A stretch of DNA of 64,000 nt. Source: the human T2T-CHM13v2.0 reference genome, Homo sapiens. The DNA is taken from NCBI RefSeq assembly GCF_009914755.1, contig NC_060928.1; one strand, written 5' to 3'. Position 1 is the stretch's first letter; every line of letters begins with the position of its first letter. Shown piece by piece: positions 1 to 64,000 of this stretch. The translations under genes and the position numbers were made by a program. A model generated the notes under the pieces. It was given only the letters and a program-made list of their open reading frames with translations. It searched no databases and was not told the origin of the DNA.

Positions 1-220
1 CCTTTCTTCATTGCTTATTTTTATTGACTTCATTGAAAATCATATGGCTGTAAGTGTATGGCTTTGTTTCTGGGTTGCCTATTCTGCTGGTCTATGGTCT
101 ATTTGCCTGTTTTTGTGCCAGAGTACCATTTTGTTTTAATTCTTGTAGCCTTATAGTTTGAAGTCAGGCAATGTGATGCCTCTGGCTTTGTTCCTTTTGC
201 TTAGCATTGCTTTGGCTGAA
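1..220 (-). mobile_element. L1 ORF2 fragment (old L1M-type), runs off the left edge
   Basis: tagtttgaagtcaggcaatgtgatgcctctggctttgttccttttgcttag is typical antisense L1 ORF2 sequence. Confidence 0.8.
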
Positions 221-239
221 TTCAGCCTTTGTTTCTTTT

Positions 240-712
240 CATTCATTGTGATAAAAGTTAAGTTATTTTCCATTTAAAATAACTTTTTATAAATCTGAGA
301 TTTTTTTGTAAGCCTCCTGGTAACTACAAAGGAAAAACACACAATGGATATGCTAAAAAAAAAAAAAAAGTAATTGAAACATACTACAGGAGAAAATCAC
401 TTAACCAAAAACAAAGATGTTAATAAAGAGTAACAAAACAACCAAAAAATAACAAAATGGCAGTAGTAAATGCTTGCCTATCAATAATAACATTGAATAT
501 AAATGGACTAAATTTTCCAATTAAAAGACAGACTGACTGAATGGATTTTAAGAAACAGATCCAACTATATGCTGCCTACAAGAAACTAACTTCACTGTAA
601 AGATACACAGAATGAGAGCGAAGGTATGGAGAAAGATATTTTACACAAACGAAAGTCAAAAAATAGTACGAGTAGCTATATGTGTATCAGATAAAATAGA
701 CTTCGAGTCATA
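240..712 (+). mobile_element. L1 fragment, inter-ORF region and ORF2 endonuclease N-terminus
   Basis: ataataacattgaatataaatggactaaat...tgctgcctacaagaaac encodes degenerate ITLNINGLN and CCLQE motifs of the L1 APE endonuclease. Confidence 0.8.
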
Positions 713-1073
713 TTATTATTATTAACCAGAATGAGATATTTTGTATTTTCCTAGACAGAAACATTTCACCTTCACTATATGATGCACATACTTTATAATC
801 AAAGTTAGAGTAGAAAACTGTTTTTCTTTTTATATGAACGGTCTAAGATGTTGTTTCTTACAGCATTACATTTTTAAAAAATTTAACTAAAGTCACTAAT
901 TGCTACTTGATCCCAACCCCTTGTTTAATAATGAACACATACAAATTGCTATTCTTTAAATTTTTCTACAAAATTATTTTGAATTATTTCCTCCCATTGG
1001 TTTACTTCAATTCTCGGACCCATACCTAAAAATTGTATTCACTTCTTTTTATTAGAATGCATAACATTTCTTA

Positions 1074-1358
1074 TTTTAGATAGACTTTATTTTTAGAGCA
1101 GTTTTAGGTTCACAGCAAAATTGAGCAGAACATAAAGAGGTCCCTCATATGTTTCCTACCCCTACACATACATAGCTTTCCCTATTATTGACATCCCGCA
1201 CCACAGTGGTACATTTGTTACAACCAATGAACTTACATTAGCACATCATTATCACCCAAAGTCCATACTTTACGTTAGGGTTCAGTCTTAGTGTTGTACA
1301 TTCTATGGTTTTAGATAAATGTATAATAACATATATTCATATTTATAGTAGCATACAG
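1074..1358 (-). mobile_element. L1MC-like 3' end
   Basis: ttttagagcagttttaggttcacagcaaaattgagcagaa resembles the antisense L1MC 3' terminus. L1 sequence resumes at about 4760. Confidence 0.7.
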
Positions 1359-1457
1359 TGAAGAAAATATGTCCAGGTTTATTAATCAGCACTGTATACC
1401 TTTATCAGCTGTTAAATAACAACAACAAACAATGGCAGGTTTTCAGTCTCCACCTAT

Positions 1458-2227
1458 TGAGAGGTGAAGCCAGCTGGGCTTCTGGGTCGGGTGGGGACAT
1501 GGAAAACTTTTCTCTCTAGCTAGAGGATTATAAACACACCAATCAGCACTCTGTGTTTAGCTAAAGGATTGTAAATGCACCAATCAGCACTCTGTAAAAA
1601 GGCACCAATCGGCACTCTGTGTCTAGCTAAAGAATTGTAAATGCAGCAATCAGCACTCTGTAAAAATGCACCAATCAGTGCTCTGTGTCTAGCCGAAGGA
1701 TTGTAAATGCACCAATCAGCCTCTTAAAAACGCACCAATCAGCGCTCTGTGTCTAGCTAAAGGATTGTAAATGCACCAATCAGCACTCCATAAAATGGAC
1801 CAATCGCACTCTGTAAAATGGAAAAAACAGCACTTTGTAAAATGGACCAGTCAGCAGGGTGTGAGCGGGGCCAAATAAGGGAATAAAAGCTGGCCACCAG
1901 AGCCAGCAGCGGCAACCCGCTTGGGTCACCATCCTTGCTGTGGAAGCTTTGTTCTTTCACTCTTCACAATAAATCTTGCTGCTGCTCACTCTTTGGATCT
2001 GCACCACCTTTAAGAGCTATAACACTCCCCACGAAGGTCTCCGGCTTCACTCCTGAAGTCAGCAAGACCAAGAACCCACTGGAATGAAGGAACTCCAGAC
2101 ACATCAGAAGGAACAAACTCTGAAACACCATCTTTAAGAGCTGTAACACTCACCGTGAAGGTCCGCAGATTCATTCTTGAAGTCAGCAAGACCAAGAACC
2201 CACCGGAAGGAATAAATTCCGGACACA
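1458..2227 (+). mobile_element. Solo LTR12-family (ERV9/HERV9) LTR
   Basis: TG...CA ends (tgagaggtgaagccagctggg...ggacaca), 4-bp TSD ctat (1454-1457 and 2228-2231), and characteristic tandem caccaatcagcactctgt repeats. Confidence 0.95.
1536..1890 (+). promoter_or_regulatory. LTR12 U3 CCAAT (NF-Y) repeat array with AATAAA TATA-like box
   Basis: About nine ccaatc-type repeat units, then ggaataaaagc at about 1880. LTR12 promoter activity is established for the family but not shown for this copy. Confidence 0.6.
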
Positions 2228-3028
2228 CTATGATGCTCTGTTTTTATTAAGTTTGCTGTACACTGTATTTTTTCATTAGGTGAGGAGAAGAAATATCAGA
2301 AGCAGCGGAGGAAAGAGAAATTGGGTCCTCTACAGAAGAGGAGGCATTCAGCTGGATGGCTTTTGAAAAGTGTTTCCTGTAGAGTCATCTGCAATGACTT
2401 TTGTCTGAGAAGTCTTTGATTTTATGCACTGACATGGTTTCTTGTTCTGTTATAAATATATGCTGTTCTAGTCCTTCAATAAGCCTGTCACATTTTTATC
2501 ATATCTAAAGGCACTTTTTCTGCAGTGTTAACAATGTCATCTTCATTGTCACTAATGTCATGATCATTTTAATTCAGAACAATTTTTGGCTATATTTCAA
2601 TAAATGGACAACTGGAGCCTCATTATCAATGTTAAAACATTTTCAGTATTTACTTATTCCAGCTTACTGACAGACTCTGAAGGTATATTTTTGCATATGT
2701 AGGGTCATATTTTTTTCTTTTGACATACAGAATTCTTCAAAATCACCACTTTGTTTATCATCAACATTGAACATAATTGCAGGCCAGAGATTGTGTCAGG
2801 CATACACTACTCTCTTCAGTCACTGTGTTCCAAGTGTTGGCAACAATATATACAGAATTTTTTATGCTAAATTTCTTTGGAAAACTTTCCACAAATACAC
2901 CCCTGTCCAATGTAGCTAGCATTTTATTCAGAAAGTATATATGTTATATATATATAATTACTCCTCATTGATGTAAGAATACCCTGATCACATGGCTAAA
3001 TTGATGAAATCACAGTTGAGGGAAAGTA

Positions 3029-3064
3029 TTGGCAAAAACTGCAATTACTTTTGCACCAACCTAA
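3029..3064 (-). mobile_element. Solo Hsmar1/MADE1 terminal inverted repeat
   Basis: Reverse complement reads ttaggttggtgcaaaagtaattgcagtttttgcc. TA is present on both sides (3027-3028 and 3065-3066). Confidence 0.9.
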
Positions 3065-3209
3065 TACATGCCATAAATATTATATTTGATAAAAATGTCA
3101 GCTAGAGAAGGAGCAGAAGAGTAGTTAAGAAGTAACAAAATCTCACAGTTGCCATACAGTTCATTTTATTTGAAGTGAGCATAAACCACTGGTAGAAAAT
3201 GTTTGGGCA

Positions 3210-3538
<329 letters not shown>

Positions 3539-6500
3539 TCAGAAAAGATGTTTCTGGTTATCCATGCCTTTTTGTTAACATAATAATGACCTGGTATGAA
3601 ATTCACTCCTTGAAAATAGTAAGAAGGCAAGCTTTTGTGGATCACAGCAAGTTTACATTCAGGCATGCCTACTACATTAGCACATCCAAAGACAGTCATT
3701 ATGCACTTGGCACCCTTAATTCCTGTAAGGGCCATCTTATAAACTGTAATCAATGTCTTTCTGGGGCAATAACTCCAAAATGGTGATGATTTATCAGCAC
3801 TACAGACTTATTCTGATGTCAGATTTTCATCAGTGATGATTTTGGCAAACTCATAAATTTCTCCACTGCTTCATGTTTAGCAGATGCTTTATCACCACAA
3901 ATCTTCAAAAAATTGATGCCATGTCTTTTCTTAAATTTCTACAATCACCCTGTTAAATATTAATAATTCTCTTCGGTTCTCAGTCCATTATGATAGATGA
4001 CTGTTGCATGATCAGCATACCATCAGCTGGCCTGTGTTCACTGGAGTGCTGATGGTTGCACACTTTCAATACACAATCAAGATCTTCATTTTTATCTTTA
4101 TGCAGTGTTTTTCTATTTTAACGAACTTCTGTTCATCATTTTCAGCATAGAACTTCAACAGTTTTTCCTTCTGATTCTTCAGGTCATATATGGTGGCCAT
4201 TCAAATATCAAACTCTTCTGTAAGACATTTTACACTTACAACGCTGTCCAGTTTTCTCCAATAGTTTGACATTTTGTGGTATAGATAAAAATAAATGCTT
4301 CCTTTGTTTTCTTATCACTGTTACCCATTGGGGTATCTGCAGGTCTATTTAACATTTTCAACAATATCTTTACATAATATGATAAGAAAAAAAAACATAA
4401 TGAGTAATGTATGTAGGCTTTGGCCCCATGTGGGGTATTGTGTGGAACATGCCTTTGACATGTTTGGGCCTGAACAAACATGAGTTATTACTTTTTGTGG
4501 GTGTCCTTTTGCGTGCTTTTTGTCAGGAAATCTAAGCATGCACACAAAGACATGAGAAGCTAAATAGAGCTGGTAGGGTCCTTTTTCCCTTGGGAATGCC
4601 AAGTAAACTGTATGTTGCACACCAGTGTTTTGACTGCAATCTGTTACATGAGGTCAGGTGTGACTTTTTCCAGTTTTGGTGTCATGTGAGCACTCAAAAA
4701 TTTTGAATTTTGCAGGATTTTAGATTTTGGATTTTTGGATTAAAGACTTTCAACCTGTATCTTCTTTGGTGAGGTGTCTGTTAGGGTCTTTAGCTCACAT
4801 TTTCATTGAATTGTTTGTTTTGTTGTTGTTGAGCTTTAGGACTTATTTGTATAATTTGGATAACAGTCCTTTGTTAGATATTTTGTTTGTTTTTTTTCCA
4901 AATATTTACCCCTAGTCTGTGGCTTTTTTCTTCATTTTTTGACAGTATCTTTCACAGAGCAGAAATTTCTAATTTTAATTAAATCCAGCTTATCAATTAC
5001 TTTTTAATGAATGATGCTTTTGATGATATATCTAGAAATTCATCACCAATTCAAAGTCATCTAGATTTTCTCATATGCTGTCTTTTAGTTTTATAGTTTT
5101 GCATTCTACATTTAGGTCTAAGATTCATTTTGATCTAATTTTTGTCACATGGAGCGTATGTCTTTAAATTCTTTTTTTTTTTCCTGCATGAGGATGTTCA
5201 TTTGTTCCAGCATCAATTGTTTAAAAGACTACCTTTGCTCCATTACATTGCTTTTGTTCCTTTGTTAAAGATCAGTTGACTATATTTATTAGGTCTGTTT
5301 CTGGGCTCTTTATTCTGTTCTACTGATCTGTTTGTCTACTCTTGAGACAATGCCATAGTCTTGATTACTGCAGTTTGTAATAAGTTTTGAAGTCAGATAG
5401 TGTCAATCCTTCAACTTTTTTCTTCTCTTTCAATAATGTGTTGTTTCTTCTGTCTGAGTATCTTACCTGTCCCTATAAACATTAGAATCAGTGTGTTTAT
5501 ATGTACAAAATAACTTGCCTGGGTTTTGACTGGGGCTGCGTGGAATCTATTGATATATTTGAAAAAAAAAACTGACGTTTTGAATATATTGAGTCTTCCT
5601 ATCCATAAACATGGAATTCTCTCCATTTATTTGGTTCTACTTTGATTTCTTTCATCAGATTTTGTAGTTCTGCTCATACACATTTTGTACGTGTATATTG
5701 TTAGATTTATGTCTTAAGTATTTCATTTTTTGATTGCTAGTGTAAATAGTGTTCTGTTTTTAATTTCAAATTTGAGTTGTTCATTGCAGCTATATAGGAA
5801 GGTGGTTGACTTCTGCATATTAACCTTGTGTCCTACCACTTTGCTATAATTGCTTATTAGTTCCAGAAAGAATTCTGTCAATTCTTTTCAACTTTCTACA
5901 TAGACGATTATGTCATCTGCAAACAAAGACAGTTATATTTCCTTCTCCATAATATGTATACCTTTTATTTTCTTTTCTTGTCATTGGATTCGTAGAACTT
6001 CCAATAAGATGTTGAAAAGCAGTGGTAAGAGGGTATATTATTGCTTTCTTCTTGATCTTACTGGGAAAGCTTTAAGTTTCTCAACATTAAGTACTATGTC
6101 AGTGGTAGGTTTTTTGTAGATGTCTTTTATCAAGCTGAGGAAGTTTTCCCCCATTCTGAGTTTACTGAGAGTTTTTATCATTAAATGGGGTTGGATTTTT
6201 TCAAATGCTTTTTCTGCATCTATTGATTTGTTCATCTGATTTTCTTTACATTTAGGTTATTAATATGATGGATTAATTGATTTTCACATGTTAAATCCTC
6301 CTTTCATCAGTGAGATAAATCGTCCTTGGTTATGATGTATAATTCTTTTTATACACTGCTGGACTCAGTTTGCTAATATTTTTGTTGAGGATTTGTGCAT
6401 TTATGTTTATAAAATATATTGGTTTTTAGTTTGCTTGTATTGTCTTTGTCTGTTTTGTGTATTAGGGTAATGCTGGCCTCATATAATGAGTTAGAAACTA

Positions 6501-6925
6501 TTTCTTTTGCCTCTGTCTTCTGAAAGAGATTGTAAATATCTGATAAACTCTCTTCCTTAAATGCTTGGTAGATTTCACCAGTGAATTCATCTGGGCCTTG
6601 TGCTCTCTTTGGGAATGTAACTAATTATTGATTCAATTCTTCAATAAAAATAGTCCTACTCAGATAGTCTATTTCTTCTTGTGTGACTTTTAATAAATTG
6701 TGACTGTCCAGGAGTTGGCCCATTACATGTAGGTTATCAGATTTGTGGGCATAGAGTTATTAACAAATTTTTTTTATGTCCATGGTATTTGTATTGCTAT
6801 TTCATTTTTATTTTTGATATTAGTGGATTTGTGTCTTTTCTCTTATTTCATTAGTTAGCCTGGTTATGGGCTTATACTTTTTTCATTTTCTCTATTGATT
6901 TTGTGTTATTAATTTCATTTGTTTC

Positions 6926-7055
6926 TTCTCTCTCTCTCTCTTTTTGTGAAACAGGGTCTTGCTGTATTGCCCATGCTAGACTCTAAGCTAAAGCGATCTT
7001 CCCACCTCAGCCTCCTGAGTAGATAAGACTACAACTGCATGCCACTACAGCTGGC
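6926..7055 (-). mobile_element. FLAM-like Alu monomer
   Basis: Single 7SL-derived arm (acagggtcttgctgtattgccc...cctcagcctcctgagtag) with a CT-rich tail. Confidence 0.75.
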
Positions 7056-8255
7056 TTTCTTATTTTTATTATTTCTTTTATTCTGCTTACTTTGGATTTA
7101 ATTTGCTCTGCTTTTCGGTTCTTAAGGAGGAACCTTAAGATTATTGATTGTAGGATTTCCTCTTTTCTAATATATGCAATTTCATATATTTCCTTCTAAA
7201 CCCTGCTTTTTCTGCATCCCACACATTTTGACAGTTTGTATTTTTATTTTCATTTAGTTCAAAATATTTTAAAATTTATCTTAAGACAGTTTACTCCATG
7301 TGTTTTTTATTAGTGTGTGTGTAATCTTCAAATATTTCGGGCTTTCTCAGCTATCTTTCCGTTATTGGTTTCTAGTTTAATTACATTGTCACCTGAGAGC
7401 AGACATCGACTGAGTTTTATTTTATTCTAATTTGTTAAGGTGTGTTTTCTCATCCAGAAAGTGGTCTATCTTGATGAAGATTCCATGTGAGCTTGAGATG
7501 TGAAATCTGCTATTATTGGAAGAAACAGTGTATAGATGTCCATGATATCCAGTTAATTTATAGTGTTGCTGAATTCAACTGCATCCTTACTAATTTTCTG
7601 CCTGCTGAATCTGTCCATTTCTGATAGAGGGTTATTGAAGTCTAAAACTATAATAGTATAATAGTAGATGCATCTATTACTTCTTGCTGTTCTGTCAGTT
7701 TTTGCTTCTTGTATTTTGATGTTCTGCTATTAGAAACATACACATTAGAAACTGTTATGTACTCTTGATGTTTCTTTAATTTTCTACAGTTGAAATTATG
7801 TGCCTAGATGTGTTGTTTTGTTTTCTTTGTTTTTTTGGCGTTATGCTGCTTGATGTTCTCTGAGCTTCCTGAATCTGTGGTTTAGTGTTCAACATTAAAG
7901 GACACGCTGTAATTATTGCTTCAAAGATTTCTTTTTCTTTCTTCTTCTTCTGGTTTTTGCATTAAATACAGTTTCGTTTTGTGGTTGTCTCACAGTTCTT
8001 GGATAATCTATGTTTTTGTTGTCGTTGTTTTTCAGTTTTGGAGATTTCCATAGAGATATTTTCAAGCTCAGCAATTTTTTTTTCCTGAACCATATCAACT
8101 AATAAGCCCATCAAGTGGCATTCTTCATTTCTGTTACAGCGTTTTAAATCTCCAGCGTTTCTTTTTGGTTCTTTAGGAATTTCCATCTCTCTGCTTACAT
8201 TTCCGATATGTTATTTTATGCTGTCCACTTTTATTATTAGAGCCCTTAGCATATT

Positions 8256-8526
8256 TTTTATGTCATAAGTTTCTTCATGAACACATCTAGTGTGCCACAT
8301 GAATTCGATCCATTTTTCAAAGAAAGTACATCTCTTAAAATGTTCTTCCTATCTAAGAATGAACTAAAACATCTTTATTTCTTAAGTAGTTGGTGTCTTA
8401 CCATGACGAAAGGTAGCAAATTCAGATCCAAAGTACATTATCATAATTAACAAATAGCACTTGTTTTCACAATCTCTGCATCATTAGGAGCCATTATGAG
8501 GAAGGACCAGGGAAGAATTTGCCTCC
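8256..8526 (-). pseudogene. COX7C: COX7C processed pseudogene, 5'-truncated with 5' inversion
   Basis: + strand 8466-8523 encodes RSHYEEGPGKNL. - strand 8468-8375 gives degenerate ENK...YFGSEFAT...VRHQLLKK*, followed by a COX7C-like 3'UTR ending aaacttatgacat and a short A tail. TSD agcatatt (8248-8255 and 8527-8534). Confidence 0.9.
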
Positions 8527-9573
8527 AGCATATTAATTAGAGTTGCTTTAAATTCTTAGTCTAATTACCACACCCTTGCCATATCTGAGCCAGGTTCTGA
8601 TTTTGCTCTATTTGTTCAAACAGTGATTTTTCCTGTTAGTATGCCTTGTAATTTATTCTTGATAGCCAGGTATGATATACTGTGTAAAAGGAGCTTCTGT
8701 AAATGGGATTTTTGTGATGTAGCAGTTAGATGTGGCGGGAGGGGAAGCATTCTATGATCCTACAATTTGGTCTTAGTCTTTTAATAAGCCTGTGCCTCTG
8801 GACTGTGAGTATCACACGTGCTTTTCTGCCCCCTTTTAAGTGAGACAGATAGGTAAAATGGGCTGTGGTTGAGTATTTCTCTTCTCCACATTGGAACCTA
8901 GAGTAAAGAAGAGTTGTATATTTCCCTTTCTCCATGTAGATTAGGCTCTGGTAAAACTCCAGCAGGTTAGGCTCTGGTTAAATAGTTTTTTCTTAGTGAA
9001 GACATTGTTAAGAAGAAAAGAATGTCTAGCATATTTCAAAATGGTTATTTTGCCCTTTCCCTGTAAGAAGAATGAAATAATTTTTTCTGATATTTACCAT
9101 GAGTACAAAGTCAAGGTTCTGGAAATTACACTCACCAAAGGTGGGGACATCCTTATGACTGCCTCAGACTTGAGCACACTGAGCCTCTAGCAATTCATTG
9201 ATTACATTTCAGGTTTCCTAACCTGGTACCAATTTCTGTGGTGATTTCTGCACATGGGTTTCTGCTGCAGTAAGTTGTGATTCTCTGCATTTGCTTGAGG
9301 GTATCTCTAATTTTGAGGGCAGTGTTTTGTGCTGTGATCTCACTTGTCTTATGGATCTAAGAAGAGTTTTTGATTTCTTAGTTTGTTCAGCTTTTTACTT
9401 CTTGTTAGGATGAAGTGGGAACTTCTAAGCTCTTTACATGCTGGGCTGCAAGTTGGAAGTTTCTATATTTTCTGTTGAAGTTAATATGTGCATTAATTTA
9501 TATACAAACTATGGGTAAGGTCACAAGTACTATCGTTAGCACTTATTCCTATTATTCCCTATTAACAATCCTG

Positions 9574-9978
9574 TACATTAGGCTGTTCTTGCACTACTAT
9601 AATGAACTACCTGAGACTGGGTAATTTATAAGAAAAGAGGTGTAATTGGCTCATGGTTCTGCAGGCTATACAGGAAGTATAGCAGCATCTGCTTGTGGGG
9701 AGGCCTCAGGATACTTCCAGTCATGAAAGAAGGCAAAGGGGGAATAGGCACATCGCATGGTGAAAGCTGGAGTAAGAGAGAGCGAGTTGGGGAGATGAGA
9801 GGTGCCGCACACTTTTAAATCACCAGGTCTCTCAAGAACTCCCTATCATGAAGACAGCACTAAGCCTTGGGGGATCCATCCTCATGATCCAAATACCTCC
9901 CACCAGGCCCTAATGCCACCACTGGGGATTACAGTTCAACATGATTTGTGGGAAGAGATAAATACCCAAACTGTATCA
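9574..9978 (-). mobile_element. MSTA-like MaLR solo LTR
   Basis: cctgagactgggtaatttataagaaaagagg...ggctcatggttctgcaggct, ending caaactgtatca. Confidence 0.85.
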
Positions 9979-10136
9979 TTGTGTAGCACCAGAATCTCTT
10001 TTATTTCACTTGAAATACCTGATTTCTTCTAAAATATCTAATTTGAGTAATTTACCTATATTTCTTCCTCCTTTATAATTTATCTTAATATGGTTTATCA
10101 GTTGATTATTTCTCCCACCTCATTATTTTCTGTCAC

Positions 10137-10443
<307 letters not shown>

Positions 10444-13374
10444 TAAAATAAATAGATATTTGGAAGTCCTGTTTTGGTCATTTGTGATTACGATAGTAAT
10501 TACAACTTACCCCATATGCTAAGAAAAGCAAAAGGACTATAACATAGGGATTATTACATTCTGTCTGTAAACAGGGAATGTAAAATATAATGAGTATATT
10601 TACTGCAGATCACACACCTAAAGTTGAGGAAGCAGAGAAGCCTTCTGCCACTTTTTATATAGAGTAAGTTTTTCTACTATTAAAATTTATTGTCCTACTA
10701 TATTTAACATAACAAATATTCAATTCCTCTTTCCTATTTCCGCTCCCCAGATCTATACCTTCCAATAAAAATAAGAGAGCCAAGCACTTGTCATGCATAA
10801 TATACAGCATTGTTCTGCACAGAATTATAAAAATCACTAGAGAAAGGCTTTAGATCAGCAGACTCTATTAAAAGTCTAAAGTTAAATGGGTTGGCTGTCT
10901 CCCCCACGTTGCACATATTCTTTCCAGGTAAAGCTCATGCCATTCGTTGTGTCATATGTACAAGTCAAAACTCCATATTCCTGAGCTGGGAAGTACCGCA
11001 TACTACAACATTTAGTGATACTTGAATTACTAGAATAAATGAGTGAATGACTGTGTGAATATTAGTTAGCAAAAGGGCCCTGTACTTCCTTGTCTTTGTT
11101 AGTATTTTTATTAGTAGATGAAACATCAAATTCTGTTGCTTCTAATTTTCTCAATTCACTCTTCATTAGATATGATTTGTAATTGTTTACAAATCATAGT
11201 TTTCCTTCCTTTTTCTTTTTTCTCTGTTAATTTTTCTTTCTCTCACATATTATTTTCATTGATATTGTCTCTTTCCCTTGGCAGCTATTTTTCTTTCTGG
11301 TTTTATTCTTGCATTATTTCTCATATTCTTTCTTGACAAAATTTTAGCCTTTTAGCCTTTTAAAAGCCTCAGCACATAGAGAAATATTTCTGCGGCCCTT
11401 TAACCTTATCCTTTAGCAGAGAGACTAGCTTGCATTTATAGCATAGATAATTGGTGACTACCTCAGGCAAAAGACAAACTTAGCATGTACCCTGCAGGTT
11501 CCTGAAATAGTTCCCTTGGTGTCCATACTTCTTCAGGTTAAACTCAAGTACTGTGTGACTCTTTCTGGAATCTCTTTCTGCTCTGTCAAACCACACTGAC
11601 AGCTGGTTGTGCCCATTTGCTGGGGACTCACGATCTCTAGGGTACTGCTGCCTTTAAGATAGGCTGACCACTATAATCTCCTGATGTAAATCTCTAATAA
11701 TATGTTCACTCCTACTATTTATCAATAATTTGTGCCCAAGAGATGTCAAGCCTGACCCCTTTTACAAAGCCTGTATTATTTAGTTTACATCTTCAAAAGC
11801 ATTGCTGCAAAACATTCCATTAAAAAACTATCATCTCTTTTGCAATGCGTATATGCACAAAGCTTCAAGGTGATTTTTGTGTGTGTTTGTGCATATTAGA
11901 TTTTGTTACCATGTAACTGAGCACATTGGAACATACATGCCTGCCAAAATAAGAAGGAATTTAAAGCAGCTTGCTATTTATTTGAAGAAAGGAAAATTGG
12001 AAAGAACTATATGCTGTCTCCACCCCATTAGTAACTTATAAATTACTATTATCTCTATTTAACCATACAAAGGATAAAATCTAGAGTCATAGAAGGTAAA
12101 CGAAGAATTCAGAAATAATCCTAAATGAGAAATAAAATCGATATATTCAATTTGAAATTCTAGCTTGCTAGTGATACTTCTAATTCTTAAATAGTATAGT
12201 GATTCTTTCTTGCGCACACACATCAACTGATTGTTTAATGATGATAGTTTAGAAACTGGCTAAAATATATTATTATAGAATATTTGAAAATTGATAACAT
12301 TTTTTTATTATAAAACTATAATTTTATTTTAAGAATCACTACGTTTTTATAGTATAAATTGTGAAAAAGTAAAACAAAGTATAGCAACTTTCAAGGAAAG
12401 ATGTTCATATAACCTGTATGTCTTCATAATTCAATGCCACATATCATGGGGTCAAAGCACATTCCAAAGGATAAAACCACACCTTTAAAGTTTTCTATAT
12501 CAAATGCATGAGAAAGAAAATCATTCCTTCTGCCATAAAATTTCAACTTAGTTATTCACAGTATAGCATCTTCACAGAACAACCTGGAAAAGAAATTTTG
12601 GTGAATAATTTATAAGTCAAAAGTAAAGCCAAGGGAGCAATCCAATATATATATATATATATAAATGTTATCATAGAGCACATAGAACTCAGACAACATA
12701 TCAAAGTGTAAAGAAAAGCAAACAAAACAAAACAAAGTTTACATTTACATGAGAAGTAAAGATTGCCTTTAAGAAAATAGGTAGGTCATAAATATACCAA
12801 AATGATGATACTTGGAAGAACTATAATAGGTTTAAATGTTTTGAAAGATATATGTGTAATTAAAAAAAAACTAAACACGTCTATGAACATTTAATTCTTA
12901 ATATTTTCACATAGAACAATTTGTGCTGCTGAAACAGAAAAAAAAATAATAAAGAGAACCAATTTTCTTCTTCAAAATGATAAATCAAAGCCAATAGAAT
13001 TTTTTTTTCTTTTTCATTCCAACATTCTTGAGCCTTCTATGGTTCATACAGTTCAATCACTTATTTACTGTCAACACCCAACCCATAGTTATTTTTGTTT
13101 GTTTCTCATTATGCTTTTATACACAAGGCGTCAATATTAAGATCAGCCTTCATCAGAACAAACATGGATAGTGGTTGCTATACATTTGAGGATTCTGGAC
13201 ATGCTATAGCAATATGTAGACTCAAGTGTTCCATAATCACTTACACAATAAAATGGGGAAAATATATTGACTTAAATTTATCGCTCAAGATACTTACTAG
13301 TATCTTTAATACTAGCTTATAATAGTCTGTAAGATTAGTTAATATAAGAAAACTATTTGTGGTAAAATAGACTT

Positions 13375-13489
13375 TTATTCAGATGCAAATGGATTTTAAT
13401 CCTGGTTGTGCCATTTATAAGTTATGTAATTTTGGAAAGCTATGTGGAATCTCAGTGTTCACATCTAGTAAAGGGACATAAAATGTATA
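13375..13489 (+). mobile_element. MIR, 5' portion (split by the MLT2/ERV-L element)
   Basis: ttaatcctggttgtgccatttataagttatgtaattttggaaag...ctcagtgttcacatctagtaaaggg resembles the MIR core. Confidence 0.65.
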
Positions 13490-13494
13490 CTTGT

Positions 13495-13910
13495 TGTGAT
13501 GGTTAATGTTATGTGTCAACTTGGCACATGGTGTCCATCCAGAGTTTGCTCAAATGCCGGTCTAGATGTCACTGTTAAAATATATTTTAGAGTCGTTAAC
13601 ATTTAAATCAGTAGATTTTAGTGAAGATTAACCCTCATAGTGTGAGTGGGCCTCACACAATCAGTTGAACAAAGCCTGAGATTTTCCAAAATGGAAGGAA
13701 TTCTACCTCCTGACTGCCTTCAGATTCAAAACTACAACACTGACTCCTGCTGAGATTTCCAGCCTGCTCTCCCGCCCCAGAGACTTCAGACTTGCCAGTC
13801 TCCACAGTTGCCTAGGCCAGTTCCTTAAAAATCTCTCTCTGATTGCGTGTGTGTGTGCATTTACATCCATCCATCCTATTGGCTCTGTTTCTCTGGGGAA
13901 CCCTAATACA
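13495..13910 (+). mobile_element. MLT2-family (ERV-L) LTR, left arm
   Basis: Starts tgtgatggttaatgttatgtgtcaacttgg and ends tctgtttctctggggaaccctaataca. Confidence 0.9.
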
Positions 13911-14089
13911 ATTTTACTATCTGATGTTGAAGATGCAAGTAAAAAAATATGCATCAGATGGCATTCTGGTCTTTAATTTGTTACTTTATCTATGAAGACA
14001 GCCCCTGTATACGGAGAATCAACAAAATAAATTTGTCTCCCTCCCAGTCTCACTAGCAAGCACAGCTGCACCACTCACCTGAGAGTCCA

Positions 14090-15283
14090 TCTGCCTATTT
14101 CCTATTGGAACTAAGATGTCTAGTTCAGCAGAGCACAGGGGCATGCAGACAGGAGGCAAAAATTTAGCTATTGGATCACTAGGAGTAATGGAGGCTGATG
14201 CAACTCCCATTTTCACCCCTTGATTCCTGGACCTGTGAATCCTAGCTATATTAGACATTAATTTAGAGCATATATAGCTTCCTGGAGAACCTTGCCCCAG
14301 CCTTACAAGCATTGTCACCTAGCTGGCACTGTAACTGAGTCTTCTAATGGCCCTTCCACCTTTTTTTTAAGCCAGCTGCTTCAGGATGGTAAACAATAAG
14401 ACTAGTCAATTTCAGAAGCATGGCCTCACTGTTGCACTTCATTTCACGTGAAGTGAGTTCTTTGATCAGAAGCAATGTTGTTTGGAATACTATGATATGA
14501 TGACAGATAATGCCCATTCTTCAATACCACAGACGATAGCCTTGGTAGAAGCATTGAGTATAGATAGAGTCGTCAAATCTATACCCAAAGTGTCTATTTC
14601 AGTAAGAACAAAATGTTACCGCTTCTGTGATGGAAACAGTTCAATGTAATCAACAGGCCACCAGGTGCTAGCTGATCAATCCTGGGAATGTTGCCATATT
14701 GGAGGCTCAGTGTTCTTCTCTGCTGCTGGTAGAGTGGGCACTCAGCAGTGGCTGTAGTCAGGTCAACCTTGGTGAACAGAAGTCCACATTGCTGAGCCCA
14801 TGCATAACCTCAATTCCTGCCACCATGACTACTTTGTTCATGACCCCATTAGGTAATAACCAGGGTGTCTAGGGATGGAGGCTGAGTGGCATCAAGAAAT
14901 TGCATCATCCTATCCACTTGAGTATTAAAATCTTCCTCTGCTGAGGTCACTGTTTAGTGAGCATGCTTATGGGGCACAAATATTTTCATGCATTTTGTGT
15001 ATTCAGAGAACTCTAGCCACATACCTATTTCCCAGGCTTCTTTGTCATCATTTTACCAGTCACGTTCCTTTCAAGTCCCAGACCTTACAGGCCACATCCT
15101 ATGAATCATTATATAATTGCATATCTGGCCATTTCTCCTTCCAAGCAAAATGAATAACTAGGCGCACCTCTAAAATTTCTGCCTAATGAGAGAAATTCTC
15201 TTCACCATTGTCTTTCAGTGACTTCCCAGAAAGAGGCTGTTGTGCTGTGACGGTTCACTTTTGAATAGCACCCACATATTGCA
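14090..15283 (-). pseudogene. ERV-L pol remnant: RNase H, integrase and start of the following dUTPase region
   Basis: My - strand translation gives HFAWKEKWPDMQLY (RNase H), WGHEQSSHGGR..YAWAQQ..TAECPLYQQQR (HHCC), TWWPVDYI, IASDQRTHFT and HPEAAGLKKRW (DDE core). Stops and frameshifts are present. Confidence 0.9.
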
Positions 15284-15397
15284 TAGTGTATTTGGTTGAT
15301 TCTTATAATTCAAGTACTCTCTTCACAGATAAACTAACAAAATGAAGATCAATACAGCACATATTTGTTTTGGATCTTCAACCACAGATAATAAAAT

Positions 15398-15475
15398 TGT
15401 ATTAGAGTTCTCCAGAGAAATAGAACCAACAACGGGTGTATGTGTGCATTTACGTACCCACACATGCACACAAAT

Positions 15476-15510
<35 letters not shown>

Positions 15511-15897
15511 AAGGAATTACCAGACTGTGGGAGCTGGAGGGTCTGAAATCCATGAGGCAGATTTGCAGGCTGGAAATTTCAGCAGGATCCAGTGTTCAGT
15601 ATTGAGTTTAAAGGCTGTCGGGAGGCAGAATTCCTTCTTCTTCAGTAAACCTCAGTCTTTCTTCTTAAGGTCTTCAAATGATTGGAAACAGCCCATGTGC
15701 ATTGTGAAGGATCATTTGCTCTATACAAACCCTACTGATTTAAATGACAGTCTTTATTCAAGACTGTCTACTACTGATTTAAATATTAATGACATCTTTT
15801 ACAAAGAAATACTTTCATAGCAATATCTACATTGATGCTTGGTCAAACCACTGGGTATCATTGCCTAGCCAAGCAACACATAAAATTAACAATCACA
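15398..15897 (-). mobile_element. MLT2-family (ERV-L) LTR, right arm, inverted relative to the left arm
   Basis: Reverse complement starts tgtgattgttaattttatgtgttgcttggctaggc and ends tctctggagaactctaataca. Contains (GA)n at about 15481-15507. Confidence 0.9.
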
Positions 15898-15902
15898 CTT
15901 GT

Positions 15903-16000
15903 CTGCTTTTAAAGGTGATCATTAAGCCCAAATTAAATAACAAAGGTTTAGTCAGACACTTAGCACAGTCTCGTACACAGCAGCCTTTTTACTATTGCTG
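15903..16000 (+). mobile_element. MIR, 3' portion
   Basis: aaattaaataacaaagg...gacacttagcacagtctcgtacacag continues the MIR interrupted at 13489. Confidence 0.55.
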
Positions 16001-16570
16001 TATGATACTACCAGTACTAACAACATCACAACTAAAACCACTCCTCATACTACCCCTGTTGCTATTACTGGTACAAATGCAGGCATATTTGCATACTCTC
16101 CTACTTGTTTTCTAAGGTTTACTGAAACATAATTATTTGTTAGCCAAGTAGCTCCCACACCAATCCATTCAAATTCCTTAAATCTTGATCAACTCAGTTG
16201 CATGTTACACTAAACAATCTCCTTTTATCTACCACCTAAGGTGTTGGTATCACTAGTTTTCTCAAAGAATTTGCTTATTACTTTTTGTGTATCATCGAGT
16301 CACATATTCTATGGAAAGAAGCACAGGAGTCTTGGAAGTTAATAATCTTACATTCAAAATTCTAGAGATAGCTACATAAATCTTCAGCAAACTACTTTTT
16401 TTCCAAACCTCCATTTCTGCTTTGTAAATTGCAGACAATATGATCAATATGATCTATGTCCAAATTTTACTGTGTATACTTTTGAAGCTCAAGTTATTAG
16501 CTTACATAGACTCAAATTTGTATTTATTCATGTTTTGACTAGTCTTATACTCCATATTGGAGACAAGCAT

Positions 16571-16866
16571 TTTTTTTTTTCTTTTGAGATGGAGTTTCAC
16601 TCTGTAGCCCAGACTGGAATACAGTGGCTGGACCTTAGCTCACTGCAGCCTCCAGCTCCCAGGTTCAAGTGATTCTCCTGCCTCAGCCTCCTGAGTAGCT
16701 GAGATTACAAGCACCTGCCAGCATACTCGGCTAAATTTTGTATTTTTAGTAGAGACAGTTTTCACCATGTTAGCCAGGCTGATCTCGAACTCCTGACCTC
16801 AAGTGATGCACCTGCACAGGCTGCCCAAAGTGCTGGGATTACAGGCGTGAGCCACCGTGCCCAGCT
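16571..16866 (-). mobile_element. AluS (Sx/Sz-like)
   Basis: Full dimer with TSD gagacaagcat (16560-16570 and 16867-16877). Confidence 0.92.
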
Positions 16867-17904
16867 GAGACAAGCATCTTGTGAGTAGCATTCACCTATG
16901 TGTATTTCAGTCCTTTCTCCCCTACCTTCATGACTTGCACACTATAATAAAGTACCAAACTATGTAACAATTATTTAAATTAATACGTCTTTATTTAACC
17001 TAATACATTCTAAAATAAATGATTAATGCATGTTATCCTTCCAAGATTCATGGTAGAGAATGCAGTAGATGGAAAAATAGTACACTGGGAATGCAAATAG
17101 AGGAATGGAGATGGGCCCTGTCCGTGAAGCAAGCAAAAAGATTCTGAGGACAGAAACTGATGGTAACTGGAGAAGAGGGTACCCAAAGCGAAATCTTGAA
17201 ATTGTTCATTTTGACCTGGAACACTGCTCAACCTTATTTTGAGCCTAATTGTCCAACAGTTTTATTTAGTAATACATTAGTTTTTAAAATAAAATGTCCT
17301 GTAGCAACAGAGCCTGAGGCACATTTTAACTGCTAATACAGTTTTGGAAAATGCAGTTTCAAGACCCAGAATAAGGATGCATGAAAGAATCCAGGGAAGA
17401 GGGATAACAGATATGAGGGAGTGCCCCACTGTGTTTCAGAGAAGCACACAAATGTTGCAGTTTTACATCATCTCTAAGGACACACCTTCAGGGTTTACTC
17501 CTCATCCCACCATTTAGGATAGGGAAAAATATTGGTTGTGAATTAAAACTGAAAATAATAATTCCACCTATAATTAGTACATCTTTACTTATAATATACT
17601 TGTCTATTCAATAAAGGAAGATATTTTTATATATTTGTAACTATTTCAATGAATAGCTTTAACATGATTAAATTAATACACAAATTTGGGGTTTCTTAAA
17701 ATAATCTTTAAACCAAATTTTAACCCAACAAATAGAAATAATCAGTCCTCCTAGACATTTCTTTTATCCCTAAGCTGCCCCTATAATAAGTAAGCAGGTC
17801 AAAATTATAGACAATTACTCCTTTAAAAAATTATGTCCTGGCCCAGCATTTTCTTATTAAACTCAATACAGTTACTGAAGCTTTTGTAAACAACCTGTGT
17901 TTCT

Positions 17905-18412
17905 TATTTATTTAACAAATATTTGCTTATTCATTTAACAAATGTTTACTGAGTACCCACTATGTGCCAAAAACTCTATTAACACTTAATATACAGAAGT
18001 CAATAAGGTTGATCAGTCTCTATGTTCTGAAACTTATGTTCTACTAGAGAAAAGCAGCAATAATAACAAAATTAAGAAATAAAACTGGACATTTTCTCAT
18101 TTCCCTAAATGTTGTGAAGAAAACAAAAAGGTTAATTCAAAAGATAGAAATGTAGAAGGACGGGGAGAAATTTGGCACTACAGAATATAGGCTGTTTAAA
18201 GAAGAAATACTTCTCTCAGAAGCAACATTTGAAAGGTGTCCTGAAGGATGAGATGAAATCTCCAGGTCTGAGAAGCAGCAAGGTAGACAGAGTACAGTAA
18301 GCAGAAAGGTTCTGAGGATGAACAGAAGTCAGCACTGAAGGGATAGCAGGAGAAACCGGTGGAGGAATAAGGTGAAGTTGGAAACACAGGCTGAAGCCCT
18401 AGACCATAGAGG
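17905..18412 (-). mobile_element. L2 3' region
   Basis: ttcatttaacaaatgtttactgagtacccactatgtgcca is the antisense L2 3' end. Confidence 0.65.
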
Positions 18413-18415
18413 AAC

Positions 18416-18639
18416 ACGGGCGGTGCTAGAGCTGCTCCTGCAGGCTCCTGCTAGCTCAGGACAGCCAACCGGGCACGCCCCTTTTTAACTCCACGTTCAG
18501 TGAGGTCACGTTGGTTGCCTGAAATTGAACACGAAGGACATATTTACACTGTGAGATTTACCAAAGCTGCAAATCACTAACCCAACCCCACATCCCAACA
18601 CACACACACACACACTCCAGGTTTCCCAATGTATCACTA
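18416..18639 (+). mobile_element. MER63-like hAT MITE
   Basis: aactccacgttcagtgaggtcacgttggttgcctgaaat...atatttacac matches the recalled MER63 core. Confidence 0.7.
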
Positions 18640-19399
18640 GACAAATAGAAAAAGCAGGCTACCAGTCCCTACCTTGCCAGTAACAGTTTTAAGTATAAAT
18701 GAACACTGTCCAAAACAAAGGCCTGCACACTTATTTCAGGCTGAATATTTTAGAATTAGGGAAACTGTTTCTTCCACTTCCCTTGCTTGAGGATCATCAT
18801 GAAGTTTTTGTGTGTTTATATCTGCTCCTCTGAGAGTCTGTGTTGGGCCAATAAGTGTCACTGTGCTCCCCTGGAACAGGGATAGGACCATGGCAATCAT
18901 ACGGCTACGACACAGGTAGAGACAAGATTTTCAGATGCAAGATACGAGTCAACCAGTCACGGCTGAATGTGGGCAGAATAAATCACATCTGCTTTCTCCT
19001 CAGAAAGATACACGAGTAGGTCATCCAGAGAAATGAAAAAAAAAAAAGGAGCCACCAACTAGATATCATATTATTGTTCCACTCAAATTTACCATGTCTA
19101 GAAAACTTCCAAGAATGCACTATTTCAGTTAGTTTGTTAATATTTATTTCTGAGGGAATGCATACTATATTACAGTGAATATGAACTTTGGAATATCACT
19201 AATTTATGTTGCAGTACAAACTATGTTGTTAACTAGTTGAGTGCTTTGGCACTTTGCAAAACATCTTTTTACCTTGGTTTCAGCATCTGAGATAAATTTG
19301 TATCTACCTCATAGACTTTATTAAGCACTCAAAGCAATTTCATATGTAACAAATATTAAGAACATTCTATGGCACAAGGTAGGATAGATAGGCTGGTAT

Positions 19400-19600
19400 A
19401 AAAAGTCTTGACTTCACAATTTGGCAGACTTTGATTGGAATGCTGTCCTTGCCAGCAGCTTAAGACTTCAAAATTTCGGTGAATCTCAGTTTTTTCTAAT
19501 GATAAATGGGGATAATAATATCTTGCAGTATTTTTGTGAAGATTAGAAAGATGTGATTCTATATTTTGTATGATGTGTGCATAGTTGGCAAACAATAAAT
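19400..19600 (+). mobile_element. MIR
   Basis: atctcagttttttctaatgataaatggggataataata...gtgaagattag is the MIR core. Confidence 0.7.
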
Positions 19601-21464
19601 AATGGACTTGAATTTCATTAGGGCTATCATTCAAAATACATATGGAAATGCATTTTTTGAGCAAAATCAAATATCAGGTATACCAGACCAGTGTTAAACC
19701 AAACAAACAAAAAGCTGGCAATAACTTTAGATACTAGGATTTGTTTTGATGCACTTCTTTTACATGTTTGTTTTCTGTACCATTCAAATTTAGGTTTAAA
19801 AGCTCTTGGCGAAAATTGAATCTTAAGGAAAGAATGGCGTATTTCCAGATTAAGGTCTTTACTAAAGACAGGGCTCATAAATTCCTCCTCAGTGTAAGCT
19901 TTCAATCCCTTCTGCTTCCATGTCAATTTATTTATTTATTTTTTTTTAGGTAAAATAGTTTTTTTTTCCAAAGGAAATTTAAGGAATTTTATTATTTCCT
20001 AGAAAAGCTAAAGTGAACCTGTGGAATTTCAAGAGGGCATACTTATAACAATATTAGACAGCTTTATAGGTTGGCCATAAAAATCTGGAAACACAGCAAA
20101 TATACCTAATAAAAGGTTTGTCCATGTGAATTTATTATGATGATGTTTACAACTGTACATGTCCTGAGACTGGACCGCCTGAAGGAATAGAACTCCTTAA
20201 AATCTGGGGAGAAGATTTGATTGACTCCCCTCTTGGCTCTCTCAAAAATTTCTAAAACCTTCCCCTTGGAGACCACTTCCATAGAAAATAAACTCCTTCG
20301 AAAAATTTGCCAAAGCTCATTTTAGCAGCATTCAGAAAATGTGTTTGTCCTAATTAATCAAGTCTATTTTTAAAAGGTGATAAGCAGCAGGGCTGTTTTG
20401 TATTTACTTATTAAATAAATAATTTGAGTTTTTCTTCTTTGAGACTCTTTGTGTCCTTTCTCTCTGCCAGAAAATTGTCAAGGTTTTTTCCGCAGGGGTT
20501 CATTTGTGGCTCTGAAAGTTATAGTTATTGCACATCATGAAATGTGTCTACTCTGAATTTATCATTAACACGTTATATGGCCATGTAATTTATGTATTTC
20601 CTACTCTGAACTGAAGAGAGTTCTCAGCTTAGTGTTTGCATCACTGTTTTCCTTTGTTGATGTCTTTAGGCTGAGCTATCTAAAACCTTCTCCCAGCTGC
20701 ATCCAGGACCTTTAAATGTTTTGCTCTCTACTGGGACCAGCTAAAAGAATTGCTTTATTGCATGAGAAACATTGATGATGCAACAAGCTCCTTTCTTTAG
20801 ATAGACCCTGGCTGGTGCTCTACCTGCTTTAATATCACCTTTGCACAGCCCACAGACTGATGAGCCACTAGCTGCACACTGATCTAATAAAGACCCTAAT
20901 ATAGCTGCTATGAAAGGTCACCGCTCTTTTCCACACAGGCAAGAAATCCGATTGCACTGTGTAAACAGCTATGCCACTAGATGCGCGGCAAGATTTTGTA
21001 ATCCTTGCTCCTTCAAGAATAAATGTTTCTATGTGAGCTTTACATGAGAACAAGAGACCTGAGCCAAAGTAACTAAAGTGGATTTCCCTGCATTTCTGAT
21101 ACGTCTTTGCAGGCTTCCTGCCCTCAGGATAGCCATATAATGTATCCTTTCACTGGATGTTTACCTCCTAGCCAGTTCCGAACCATAGTCTGCGCCCATG
21201 AGGTCTTCACATTCCTCTTCCCTATCAACACTGCTTTAAACTGTGTCCACAGATGATCCGTTAATCTACTTTCAACTGGGTTGTTATGAGTTGACAAAAG
21301 TTTAGTATGTCACCCTTACCAGAGGCTCTTTGGTGTTTTCAAAAGGGAGCTTTAATATCAAAAAGGAATGAAATCAGATGGCTTTTTCCTCAATTGCTGC
21401 ACTATAATGACCTAACATCAATTACATTAACACAACCACTGATTTATTTTCTTTATTCCACACT

Positions 21465-21585
21465 AGGCTGGTGAGTTCCTGGTGTAGGTATGATGTTCTA
21501 TTTGACTTTGTATCTTTAGTACTCAGAGCAGTGCCTGACACACACCAAATGCTTAAGAATGTTTGCCAAATGAATGGATGAATGG
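21465..21585 (+). mobile_element. L2 3' end
   Basis: agagcagtgcctgacacac...aatgtttgccaaatgaatggatgaatg. Confidence 0.65.
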
Positions 21586-24500
21586 TTAAGCGATGTTCAG
21601 GAATTGTAGGCCAACAGGATGAAATTATGTATTTGGGAAATAAAACTTTGTCAGAACAATTTGCATTTTTTTAATTTGCAGCCATCTAAGTGAGGCTAGC
21701 TCAGGCCTCTAACATCTGAAACAAACAAAACATATACTCCTGGACATTGTTGGAACAGAGTCCGGAGACAGGTAACATACATGTGTGTTCTGCAGGCAAA
21801 CTGGAAACATGCAAATATAATTCCCTTAAATGAGAAAGAAAAGGAAATCAGCAAACCGGAACAAACCCTTTCTTCTCTCAAAGTCACAAGGAGAGAAGTG
21901 TTGTACAGAGAAGATGAGCATGTCATTTTGCTTTAAATCTGTGCCAAAATGACATAGTAAGAATAATAGCACTCTAGGAATTTTGTCATTAATATACACT
22001 ATCTGTAAAAAATGAATCCATGCATTTATTTAGAAATTTGTTCATTAATTTTTCCCCTTTAAAAGTAATGTATGCTTGTTTTTGAATCAGTGGATTTCTA
22101 AATGAAGTACAGATGTTAAAAGAATAAAAAATCTTAAATAGCTACATTGTCTTTCACATGGTAGCTATAAACATATTATAATTTATAATTAAGATTTATT
22201 TGTCCTCTAAGAATGGCTTTTAAATGTCATTTGAAAAAAAAAATCAAGAGTGCTATGTGGAGAATAAAACAATGCCATCTATTTCACAATTTCAGATACT
22301 ATTTTTCTTACTCTATGGCCTTTAATACCATGCCAGTATATGGGGAACAAGGGTATGTGTGAATGTGTATTATTACTGCTCTAGGATACTGTAGCTTCTG
22401 TGTTTTGTTCATATTTTATCTAAAGGCAAATCACAACAAAGTGCAAATAAAAAAATGTTACCTTCATTCTATAAATATTCATCAAGATATGTTTTGGACA
22501 AGTGTTAAAATTGGGAAATGATAAGAATTCATAGACTACAGTACTGGAAAAGTTAAATTTCCCTCTCACTTTAGATAAAAGAGGGAGCAAGAAAAGAGAA
22601 TTTTTTTCTAGCACTATAGGCTATGCTGAACTAATAGCAAGAAGTAGTGAACTGATAGCAAGAAGTAGAATAAAATTGAAAACACAGAAATAAAACGTTC
22701 ATTAAACTGGTATCCATTTTTGGAGAGCTACTATGTAGCATATATCAACCACGTGAAAGCGACTACTGTACGGTTTCTGGGAATATGTGGTGGGAGTCAT
22801 TTATTCACTGAGTCAGGACTTGTTTTTGGATTTGTAAAAGATCTTTGCAATGGATAATAACACAGTGTCAGCCCTGTATGAGAAGACTAAATGAATGATG
22901 AAGTCTAAATTGTGCTGAATGATTGCAAATGGATCAAATGGCATTCAAAATAATACCTCAATTTTTTATCAGGACTGTGACTGTACTTCCAACCTTTCAG
23001 ATATGCATTCTTTATGGTACAAAATTATGCTACATAAAATTAGTAAAATCTGTTGTCATAGAAAAGAAAAAAATTATAGAAAAGTAAAAGTAGTGAAATG
23101 AACTGCTGTAAAAAGAGAACCACAGAGAAAACAGCAGCTCAATAATGTGTAGTCAAAAAATATGCTAGTAAATGGAACCAAAACTCTCCCCACCTCATAT
23201 TCTATTATTTATTTATACTTTAAAAGCCTCAATGGATCAGAGCTAAGTTTTATCATTTCATTTTCTAAAGACAACACACTTGTTTTTATTCTTCTCTCAA
23301 TGATTCTACCTAAAAATAACTGGCTTATTAAAACATACATAGAATAAATATCCTGAGAAACTTCACTGGGAAAAATAAGACTATAGGGAAATTTAATTTA
23401 ATTATAGATCAAAATTATTGTGAAATTTGTATCCATGTAAATCCTATGAAATGGAAGTATTTACTCCATATTATTTTGATATCTCTATGGAATTAAAAGC
23501 CAAAAAGTCTTTTGCCAATGCATTAAATGCTATTGGAACTTGGTGAAAAGCTTTCACACTTCAGCAACATTGATTTAACCTTGAAAATTGTACTGAAAAA
23601 GTAAGAGCTGTTGAATGTATGATATACAAGGAAGTTAGCAAAGAAATCTAAGGAACACCGGGAAAACAAAAGGATATTTTGTGTCTCTCTCCCAACTCTA
23701 ACATTAGCCCTAACTCTGAGACAATGAGGTTTCTGAAGCCTACCATGTATATAATGGCTTCAGGAGTAGCTTTCACTACAACTTAATTAAGCTTGAGTGA
23801 GGCTATGAGATCAATGTTCCCTTGGTAGTGGCATGAGCAATAGGTAATTCCTATCATGGTCAGTTTCACTGCTGTATCTTCAAACACACTCTAAGAGTAT
23901 TTTGAGGTTATAATGACATTTACTTTGCAAGTTCACTTTTTCTTTTCTTTTTTTTTTTTTTTCTTTTTACAGCTACTCTCATCTTGTAAAGAAAGCGAAG
24001 GCTAACATTGAATTTCCAAGGTTTTGGAATGACCTGTGTCAGAACTCTTCTGGCATGAAATATTATGCATTATTCGTAATGCCCAAAACCTTCAAAATTC
24101 AACAAGCATGATTTAATTTCAGGTCAGTAGATAAAATTAGTATGACATTTTTGGCATTGCTATTAATTTCAATAATAAAAGAAACACAATTAATTATATG
24201 AATATTGTCAGAAAAATCCATTTAAGTAATATATTTAAGAAATCCAAGCATATATGCTTAAACTGTCATTTGTGAAAAGCAAGTAAAAAGCTTTGTGTGT
24301 TTATGATCTAGTAATACTTAATTCTACAAACTTTTTTCTTTTTTATGTATTTAATAATCTGACTAGAAACTTATTTTGTCAGAGTTAGAGTGGATGAACT
24401 GACATTTCAGAATCCAATCTCTTATGCTCTATCTTAAGGTTCAAAACCTTTGATCAATTATACAATAGCAGCCTCGAAGATCAAAGAATCCTTAATTGCT

Positions 24501-26509
24501 AGTGAGCAAATATGGGGAAGCTGAATAATGCTGGACCGAGGCATTCATAACACGAAGTTACAGGAGAAAGAGAATAATGATGGAATAATGGTGGAATATA
24601 TTTATTTTTCCTTTTTTGTGTGTGTACAAAATAATGATGGTGTGAACTGATATAATTCTACCGAAGGTTATCAGGTTCAAATTTTAAATCAAACATAATT
24701 CTAATTCTCCTTGTCTTTAAAATTATTTTAGAGCAAAAAATCAATATGCCATAATGTCAGGAAATTTTTTAAATTAAAATGATATCCACTAAATTCCCTC
24801 TTGGAGAAGTTCTGCATTAGTCTAAAAATGCACCCACTATAGGCCACCAGATGGCCCATGCTCAGAGATATCAAATTAATAAGTAAAATGTATTTAAGAA
24901 GAAATATTTCCATAACTCAATAAATCAAAGTTTAAAAGAAACAGAGTAGTTAGGCTGTGAAATACATTAGTCATGCATGGACTATATTTTGTGAGTATTT
25001 TCAAATATGTTAATTGCAGGGGTATGGGAAAATAAACTCGTTTTTCAAAGATAAACTATGTAGGTAAAGTTGTTTTGTGTATCATGAAGAATAGGCTTTA
25101 AGTGTGCTTTGCAGCCAATTTTCTTAATTAATATAGACAACTTAAACAGATTACAGGTATTTCTTGCTTATTAAAAATTCCCTTCATAAGCTGCTAAATT
25201 TAGAAGAATAAATTCACTCTAGGAAGCATTTGTTGAATTTAGAAAATTTGAGAATAGCATGCTGACATCTGGTACATACAGCTCATGTGTCTAATCCTCT
25301 TTCTATAAATTATTACTTGTATTTGTTTCTTGAGAACAGTTTTAACAAGTCTGTGATTAATATTGGTCAGCTAGTTCCATTGACCTCTTCTGCCTTTTAC
25401 TCCATTAAATCAAATTTCTTATTGCCTAAATGTCTCCAGAATGTGTCCAGGTATATGCGTTGCATGTTAGAGTCTATTTATTGCATTCAAAAGTGGCCTG
25501 GTGTTTCCAATGCTGTCAAGTAGTGCCAGAAAATATTTTTGAGAGTTTACCCTGTAGTGGGAATCTTTATGTGGATTTTGATTGCATTGTCTGCACTGCA
25601 GAGGAATTTCTACAGCCTTTGGTGAACTTTACAAGGTTTTTATGCAGTGAAGAAAATATGTATAAGTAGAAGTCCAGCAATGTAAGTGAGAAGAAAGAAC
25701 TTGGGAAATTTTCTAATACTGCAGAATTATTGTGTCCATCTTTTAATAAGTAGAAAGTAGTACAAATAAATTAATTGTTCATTAATCCATATAGACTATT
25801 CTGTTCCACAGTGGGGGATGTCACCTTACACAAGAAAGATTCAGGAACTGCATTTTCATTTCACTTACGTGGTATAGTGGCTTATGTGGTTGAACTTGGT
25901 TTGCAGGAAGTTTGCTAAATTCATTTTCTCCTGAGCTCTTGCTGCACACAAACTAGATTATATTCACTCAAAGAGGATAGAACATGTGGAAGAGAAAGTC
26001 TGTCCATCAACAAACCATGGAGATTACATATAGTATTTCTCATACATACTTAAAATATAAGGTTGGCATTACTATATTTTTCAGCAATTAAATGGTCCTA
26101 GGTCCCAGAAATATGTTTTTCAGTGATGATCCGCCTAGTACACCTTACAACTTGGTCTCTGGAGAGTATATTAGCTGACCTTCCCAGCCAAAGGAGAAGT
26201 TATTCTGCCTTTCTAAAACTGTTATTAAGATTTTACGCATCTCTCTTTAAACACTTTCTGTATTTTTGGAGTGGGTGCAGAGTTTCTAGCAAAACTGCTT
26301 AAAACCGGTATTCACAATTTTTATCCCACCTATTTTTATAAAGATAGAAAACAATTTCCTATACATTAATCTATGGATCTATTTCTTTCTATCTATACAT
26401 TTATCTATGATCTATTCCTACTAATATATAAAACTATATATATACACACAATTATAAACTACATATATAACTATGCATGTAACTATAAAACTACATAATA
26501 TCATATCAA

Positions 26510-27610
26510 TAATGAAATCGGACTTGAGTTGAGATCTGATTCAGTGGTAGTTCATTAAGCATAGAAGAAAAAATATTCCAGACAGAACTAGAATAATGTG
26601 TAAATTTCCATGGTAGGAGCAAAGCAATTTTGAGACACTGAGTATAGGTCGTGTGGCTTCAGCACACAATCCAAGGATGTGTACGGTCCAACAGCACACT
26701 TCGGATTTAAGGGCAGATAGTTACGTGACATTTTTGCTGTGTGAAGTATTCTGGTGTTTATTCTGTGAGCAACAGCAAAGCTTTAAGATGTTACAAAAGA
26801 TTCCATCACAGTAAGATTTACTTTTCAAAATATCTACTCACCCTATTAAAGGCAGAGAAAAAAAATTAGGGTGGTGGTTCATGAATATTAAGATAACTGA
26901 AGCTTAGACTTGAGAAGTAAAAATAGATATAGAAAGATGTAGACAGTGTTAGGATATATATAGGAAAAATATGGCTAGAACTTGTTAATGGATTGGATAC
27001 GAAAGGATAAGGGTAGAGAGGCATCACAATGACACTGGATTTCCGGCTTACATAGATTTCATAGGTTGGGTTTTTGGATGGGACTAATTACAATTTAGAA
27101 ACAAAAAAGGCTTATTTGATGAGAAGTTTAAGGATCAGGAGTTCCATTTGAGTTTTGTAAGTGTCAAGCAGGCAAGTGCAACATGGTGAAGAGTTTTTTC
27201 CAGGAGACGTGAATATGGAGCCATTCATATTTGGGGATAACTACAGTTATGAGAATGTGTGTAGAGATACAGAATCATACAAGGAAAGGGGACCTGATTC
27301 AGAGGCGCCTGCAACTCTAAAATTCAGTGGCTGGTTAGCGGATGAGAAGCCTACAAAAATGTCTAAGTAGGAGGAAAATCAGGACATTGTGGTGTTATAA
27401 GAAGCAAAGAATGAAATGATTTTTAAAATCAGAGAGTGAATTAACACAACGCTATGGCAGAGTGAAAAAAAGATAAGTCTGAAAAAATTTCTTCTGAATT
27501 TAGAAAGACTAATACTATGAATGACCTTGATAGAGTTCTGTTAATAGAATAAAAAGTACTGGAGCCATGTTTGAGGGCATCTGATTGAGGTGAGGACGTG
27601 AAGCCATGCT
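26510..27610 (-). mobile_element. L2 internal fragment
   Basis: Purine-rich antisense L2-like text (aatattccagacagaactagaataatgtgtaaa; gatcaggagttccatttgag). Confidence 0.6.
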
Positions 27611-27704
27611 CTGAAGGGAAGGGAATGTACAGGGTGAAATTATCCTACCTATGTACCCAGTTGCACATTCCAACACAAGACTACTTTTAGAAACAACAAA
27701 AATC

Positions 27705-28056
<352 letters not shown>

Positions 28057-28504
28057 CTATTTTATTTTTATCCCACATCTTACTGCCAAATCACTTTAAA
28101 TAATATTCTACTTCTTTCTCAAATTCCTTTGTCAAGTTACTACAACACAGCTTCAACTCTCTCACTATCCTCACAAATGTTCCCACTTTCTATTATAATC
28201 TGTAGTGTATAATGTCGTTCCCAAAGGCCACTTTGATTTCTTCTCCTATTTGATTTCTCAAAAGTTGTTTGAAACTATTAAACTCACGAATTTCTCAATA
28301 TTTTTACCCTCTATTATTTTCCCGACCCCACTCTAGTAGATCTCCTTTCCAGATTTTTTCTTTCATATTCTAGCCATTCTTTTGATATGGTTCCAATTGT
28401 ATTAGTCTGATAGGACTACTAAAATTCTACATGAATGACTGGGCGAAGAATAACCCCATGCATGAGCAAAGGAAAGAGCAGAAAGCTAATCAATTGGAGT
28501 ACAC

Positions 28505-29500
28505 ACAGGTATTTTGAGACCTGAAGCTTACAAAACTCAGAGGTCTTTAAGTAAAACAACTCAAGCTATACATGAAAAAAGTAACTGTGAAGAGGAATAA
28601 AGTTTCTAATGAAGTTCTAATTTTTTAGAATGAGGAAAGAAATCAAAACAAATAAAAAAATTTCACAAAACTGTCAAACTCCACAAACACCACATCTAGA
28701 GTAATGCAATTCTGCGACACCTTTTTCCTATTATTTTTCGCTGCATATTTTTCTACCAGCTCTTTCATATGACAATATCATAAAATATTTTTGATAGGGA
28801 AAAACAAAAATAATGTAGTTTCTCTTTAGTATTGTTCATAAAAATTTATTTTTGGTTTTCGTTAGTTTACTTAAATCTTCAGAACATGTTTTAGATTTTT
28901 TTTATTTTTGTCAAATTAGAGAAAATAAATTTTCATATATATATATACATTAAGATTTCAGGATATTTCAAGTTTTTTTGTGCAGAGTCAAAACTTTACT
29001 ACTATTTGAATTTGCAATCTTCATTGATCAGTTTGTCAAAAAAGGAGTGTAATACGCTGAGTTTATGTTGCTTTGTATGGTAGGAATCATCCTCCATTTT
29101 TGTTAGGACTTAATGAGAATGAATTCTCTGCTGACAACCTTATACATCTGATGATTGGAACAATTTTCCATAAACTAGCTTTGAGCTCAACAGGTTTCAA
29201 ATCTTGTTTCTCATTTACCCTAGACACTCTTGTTTCTATCAGTCACAGTTTGGACACTTAGTTTCCTAGATTACATGATGAAATTTGTTTCTTACTTTAC
29301 TAAAGTTGTTCACCAATACATTGTGGTGATTTGTCACAATATTTACATTCCTTGTGTGAAAGAATATCTGGGATAGCCATTTACATCTTTATAATTTTCA
29401 ACTTTAGTTATTCAATGTGTCTCAATTCGAGAGTTGACTTTTTTCTTAAGAGCTGAGTTCTAAAATAAGTGACAGAATTTAAATTTCCCTTTGTGGAAAT
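28505..29500. mobile_element. Possible Zaphod/MER115-like hAT-Tip100 remnant
   Basis: cctgaagcttac...tctttaag...ttagaatgaggaaagaaatca resembles the recalled Zaphod terminal region. Extent is uncertain. Confidence 0.45.
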
Positions 29501-29684
29501 ACTAATGACTTTAAATGTAACATTCTCTATGAACACATGTACTAACCTAGGTTAGAAATACCATAGTATATTAGATAATTGATATTCTTCATTCATTCAC
29601 TCATTGAACTAACAACTATTCATTGAGGAACTTGTGTTAGTCTCTACTCCATTGCTAGGAATAAAGTAAGAGCACATGCAAATG

Positions 29685-29689
29685 TACAC

Positions 29690-29721
<32 letters not shown>
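29685..29721. repeat. (CA)n microsatellite within a probable L2 3' fragment
   Basis: Read directly from the sequence. Confidence 0.95.
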
Positions 29722-29725
<4 letters not shown>

Positions 29726-29924
29726 CGCTTCTAAGGTGTTGAAGAATTTGGGGGAGATGGCATTAAGAAAACAATGATCTAGGTAAATATTAAATTCAGT
29801 TTTTAATAAATGCCATGAAAGAAAGTATAAGTTTTGCCTGTTAACACAAGAGGTTAAGACAAATATCTTTTCACACAAAAAATTGATTAAAATGTAATTC
29901 ACATGCAACATAATTCATTTTTTG

Positions 29925-30308
29925 ATTTTTTTAAAATTGAAATATACTTTATGAACTGTAAATTTCACCTTTTTAAAATGTACAGTTTAGTGGTTTTTAG
30001 CATATTTACAACCATCATTTCCATCTAATTCTAGAACATTTTATTATCCCAAAAAGAATCCCCTACTCATTAGCAGTCATTTCCTGTATGCCTCTGCCCT
30101 CAAGCCTCTGACAACCACTAACATACTTCCTGTCTCTATGGATCTGCCTATACTGGATATTTTATAGAAATGGAATTATACAATATGTGACTTTTTGTGT
30201 CTGCTTTCTTTCACTTAGCCTCATAGTTTTAAGGTCCATCCATGTATCAATATCAAGATTTGTGTCCCTTTTTATGACGAATTAATATATTATTGTATGG
30301 ATAAACCG
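29925..30308 (-). mobile_element. L1MB-like 3' end
   Basis: tgtacagtttagtggtttttagcatatttaca...ctacatacttcctgtctctatggatctgcc-type antisense 3'UTR. Confidence 0.75.
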
Positions 30309-30310
30309 CC

Positions 30311-30735
30311 TTTTAAAATTAACTTTTTGTGGTAAAATACAACATAACATGTATCCTTTTAACAAGTTTCTGAGAGTACAATACAGCACAGTCGAGTCGA
30401 TGTATAATGTTGTACAGGAGATCTCTAGAACTTCATCTTGCTTAACTGAAACGTTGTGGCCATTGATTAGTAACTCCCCATTTCCAACCCTGCCCTCATC
30501 TCTTGGCAACCACCAACCACCATTCAATTTTTTGATTCTATGAAGTTGACTATTTTAAATATCATCTATAAGTAGAATTAGGCCATATTTTCTTTTGTGA
30601 ATGGCTATTTCAGTTAGCATACATGAACTAAAAAGCTTCCGCACAGCAAAGGAAACAAGCAACAGAGTAAAAAGGCAACCTAGAAAATGGAAGAAAATAT
30701 TTGCAAGCAATATATCTGACAAAGATTTCATCTAC

Positions 30736-30767
<32 letters not shown>

Positions 30768-31318
30768 TTAAAGCACTGCTACAACTCAGCAAAAATACTA
30801 ATAACTCAACTAAAAAAATGGGTTAAGAACTTGAACAGTTATTTCTCCAAAGATTACGTAAAATAACCAACAAGTATATGAAAACTTGTTCAATAACACC
30901 AATTATCTGGGAAATTTAAATCAAAACCAGAATGAGAAAAAAAATAGATGTTGCCAAGAATGTGTAGAAATCAGAGCTCTTGTATACTATTGATGGGAAT
31001 GCAAAATGTTGCAATCACATGGAAAACTGTATGAAGCTTCCTCAAAAAATTAAATATAGATGTACTATATGATCCAGCAATTCCACTTCTGGGTATTTAT
31101 CCAAAAGATTTAAAATCAAAATTTCAAGAAGACATTACCACTCCGGTATTCACTGCAGCAATATTCACAGCTGCCAAAATTTGGTAACACCCTAAATACC
31201 CATCAGTAAATGAATGGATATAAATGAAATATATCCATACAATGAAATACTATTCAGCCTTTTAAAAGAAGGATATACTTCAATGTGCGACAACATAGAA
31301 GAACCTTGAGGACTTTAT
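30311..31318 (-). mobile_element. L1MA/L1MB-type insertion with 5' inversion (3' part on - strand 30311-30620, inverted part on + strand 30621-31318)
   Basis: The + segment ends gaaccttgaggacttt and the - segment begins (reverse complement) atgctaactgaaatagcc. These are adjacent in the L1 consensus. Confidence 0.8.
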
Positions 31319-31382
31319 CATGTTACGAAATGTCCATTTACTACCACCCATACGGTGAATATAATATGTAGTGAAAGAGAAT

Positions 31383-31415
<33 letters not shown>

Positions 31416-31548
31416 CGTGTATGGAGAGAAAGAGTAGAAATTATTTTTGCTCATCTAACTTTGAGCATTTTTTCCAGAATTTATTGTATTCAGGAATAAG
31501 ATAGGAGTAAAATTGAATGGCAGACCTCAGAATTTTGCTACCTGAAGA

Positions 31549-31842
31549 TTTTTTTTTTTTTTTTGACACAAAGTCTTACTCTCTTGCCCAAGCTGGAGCG
31601 CAGTGGTGCGATCTCTGCTCACGCAATCTCCACCTCCCGGGTTCAAGTGATTCGCCTGTCTCAGCCTCCCGAGAAGCTGGGACTACAGGCACGAGTCACC
31701 ATACCCGGCTAACTTTTGTATTTTTAGTAGAGACAGGGTTTCCTATGTTGGCCAGGCTGGTCTTGAACTCCTGACCTCGTGATCCTCCTGCTTCGGCCTC
31801 CCAAAGTGCTGGGATTACAGGCATGAGTCACCTGGCCCGGCC
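31549..31842 (-). mobile_element. AluS (Sg-like)
   Basis: Full antisense dimer with cctgacctcgtgatcc. Confidence 0.9.
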
Positions 31843-32821
31843 TTAACATTTTTATCTCAAGCACCTTTAAAAAGGAGTTTTCACTTCTCAAATCCTACCA
31901 ACAATGTGCTGAGGACAAATAAAATAAGGCTTATCTAAGCTGAAAGAGTTTTCACTAATTTAAAATATGATAAATGAAGACTAGACAAGTTAAAGATTGA
32001 ATGAGAAAGAGAAAAAAAGAAAAAGAGATGAAAAGGAGAAAAAGGAGAAGGAACCTGTGTGGACTGCAGATCAAAAATTCTCTCCTGACCTTATGGCTGG
32101 ATTGGCATACCATACCGCGTTTCTTGGGATAAAACCACCTTCCAGGCAATTCTGAGCCAGCTCCCTAGGTCTGAGTACATATACTGTGCCCTCTGCTGAT
32201 TCAGGACGCCAGATTCCCTGTGCTATACCACTTGGTCATATTCCTACCCATACTCTATGCTGTTTTATTGCCACTGGCTCGACTCTAGCTCTCTTTCTCA
32301 CTGACTGTTATCCTCTGGCCTGTGTTCTGTTTTCTCAGAGTCTTCTATCCCTTTCATGATGAAAATTAGATCATATTCATATTCTGTAACTCCCAAAAAA
32401 GAGAACGGAAGCACCATTTCCCTTTTTTCCCCAGATAAGATGAGAACATGGTTAAATAATGGGATATCTTTTAAAAAATAATAAAATCTGAACTTATTCA
32501 TTTATTTATTGGTAGTGCCTTATTGTTACATCAGTAACTGCAACAACATGATTTTATAGCTAATGAAATTTGATGCCAACCTTTTAGCTTGATGCCTCTG
32601 GCCATATTTGTATACCATACAATTTTATTCACGAACAAAGTGATTCCTTTTTAAATTTTATTTTATTAGTTCTGAGAAAGGCTTATAAATCTTAAAAAAA
32701 TTCCTTTCATTAGGATGACCCATATTTAAAATAAAAACAGCTTTTGTTAAGTTTTAAGGTCATAATCTATTTATTCTATCTATCTCTATTAAGATAAGCA
32801 TTGTCTACTTTTTCCTTGATT

Positions 32822-33130
32822 AATTTTTTCTTTAATTTTTGATAAGACACTTTACATGAGATCTATCCTCTTAAGAGATCTAAAGTGCACAAATCTGTAT
32901 TTTAACCTATGGACATAAGACTTTACATGAGATCTCTGGGACTAATTCACCTTGAACAATTACAATTTTATAGATATTGAGTAGTAACTCACTGTTTTCC
33001 TCTCCTCCCAGCTCCTAGTAATCACCATTGCATTCTTTGAATCTAGATGTCCGACAATTTTAGATAGCTCATATGAGTAGAATTATGCAGTATTTGTCCT
33101 TCTGTGACTGGCTTATTTCACTCATAATAA
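32822..33130 (-). mobile_element. L1MA/MB 3' end fragment
   Basis: atatgagtagaattatgcagtatttgtccttctgtgactggcttatttcact. Confidence 0.75.
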
Positions 33131-33819
33131 GATCCTTTTCAAAATATCTCGCTGTAGGAAACCATCTACTTTACCTGTACACGAACAGGGAAAACTTTAA
33201 ACATTTAAACTTTCCTGAAGTAGGGAAGGTATGCCTGTCTACTTTAACCCAGAACAGTCCTGTGACCACAGCAGAGTTTATTTTTACACCCGCAAAATGA
33301 TTTAAGTACCAAATCTGAATCCTACATGGCTCCTAAACTTCAAATCATGGAAACCAGTTGCTTAGGAATGCCAGCCAGAATGTGATATTCAAGGACCTTC
33401 TCTGGCTGTTGCAATTTACAGCCATTTTCACTACCATTAAAGTTGTATGCAAATCTTAGCTCTACAAACGTTGACATCGGTTAGTCAAGCAGACAGCAGA
33501 AAAGTGACAAAGAAAGGTTTAGGGCTAATTTTGAAATAGTTCCGTGACATTGGCTCATGAATAAAATGTAAATCAAATTATATGGTAAGCACATACAGAT
33601 TTAAAAGCAAGAAACCAGAGAGTTCAGGAAGAAAAATACCTTGTAAGACTCCAGAAAACAAAATGTAATGCAATTTGCATCACTGGAAAAAGACAGTGGG
33701 ATAACTCATGTTGCCTCCATCAGAGAAACCTGGTGAGCTATTTAAACTGCACATGACTGCACCCCATTACAGAACTTCAAAAACAAAATCTCTGGGGGCT
33801 GGCCTTAAGATAACTTTTT

Positions 33820-34179
<360 letters not shown>

Positions 34180-35989
34180 CTATTTTCAGGAAACTTCTAG
34201 AGAAAAGGTCTGTGAAATTGTGCAATTTGGGGAACATGAGTCAAAGCATTGTATGATTTTGAGGATATTTGTTTAAAATACTGACTGTGGCCTGAAAACT
34301 AGAATGTCATGCACATGTAAACAAAACAATGATAAGAGTTGGCTTACAATAAATCATAGTAGGAAAGAATGAATTCAATAAATTTTAAAATAAGACGGGG
34401 AAATATTCAGTATCTTGAGTTAGTGATACTGAACAAAATAGTTTATCTCTCAGACTATTAAAGCTGCAGTGGGAGAATATAGAAAAAATACACAGTAAAT
34501 TTTGGAAGCTCCAACAATGTTCTTTCTGTAAAATAAGGATAACAGGATGTTATGGAAGACATTTAAATAGATGCCAGAATTGTTTATCATGAAAAAATAT
34601 GGGTAGCCCATGTACCACAATGTCATTACAGTATGCCAATACCCCTGGGATGTTAGCCAAAATGGAGGTAATTTTCTGAAAACAGCTCTGTCCTGAACTT
34701 AATCCAAAAGGCATCTATTCATAACAAAGTGCTCCCTTCATGAAGGGAAAAGGCTATGCCAGATAGAGGAGTTTTGTTGATACATTTTCATTATAAAAAT
34801 AAACAGCACATATCATGAAAGAAATTCATTCATTTGAAACAAATTGTAAATATAGCCACACAAAATTATTTAGAATATCTGTAATTATAGAAATCATGTT
34901 TGTTTGTTTTAATAAAGGGAATTTTTTAAATAACAGAGAAATAAAATAGTAAAACAAGGAAGAGCCTGAGACACCGACTTCTCCTGAATTTATGGGTGAG
35001 CTTAGTTAAAATTCAATCCAGCTTCTCTGCTTTCATAATCCTATGGCAATGTTATAACCTGAATACTGGGCCCAACAAGAAAACGAGATTGATTATTCAT
35101 ATCCAGTTTAAATCTTTCTAGTCCTGAGAGAAATCACTGTGAAGAACAAAAATCACAGAGAGTGGGAAGGAAATAACCAGGTCATGAATTTTTACTTTGG
35201 TGAATTTCATTTGGCAGCAACATTGAACATGAGTTAATATTAGTGCTCTGTTTCAAAGAATTGAAGACTTAATCCGTACTACTAGAACATTAAAGCATTT
35301 AAACATTCACTGATGATATTGTATTATTAATCCATTCATCCAAGATATTAATGAATGCCTTCTAAGGTCCATAGACTATACTAGGTAATAAAGATAGAGT
35401 GGAACATGTAGTCTAGGGAAAGAGTCAATTATAGAACAGTATCACAAGATATATCCTTATGTATATATGTAATATTGCATGTGTGTAGGTTTGTATGTGT
35501 GCTTTTATATACAACTATGTGTTTTTACATGTAATTCATTATAAATATATGTATGCATATATATTTCATATATATGCATTTTTCCTCCTCCATCTCATAC
35601 AAAACCTATTTCTAAAAGGTGGAGATTAAGAAATATAGAATACAATAAAAATGAATCTGAGCACAGGTTGTTAAGTGAAGGTATTTCACACAATGAGCAA
35701 AACATACACAAAGGAGTAAATGTTGAGAGGTTGTCACATGTTCAGGAAACTGCAAGCAATTTGTTATCATGGTAAAAATTAAGGCTTAGGAGATGAAGTT
35801 GGGACGTTGGGAAGATCTCATTAAACCTATGAAATTTGATGTTTATCTCAGATATTTGTATACATTATATCTTAGAAAAGTATAATAATCGATATTTAGG
35901 ATGGGTTTCCAGGTGATTCTAATGAGCAGCTAGATTTCAAAAACACTTGAGAGTAAGAAAAACTCAGGCTTAGTCATGATTGAGAGAGA

Positions 35990-36190
35990 GCTGGATCTAT
36001 AATTTTCTAAATGTGACTCTGGATCGGTTGGTTGTTCCCCCTGAATCTCATTTTCTTCATTCTGAACATCGAGATCTTCATACTATTTGCCTGGCAGAGT
36101 TGATTTAAGAAACTGCTACCATGTTTGAAAAGTAACTGATACTGTGCCTGATGGCAGATGGCACTTAGTAAATGACAATGTTATTATTAT
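35990..36190 (+). mobile_element. MIR
   Basis: ctgaatctcattttcttcattctg...actgtgcctgatggcagatggcacttagtaaatg...ttattatt. Confidence 0.65.
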
Positions 36191-37992
36191 AAGTACTACT
36201 CTTACTATTCATTATAATTAAGAGCTGTCCTCCTAGCAGGAGAGAAAAGAACAAGTAGCCTTCAGGATAGTAAGTATAAGAGAAGGAAACCCAAAGCTAG
36301 AGGAGAAAGTGAAGGAGCCTCTTATTCTTTTATTGGGTAAAGACTTTCTGGAAAAAGTAACACCTAAATTTAATGGAAAGCCAGTTAATTCAATTCCGTG
36401 GAAGCTGCTCTACCCTCAGGACATTGCTATACACATAACTATCTGCTGGTTGCTATCAAGCAGTCAGAGCTGCATAATTCCATGACTTTAGTCGGATCAA
36501 AAAAGAACCTGGCCAGGAATTTAAAAGTAAATCTTGAGGATCTACAAGGCCATAGAGAACTCTGAAAAGCTCTAACAGAGTTCTGGTGATATAAATGGCT
36601 GCAAACATTTGTGAAGCCATTCCTTGGAAAGACCTGAAAAAGGAAAAGGCACCTATCACTCACCTCTGGGGGACACTAAGATCCTGTACAAGCAGAATGT
36701 AAAAACGAAGGCTGTCTTGTAAACTGTCTGAAGTTTAAAGTCATGACTTCTTTCATAATCCCCATGGCAAAGTGTGGAAGACATACAGGCAAAACAATTA
36801 AGAAAATCTGACTAATCAGTGGCTGACTACCATATTATAATGATCCAGAAGTTATGCATAGGAAGTCAGGATTCAAAATGAAACCTAAAAAACAAACAAA
36901 CAAACAAACAAAACAAAACAAAACAAAAAAAACTAGCAGAAAGTGAAGTGGCCACATGCTGCAGAGAATACAGAATTTACAGGAATAATCCAGAAAAGTC
37001 ACTAAAATAATAAGTAACAACAACAACGACAACAAAAAACACAGTAATCACAACCACACACCTTGGGATAGAGGGAGAATGTGCTACCAGAGCTGTTAGA
37101 ATACATTATGTCAAATCTTTAGTTTTCAACAACAACAAAATTATAAGAAACACAAAGAAAAATGAAAGTATGCCACAGGAAAAAAAAAGTAACTATATGC
37201 TTTCTACAAGAGACACGTTTAGTTGAAGACTCATATAAGTTGAAACTAGAAGGATGGAAATGTGAACAATAACCAAAGAAGAGTAAGAGTAGCTGTACTA
37301 ATATCAGACAAAATAGACTCCAAGCAAAATTATTATTAGAGTCAAAAAAACATTTTATATTAATAAAAGAATTAATTCATTAGGAAGATAAAATAGTTAT
37401 AATCATCTTTTCAAGGGATCATGAGACATTTCCCAGAACAGACGTAGAGAAGGTTCTAACACAGGCCTCAATCAATGTAACATGATTGTCACAATACAAA
37501 GCATATACTCTGCCCACAGGTGAGTGAAAGTAGAAAGCAACAAAAAGGAATTTCAGAAATACACAAATATGTGGACACCAAACAATACACACCTAAATAG
37601 CCAATGAGGAAAGAAGAAATCAGAAGAGAAATAGAAAATGCTTTGAGACACATGTAAACAAAAGGAAAATATACCAAACTTATGAAATGTAGCTCAGGCA
37701 GTGATTAGAGGGAAATTTATAGCTTTTCATTAAAAAAGAAGAAAGATCTCAAGTTGGTAACCTAAGCTTCCATCTAAAGGAGTTAGAAGAAGAAGAGCAA
37801 ATTAACTTAAAGCAGACAGAAGAAAAGAAATAATGAGGTATTAGGAAGTAAATTTAAAAAATAGAGAAAATCAACAAAAACAAAAGTTGTTTCTTTAAAA
37901 GGATTAGAAAAATTGCAAAAACCTTTAGGCTGACCAAGAAAAAAAGAGAGAGGTCTATATTACTAAAATCAGGATGGAAAGAGGAGGCATCA

Positions 37993-38290
37993 TTTATTTT
38001 TATTTTTATTTTAATTTTTGAGACAGAGTCTTGCTCTGTCAGGCAGGCTGGCACGATCTCAGCTCACTGCAACCTCTACCTCCCAGGCTCAATAGATCTC
38101 CTACCTCAGCCTCCTGAGTAGCTGTGACTACAAGTGATAGCCACCACTCATGACTAATTTTTTGTATTTCTGATAGAGAGGGGGCTTCACAATGTTGGCC
38201 AGGCTGGTCTTGAACTCCTGAGCTCAAACAATTCACCCACCTTGCCTCCCAGAGAGCTCAGATTGTAGGTGTGAACCACCATGCCCAGCT
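37993..38290 (-). mobile_element. AluJ-like
   Basis: Diverged dimer with ctcctgagctcaaacaattc and ccaggctcaa. Confidence 0.85.
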
Positions 38291-38802
38291 AAGGCAACAT
38301 CATTATTGACTTTACAGAAATAAAAAGCATCATAAGAGAATACTATGAATAATTGTATGCAAATATATCAGATCAGTTAGAAAAACACAAACCCTGAAAC
38401 TGACAAAAAATAGAAAATCTGAATAAACATTTAAAAATTAAAAATTAATAATTAATAATCAAAAATATCTACCATAAAGAAAAGCTGAGGCCCAGATGGC
38501 TTCACTGATACATTCTATCAAATAAAGCATTAATATAATTATTTCCAAACACTACCAAAAATTAGAAGAGAGTAAGCACTTCCCAACTCATACTATGAGG
38601 CCATCATTACCTTGATTCTGAAACCAGACAAACACATCACAGGAAATACACAAATGAATATCCCTTAGAGTGTATAAACAAAATCTTCTAAAGTATTAGC
38701 CAACAATCTGCAGCAACATTTAAAAAGAATTATACACATGACCAAATGGGATTTAGCCAAGAAATAAAAGATTGGTTTATCATATAAAAATCAAACACTA
38801 TA

Positions 38803-39127
<325 letters not shown>

Positions 39128-39845
39128 CTAGTAGAATGAACGACAAAATCCACATTATCAACTCAAAAAATTGTCATAATTTATTGAATGTTAATAATGT
39201 CAGGCACTGCTAGACACTTTCAAAAACCCACGACCACAGTTAAGCCTGCCATATGTCTTAAGTGTCCACGGTTCCCATGAAATTGCCTTTACTGAAAACA
39301 GACACAGCTTTGGTTTACATTCTCAAAACTGAGAAGAGCAAGAGTAGATCTCGATCTAGGGAAAACTACAGCTAGATTCTCTAAAAATAGTAATAATAAT
39401 CTGCCTCTGATCTTGACCTCTATGTGTTGACTCTGTCGTCTCTATTGAGGGGACATTATGCATGTAGGGATGGCAGAGAGCATAACCCACACACAGCCCA
39501 GACTCCAGTCCTGACAGCTTCCATTCTTTAAATGAAGTCTTTTATACTTAAGCATTCTAATACAAAAAGACCTGGATAGAAATGAGAAAAGCTAGGAGAC
39601 ACTGTGTAATTCAGAGAAAGTTGCTTATTTTCTTTAACCTCAGCTTACCCATCTCTAAACAGAAAACCCATGAAAAACAGAAGACCACAGGCATGCTTTG
39701 CCTATATCATTCGGTTGCCATAAATTTTAGTTTTGAATGTAAATAAATAGATGTTTGTGAAACAATTGATGTTTATGAAAACTTTCTGTCAGTGTGAAAT
39801 TCTTCATGTATTTTGGGTATCCCTTTGTAAAAAATCATCAGGTAG

Positions 39846-40128
<283 letters not shown>

Positions 40129-41780
40129 AAAAAATCATCAGGTAACTAGAAGGAGAGTTGCTATTTCATGTCATAATTTGGAAATGTTAGGACTTCTCTC
40201 CAGGGAAAATTTACTGAAAAAATTTTTATTGACCTTTTTGTTTATAAAAATTATAACTTTCCAATATAGAATGAGTGGAAAAATTGAGACAAAATTTAAC
40301 AAAATTGCTTTGCCTGATGAAGTAATAAGAATTTTTAGAGAAGGAAATTTGGCATCTGGGCTGAAGGAAAATGAGTACAGAGAAAATCCTGAAAGTAGAG
40401 TGTATCAACACAGTAGCAGGCTGGATTCTAGGGGGACAGATGGCCATTTGAAATTCTCTATGGTAGGTAAATTGTAATGATCTTAGGAGCAGTGATAGCT
40501 GACACTAGAGTTTAAATTTCTTTGTGTCCTGGGCTATAATTATATCCATTAGTCTCAAATATTCGGGAAACATCTGTGAGGCAAAACAGCTTTGCATTGT
40601 TGGTTCTTTGTTTAATGATTTGGTGAAAGGATTGTGTTCATGTTTTGGGACAGGATAATCATAAGCAATTTGAATATCAAGAATTATTGAAAATAGGATT
40701 CCATAATAATTTAAATAATCATTAGGGTTGGAGTTCAGAGCAAGACTTCATAGGTGACTACCAGAAAAAAATGTAAGGATTCTCATATCCAGAGACTATT
40801 TGCAGGAATATTTGAGATGATACGTTTATGTGAAAATGGAAACCAAGAAATCAAGGAAGAGACGACACCAAAAGTTTGGATGCATTAGAGACTTTCAAAT
40901 TACATTACCAAAAAATAATTGCATAAGACCAGAACCAAATATTGTCTACAAAATGGAAATTAACACAAAGGTAAGCGTTAAAATTTAAACTGAAATTCAA
41001 ATGGAGTGGCTTGCTTTTATTGCCATGATAACTAAAATTTTTTAGAAAGTCAGGGAAACTATGAAGCCAATATAAGTTGTTTATTAATATAGAAAATATT
41101 TTCAAATTAGTAACCATTTAATCTGACATTTTTATTGACAAAGGCAGGTATCTACTTACTGTGAGTCAAATGCTGCAATTGCATTTATGGTATATGTTAT
41201 TCAGCCATTTATATCTAAGTTTCTCTTTCTTTCTTTCTTTCTTCCTTTCTTTCTTTTTTGCACATCTGGTAGGTAAATGGCAACCAATTTTGCTTTGTGG
41301 AAGTTTAAATTGTGGCCATCTTCTCTCATGGCCATTATTCCTCTGCTACCCTCAGGGGGTATGATTTGTCAAGTTTTGTTGGTAGAAGTAGAGCCCTTCC
41401 CTGGGTGTATTCACTCACTGTCACAAGCATATGAATGTTTCCATAGTATTCAGGTCAGCAATAAGGAGATAAGTGAATTGGGGAATAATTAAGACGTGAA
41501 AATGAAAGATGAAGGAAATCAAGTGTGATTCAGAATGATTAATTTTGGTGTTTTTTATTTTTTTTAAATCTGCAATATCTGCTGGGAAAATGAAGAAACT
41601 GGCATTGACATACCAAGTTTGAGTCAGGAGGTTTGTATTCATTTAGTCTTCAGGAAATGTATGAGTGATACCATAAATAGCCCCATTTTAGGGAGAAATC
41701 TACTGAGTTTCAGAGAGATTTGGTTCCCTGTGGGAGTTATGTAACAAATTAAAGAAAAACATAGTGTTCAGACTTCTATC

Positions 41781-42245
41781 TGTGAACCCAGAAAATCCGA
41801 GACACATCTCGGTTAACTTAGAAAGTTCATTTTGCTGAGGTTGAGGATGTGCCTGTGACACAACCTCAGGGAGTTCTGATGACACGTACCCAAGTGGTCA
41901 GGGCACAGCTTGGTTTTACACATTTTAGGGAGACATGAAACATCAATCAATCAGTGTGGGTAAGAAGTACATTGGTTCAGTCTGGAAAGGCAGGACAACT
42001 TGAAGCAAAGGCAGAAAGACTGAAAGCACGTGGGGAGGAGCTTCCAGGTCACACATAGTTGAGTCACAAAGGGTTGCATTGTTTTGAGTTTCTGATTAGT
42101 CTTTCCAAAGGAGGCAATCAGATAGACAACTGTCTCAGTAAGCAGAGGGATAACTTTAAATAGAATGGGAGCCAGGTTTCCTCTGAGCAATTTCCAGCTT
42201 GAGTTTTCCTTAGTGATTTTGGGGGCCCAAGATAGTTTTCTTCCA
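41781..42245 (-). mobile_element. MER4A-like ERV1 solo LTR
   Basis: gcacagcttggttttacacattttagggagacatga...ttgggggcccaagat. Confidence 0.85.
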
Positions 42246-44416
42246 ATCGAATCTTAAAATCTGTATCAATTCTTAAAGAGCTTAAAATCAGCCCCCAACT
42301 CTTGCCCTTCTGAGAAGACAAACATAAGACAGCTATACTGCATGCAATCAATTTAATGTAATGATTGCAAACATATTTTGAAAGAGTAGAAAATAAACCA
42401 ATGTAATTTGAAAGACACTTTGAGAAGCAAAATTATTTTTGTTGTATTTTATGTGTTATATGAGGGGGCCGGCAAAAAGGAATTCTATCTTCTTTTAAAA
42501 GAATCAAGCACTCATCTAATGTATATATGTATTTGATTATTGGTGACAAAGTACAGCAACACAATTCCAAAAAACATTTAAAATTTGATAATAGAGCGTT
42601 CTAAAAGCTAAAATGCATAGACAACTTTTATATATATCATGTCATTATTTTTATGTATAAGTCATAAACAGAATACTCTCCTTTCCAAAAAATTTAATAT
42701 AGGGAGAAAAACCTGTGTTCTTTACTATTATAAGGAATCATCTTTATGTCTACAGTGTTTCTTCCAGGCCATTGTGAAATTTCATTGAGCAATTATTCTG
42801 AGACAGACATATTTCCAAGAATATTATATTATTTAACCTTAAATAATTTTGCCATTGTTTGTACCTTGCCTTCATATGGGGAAAAAGGAGTTTTACTCCA
42901 TTAGGTACACTTCTAAATGATGTTCCAGAAATACACCAAACAAGCAAATTATTTGCATGGATTGGTCCAGTTGAGAAAATATGCTGCTCCTGCAGCCTCC
43001 TTGTCTTCTCTTAGCTCCCACACTGGAAGATGGTGAAAGATCCCAGTGCTGCTTATAGACTCCTCAGAGGAAGTCTTTGCAAATGTAGAGGGCACTTTTC
43101 CCAACTCTCTCTAGCATCTAGAAATGTCATGCTTACCTCTGATAATTATGACATATGAACCAGTAAAGATTTTTTTTTGCACTTAAATATACCCCAGACT
43201 TTCTCTTGTTGGTTTTATTGATTAATTAATTTAGAAAACCTCAACATAAAATATTTTACCTATGATTCCTGGATTTTATTAACAAAATCACTAGAAAAAT
43301 TTTAAAAAATGTATCAAGATTTCCATAGTTCAAATAATTTTTAGGTATTAAGTACCTAATGGCCATTTTTTTTTCCAAGTTAGTGCATTTGAGTAATGGG
43401 TGTGTGTGCATGTGTGTGTACATATCCATGCACATTCTAATGTCTCTAGCATGAATTTCTATGTCATACTATTTATAACTGGAACTTGGCTGGCATTTAG
43501 GAAACCGTTGATTTACTTTTGCATGTCAAGTATGGAAATACAGCTTTTCCCTCACACAATGACTAATGAGCCTGTCAGCAGAATGGTGTTTTACAGGATT
43601 TTATGTAACAAAGGACTAGTGGCTACTTTTTATTTTGTACTCAGAGCAACCGAAAGCAGCAAACAGAACCAAAATGTCAAGTGTAATCTGTCATGACTCA
43701 ATTACATGTGACCGGAAACAGAAAAGGAAAGAAATGTATTATTAGATAAATCTAAAAGAGCCATTAGATAATGAAAAGATTTTATTTCTCATATGCATTA
43801 TTTGTCATCAATAAACAAATATATCTAGTCAATTTCCCTAAACCATAATTATGATACATATAAATACTATAATATTCTCCATCTGCTCGTCTTTGATTGT
43901 GGTAAGCAGGTAGAATATCTTTAAATCTGTCACTAATTCCTTCCAATCAGATAGCAACAGGAAAGATTAGTCAACACTCATTACAGGAAACATCTAAGAT
44001 GTGTAGCTTCAACATCATTTGTCAATAAAATGTGAAGAATCAAAATCATTACAATTTCCTAGAGTCAGTAGTAGCAATTTCAGATAAAAAAAAATCATCT
44101 ATGCAGACATCTGAGAAGAAATTGAACGTACAAATCTCAGTGGATATTTTCATGTTGAGTTGGAATCCAAGCATCATAAAATATCCCACTAGGACATGTT
44201 GGACTGTAATATTTCCAAAGCTGAAACAGAATCCAATCAAGCAAGAGTGTGCTTATGGAAGGTTTTGACAAGATTTCTTCCAAGGGCAACCCCCAGCATG
44301 AAATAGAAGTTTTCTCACAGCAAGATTCATCTGTGATGCACTTTTAACATTGAGGCAGTCACTTGTCAAGTACTGCAGAATTGGTGGAGGCTTCTGAGGA
44401 CTAGATCTGTATTCTG

Positions 44417-44510
44417 CAATAGCCACACATGGCTATTTAAGTGTAATTTTAAATTAACTAAAATGAAATAAAAATATAAAATGTAGTTCCTCAGTCATAC
44501 TAACCACTTC
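44417..44510. mobile_element. MER3/MER33-like hAT fragment
   Basis: tagccacacatggctatttaa...aaaatgtagttcctcagtcatactaaccac. Confidence 0.65.
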
Positions 44511-44571
44511 AGTTCATTTTGCTCTCTAAGGATCCAAAACGGTGAATACCTGAAGGTAAAAACTACACAGA

Positions 44572-44982
<411 letters not shown>

Positions 44983-45004
44983 CTAAACCCTTGTATTCCA
45001 TTAC

Positions 45005-45307
45005 TTTTATTTTTTTTTTCTTTTTTGAGACTAAGTCTCGCTCTTGTCCCCAGGCTGGAGTGCAGTGGCGTGATTTCGGCTCACTGCAAACATGCTTCCC
45101 GGGTTCAAGTGATTCTCCTGCCTCACCTCCCCGAGTAGCTGGGATTACAGGCACGCACCACCACACCCAGCTAATTTTTGTATTTTTAGTAGAGACGGGG
45201 TTTCATCATGTTGGCCAGGCTGGTCTCAAACTCCTAACCTCAGGTGATCTGCTTACCTTGGCCTCCCAAAGTGTTGGGATTACAGGCGTGAGCCACCGTG
45301 CCCAGCC
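45005..45307 (-). mobile_element. AluSx/Sz-like
   Basis: Full antisense dimer. Confidence 0.92.
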
Positions 45308-45684
45308 TAATTTTACTTATTAATCATTTTATAAGCTAAACTTATTTTCCTCAACTGGCCAGCCTTCTGGCTGGTTCATAGAGCTTCTTTCCTACTTCAT
45401 TTTTCTTCTCTTGCTCCACATTGGTCACACTAGTCTTCCTATTCTCTTCAAATACTCAAAGTACATTCTAAGTACTAGCTAATTTCTCTCTTAGTGCCTA
45501 GAAATGCTATTTCCACAGAAACGTGACTCACACCTTGAAACATTCCAACTTCTGTATAATTATTATTTTCTGATAACTTTGCTGACTTTAGAATCTTAAG
45601 ATATCCTTGTAGTGCTTTGAATTTTTTCTTCAAAGCTGAAATAATATTATACATTTATGTAATCACCATCATCACCATTATCAC

Positions 45685-45900
45685 CACCATCATATCACTA
45701 ACACATATTGGGTATTTATTATGTCTCAAAGATGGATTCAAGAACTTTACCTATATTAAAACATCCTTATATAGGCTTATTATGTTATGTCTTTTTTCCA
45801 TATTGTACAGATAACTAAAACATGGATGAGAAAGGATAGATATCTGTCCTTCACTCAACTATAGTGGTGCCTGGGTTTGAATGCTGGCAGTCTGGCAGGT
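45685..45900 (-). mobile_element. MIR
   Basis: atttattatgtc...ccatattgtacagataactaaaac...ctgggtttgaatgctggcagtctgg. Confidence 0.6.
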
Positions 45901-46456
45901 CCATGATACCAGTTACTATTTTTGTTTAATTGGCTATCTCCACTTTCACGAGAAAAGGATATCTATTTTAAGCAATACTGTTATCTCTGACACCTAGATC
46001 ACCATTTATCACATAGAGTCCACTTAATAAACACTTGCTAAATTAGTGAAAGAACAAAATAATCAATCGATTGATTTTTAAAAATATTATAAATATAAAA
46101 ATTAAACAATAAAGTTCCCTGGTTTTCAATGTGCCCATATCTTTCTTACTTTTAATTTTTTTCCTTTTAATTAACAGAAGGACTCCACTGAGATCAAAAT
46201 GTGAGACAAAGTTCAATAACTGTCAGTGTTTTATCCAAACTTCCAGCTCTTTTGTCTAGAGAAGTTTCACAACTCCTTTCTGGCAAAAGGTTGTGAGTAA
46301 GCTGTATCTGTTGTGCTCTCTAAGGTTAATGTCCATAGGAAGATTCTATCATGCAAAGGCACAAAAAGATTTCACATCAGGAGAACATTATAGAACAGAG
46401 AGCTTAGTGAGTATCAGGTTTCGTGGCACGTAATTTAAGAATTTATGAGAAAGATA

Positions 46457-46889
46457 GTGTTTCACTCAGATGGGCTAAGTAACAAATAACCCCAAAGCTT
46501 AGTAATTGGAAATGACAGAGTTTATATGTTGCTCTTGCTATTAGTCCATCAAGGACTCTGGAGGATGTTATGTGTCCATAATGTTCCTGTTACACTCTTC
46601 ATCAAGGGCTCACCTCAGCACTCAGGGACTGCGCCAGGGTGCCGAAGCGGCCCCCGTGTCTCATGTTATCAGTTGACATGACAGAGAGAAAACTGAGAGT
46701 TCTACAAGGTTTACCACCAACAACTGGAGACATGACCTAGAAGGGACACACATGACTAACACTCATGACTTATCCAAAGCTAGTCACTTGGCCCTACACA
46801 CCCACAAGAGTGCTAGGAGCTGTGATTCTGTAAGTGTCCAGAGGGCAGACCTTCAGAAATATTTCTGAAGTTCACTACTGCCTATCACA
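46457..46889 (-). mobile_element. Old MLT1 (J/K/L-like) MaLR LTR
   Basis: aagtaacaaataaccccaaagcttagt...ccaaagctagtcacttggcc...ctatcaca. Confidence 0.6.
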
Positions 46890-47405
46890 GAGAGAAAGAA
46901 AACACAAAGATTGAATATGTAGGCTGGGCATTCTAAGAAAAGTACAAGCCCAGTATTCCACAAGGGAGGTGTAGTTACAGGGGATCCTGGGGAGAAACAT
47001 TACTAACAAGCCATCAAAAAAGACACATCTGATATTTGTTTCATTTGGAAAGTTCTGTGTTTACAACCATAAAGAAAAGTTCATGTTCGATAGCATGATT
47101 CAATAGACACATTTGATAAAAAGACACCCTCACCGTATCTCTCTTACAGAATCATAAAAGGGGGCTTGAGGTTTCATTTATTCAGACTGAGTGTTGTCGT
47201 GTGTGTCATAATTTCAGAGACTGTATTCAGTCCATGATTTCCAGTGATGGAAATGTTCTAACTACGATTCCTAGTTTCTTCTGTGTTCCTAACACCTAAC
47301 CTAAATCACATGGGTTAATTCAATTTCCTCCTGTTCCACAGCCAAAAGAAATGCAGAACTGCTAGTTCCCATAATCACTCTTCATATGCTTTAAGAATAA
47401 TTCTA

Positions 47406-47545
<140 letters not shown>

Positions 47546-48110
47546 GAATAATTTTAAAAAATACCTCCATCTACTCACCCCCATCCTCAGCCAGCAACTA
47601 AATCATTTTTTTGTACTACATGTTCAAATCTTGTTTACCAGATGATTAGCCATTTTAATATATCTTCTCTGGATTTTTTCCAGGTTCTTTTCATCCTTCA
47701 GGAAATATGAATTCTGCACCTGCATTTGAGGCACGATGACTCAATAATTTCATGGTGGCAAAAACTAAATAACAGTGTCCTCGTTAATATCACCTCGACT
47801 CATAATAGTTCTAGCAATATCTTTTAGCACTCATGTTTGTATCAGACAGTCTTCTGAATACCAACATCTTTTTTTGCCATGTTTTAAATTTTTTTTAAAC
47901 CTCTCTTGTTCTTATTATCCTCTACAATTACAGGCTGAAAGAGAATTTTCTGGGTCTAAGGAAACTTCTGTTCTCCCTCCCTTAACACTCTATAAAACCA
48001 CCATCATTCTTTCCTTAATCTTCCTTGCACAGTATTCGCCATTCAGTTCAACCTTCACTAACATCTCAGTGAGGGTAAAGGTGAACTTAGTAAAAGACTG
48101 GGATGTCTAA

Positions 48111-48521
<411 letters not shown>

Positions 48522-51500
48522 CGCCCTTGCTTTTTAATCATTAAACCCTTGCTCTAATTCTGTTTGCATTACTGACTTTTAAAAATTACCAAAGCAATTA
48601 TATTCTATAATTCCTTCATTTAAGTGTTTTACATATTTTGATCACACTGTTTTAGATTCCTGGAAAGGAAACCCACTCGAACCAGTAACTTTGAAAGAGG
48701 CATATTGCAGAATCCAGGCCTCACAAGAATCCAGGCAAAACTCTCCAAGCACAAGGAATTGGCAGTTCCAGGGCACTCTTTCATCCATCTCTTTCTTTCT
48801 TCTCTCCATTGGTGACTCATCCCTCATGCTTATTGCTGTAACTTTTCTATCCTTACAAAGTGTATGGGTTTTATGTTGCTGCCATTGCTATTGTGTTTGT
48901 TTCTTGGTAAGTTATCTCGCAGATTATTTAGAATAACCATCCCAACCTCAAAATTTAAGTATCCCAGGCCTATCTCTTAATGTTACTGCAAAAGTTTTGC
49001 AACTCGTTTGTCAGATTATGTTGATCAGGCTTATTTTTTAATAAGCCCAGCCACATAGCATACATATTTCCTGATTTGGTATAACACGTGTAGACCTGAT
49101 CCAATTATCTATTGCTATTGTGTAGAGAAAAATAGAATATGTGAATCATAAAATGTTCATTTTATGGATTTGCCTTGATGGGTAAATGCAAATAGATCTT
49201 AGACAAATAAATTGTATTAACATGCAAGTGTATAAGATGTCTGGTGATATGAAAAGAGAAACAATAAAATATAGACAATGATTGCCTAAAATAATATTAG
49301 TCTTACTTTTATCTTAATCAAGATAATTGTAATTTCCTGGATCTCTGTGTATAAAAACAATAAAACTGGTGGGTGATAATAATAATTTTATACCTGGAAA
49401 GCAAGACATATCTAGGAGGAACTGAGAAGTTTAAAAGTCTTAGCCAGTATTCACACTGGCATGCTCATATGACCTGAAAGAAAGTGCTTTGCAGCAGGTA
49501 ATTCAAAGGCAATGCTACAGATTGTGTATAATGTCCTAGAATTTAGAGTCGCAATAAAAAAATCAGCCTAACTAACCTCAAACTCAACTATCAATTCTGA
49601 GTGAAACACTGTCAAATGCCTAGTGACCTAATGTGATTAGTAGTCCTTCCGGACGGCTTGGTTTTAGGGTTTCTGATTAGCACAAAATATCACAAGAGGC
49701 AGCTTGTGATAAAAGACTCATTGGTCTTTTAAAACTTTTATTTATATGATATTAAACACAATTTTTTAAATCAAAATCCAATAGTCTGTAAACAAACAAC
49801 AGAGGAGCTATTCTTGCATATTTATGTAATGCCTTCTATGACACATACATGGTGGTTGTTTGATTGTATAAAAACAGAAATCACTCTAATATTTTATATT
49901 ATAGTATTTGAAAGACCATCTTAGTGATGAATGAAACTGCATGTAACAGGCAGTCAGTAAAAATATGTAGTGAAAATAAACATTGATAATATAATTTTGA
50001 CTTACCTTCTCCATAAACATTAAAGACTCAATTATGATTCTGCAGTAACTACTATCTCAACAATGTACAAAGTCTGTCACAAAACCACAATTATGCCATG
50101 ATCATTTATGCCTTAATGTTGAATTCAAAGCAGTTACACTAACCTTATTAAAACAAAAAAGCATACTAATATTTCTCTTACTATAATAATAAAAAAGGTG
50201 ACTTGTCATAACAAGATTAATATTGTACCAAGGATAATAATAATATGTGTGAACTCTTCTAACACATATATAAAATTCACACCTAGTCTATGTAATTATT
50301 AAGTGCTATTTGCTCTAATTATTATTGTTTTTCATTCATATTCCTGAGTTTCTCTTTAGTATTTTGTTTACATTTGAATTTTCAAATTAAATTGTGTTTA
50401 TAATAAATGGATACCAATCTAACACTATAAAGTTAAAGACTTTGACACATTATATTCCATTATCTGGTTTTGGAAAAAAAGGTTATATATATGTATATTT
50501 CAAGTATGTATATATGTATATTATATATGTTTATATATGTGTGTGTGTATGTATGTGTGTATTTCTAAAGAAACTATTTGGAAAACCTACATCATATTTG
50601 TTTTTCCATTTTAAAAATATTTTACTTTGAAAGGTTGACTTCTTTTGATGATCCTTTATGACAGCCTTTTATTACTTTCCAGAATTTACAGCTTGTCTCA
50701 CACTGCTCACTAGAAGCTGAACTTTCAGTAATGCCAGTTCACTCTTATTTGAAATGTTGGTAGTTGTGATCCTTGTTTGTCAAAATACTGTTTTAAAATA
50801 TGACAGTCATTATATCATCCACATTTCTTAAGTCTGTTGGTGGCTTTGATTTAAAGACTAGATTATTTGTTTGACCAGTGATTTGTGAGCAAATTGAATT
50901 CAAGTTCATATACACAGAAAGCCTTGTGGCACTAAATCATTATCAGGAGACTTTTCCATTTGATGTATGTACTCAAAATTAGATGAAGATAATTTTCTGC
51001 AACTTAAACGTGGAACTCAAAAATTCCTGTCAAGATAAAATGGAAACTTATCATCCATTTGCTTGTATATTTTTAAGAAGAACAAGGCAATTAATTTAGA
51101 CATTTTCTTCCTCAAATTACAATGAAGGTCTGATGCAAGACTAAACTGCATCCTAGAATCAGCAATGTTATTACCTTTAGAGACGATATCTTTGAACATA
51201 GAGCTTTATGGACGTCAACAATTCTGGGAAAACGTACATTTAAACACATGTCTTTGATTTTAAAAAGTATTATGCAGTAGCTACAAAATAATATTTCCTA
51301 AACGCACAGTATTAAAGTATCATGCTATGGCAGTAGTTCGACAACTCTATATGTCAATTGATGTCCCCAAATATGTGCATGGCCATGTATCTTGTTTGTC
51401 TTTGTTCAAAAAATTTCCATAAAATTGCTCTTATTTCTCGTTCTCTAGAACGTGTGTTGAAATATGAATGTACTGTACTTGCACATGTTGCTTGATGCAT

Positions 51501-54439
51501 TTTCAAAATATTATCTCTCAGAGAATTGAGTGAAATATTCTAACACAACAAGATTTGTTGGTATTTTTATTCACTGAGACAAGAAATACAAACCGTCTGA
51601 GGAAGACTCATTTTAGCCTTTACTAAATCACCGCCACAGTGTTGAACATCGGTGAAAATGGTTTAACCTGCCTCTCATGTGCTGGTTTCCTGTGATGTTC
51701 AGCTCCCATCACCTGTGACCTGATAAGATCTCATCGGCAGTCCATAATCTCCGGCTTGGGCAAGACTTTTAATCTGTGCAGCGCATAGTAACTTCTCCAC
51801 CTACAGGCCTGACATGTTTCACTATGGCAGCATGAAAATCAGTTTATTTATGTTGAATGCATGACATCTGACAGCACTTCCCCACTATATAAGTGCCTAA
51901 CAGTTTATCAAATGTCACGTTTGAAGTTATGTCAATAATCCCTGTCTGTGCCTGATGCTTCTGCAACTGTGAATGACCTGATCTTTTAAAATATCATCTT
52001 GCATACTGCTATTAGACAGTAGTACTTTTAGCTTTTTACTTTTAAATAAAAATCTATGCCTCTTGACTACAGCTGCCTATCCTTTGGAAATGATATTTTT
52101 TCAATTACTGTAGTAATTCTCAGTATAAAATATACATCTAGAGAATACACAGAGTTTGTTGGATTAAATATGAGTTTTAATTCTTCACATTTTAAAAAAT
52201 CCCTCAGACATCTGGTTTAGCAAGATCTAAGAAAAAAAAACATTTTGCTGTCTATCATTTGCCATCTTTGTGATTCTGCAGAGTTTAAAATTTAGTTTGA
52301 TTGCATTGGACTTTTTTATCACTGAACTTCTTATTCAAAAAGAAAAAAGAAAAATAAAGAATTAGAGAAGGGACATGTAGCAAAGAACGAAATGAAAGGA
52401 AAGGCTTATTTATTATTGTCTTTATGTGATATTACTCAAATTGGCTAGATTTGTCTTTGACACAGAGCAATAAAACTGTGATGGTAGTTCAGCACAGCTA
52501 CAAACGCCAGCTTCAATTCCTGAGTGACAATTCTCCAACCCAAAAGGAAAATGGAGAATACAAGAGTGATTCCAGTAGGTTATGCGACATGTCAACTGTA
52601 ATAGGACATAAGAGAGCAATACCTCAGTGATGCTCTGAATGACTCACTTACTCTTCTTGGTACTGATAGCTAGCTCTGATCAAATGGTATTTATTACGGA
52701 TGTTATGATTAGATGGAATTGCTTAAATGGGAACACTCTCACCAGAAATGAATACGAATAGAGAAACCAGCCATGAAATACTTGTTACATATTTTTACAT
52801 CATTTATTTGGATTCCAAGTACAAGAGTTCCTCTTTGAAGCAGCATTACCTTAAGCCAAAGCAGATTTCTAGAGGGGTCTCCTCCCTTTCCAGGAAATTT
52901 GGCTTACTGTGGTTGAGAGAGCCCATGGGCCCAAGGTTCTGCTTGTGGTAACAGGCAAGGGTAGTTGTGCATTCTGGCTGATGGTAATGACTGAAATGTC
53001 ACCATGCATAAAGTAAAGACCTTGTACTGCCAAGAAGATCTGATGTAAAGAATGATACCAAAGAGAGTGATGCCTTAGTGTCATCTGTTACTCAGAATAA
53101 GACATGAAGATATCTGTGCCATAAAACAAACTTGTGTAAATATGCACTTCAGCCACAGTGAAAGAAAACCACAGTCCCATATATTAAGCTTGCTCACTCT
53201 GACATGATAGCTCTGGATTGGCCTTGTTGCCTCAGCAATTCCTGGCTAGTAGAGAGGTATCTGACCGACCAGGAAAATTGATCCAGGGAGGGCTATACTG
53301 TTGCTCCCTTGTCTCTGGAGGCAGCCATGGTCATCCTATGGTGACATGAAGGTTTGGCATGCTATTAGTCTCCTCTTTGTTCTCTTTCAGTTTCTCAAGG
53401 GCCTATGACTCTTTAAAGTGGTAGACAATGTTCGATTATAACAGCCAGTTGAGATTTGAGAACAATCGCACGTTCTTTAGTATAATTATGTGTACTCATA
53501 TTGCCATTTAGTACCGCAGTGATGTTCACCAGCTCTAGCTGTGCTTAACTCTGAGAGGTTTACCTGGCCATCACTTTCCCTACATACCCTACACACCTCT
53601 GTTCCAACCCCGTGAAGTTTGTCCAAAAAAGTAGATATATTTCCCTGATTTCTCTGGATGTGTCAACTGGGATAGTCATTTCACCTTGCCTTTTCCCCAG
53701 AGCTTTTTTCTAAAGCAAAATAGTGAAAAAGGTAGAACTAACCTGGAGTGAGGGCTGTTGAAACAACTCGACTCATGCCTACCAGTTTTCGACTTAGCCA
53801 TATACTTGCTTAGTGGACCTATACCATTCCCGCCATGGTAGAATATTTCAGACCCCGACGAATTCCAGGTGTGAAATAAGAGAAAAGTTGTTAGTATACA
53901 TGTCCAAGGATTATTTTGTCATATAAATGTATTATTTATCTTCTCACCATAAACTTCCCTTAAAAATAGAGAGGAACAGTATTAAGTGTTGAAGACAGCA
54001 TGTATTTTGTTGTAAAGCTTTTCTCTTCTCTACTTTCTTTTTTTCCAATTCTGTTTCTACAGGGATTTTATCATATATTTTTACTCACCTTTTAAAACAA
54101 ATGCAGTGAATCTCTGTTATTCATGAACAACCTAATAGATGATTTAATCTAACATTTGATACCACTGGATCCTGGTCCTTAAGAAACATTCCAGCTTTCT
54201 CTACCCAAACTCCGTCTTTCTTGCAGTCGCTCCCAGAAGTCTGAAGAAGCTGTTAAACTCAGAACATCAGGGAATGGGGCCAATTTGGTATTCTAAGCAA
54301 ATTAAGTTATATCTGTCACACATTTATTTTGTAACGACTTCTCCACTGCACTGCCTTTCCTCTCAATCTGTACTATACTCTATGCTCTCCTCTACTTTAT
54401 AACTTGTATTTTCCCCCCAAGCAAAAAGCTCATTTCCTA

Positions 54440-55100
54440 CCTTCTCTTTCTATTTAAGATTCTTGAAAGGATCATGTTATGTTCAGTATCTCCACTTCCC
54501 ATTTTCACATTTCCTATTTTCTCAACCCAGGGTAACCTGGTTGTCAACCCCACCATATTAATTACATTAAAGTCACTAACATTATCCTAAATTCTTATTT
54601 TTTTTAGTCTCGCCACCACAAACTACTTCTTAAAATGTACTTAGTGGACATCCATTTTTTTCTCAATCCTCTTACCCTGATCTTTCATCCCATCAATTAA
54701 ATCCTGAAGAGCCCTGTTATTACATTTTACCTATTTCTCCTTTTTTATGTTATTCTTTGGTTATCTAATTTTCCCTAAAATATGCATTTTTTTCATTATT
54801 TTCCTACCAAATTTGAAAATGAAGAGGACTTTCTGTGCCACAAACCAGGCTTGAAACCTGGGAACCATTCTTGATAATTTTCCCTCTGTTATTCAAAATT
54901 AATCAATCCTGTGTTCATATTTATCTTACTTTCTAAATATCACATGTATACTTCTTCTTGCCGCACAATAGTAACTCCTTTAGTACAGAGATTTATTATT
55001 TCTCACTCTCTATTCTATTGTTATAGCCTCCTAATTAGTATTCCAAGTTCCTATAGTGTTTTTCCTCAAACCATTGTCTACATAAAAACTATGTTTTTGT
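54440..55100 (+). mobile_element. Degraded L2
   Basis: Pyrimidine-rich L2-like text (gaaacctgggaaccattcttga; ttatagcctcctaattagt). Confidence 0.5.
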
Positions 55101-55432
55101 GACCTCAACAGCACTGTAGCAATACTCAAATTGTGCTTTAAAAATATCTTGCTTTGCATCAGAATGACATAAAGTGTATTTTAATAAAGCAGACAGTTCG
55201 GCCCCAGTTAAAAATCTCTGGAGGAGGGGCATACTGAGAATTTGGATTTTAAAAAATGCACACTACAGATTGATACCTAAGTAATGTTATTACTTTCTCC
55301 ACTTTAAGGCAATTGTCCTATAGAGTGATACATCCTCCATGATCTGTACACTCTGTTCATTGAACTGTAGAGAAAGTAAAATATTAGAATATTAATTCAT
55401 ATTGATATTTTATGTATAAGAATGACAATATA

Positions 55433-55780
<348 letters not shown>

Positions 55781-55915
55781 TTAACCCAATAATCAAAACA
55801 AACATCTACACTTGGCTTATTTCAGATGGGGACATATCATAGATAACACGGGTAGTGGTACTCTCACTCTAAATTTCCTTAGCAGATTTCAATAGATCAA
55901 TAAAGAAGATAAGTG

Positions 55916-56225
55916 GGCCGGGTGTGGTGGCTCATGCCTGTAATCCCAGCGCTTTGGAAAGCTGAGGAGAGTGGATCACCTGAAGCCAGGAGGTGGAGAC
56001 TAGCCTGAGCAACATGGTGAAATCCTGTCTCTACTAAAAATACAAAAATTAGCCAGACATGGTGGTGGGCACCTGTAATCCTAGCTATGCGGGAGGTTGA
56101 GACAGGAGAATCGCTTGAGCCAGGGAGGTGGTGGGAGGTTATAGTGAGCCTAGATCATGCCATTGCACTCCAGCCTGGGCAATAAGAGCAAAACTCCATC
56201 CCCCCGCCGCCCCCCCCCCCAAAAA
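55916..56225 (+). mobile_element. AluS/J with C-rich tail
   Basis: Full dimer ending ctccatcccccgccgccccccccccc-aaaaaa. Confidence 0.88.
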
Positions 56226-56506
56226 AGATATATGAATTGCATTTTCAAATTTAGCCCAACTATTTCATCATAAAATAGTAAAATAGTCAAATGACCTAAT
56301 AATCTTGATTACACAAGAATGACAAATTAAAGATCAATAATGTGAGTGCAATTGGATGTAAATTGTTTTAAAATTAGTTATTTCTCAACATATTATAACA
56401 TAAAGATAATACCAATATAAGAAGACCTGAAAGAAAGCCTGCCAAAATATTAAATATTACAAAAAAAATTTCTCTTTAAATGTAGATTTAAATATTTTTC
56501 ATTGTT

Positions 56507-56801
56507 GGCCAGGCGCGGTGGCTCACGCCTGTAATCCCAGCACTTTGGGAGGCCGAGGTGGGTGGATCACGAGGTCAGGAGATCGAGACCATCCTGGCTA
56601 ACACGGTGAAACCCCGTTTCTACTAAAAATACAGAAAAAAAAATTAGCTGGGCACGGTGGTGGGCACCTGTGGTCCCAGCTGCTCGGGAGGCTGAGGCAG
56701 GAGAATGGCGTGACCCCGGGAGACGGAGCTTGCAGTGAGCAGAGATATATCGCCATTGCACTCCAGCCTGGGGACAGAGCGAGACTCCGTCTCAAAAAAA
56801 A
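56507..56801 (+). mobile_element. AluY
   Basis: gagatcgagaccatcctggctaacacggtg. Confidence 0.92.
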
Positions 56802-57875
56802 ATTTTTTTTCATTTGTTAAGGGTGAACATTGTTAAGTGCACACATACCATTCCTTAAGGTCTAAGTTAATGTTGATATGAAGGGATCATGCTGTGCATG
56901 CCCATTATAAACCAAATGTCTAAAACACAAAAACATTTTAGAATACAAAATGTTTTGTAAAGAAATATATTACATAATAGATTTATCTAAATATCCCATT
57001 TGTCTTTATATTTTTATTCTAAGTTGTTAATCCCTTTTGAAATAAACACCATCTTCACCTTGTATTAGCAGAGCCATACATGCAGTTATTAATAAATAAT
57101 AGAGCGGTACTGGGTGTGTGTGTTCAAAGTTTTATTGATATTAACATGTATTGAAAATATTTGCAGACCATTGCTTTAGTTTTGTGACATTAAAAACCCT
57201 CTTAGTTTGATTTCTTAAATTGAACTAACCTCAATTTACTTTTGATGACAAAGTTAACTTATTATAAATACTTTTTGATCCACTTTCTTATAGAGATTGA
57301 GTCAGGCATGAGTTCTTTTGAATTTTAATTTAAAGATGTCAACAATATCATCACTTTCTAAATCAAGGTGCTCCATTTTTAATTAACAATATTAAAAAAC
57401 TTTATTTTTTTTTCTGGTTACCATAAATTCTCAAATGAGAGGAATAATGTTAAAAACTTTATAAAGGCCTACACCTCCAGTTCATTGAGATTCAGGACAA
57501 TTCACTCTTTGATTAAGTATAGATAAGCCTGACACCTATGTAGGATCACATTAATTATCATCTAACAGGAGAAGTGACTTTTACTAAACTGAAGTTTGCG
57601 TGATACCATCAGCCTATGTTAAATGACATTAAAAGAAACATGTGATTCTGGTGACTCCAGGGATATTTTTGAGAATATTTTCCACTGCTATTCACAGTCT
57701 ATTCTGCTAAGGTCCACAGGCAACATTTCTCTCCGGTATCAGTATTAGGAATAGTGGTGTTTGTTTTGAAACACCTTCCTTACACTTCCTTACAGTTTGT
57801 TTTGAAACACTACTATTTGTTTCGAAACATCATCAGTTGAATTAATTTCATTCAATTCAGATATACTTTTTATTA

Positions 57876-58224
57876 CATATGGTTCCCAACTTACAATGGT
57901 TCTATCTAAACAATTTTTTGACTTTCTGCTGTTGTGAAAGTGATTCATATTCAGTAGAAGCAGACATCAAGTTTTCATACAACCTTTCTGTTTTTCACCT
58001 TTAGAACAGTAGTCAATGAATTACATGAGACCCTCAACACTTTATTATAAAATAGGCTTTGTGTTACATGATTTTACCCAACTATGTGCGAATATAAGTT
58101 TTCTGAGCACATTTGAGATACACTAGGCTAAGCTGTGATGGTGAGTAGGTTAGACGTATTAATTGCATTTTCAATTTCTGATTGATTTATCAAGACAACC
58201 CTATCTTAAGTTGAGGAGCAACTG
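57876..58224 (-). mobile_element. MER47A-like Tigger MITE
   Basis: Degenerate TIRs catatggttcccaacttacaatgg and atcttaagttgaggagcaactg, with internal actttattataaaataggctttgtgtta. Confidence 0.85.
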
Positions 58225-59020
58225 AATATAGTTGCGAATATAAAAAGACAAGACAAATAGTTACAATGTCATCCAGAGAAAAACAATAAAATGCAATTAG
58301 TAATAACAAATAGTTGTATGTGATTAAAAAAAAGGAATAGAATACAGGAGAAGATTTTTGTTTCTTGCTTTTAATTGTTGAGGTAGGTCTAGTTACAAAT
58401 GGATACAGGAAAAGGCTTTCTGAAAGTTGACAATAAGTATACAAACGACCCAAGTTTCCGCAGGGGAAAAAAGTTGACAATAAGCAGAGAAACAGAACTA
58501 ACGATTTTATTTTTTAAAAAAAATCTTAAATTATGAAGAAATGTATTTCTGACAGAGAGAATAACATAAGAGAAGGCCCTTCTCTGGAATTAAGATGATT
58601 GAAGGGATGTAATTTGTATTTTAAGCATTAAAAGAGAAAGAGAGTAGTTGAATCTAAATTTGAGTAAATTAGCAGAAACTAGAATGCAATGGATTTGTAG
58701 TTTTTTCCTCATAGGTAATATTTATTTGCAGTTCAGTGTAAAGCTATTGAAGACTTCTAAGCAGAAACTACCATAATATTTAATTTATTGTTATAGCAAT
58801 ATGTTCCATTATAGGGAAAATAATGGAAGAAAATATATACTTGCCATAGAAAAAACAGTAAACAAGTTACTATAGTAATCTGATATTTATTTCTGCATAA
58901 AAAATCACTACAAACTTATATGATTAAACTATTATTTTGCAGTTTTCATGAGTCCAGTCCTGCTATGCCTTACAGGTGATATCTGCACAGGGTCTCACAA
59001 GTGAAAACTAAAGTGAGAAC

Positions 59021-60377
<1,357 letters not shown>

Positions 60378-61195
60378 CAGATAGAAATAAAGCTGGCAGC
60401 CATGGCTGAGGTCTTATCTGAGGCTTGGGGTATTCTCCCAATCTCATATATTTTTTAGCATAATTAGTTGCTTTATTTTTGAAGCTGTAGAAGTTAGGGC
60501 AGTTTTAATTTTCAAAGACATCATGTATTGTAGGAGTTAGGGCAGTTTCCTTTTTCAAAGACAACACGAAAGAGAGGCACTGACTTCTAGAACCTCTTTT
60601 ATGAGCCCAACTGATTTGTCCAAGCCTACCCAAAATAATCATCTTTAGATAAACTCAAAGTAAACTGAAAAGGGCCTTAATTCCATCTGCAAAATCCCTT
60701 CACCTTTTCCATATAATAGAACCTAACTTTGGAAATGATTTCCCATCATAGTCAACGGTTCGACCCACATTCAGGAGGAAGTGATTATACAAGGCATGTA
60801 CATCAGGGAGCTCAACTCTGGGGGAAGTCTGAGAATTCTACCTATTACTATCCACCTGCAATTTACTTCTTTCCCACATGCAAACTATGTTTACTCTCTC
60901 CCAAGACTCTCAAAAGTTGCATATCATTATAGCAATGGCTCAATTTCCAGAATCTCATCATCTAAATCTACATCTCATCAACTCAAAGTTTAAAATGCCA
61001 TCATCTAAATGAGATGTGAATGAGTCCCCTAGGAGTAATCATACTGTATCATCTGTATTTATACAGATCCTGGGGCAGGGCATTTCTCTCTCTCTCTCCC
61101 CACCAGCCCCCCATTAAGGAGACAAATTATTGGCTTTTAACACTCCAAACAATGAAGAGAAAGGCAAGGGATAGCAGGTGTAGATTGTAGATATT

Positions 61196-61612
61196 TGTGT
61201 TAGTCTGTTTGCATTGCTATGAAAGAATACCTGAGGCTCAATAGTTTATAAGGAAAAGAGATTTATTTAGCCCATGGTTCTGCACACTGCATATGAAGCA
61301 TGGCTCCAGTATCTGCTTCTGGTGAGGGCTTCAGAAAGCTTCCAATCATGGGGGAAGGACAGAGGGGGTTGGTATGTTACATCGTGAGAGAGGAAATGAG
61401 AGAGGGAGGGGTGACGCCATGCTCTTTTAAACAAGCATCTCTCACAGGGACTCATAGGCTGAGAACTCACTCATTACTGTGGGGAGGGCACCACACCATT
61501 CATGAGGAGTCTGCCCTCATGACATAAACACCTCTCCCTAGGCCCCACCTTCTACACTGGGGATCACATCTCAACATGAGATATGGAGGGGACAAATATC
61601 TGAACTATATCA
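61196..61612 (-). mobile_element. MSTB-like MaLR solo LTR
   Basis: TG...CA ends with 5-bp TSD atatt (61191-61195 and 61613-61617). Confidence 0.9.
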
Positions 61613-62813
61613 ATATTCCATTTCAGAAGGAGAGTAAATAAAAAGTAAAAAGGAGTCACTGGCCATCATAGTCTGAAACACAGTAGACAAGCGCAGCATT
61701 TCCCTTAATTAGGTTTCAAAGCCTGGGAATAACTCTCACTGACTCTTGGCCAAGTTGTGTGGGCTCTTGTTTCTGTCTTCTGAGTTGTCCTTCCTTTTTC
61801 ATGGAGGGTAGTATACGTTTGCCACTGAGTAGTTTTAATAGCCTTCTTCCTGCCAGTAGAATTTCTGAGGGCCCATAACCTCCTACCATTTTGTACTCTC
61901 TCAGTCCATTTCAATCACAGCTGGCAGTGTTTCTGCTGAAATGAATTTTTCAAAATATTTGTGGGTCTTGTGGGGATTTCATAGAATTTTCCTCCATTAG
62001 ACAAAAGCCACATTCACAGATCTTTCTTGAGATAATCCTGTCTCTATCTTAGGCTTCTGCTGAAGTGGCTGAGGGGACAATACCCTCAAGCTTTCTAAAG
62101 GCCTTCTGGTTTAAGTAAAAAGAAATATGAGGCATGTTCCCACTCTCTTGAAAAGGTCCTTTCTGTGGCTGACTACTTTGATCTTTTGATCAATCTGAAA
62201 TTTTAACGAAAGGTTGTAGTCATACATTCAGTCTTTCTCTATACTAGTTTTGGCAGATATTTCTGATACTTAACATTTTTGTCATCTGGAGAGGCAGAGA
62301 ACTTACAAAATTATCTAGCCTGATTCCTTTTTGTTTAACAGTTCTTCCTTTAATTTATCTCTTTCCTCTCCTATTTTGCTATAAACAGCAAGAAGACAGG
62401 GGTACATACTTTAACATTTTACTCAGAAATCTCCCTAGCTATGGCCAGGTTCTTTCTTTACAAATTCTGCTTTCTGTATAACTGCAGGTCACAATTTCAC
62501 TAAGCTTTCTGCCACTACTTAACAAGTAACTTCCTTCCTCTGGTTTCCAATAACATGCTCCTCACTTCCTTCTGAGCCTGCACTGGGGTAACATCTTTAG
62601 AGTGCAGATTATCACTAGCAGTCTGATGAAGATTTAGGCCTTATCTCAGTGATTTAGACTTTCTCTACTATGCTCCTCAGAATTTTTCTCCACTCACTTC
62701 TCAGTTCCAAAACTTCCCCACCCTTTTATATCTCCATTGTACCTGCAGCCCACTTTCCAGTACCAAAACCTGATTAACATAATGCCATAAATTCAACAGC
62801 TTAAAACAGTATA

Positions 62814-63875
62814 CAGTTGACCCTTGAACAATGCCAACTTGAACTGTGTTGATTGACTGATGTAGATTTTTTCGATAAATATATTGGAAAACTTTGTGCA
62901 GACTTGCGACAAGATGAAAAACTCACAGATGAACCTTGTAGCCTAAAACTATTGAAATAATTAAGAAAAAGTTAGTTATGTTATAAATACATGAAATATG
63001 TAGATCCTTGTCTATCCTAGTCTATTTTATCACTTACCACTGTAGAATATGCAAAAATCTATTGTACAAGGTTAAACTTCATCAAAACTTACACCCAAAA
63101 ATACTTACAGACTATACACAGTGCCATTCCCAGCCAAGAGAAATGTAAACAAATATAAGGAGGCAGAATTAAATTATCACTGCACATAATTAACTCTACT
63201 ATATACTACCATAATAATTTCAAAGCCACCTCCTGTTGCTGTTGTGGTGAACTTAAGTGTTGCAAGCATCCGCTAAAAATGCTGTGTGACGTTCATCATC
63301 TCTGCAAGAGCAGTTCGTCTCTCCAGTAAATTGCATATGGCAGTAAAAAGTGATTTCTTAAGGTTCCTATGTATTTTTCATTGTGTTCAGAGCACTACTG
63401 TAAACCTTGAATAACACCATGAGATGCATATGAAGGGCCACTTGTGATGTTGGAAGTGCTCCTAAAAAGCAGATGAGAGGCATAACCTTAGAAGAAAAAG
63501 TTAAATTGCTTGATATCTACCATAGATTGAGGTCTGCAGCTGCGGGTGCCGCCATTTCATATGGACCATTCATTGTGTAAACAGGCAGTCTAAACTTAAA
63601 TCATTCACAAGTACAGTCGAGTGCTATAAATGTATTTTCTCTTTCTTATGATTTTCTTAAAAACATTTTCTTTTTTAGCTTACTAAATTGTGAAAATATA
63701 GTATATAATACATATAAAACAAAAAATACTTGTTAATTGACTATGTTATCTTAAGGCATCTGGACAATGATAGGCTATTAATTGTTAAGTTTCCAGAGAG
63801 TCAAAAATTATTCCTAAATGTTCAGCTGCACAGGTGGTTAGCATCCTAACCCCTGTGTTGCTCAAGAGTCAACTG
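62814..63875 (+). mobile_element. Tigger2-family non-autonomous element (Tigger2b-like, about 1.06 kb)
   Basis: TIRs cagttgacccttgaacaa and ttgctcaagagtcaactg with TA TSDs. Transposase N-terminal remnant APKKQMRGITLEEKVKLLDIY at about 63458-63520. Confidence 0.9.
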
Positions 63876-64000
63876 TATGTTTATTATCTCCCAATATTCA
63901 TGGATTAGGACACTGAACACAGCTTAATTGTGTTGTCTGTTCAAGATCATATGTGTACAGCCAAGGTGTTGATCTCATCTGAAACTTAAGGTCCTTTTCC

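What the first reader, a model, noticed from the sequence alone, without database searches (positions are those of the whole stretch)
13490..15902. ERV-L integrase flanked by inverted MLT2 LTRs with one 5-bp TSD: a retrovirus-derived element with DNA-transposon architecture
Seen: two MLT2 LTRs face each other (13495-13910 on +, 15398-15897 on -), so both outer ends are the same U3 end (tgtgatggttaat...attaacaatcaca). cttgt flanks both ends exactly (13490-13494 and 15898-15902), and the host MIR appears to continue across the insertion. The interior has only RNase H and the integrase HHCC and DDE regions, with no gag, protease or RT. Established: proviral LTRs are direct repeats, ERV-L integration gives 5-bp TSDs, and integrase acts on CA-3' ends. 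Ginger-type transposons pair an integrase-like DDE enzyme with TIRs. Ricksha also carries ERV-L/MLT2 pieces, but inside its own unrelated TIRs. Inference: the 2.4-kb unit integrated in one integrase-type event using two U3 ends. It is either a one-off fold-back reverse-transcription product or a member of a family that moved as a TIR-plus-integrase element. This copy is dead (stops, frameshifts, and the catalytic E position reads K). I cannot tell whether this architecture is already noted in Dfam or Repbase.
Basis: partly seen in the sequence, partly recalled or inferred. Interest (0 to 1): 0.88.

Follow-up and report, generated by a model that had tools for sequence, protein, structure and literature searches.

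The report
Dead ERV-L with inverted LTRs
An ancient, broken retrovirus insert on human chromosome 4 has its two end-repeats facing each other yet looks like a single clean insertion, most likely a one-off accident of viral DNA synthesis and not a new kind of jumping gene.

Summary
Two MLT2-type LTRs face each other (13495-13910 on +, 15897-15398 on -). Both outer ends are the U3 end, and cttgt flanks both. Related LTR copies carry 5-bp flank repeats (5 of 12 exact, permuted mean 0.19). Neither arm has a flank repeat of its own.

New here:
- Each arm runs 109-143 bp past the LTR into a shared segment X.
- The pol fragment (partial RNase H, integrase, start of dUTPase) lies on the minus strand, in sense with the right LTR.
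- Between pol and the inverted left arm sit 60 bp that match, at 82% and as each other's only match, DNA 157-217 nt upstream of the DDI2 start codon.

Genome searches with all three junctions found no sibling copy, though the search is weak for old short repeats.

Best reading: a one-off, rearranged ERV-L DNA, probably built by strand switching that picked up host sequence, inserted by integrase through two U3 ends. It was defective on arrival. A transposon family with terminal inverted repeats and an integrase is not supported. MIR continuity across the site rests on my eye and recall only.

The parts
13380..13489 (.). Host flank, left. By eye it is the left part of an old MIR copy.
   Evidence: Sequence. 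The MIR identity is from a recalled consensus and no tool confirmed it.
13490..13494 (.). Left copy of the 5-bp target-site duplication, cttgt.
   Evidence: Related LTR copies have 5-bp flank repeats.
13495..13910 (+). Left MLT2-type LTR, 416 bp, with U3 outermost. It starts TGTGATGG and ends CTAATACA.
13911..14036 (+). Segment X, left copy. This is the sequence that follows the U5 end. It is shared with the right arm as far as 14029 and with an isolated chr2 locus (L033) as far as about 14053. Its origin is unresolved: viral leader or carried-along host flank.
14037..14096 (-). A 60-bp piece that is 82% identical to DNA 157-217 nt upstream of the DDI2 start codon. It reads in DDI2 sense on the minus strand, the same sense as pol. 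Its first bases (14037-14043, CTCCCTC) are also present at the end of X in L033, which could be the microhomology at a switch point.
   Evidence: E 2e-6; each is the other's only match. There is no match to HERV-L copies.
14097..14105 (.). Nine bases that could not be assigned to any source.
   Evidence: They lie between the end of the alignment and the HERV-L homology boundary.
14106..15279 (-). ERV-L pol fragment: RNase H without its first ~16 codons, the integrase zinc-finger region, core and C-terminal part, and the first ~16 codons of dUTPase. It has many stops and frameshifts.
   Evidence: Homology to HERV-L copies stops at 14106 in 25 of 29 hits and at 15221-15285 on the other side.
15280..15288 (.). 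Nine bases that could not be assigned, at the X / RNase H junction.
15289..15397 (-). Segment X, right copy, 109 bp. It breaks off earlier than the left copy.
15398..15897 (-). Right MLT2-type LTR, 500 bp, with U3 outermost. It is longer than the left LTR because of a ~43-bp tandem duplication, a (GA)n run and small indels.
   Evidence: (D7).
15898..15902 (.). Right copy of the 5-bp target-site duplication, cttgt.
15903..16010 (.). Host flank, right. By eye it is the continuation of the same MIR copy.
   Evidence: Sequence. The MIR identity is recalled and no tool confirmed it.

Best explanation
This is a single, ancient insertion of a rearranged ERV-L DNA molecule, roughly 100 Myr old on a crude LTR-divergence clock. 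Both ends of the molecule were U3 ends.

Read on the minus strand, the molecule is: LTR, 109 bp of the adjoining segment X, a pol piece (RNase H to the start of dUTPase), 60 bp resembling the region just upstream of the DDI2 coding sequence, then an inverted copy of X and the LTR.

Inferred mechanism:
- During or just after reverse transcription, a growing DNA strand carrying LTR-X left its template at a short CTCCCTC match and copied a stretch of a host (DDI2) transcript.
- It then continued on a plus-sense viral template, from dUTPase back to the U3 start.
- The result was one continuous strand that bridged two genuine U3 termini.
- A variant of the same idea: two viral DNA molecules each gave a U3 end, and the host joined their inner ends with filler.
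- Integrase paired the two U3 ends, each ending in CA-3', and inserted them in one concerted step into a MIR, making the 5-bp duplication cttgt.

The product had no gag, protease, RT, polypurine tract or 3' LTR, so it could not replicate and stayed a single copy.

Shown here: the anatomy, the boundaries, the duplication, the orientation of pol, the DDI2 match and the lack of siblings in these searches. Inferred: that integrase did it, and the order of strand switches.
For: - Inverted LTR+X arms with exact family-typical LTR ends.
- One shared 5-bp duplication. The same LTR family shows exact 5-bp flank repeats in 5 of 12 copies, against a permuted mean of 0.19 and maximum of 2.
- Neither arm has a flank repeat of its own as a solo LTR would. 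The best matches are 3/5 and a 4/5 that lies inside the LTR.
- Both arms carry segment X, which none of the 12 related LTR copies has after its end. Elsewhere in the genome X was found only once. So the arms come from one template.
- Both arms hit the same LTR family, with at least 11 loci in both lists.
- pol is collinear and in sense with the right LTR. It has a sharp homology stop at 14106 in 25 of 29 HERV-L hits.
- The junction holds 60 bp that match DNA upstream of the DDI2 start codon, and each is the other's only match. All 7 CpGs of the DDI2 copy are lost in the window copy, 6 of them as TpG or CpA (my count on the alignment). That is the pattern of a methylated dead copy against a CpG-island parent.
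- CTCCCTC is shared at the X/DDI2 boundary.
- No other locus spans any of the three junctions.
Against: - The arms are only 67% identical over 409 LTR columns. They are no closer to each other than to other copies (61-73%), and they share no excess of rare variants: 6, against 1-8 for an arm paired with any other copy. The LTR sequence alone therefore does not show that they were identical at insertion.
- X has no recognisable primer-binding site and no significant likeness to the HERV-L leader (128, 437 and 142 of 500 shuffles reach the score). Calling the arms '5' LTR plus leader' is therefore unproven.
- The DDI2 match is short (61 columns). I could not check whether it lies inside the transcribed 5' UTR.
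- MIR continuity across the site is not tool-verified.
- No empty orthologous site could be examined.
- That retroviral integrases accept two U3 ends is recalled from in-vitro work. My literature searches found no in-vivo precedent.
Confidence: 0.62

Rival explanations
1. A normal minus-strand ERV-L provirus with direct LTRs was rearranged after integration. Replication template switching or break repair replaced its 3' end (the rest of dUTPase, the polypurine tract and the 3' LTR) with an inverted copy of its own 5' LTR plus X, with templated filler from a DDI2 transcript.
For: - Inverted duplications with microhomology and short templated insertions are known products of replication-based repair (recalled).
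- The junction has a 7-nt shared CTCCCTC and a 60-bp foreign piece.
- The arms are no more alike than unrelated copies.
Against: - The inverted copy would have to end exactly at the first base of U3 and rejoin exactly at the old target duplication. The left end is TGTGATGG directly after cttgt, at the same column where 10 of 12 family copies begin.
- A slip of even a few bases would have left flank or LTR remnants, and none is seen.
Confidence: 0.15
2. The element is a member of a family that moved as DNA: ERV-L LTRs serve as terminal inverted repeats around an integrase gene, as in Ginger or Polinton elements.
For: - The form fits: 416-500-bp inverted ends with TG...CA termini, a DDE-type integrase region inside, and a 5-bp duplication.
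- The genome search is insensitive for old short repeats. It found no second copy of either MIR flank, so weak siblings could be missed.
Against: - Searches with the three junctions scored 40 of 98, 40 of 41 and 3 of 3 first-look candidates. They returned only this locus, its own inverted arm, and partial matches to the LTR end, to pol, to X (L033) or to the DDI2 piece (L061). No hit spanned a junction. LTR copies at 66-69% identity were found by the same tool.
- The coding part begins about 16 codons inside RNase H and ends about 16 codons inside dUTPase, with no start of its own.
- A 60-bp host piece sits at the junction.
- Retroviral integrase is not known to cut a provirus out of a chromosome (recalled).
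Confidence: 0.04
3. Two independent ERV-L insertions in opposite orientation sat next to or inside each other. Deletions later removed everything between the two 5' LTR-X units except a pol piece. The matching cttgt is coincidence.
For: - Nested and neighbouring ERV insertions are common.
- The arms are as different from each other as unrelated copies are.
- There is an unexplained internal deletion between X and RNase H.
Against: - A 5/5 match at two independently fixed boundaries has a chance of about 1 in 1024.
- Neither arm has its own flank repeat.
- Both arms carry the rare segment X.
- By eye the host MIR runs on across the site with exactly one cttgt to spare (recalled consensus, not tool-checked).
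Confidence: 0.06

Closest known systems
Canonical ERV-L / HERV-L provirus with MLT2 LTRs (class III endogenous retrovirus)
   Same: - The LTRs belong to an MLT2-type family with TG...CA ends and 5-bp target duplications.
- pol is 72-73% identical to HERV-L copies and has dUTPase after integrase.
   Different: - The LTRs are inverted instead of direct, so both termini are U3.
- There is no gag, protease, RT, polypurine tract or 3' LTR.
- No primer-binding site is recognisable after the LTR, whereas the HERV-L copy L074 has a TGG-starting stretch 5 nt after its LTR.
- A host-like 60-bp piece lies inside.
Ricksha (composite MuDR-type DNA transposon in Repbase)
   Same: It carries MLT2B and HERV-L sequence between inverted ends (passages of PMC1431705).
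   Different: - Ricksha has its own 79-bp terminal inverted repeats. It holds only a 3' portion of HERV-L with its LTR, and it is a multi-copy family (PMC1431705 passages; listed under MuDR in PMC5753468).
- Here the termini are the LTR U3 ends themselves, the viral part is RNase H to dUTPase, and only one copy was found.
- No Ricksha sequence was on hand for a direct comparison.
Ginger and Polinton/Maverick DNA transposons (integrase-like DDE enzyme plus terminal inverted repeats)
   Same: Inverted ends, a retroviral-type integrase region inside, and a short target duplication.
   Different: - Those are families with their own transposase gene and many copies (recalled).
- This is a single copy with a torn pol fragment.
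Rearranged defective proviruses and retro-copied host sequence joined to retroelement cDNA by template switching
   Same: Internal deletion, inversion and a host-transcript-like insert at a junction with microhomology. One published foamy-like ERV in guppy is said in passing to have 'inverted LTR' (passage of PMC5210030).
   Different: The usual defective proviruses keep direct LTRs (recalled). Here the whole 3' terminus is an inverted 5' LTR, yet the element is flanked by a clean duplication.
DIRS-type retroelements (inverted terminal repeats, tyrosine recombinase)
   Same: A retroelement with inverted long terminal repeats.
   Different: DIRS elements are a separate lineage with a tyrosine recombinase and no target duplication (recalled). 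This element is ERV-L by sequence and has a 5-bp duplication.

Membership tests
ERV-L provirus (MLT2-type LTRs) | LTR homologous to other MLT2-type copies, with TG...CA ends | tested here: met
   Both arms match the same family across the genome at 65-78%. Ends are shared with 10 of 12 copies at the 5' side.
ERV-L provirus (MLT2-type LTRs) | 5-bp target-site duplication | tested here: met
   cttgt on both sides. Five of 12 family copies have exact 5-mers, against a permuted mean of 0.19.
ERV-L provirus (MLT2-type LTRs) | pol of ERV-L type with dUTPase after integrase | tested here: met
   72-73% identity to 39 HERV-L-like loci. Domain map via Pfam on HERV-L open frames. Pfam run directly on 13 window pieces found no retroviral family.
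ERV-L provirus (MLT2-type LTRs) | Two LTRs in direct orientation, one end U3 and the other U5 | tested here: not met
   The LTRs are inverted and both outer ends are U3.
ERV-L provirus (MLT2-type LTRs) | Primer-binding site after the 5' LTR, and gag-pro-RT | tested here: not met
   X shows no significant likeness to the HERV-L leader or primer-binding region. pol homology begins only inside RNase H.
TIR DNA transposon with integrase-like DDE enzyme (Ginger/Polinton-like) | Terminal inverted repeats and a target duplication | tested here: met
   Met in form only: inverted LTR+X arms and cttgt.
TIR DNA transposon with integrase-like DDE enzyme (Ginger/Polinton-like) | Several copies with the same ends and internal junctions at different sites | tested here: not met
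   Junction searches found only this locus. Sensitivity is limited, and no RepeatMasker-wide scan was possible.
TIR DNA transposon with integrase-like DDE enzyme (Ginger/Polinton-like) | A self-contained transposase/integrase gene | tested here: not met
   The fragment starts about 16 codons into RNase H and ends about 16 codons into dUTPase. The longest stop-free minus-strand stretch is 99 codons.
Ricksha | Own 79-bp terminal inverted repeats unrelated to the LTR, enclosing a 3' HERV-L portion plus MLT2B | tested here: not met
   The definition is from passages of PMC1431705. Here the termini are the LTR U3 ends and the viral part is not the 3' end. No Ricksha reference sequence was available for alignment.

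The most novel reading that the evidence does not exclude
The locus is a fossil of an in-vivo integration through two U3 ends of a strand-switched ERV-L DNA that had also copied part of a host (DDI2) transcript. Beyond that, such inverted-LTR, integrase-bearing units may have arisen repeatedly, or even moved more than once. That would make ERV-L a natural source of transposon-like elements with inverted ends and an integrase. Low-copy siblings too decayed for the searches used here would then exist in eutherian genomes.
Probability: 0.05. Interest if true: 0.85.

Novelty: new variant of a known kind. Interest (0 to 1): 0.4.

Why it matters
If the reading is right, this locus is a natural record that a retroviral integrase can join two U3 ends to a chromosome in a living germ line, without a U5 end. 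It would also record reverse-transcription strand switching that produced an inverted-repeat provirus carrying a scrap of host transcript. That is of interest to people who study aberrant proviruses, retroviral capture of host sequence, and the origin of integrase-bearing DNA transposons.

It does not show a new class of mobile element. It is a single dead copy in a gene desert with no sign of function.

Tried and rejected
1. Pfam run directly on 13 minus-strand pieces of the window gave no retroviral family. Domain mapping was done through better-kept HERV-L copies instead.
2. MIR continuity. A script joined the two flanks into a model of the empty site and ran blastn and nhmmer against 279 kb of human DNA. 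It found nothing usable. Genome searches with each flank returned only the flank itself. The point stays untested by tools.
3. Is X the viral leader? None of 12 related LTR copies has X after it. The 27 loci picked by their LTR 3' ends matched only the last ~45 bp of the LTR. X does not resemble the HERV-L leader. L033 used as query finds only itself and the window. Unresolved.
4. Are the arms sister copies? Identity and shared rare variants do not single them out.
5. Autointegration (inversion circle) was considered and rejected on paper. It would put target sequence directly against the U5 end of one LTR, whereas both arms here have X there, and a circle has no ends to integrate.
6. A homologous inversion between LTRs of nested proviruses was rejected on paper, because it leaves a U5 end at the outer edge.
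7. The Ricksha reading was rejected on the published description.
8. My own slip: searches used a reading frame two bases off for the L061 exon and gave nothing. This was corrected.
9. Literature searches for inverted-LTR proviruses or U3-U3 integration in vivo found one passing remark only.
Full report
**What is there**

The window is human chr4 (T2T), in a gene desert. At 13495-13910 lies an MLT2-type LTR on the plus strand. At 15897-15398 lies a second one on the minus strand. A pairwise alignment runs from TGTGAT(G/T)G at the outer ends to CTAATACA at the inner ends. The repeat finder and a self-blastn see the same inverted repeat (67.9% over 392 columns, E 5e-36).

The right LTR is 84 bp longer. 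The difference comes from a ~43-bp tandem duplication, a (GA)n run and small indels. cttgt lies at 13490-13494 and at 15898-15902.

**Are the boundaries and the duplication meaningful?**

Each arm was used to search the whole assembly. Both find the same LTR family at 65-78% identity, and at least 11 loci appear in both lists. I fetched 12 of these copies with short flanks.
- In 10 of the 12, homology begins at the same (T/C)GTG column as in both arms, and the DNA before it is unrelated from copy to copy. The U3 ends at 13495 and 15897 are therefore family-typical ends.
- Five of the 12 copies have an exact 5-mer repeated across the LTR, four of them directly at the LTR end. When the upstream 5-mers were permuted among copies, the mean was 0.19 and the maximum 2. 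This family makes 5-bp target duplications.
- Neither arm has such a repeat around itself (best 3/5, and a 4/5 that lies inside the LTR). They are not two solo LTRs.
- With fixed boundaries, the shared cttgt has a chance of 1 in 1024.

**The arms are longer than the LTRs**

Past the U5 end, both arms continue with a shared segment that I call X. It covers 15397-15289 on the right and 13911 to at least 14029 on the left. None of the 12 related LTR copies has X after its end. A genome search with 13911-14105 gave three candidates in all:
- the locus itself;
- an isolated ~140-bp copy of X on chr2 (L033, 75%);
- a 60-bp match on chr1 (L061).

In L033, likeness to X starts within about 3 nt of the point where the LTR ends in the arms, but no LTR lies beside it. 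L033 used as query finds only itself and the window.

X has no evident primer-binding site. A HERV-L copy (L074) shows a TGG-starting stretch 5 nt after its LTR. X does not resemble that leader: 128, 437 and 142 of 500 shuffles reach the observed score for the left copy, the right copy and L033.

So X is either a fast-evolving leader of this old subfamily or host flank carried along with an LTR. I could not decide. Either way, the two arms share a rare sequence and come from one template.

**The interior**

Window 14106-15261 (to 15279 in one copy) aligns collinearly to 39 HERV-L-like loci at 70-73%. Open frames of two such copies carry Pfam RVT_1, RNase_H, rve and dUTPase. By the alignments, the window fragment:
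- lies on the minus strand;
- begins about 16 codons into RNase H;
- runs through the integrase;
- ends about 16 codons into dUTPase.

The stop at 14106 is sharp (25 of 29 hits). On the other side the hits end at 15221-15285. The fragment is in sense with the right LTR. It is riddled with stops, and the longest open minus-strand stretch is 99 codons. Pfam on 13 such pieces finds no retroviral family.

**A host-like piece at the junction**

Window 14037-14096 is 82% identical (61 columns, E 2e-6 for the genome) to L061. L061 holds a CpG-island promoter and an exon whose 46 codons match the N-terminus of DDI2 (PDB 2n7d, E 6e-26). The match lies 157-217 nt upstream of that ATG. It reads in DDI2 sense on the window's minus strand, the same sense as pol.
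- The reverse search with 301 bp of the DDI2 upstream region finds only the window piece.
- It has no likeness to 30 HERV-L loci.
- All 7 CpGs of the DDI2 copy are lost in the window copy, 6 as TpG or CpA (my count).
- The bases CTCCCTC at 14037-14043 occur at the end of X in L033 and at the start of the DDI2 match. That would suit a switch at a microhomology.
- I could not check whether the matched stretch lies within the transcribed 5' UTR.

**No siblings found**

I searched the assembly with the LTR-X-pol junction on the left (13860-14180), the one on the right (15450-15180), and X plus filler (13911-14105). These returned the locus, its own inverted arm, and partial matches to the LTR end, to pol, to X (L033) or to the DDI2 piece (L061). 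No hit spanned a junction. The searches scored 40 of 98, 40 of 41 and 3 of 3 first-look candidates.

The same tool finds LTR copies at 66-69% identity, so siblings as decayed as the arms should have surfaced. It did, however, fail to find any second copy of either MIR flank, so the negative is not absolute.

**Host site**

By eye, against a recalled MIR consensus, the left flank ends and the right flank resumes at adjoining MIR positions, with exactly one cttgt between them. No tool confirmed this.

**Age**

The arms differ at 32.5% of 409 aligned LTR columns. By my arithmetic this is a Jukes-Cantor distance of about 0.43, or roughly 100 Myr at 2.2e-9 per site per year if the arms were identical at insertion. 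This is a crude figure. The arms are not closer to each other than to other copies (61-73%), which is what a star-like old family gives. It neither helps nor hurts the single-origin reading.

**Explanation**

The simplest account of exact U3 ends on both sides, a single family-typical duplication and no duplication around either arm is one integrase-mediated insertion of a DNA that had two U3 termini.

How such a DNA arose is inference. One route needs a single continuous strand:
- a plus strand that had copied the LTR and about 130-140 nt beyond it left its template at CTCCCTC;
- it copied some 60 nt of a DDI2 transcript;
- it then went on along a plus-sense viral template from dUTPase back to the U3 start.

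That strand bridges two duplex U3 ends, which an intasome could pair. Alternatively, two viral DNAs each gave a U3 end and the cell joined the inner ends with filler.

The X / RNase H deletion may belong to the same event or may have come later. Without gag, protease, RT, polypurine tract and 3' LTR, the insert could not replicate, which fits its single copy.

**Rivals**
- A post-integration inverted duplication would need a breakpoint exactly at the first U3 base next to the old duplication. I put this at 0.15.
- Two insertions plus deletions need a 1-in-1024 coincidence and two LTRs that both carry rare X. I put this at 0.06.
- A mobile TIR-plus-integrase family lacks any second copy and any self-contained gene. 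I put this at 0.04.

**Comparison with what is known**

The element is ERV-L by sequence, but it fails the direct-LTR, primer-binding-site and gag-pro-RT features of a provirus. It is not Ricksha, which has its own 79-bp inverted ends around a 3' HERV-L piece with MLT2B (passages of PMC1431705; listed as MuDR in PMC5753468).

It resembles Ginger or Polinton elements in outline only. One paper mentions in passing a guppy foamy-like ERV that 'has inverted LTR' (passage of PMC5210030). My other searches found nothing on two-U3-end integration in vivo. Those searches cover open-access text only, and the older retrovirology literature is largely outside that library.

**Verdict**

The bold half (a new transposon-like family) is not. 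This is a new variant of a known kind, a rearranged defective provirus. It is of moderate interest as a natural record of integration through two U3 ends with a captured host scrap.

Noticed in passing
L033:1501-1640 (own genome, chr2:203112808-203112947, minus strand): An isolated ~140-bp copy of segment X, 75% identical to the left arm. It starts within about 3 nt of the point where the LTR ends in the arms, but has no LTR beside it. An Alu lies about 120 bp upstream. It could be the host source of X, an empty site of a lost source provirus, or a stray cDNA fragment.
   Followed up: partly
L061:601-661 and 818-955 (own genome, chr1:15062167-15062521): A CpG-island promoter and first coding exon whose 46 codons match DDI2 (PDB 2n7d). 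Its only other match in the genome is the 60-bp piece inside the element.
   Followed up: yes
window 15727-15793 and 15478-15506: The right LTR carries a ~43-bp tandem duplication (CTACTGATTTAAAT occurs twice, 39 bp apart) and an expanded (GA)n run. Both are absent from the left LTR, so they are changes made after insertion.
   Followed up: partly
window 15395-15820 (+): A 141-codon stop-free stretch runs antisense through the right LTR. It has no start context or homology support and is most likely chance.
   Followed up: no
L074 (own genome, chr18:2992384-2995400, minus strand), about 850-880 in sense orientation: In a well-kept HERV-L copy, the LTR ends ...CTAATACA. After 5 nt there follows a TGG-starting stretch of the kind expected for a primer-binding site. 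It is useful as the normal state against which segment X was compared.
   Followed up: partly
window 13370-13494 and 15903-16030: The whole-genome DNA search returned only the query itself for both MIR-like flanks, although MIR is a very abundant repeat (recalled). Negative results from that tool for old, short repeats should be read with care.
   Followed up: yes
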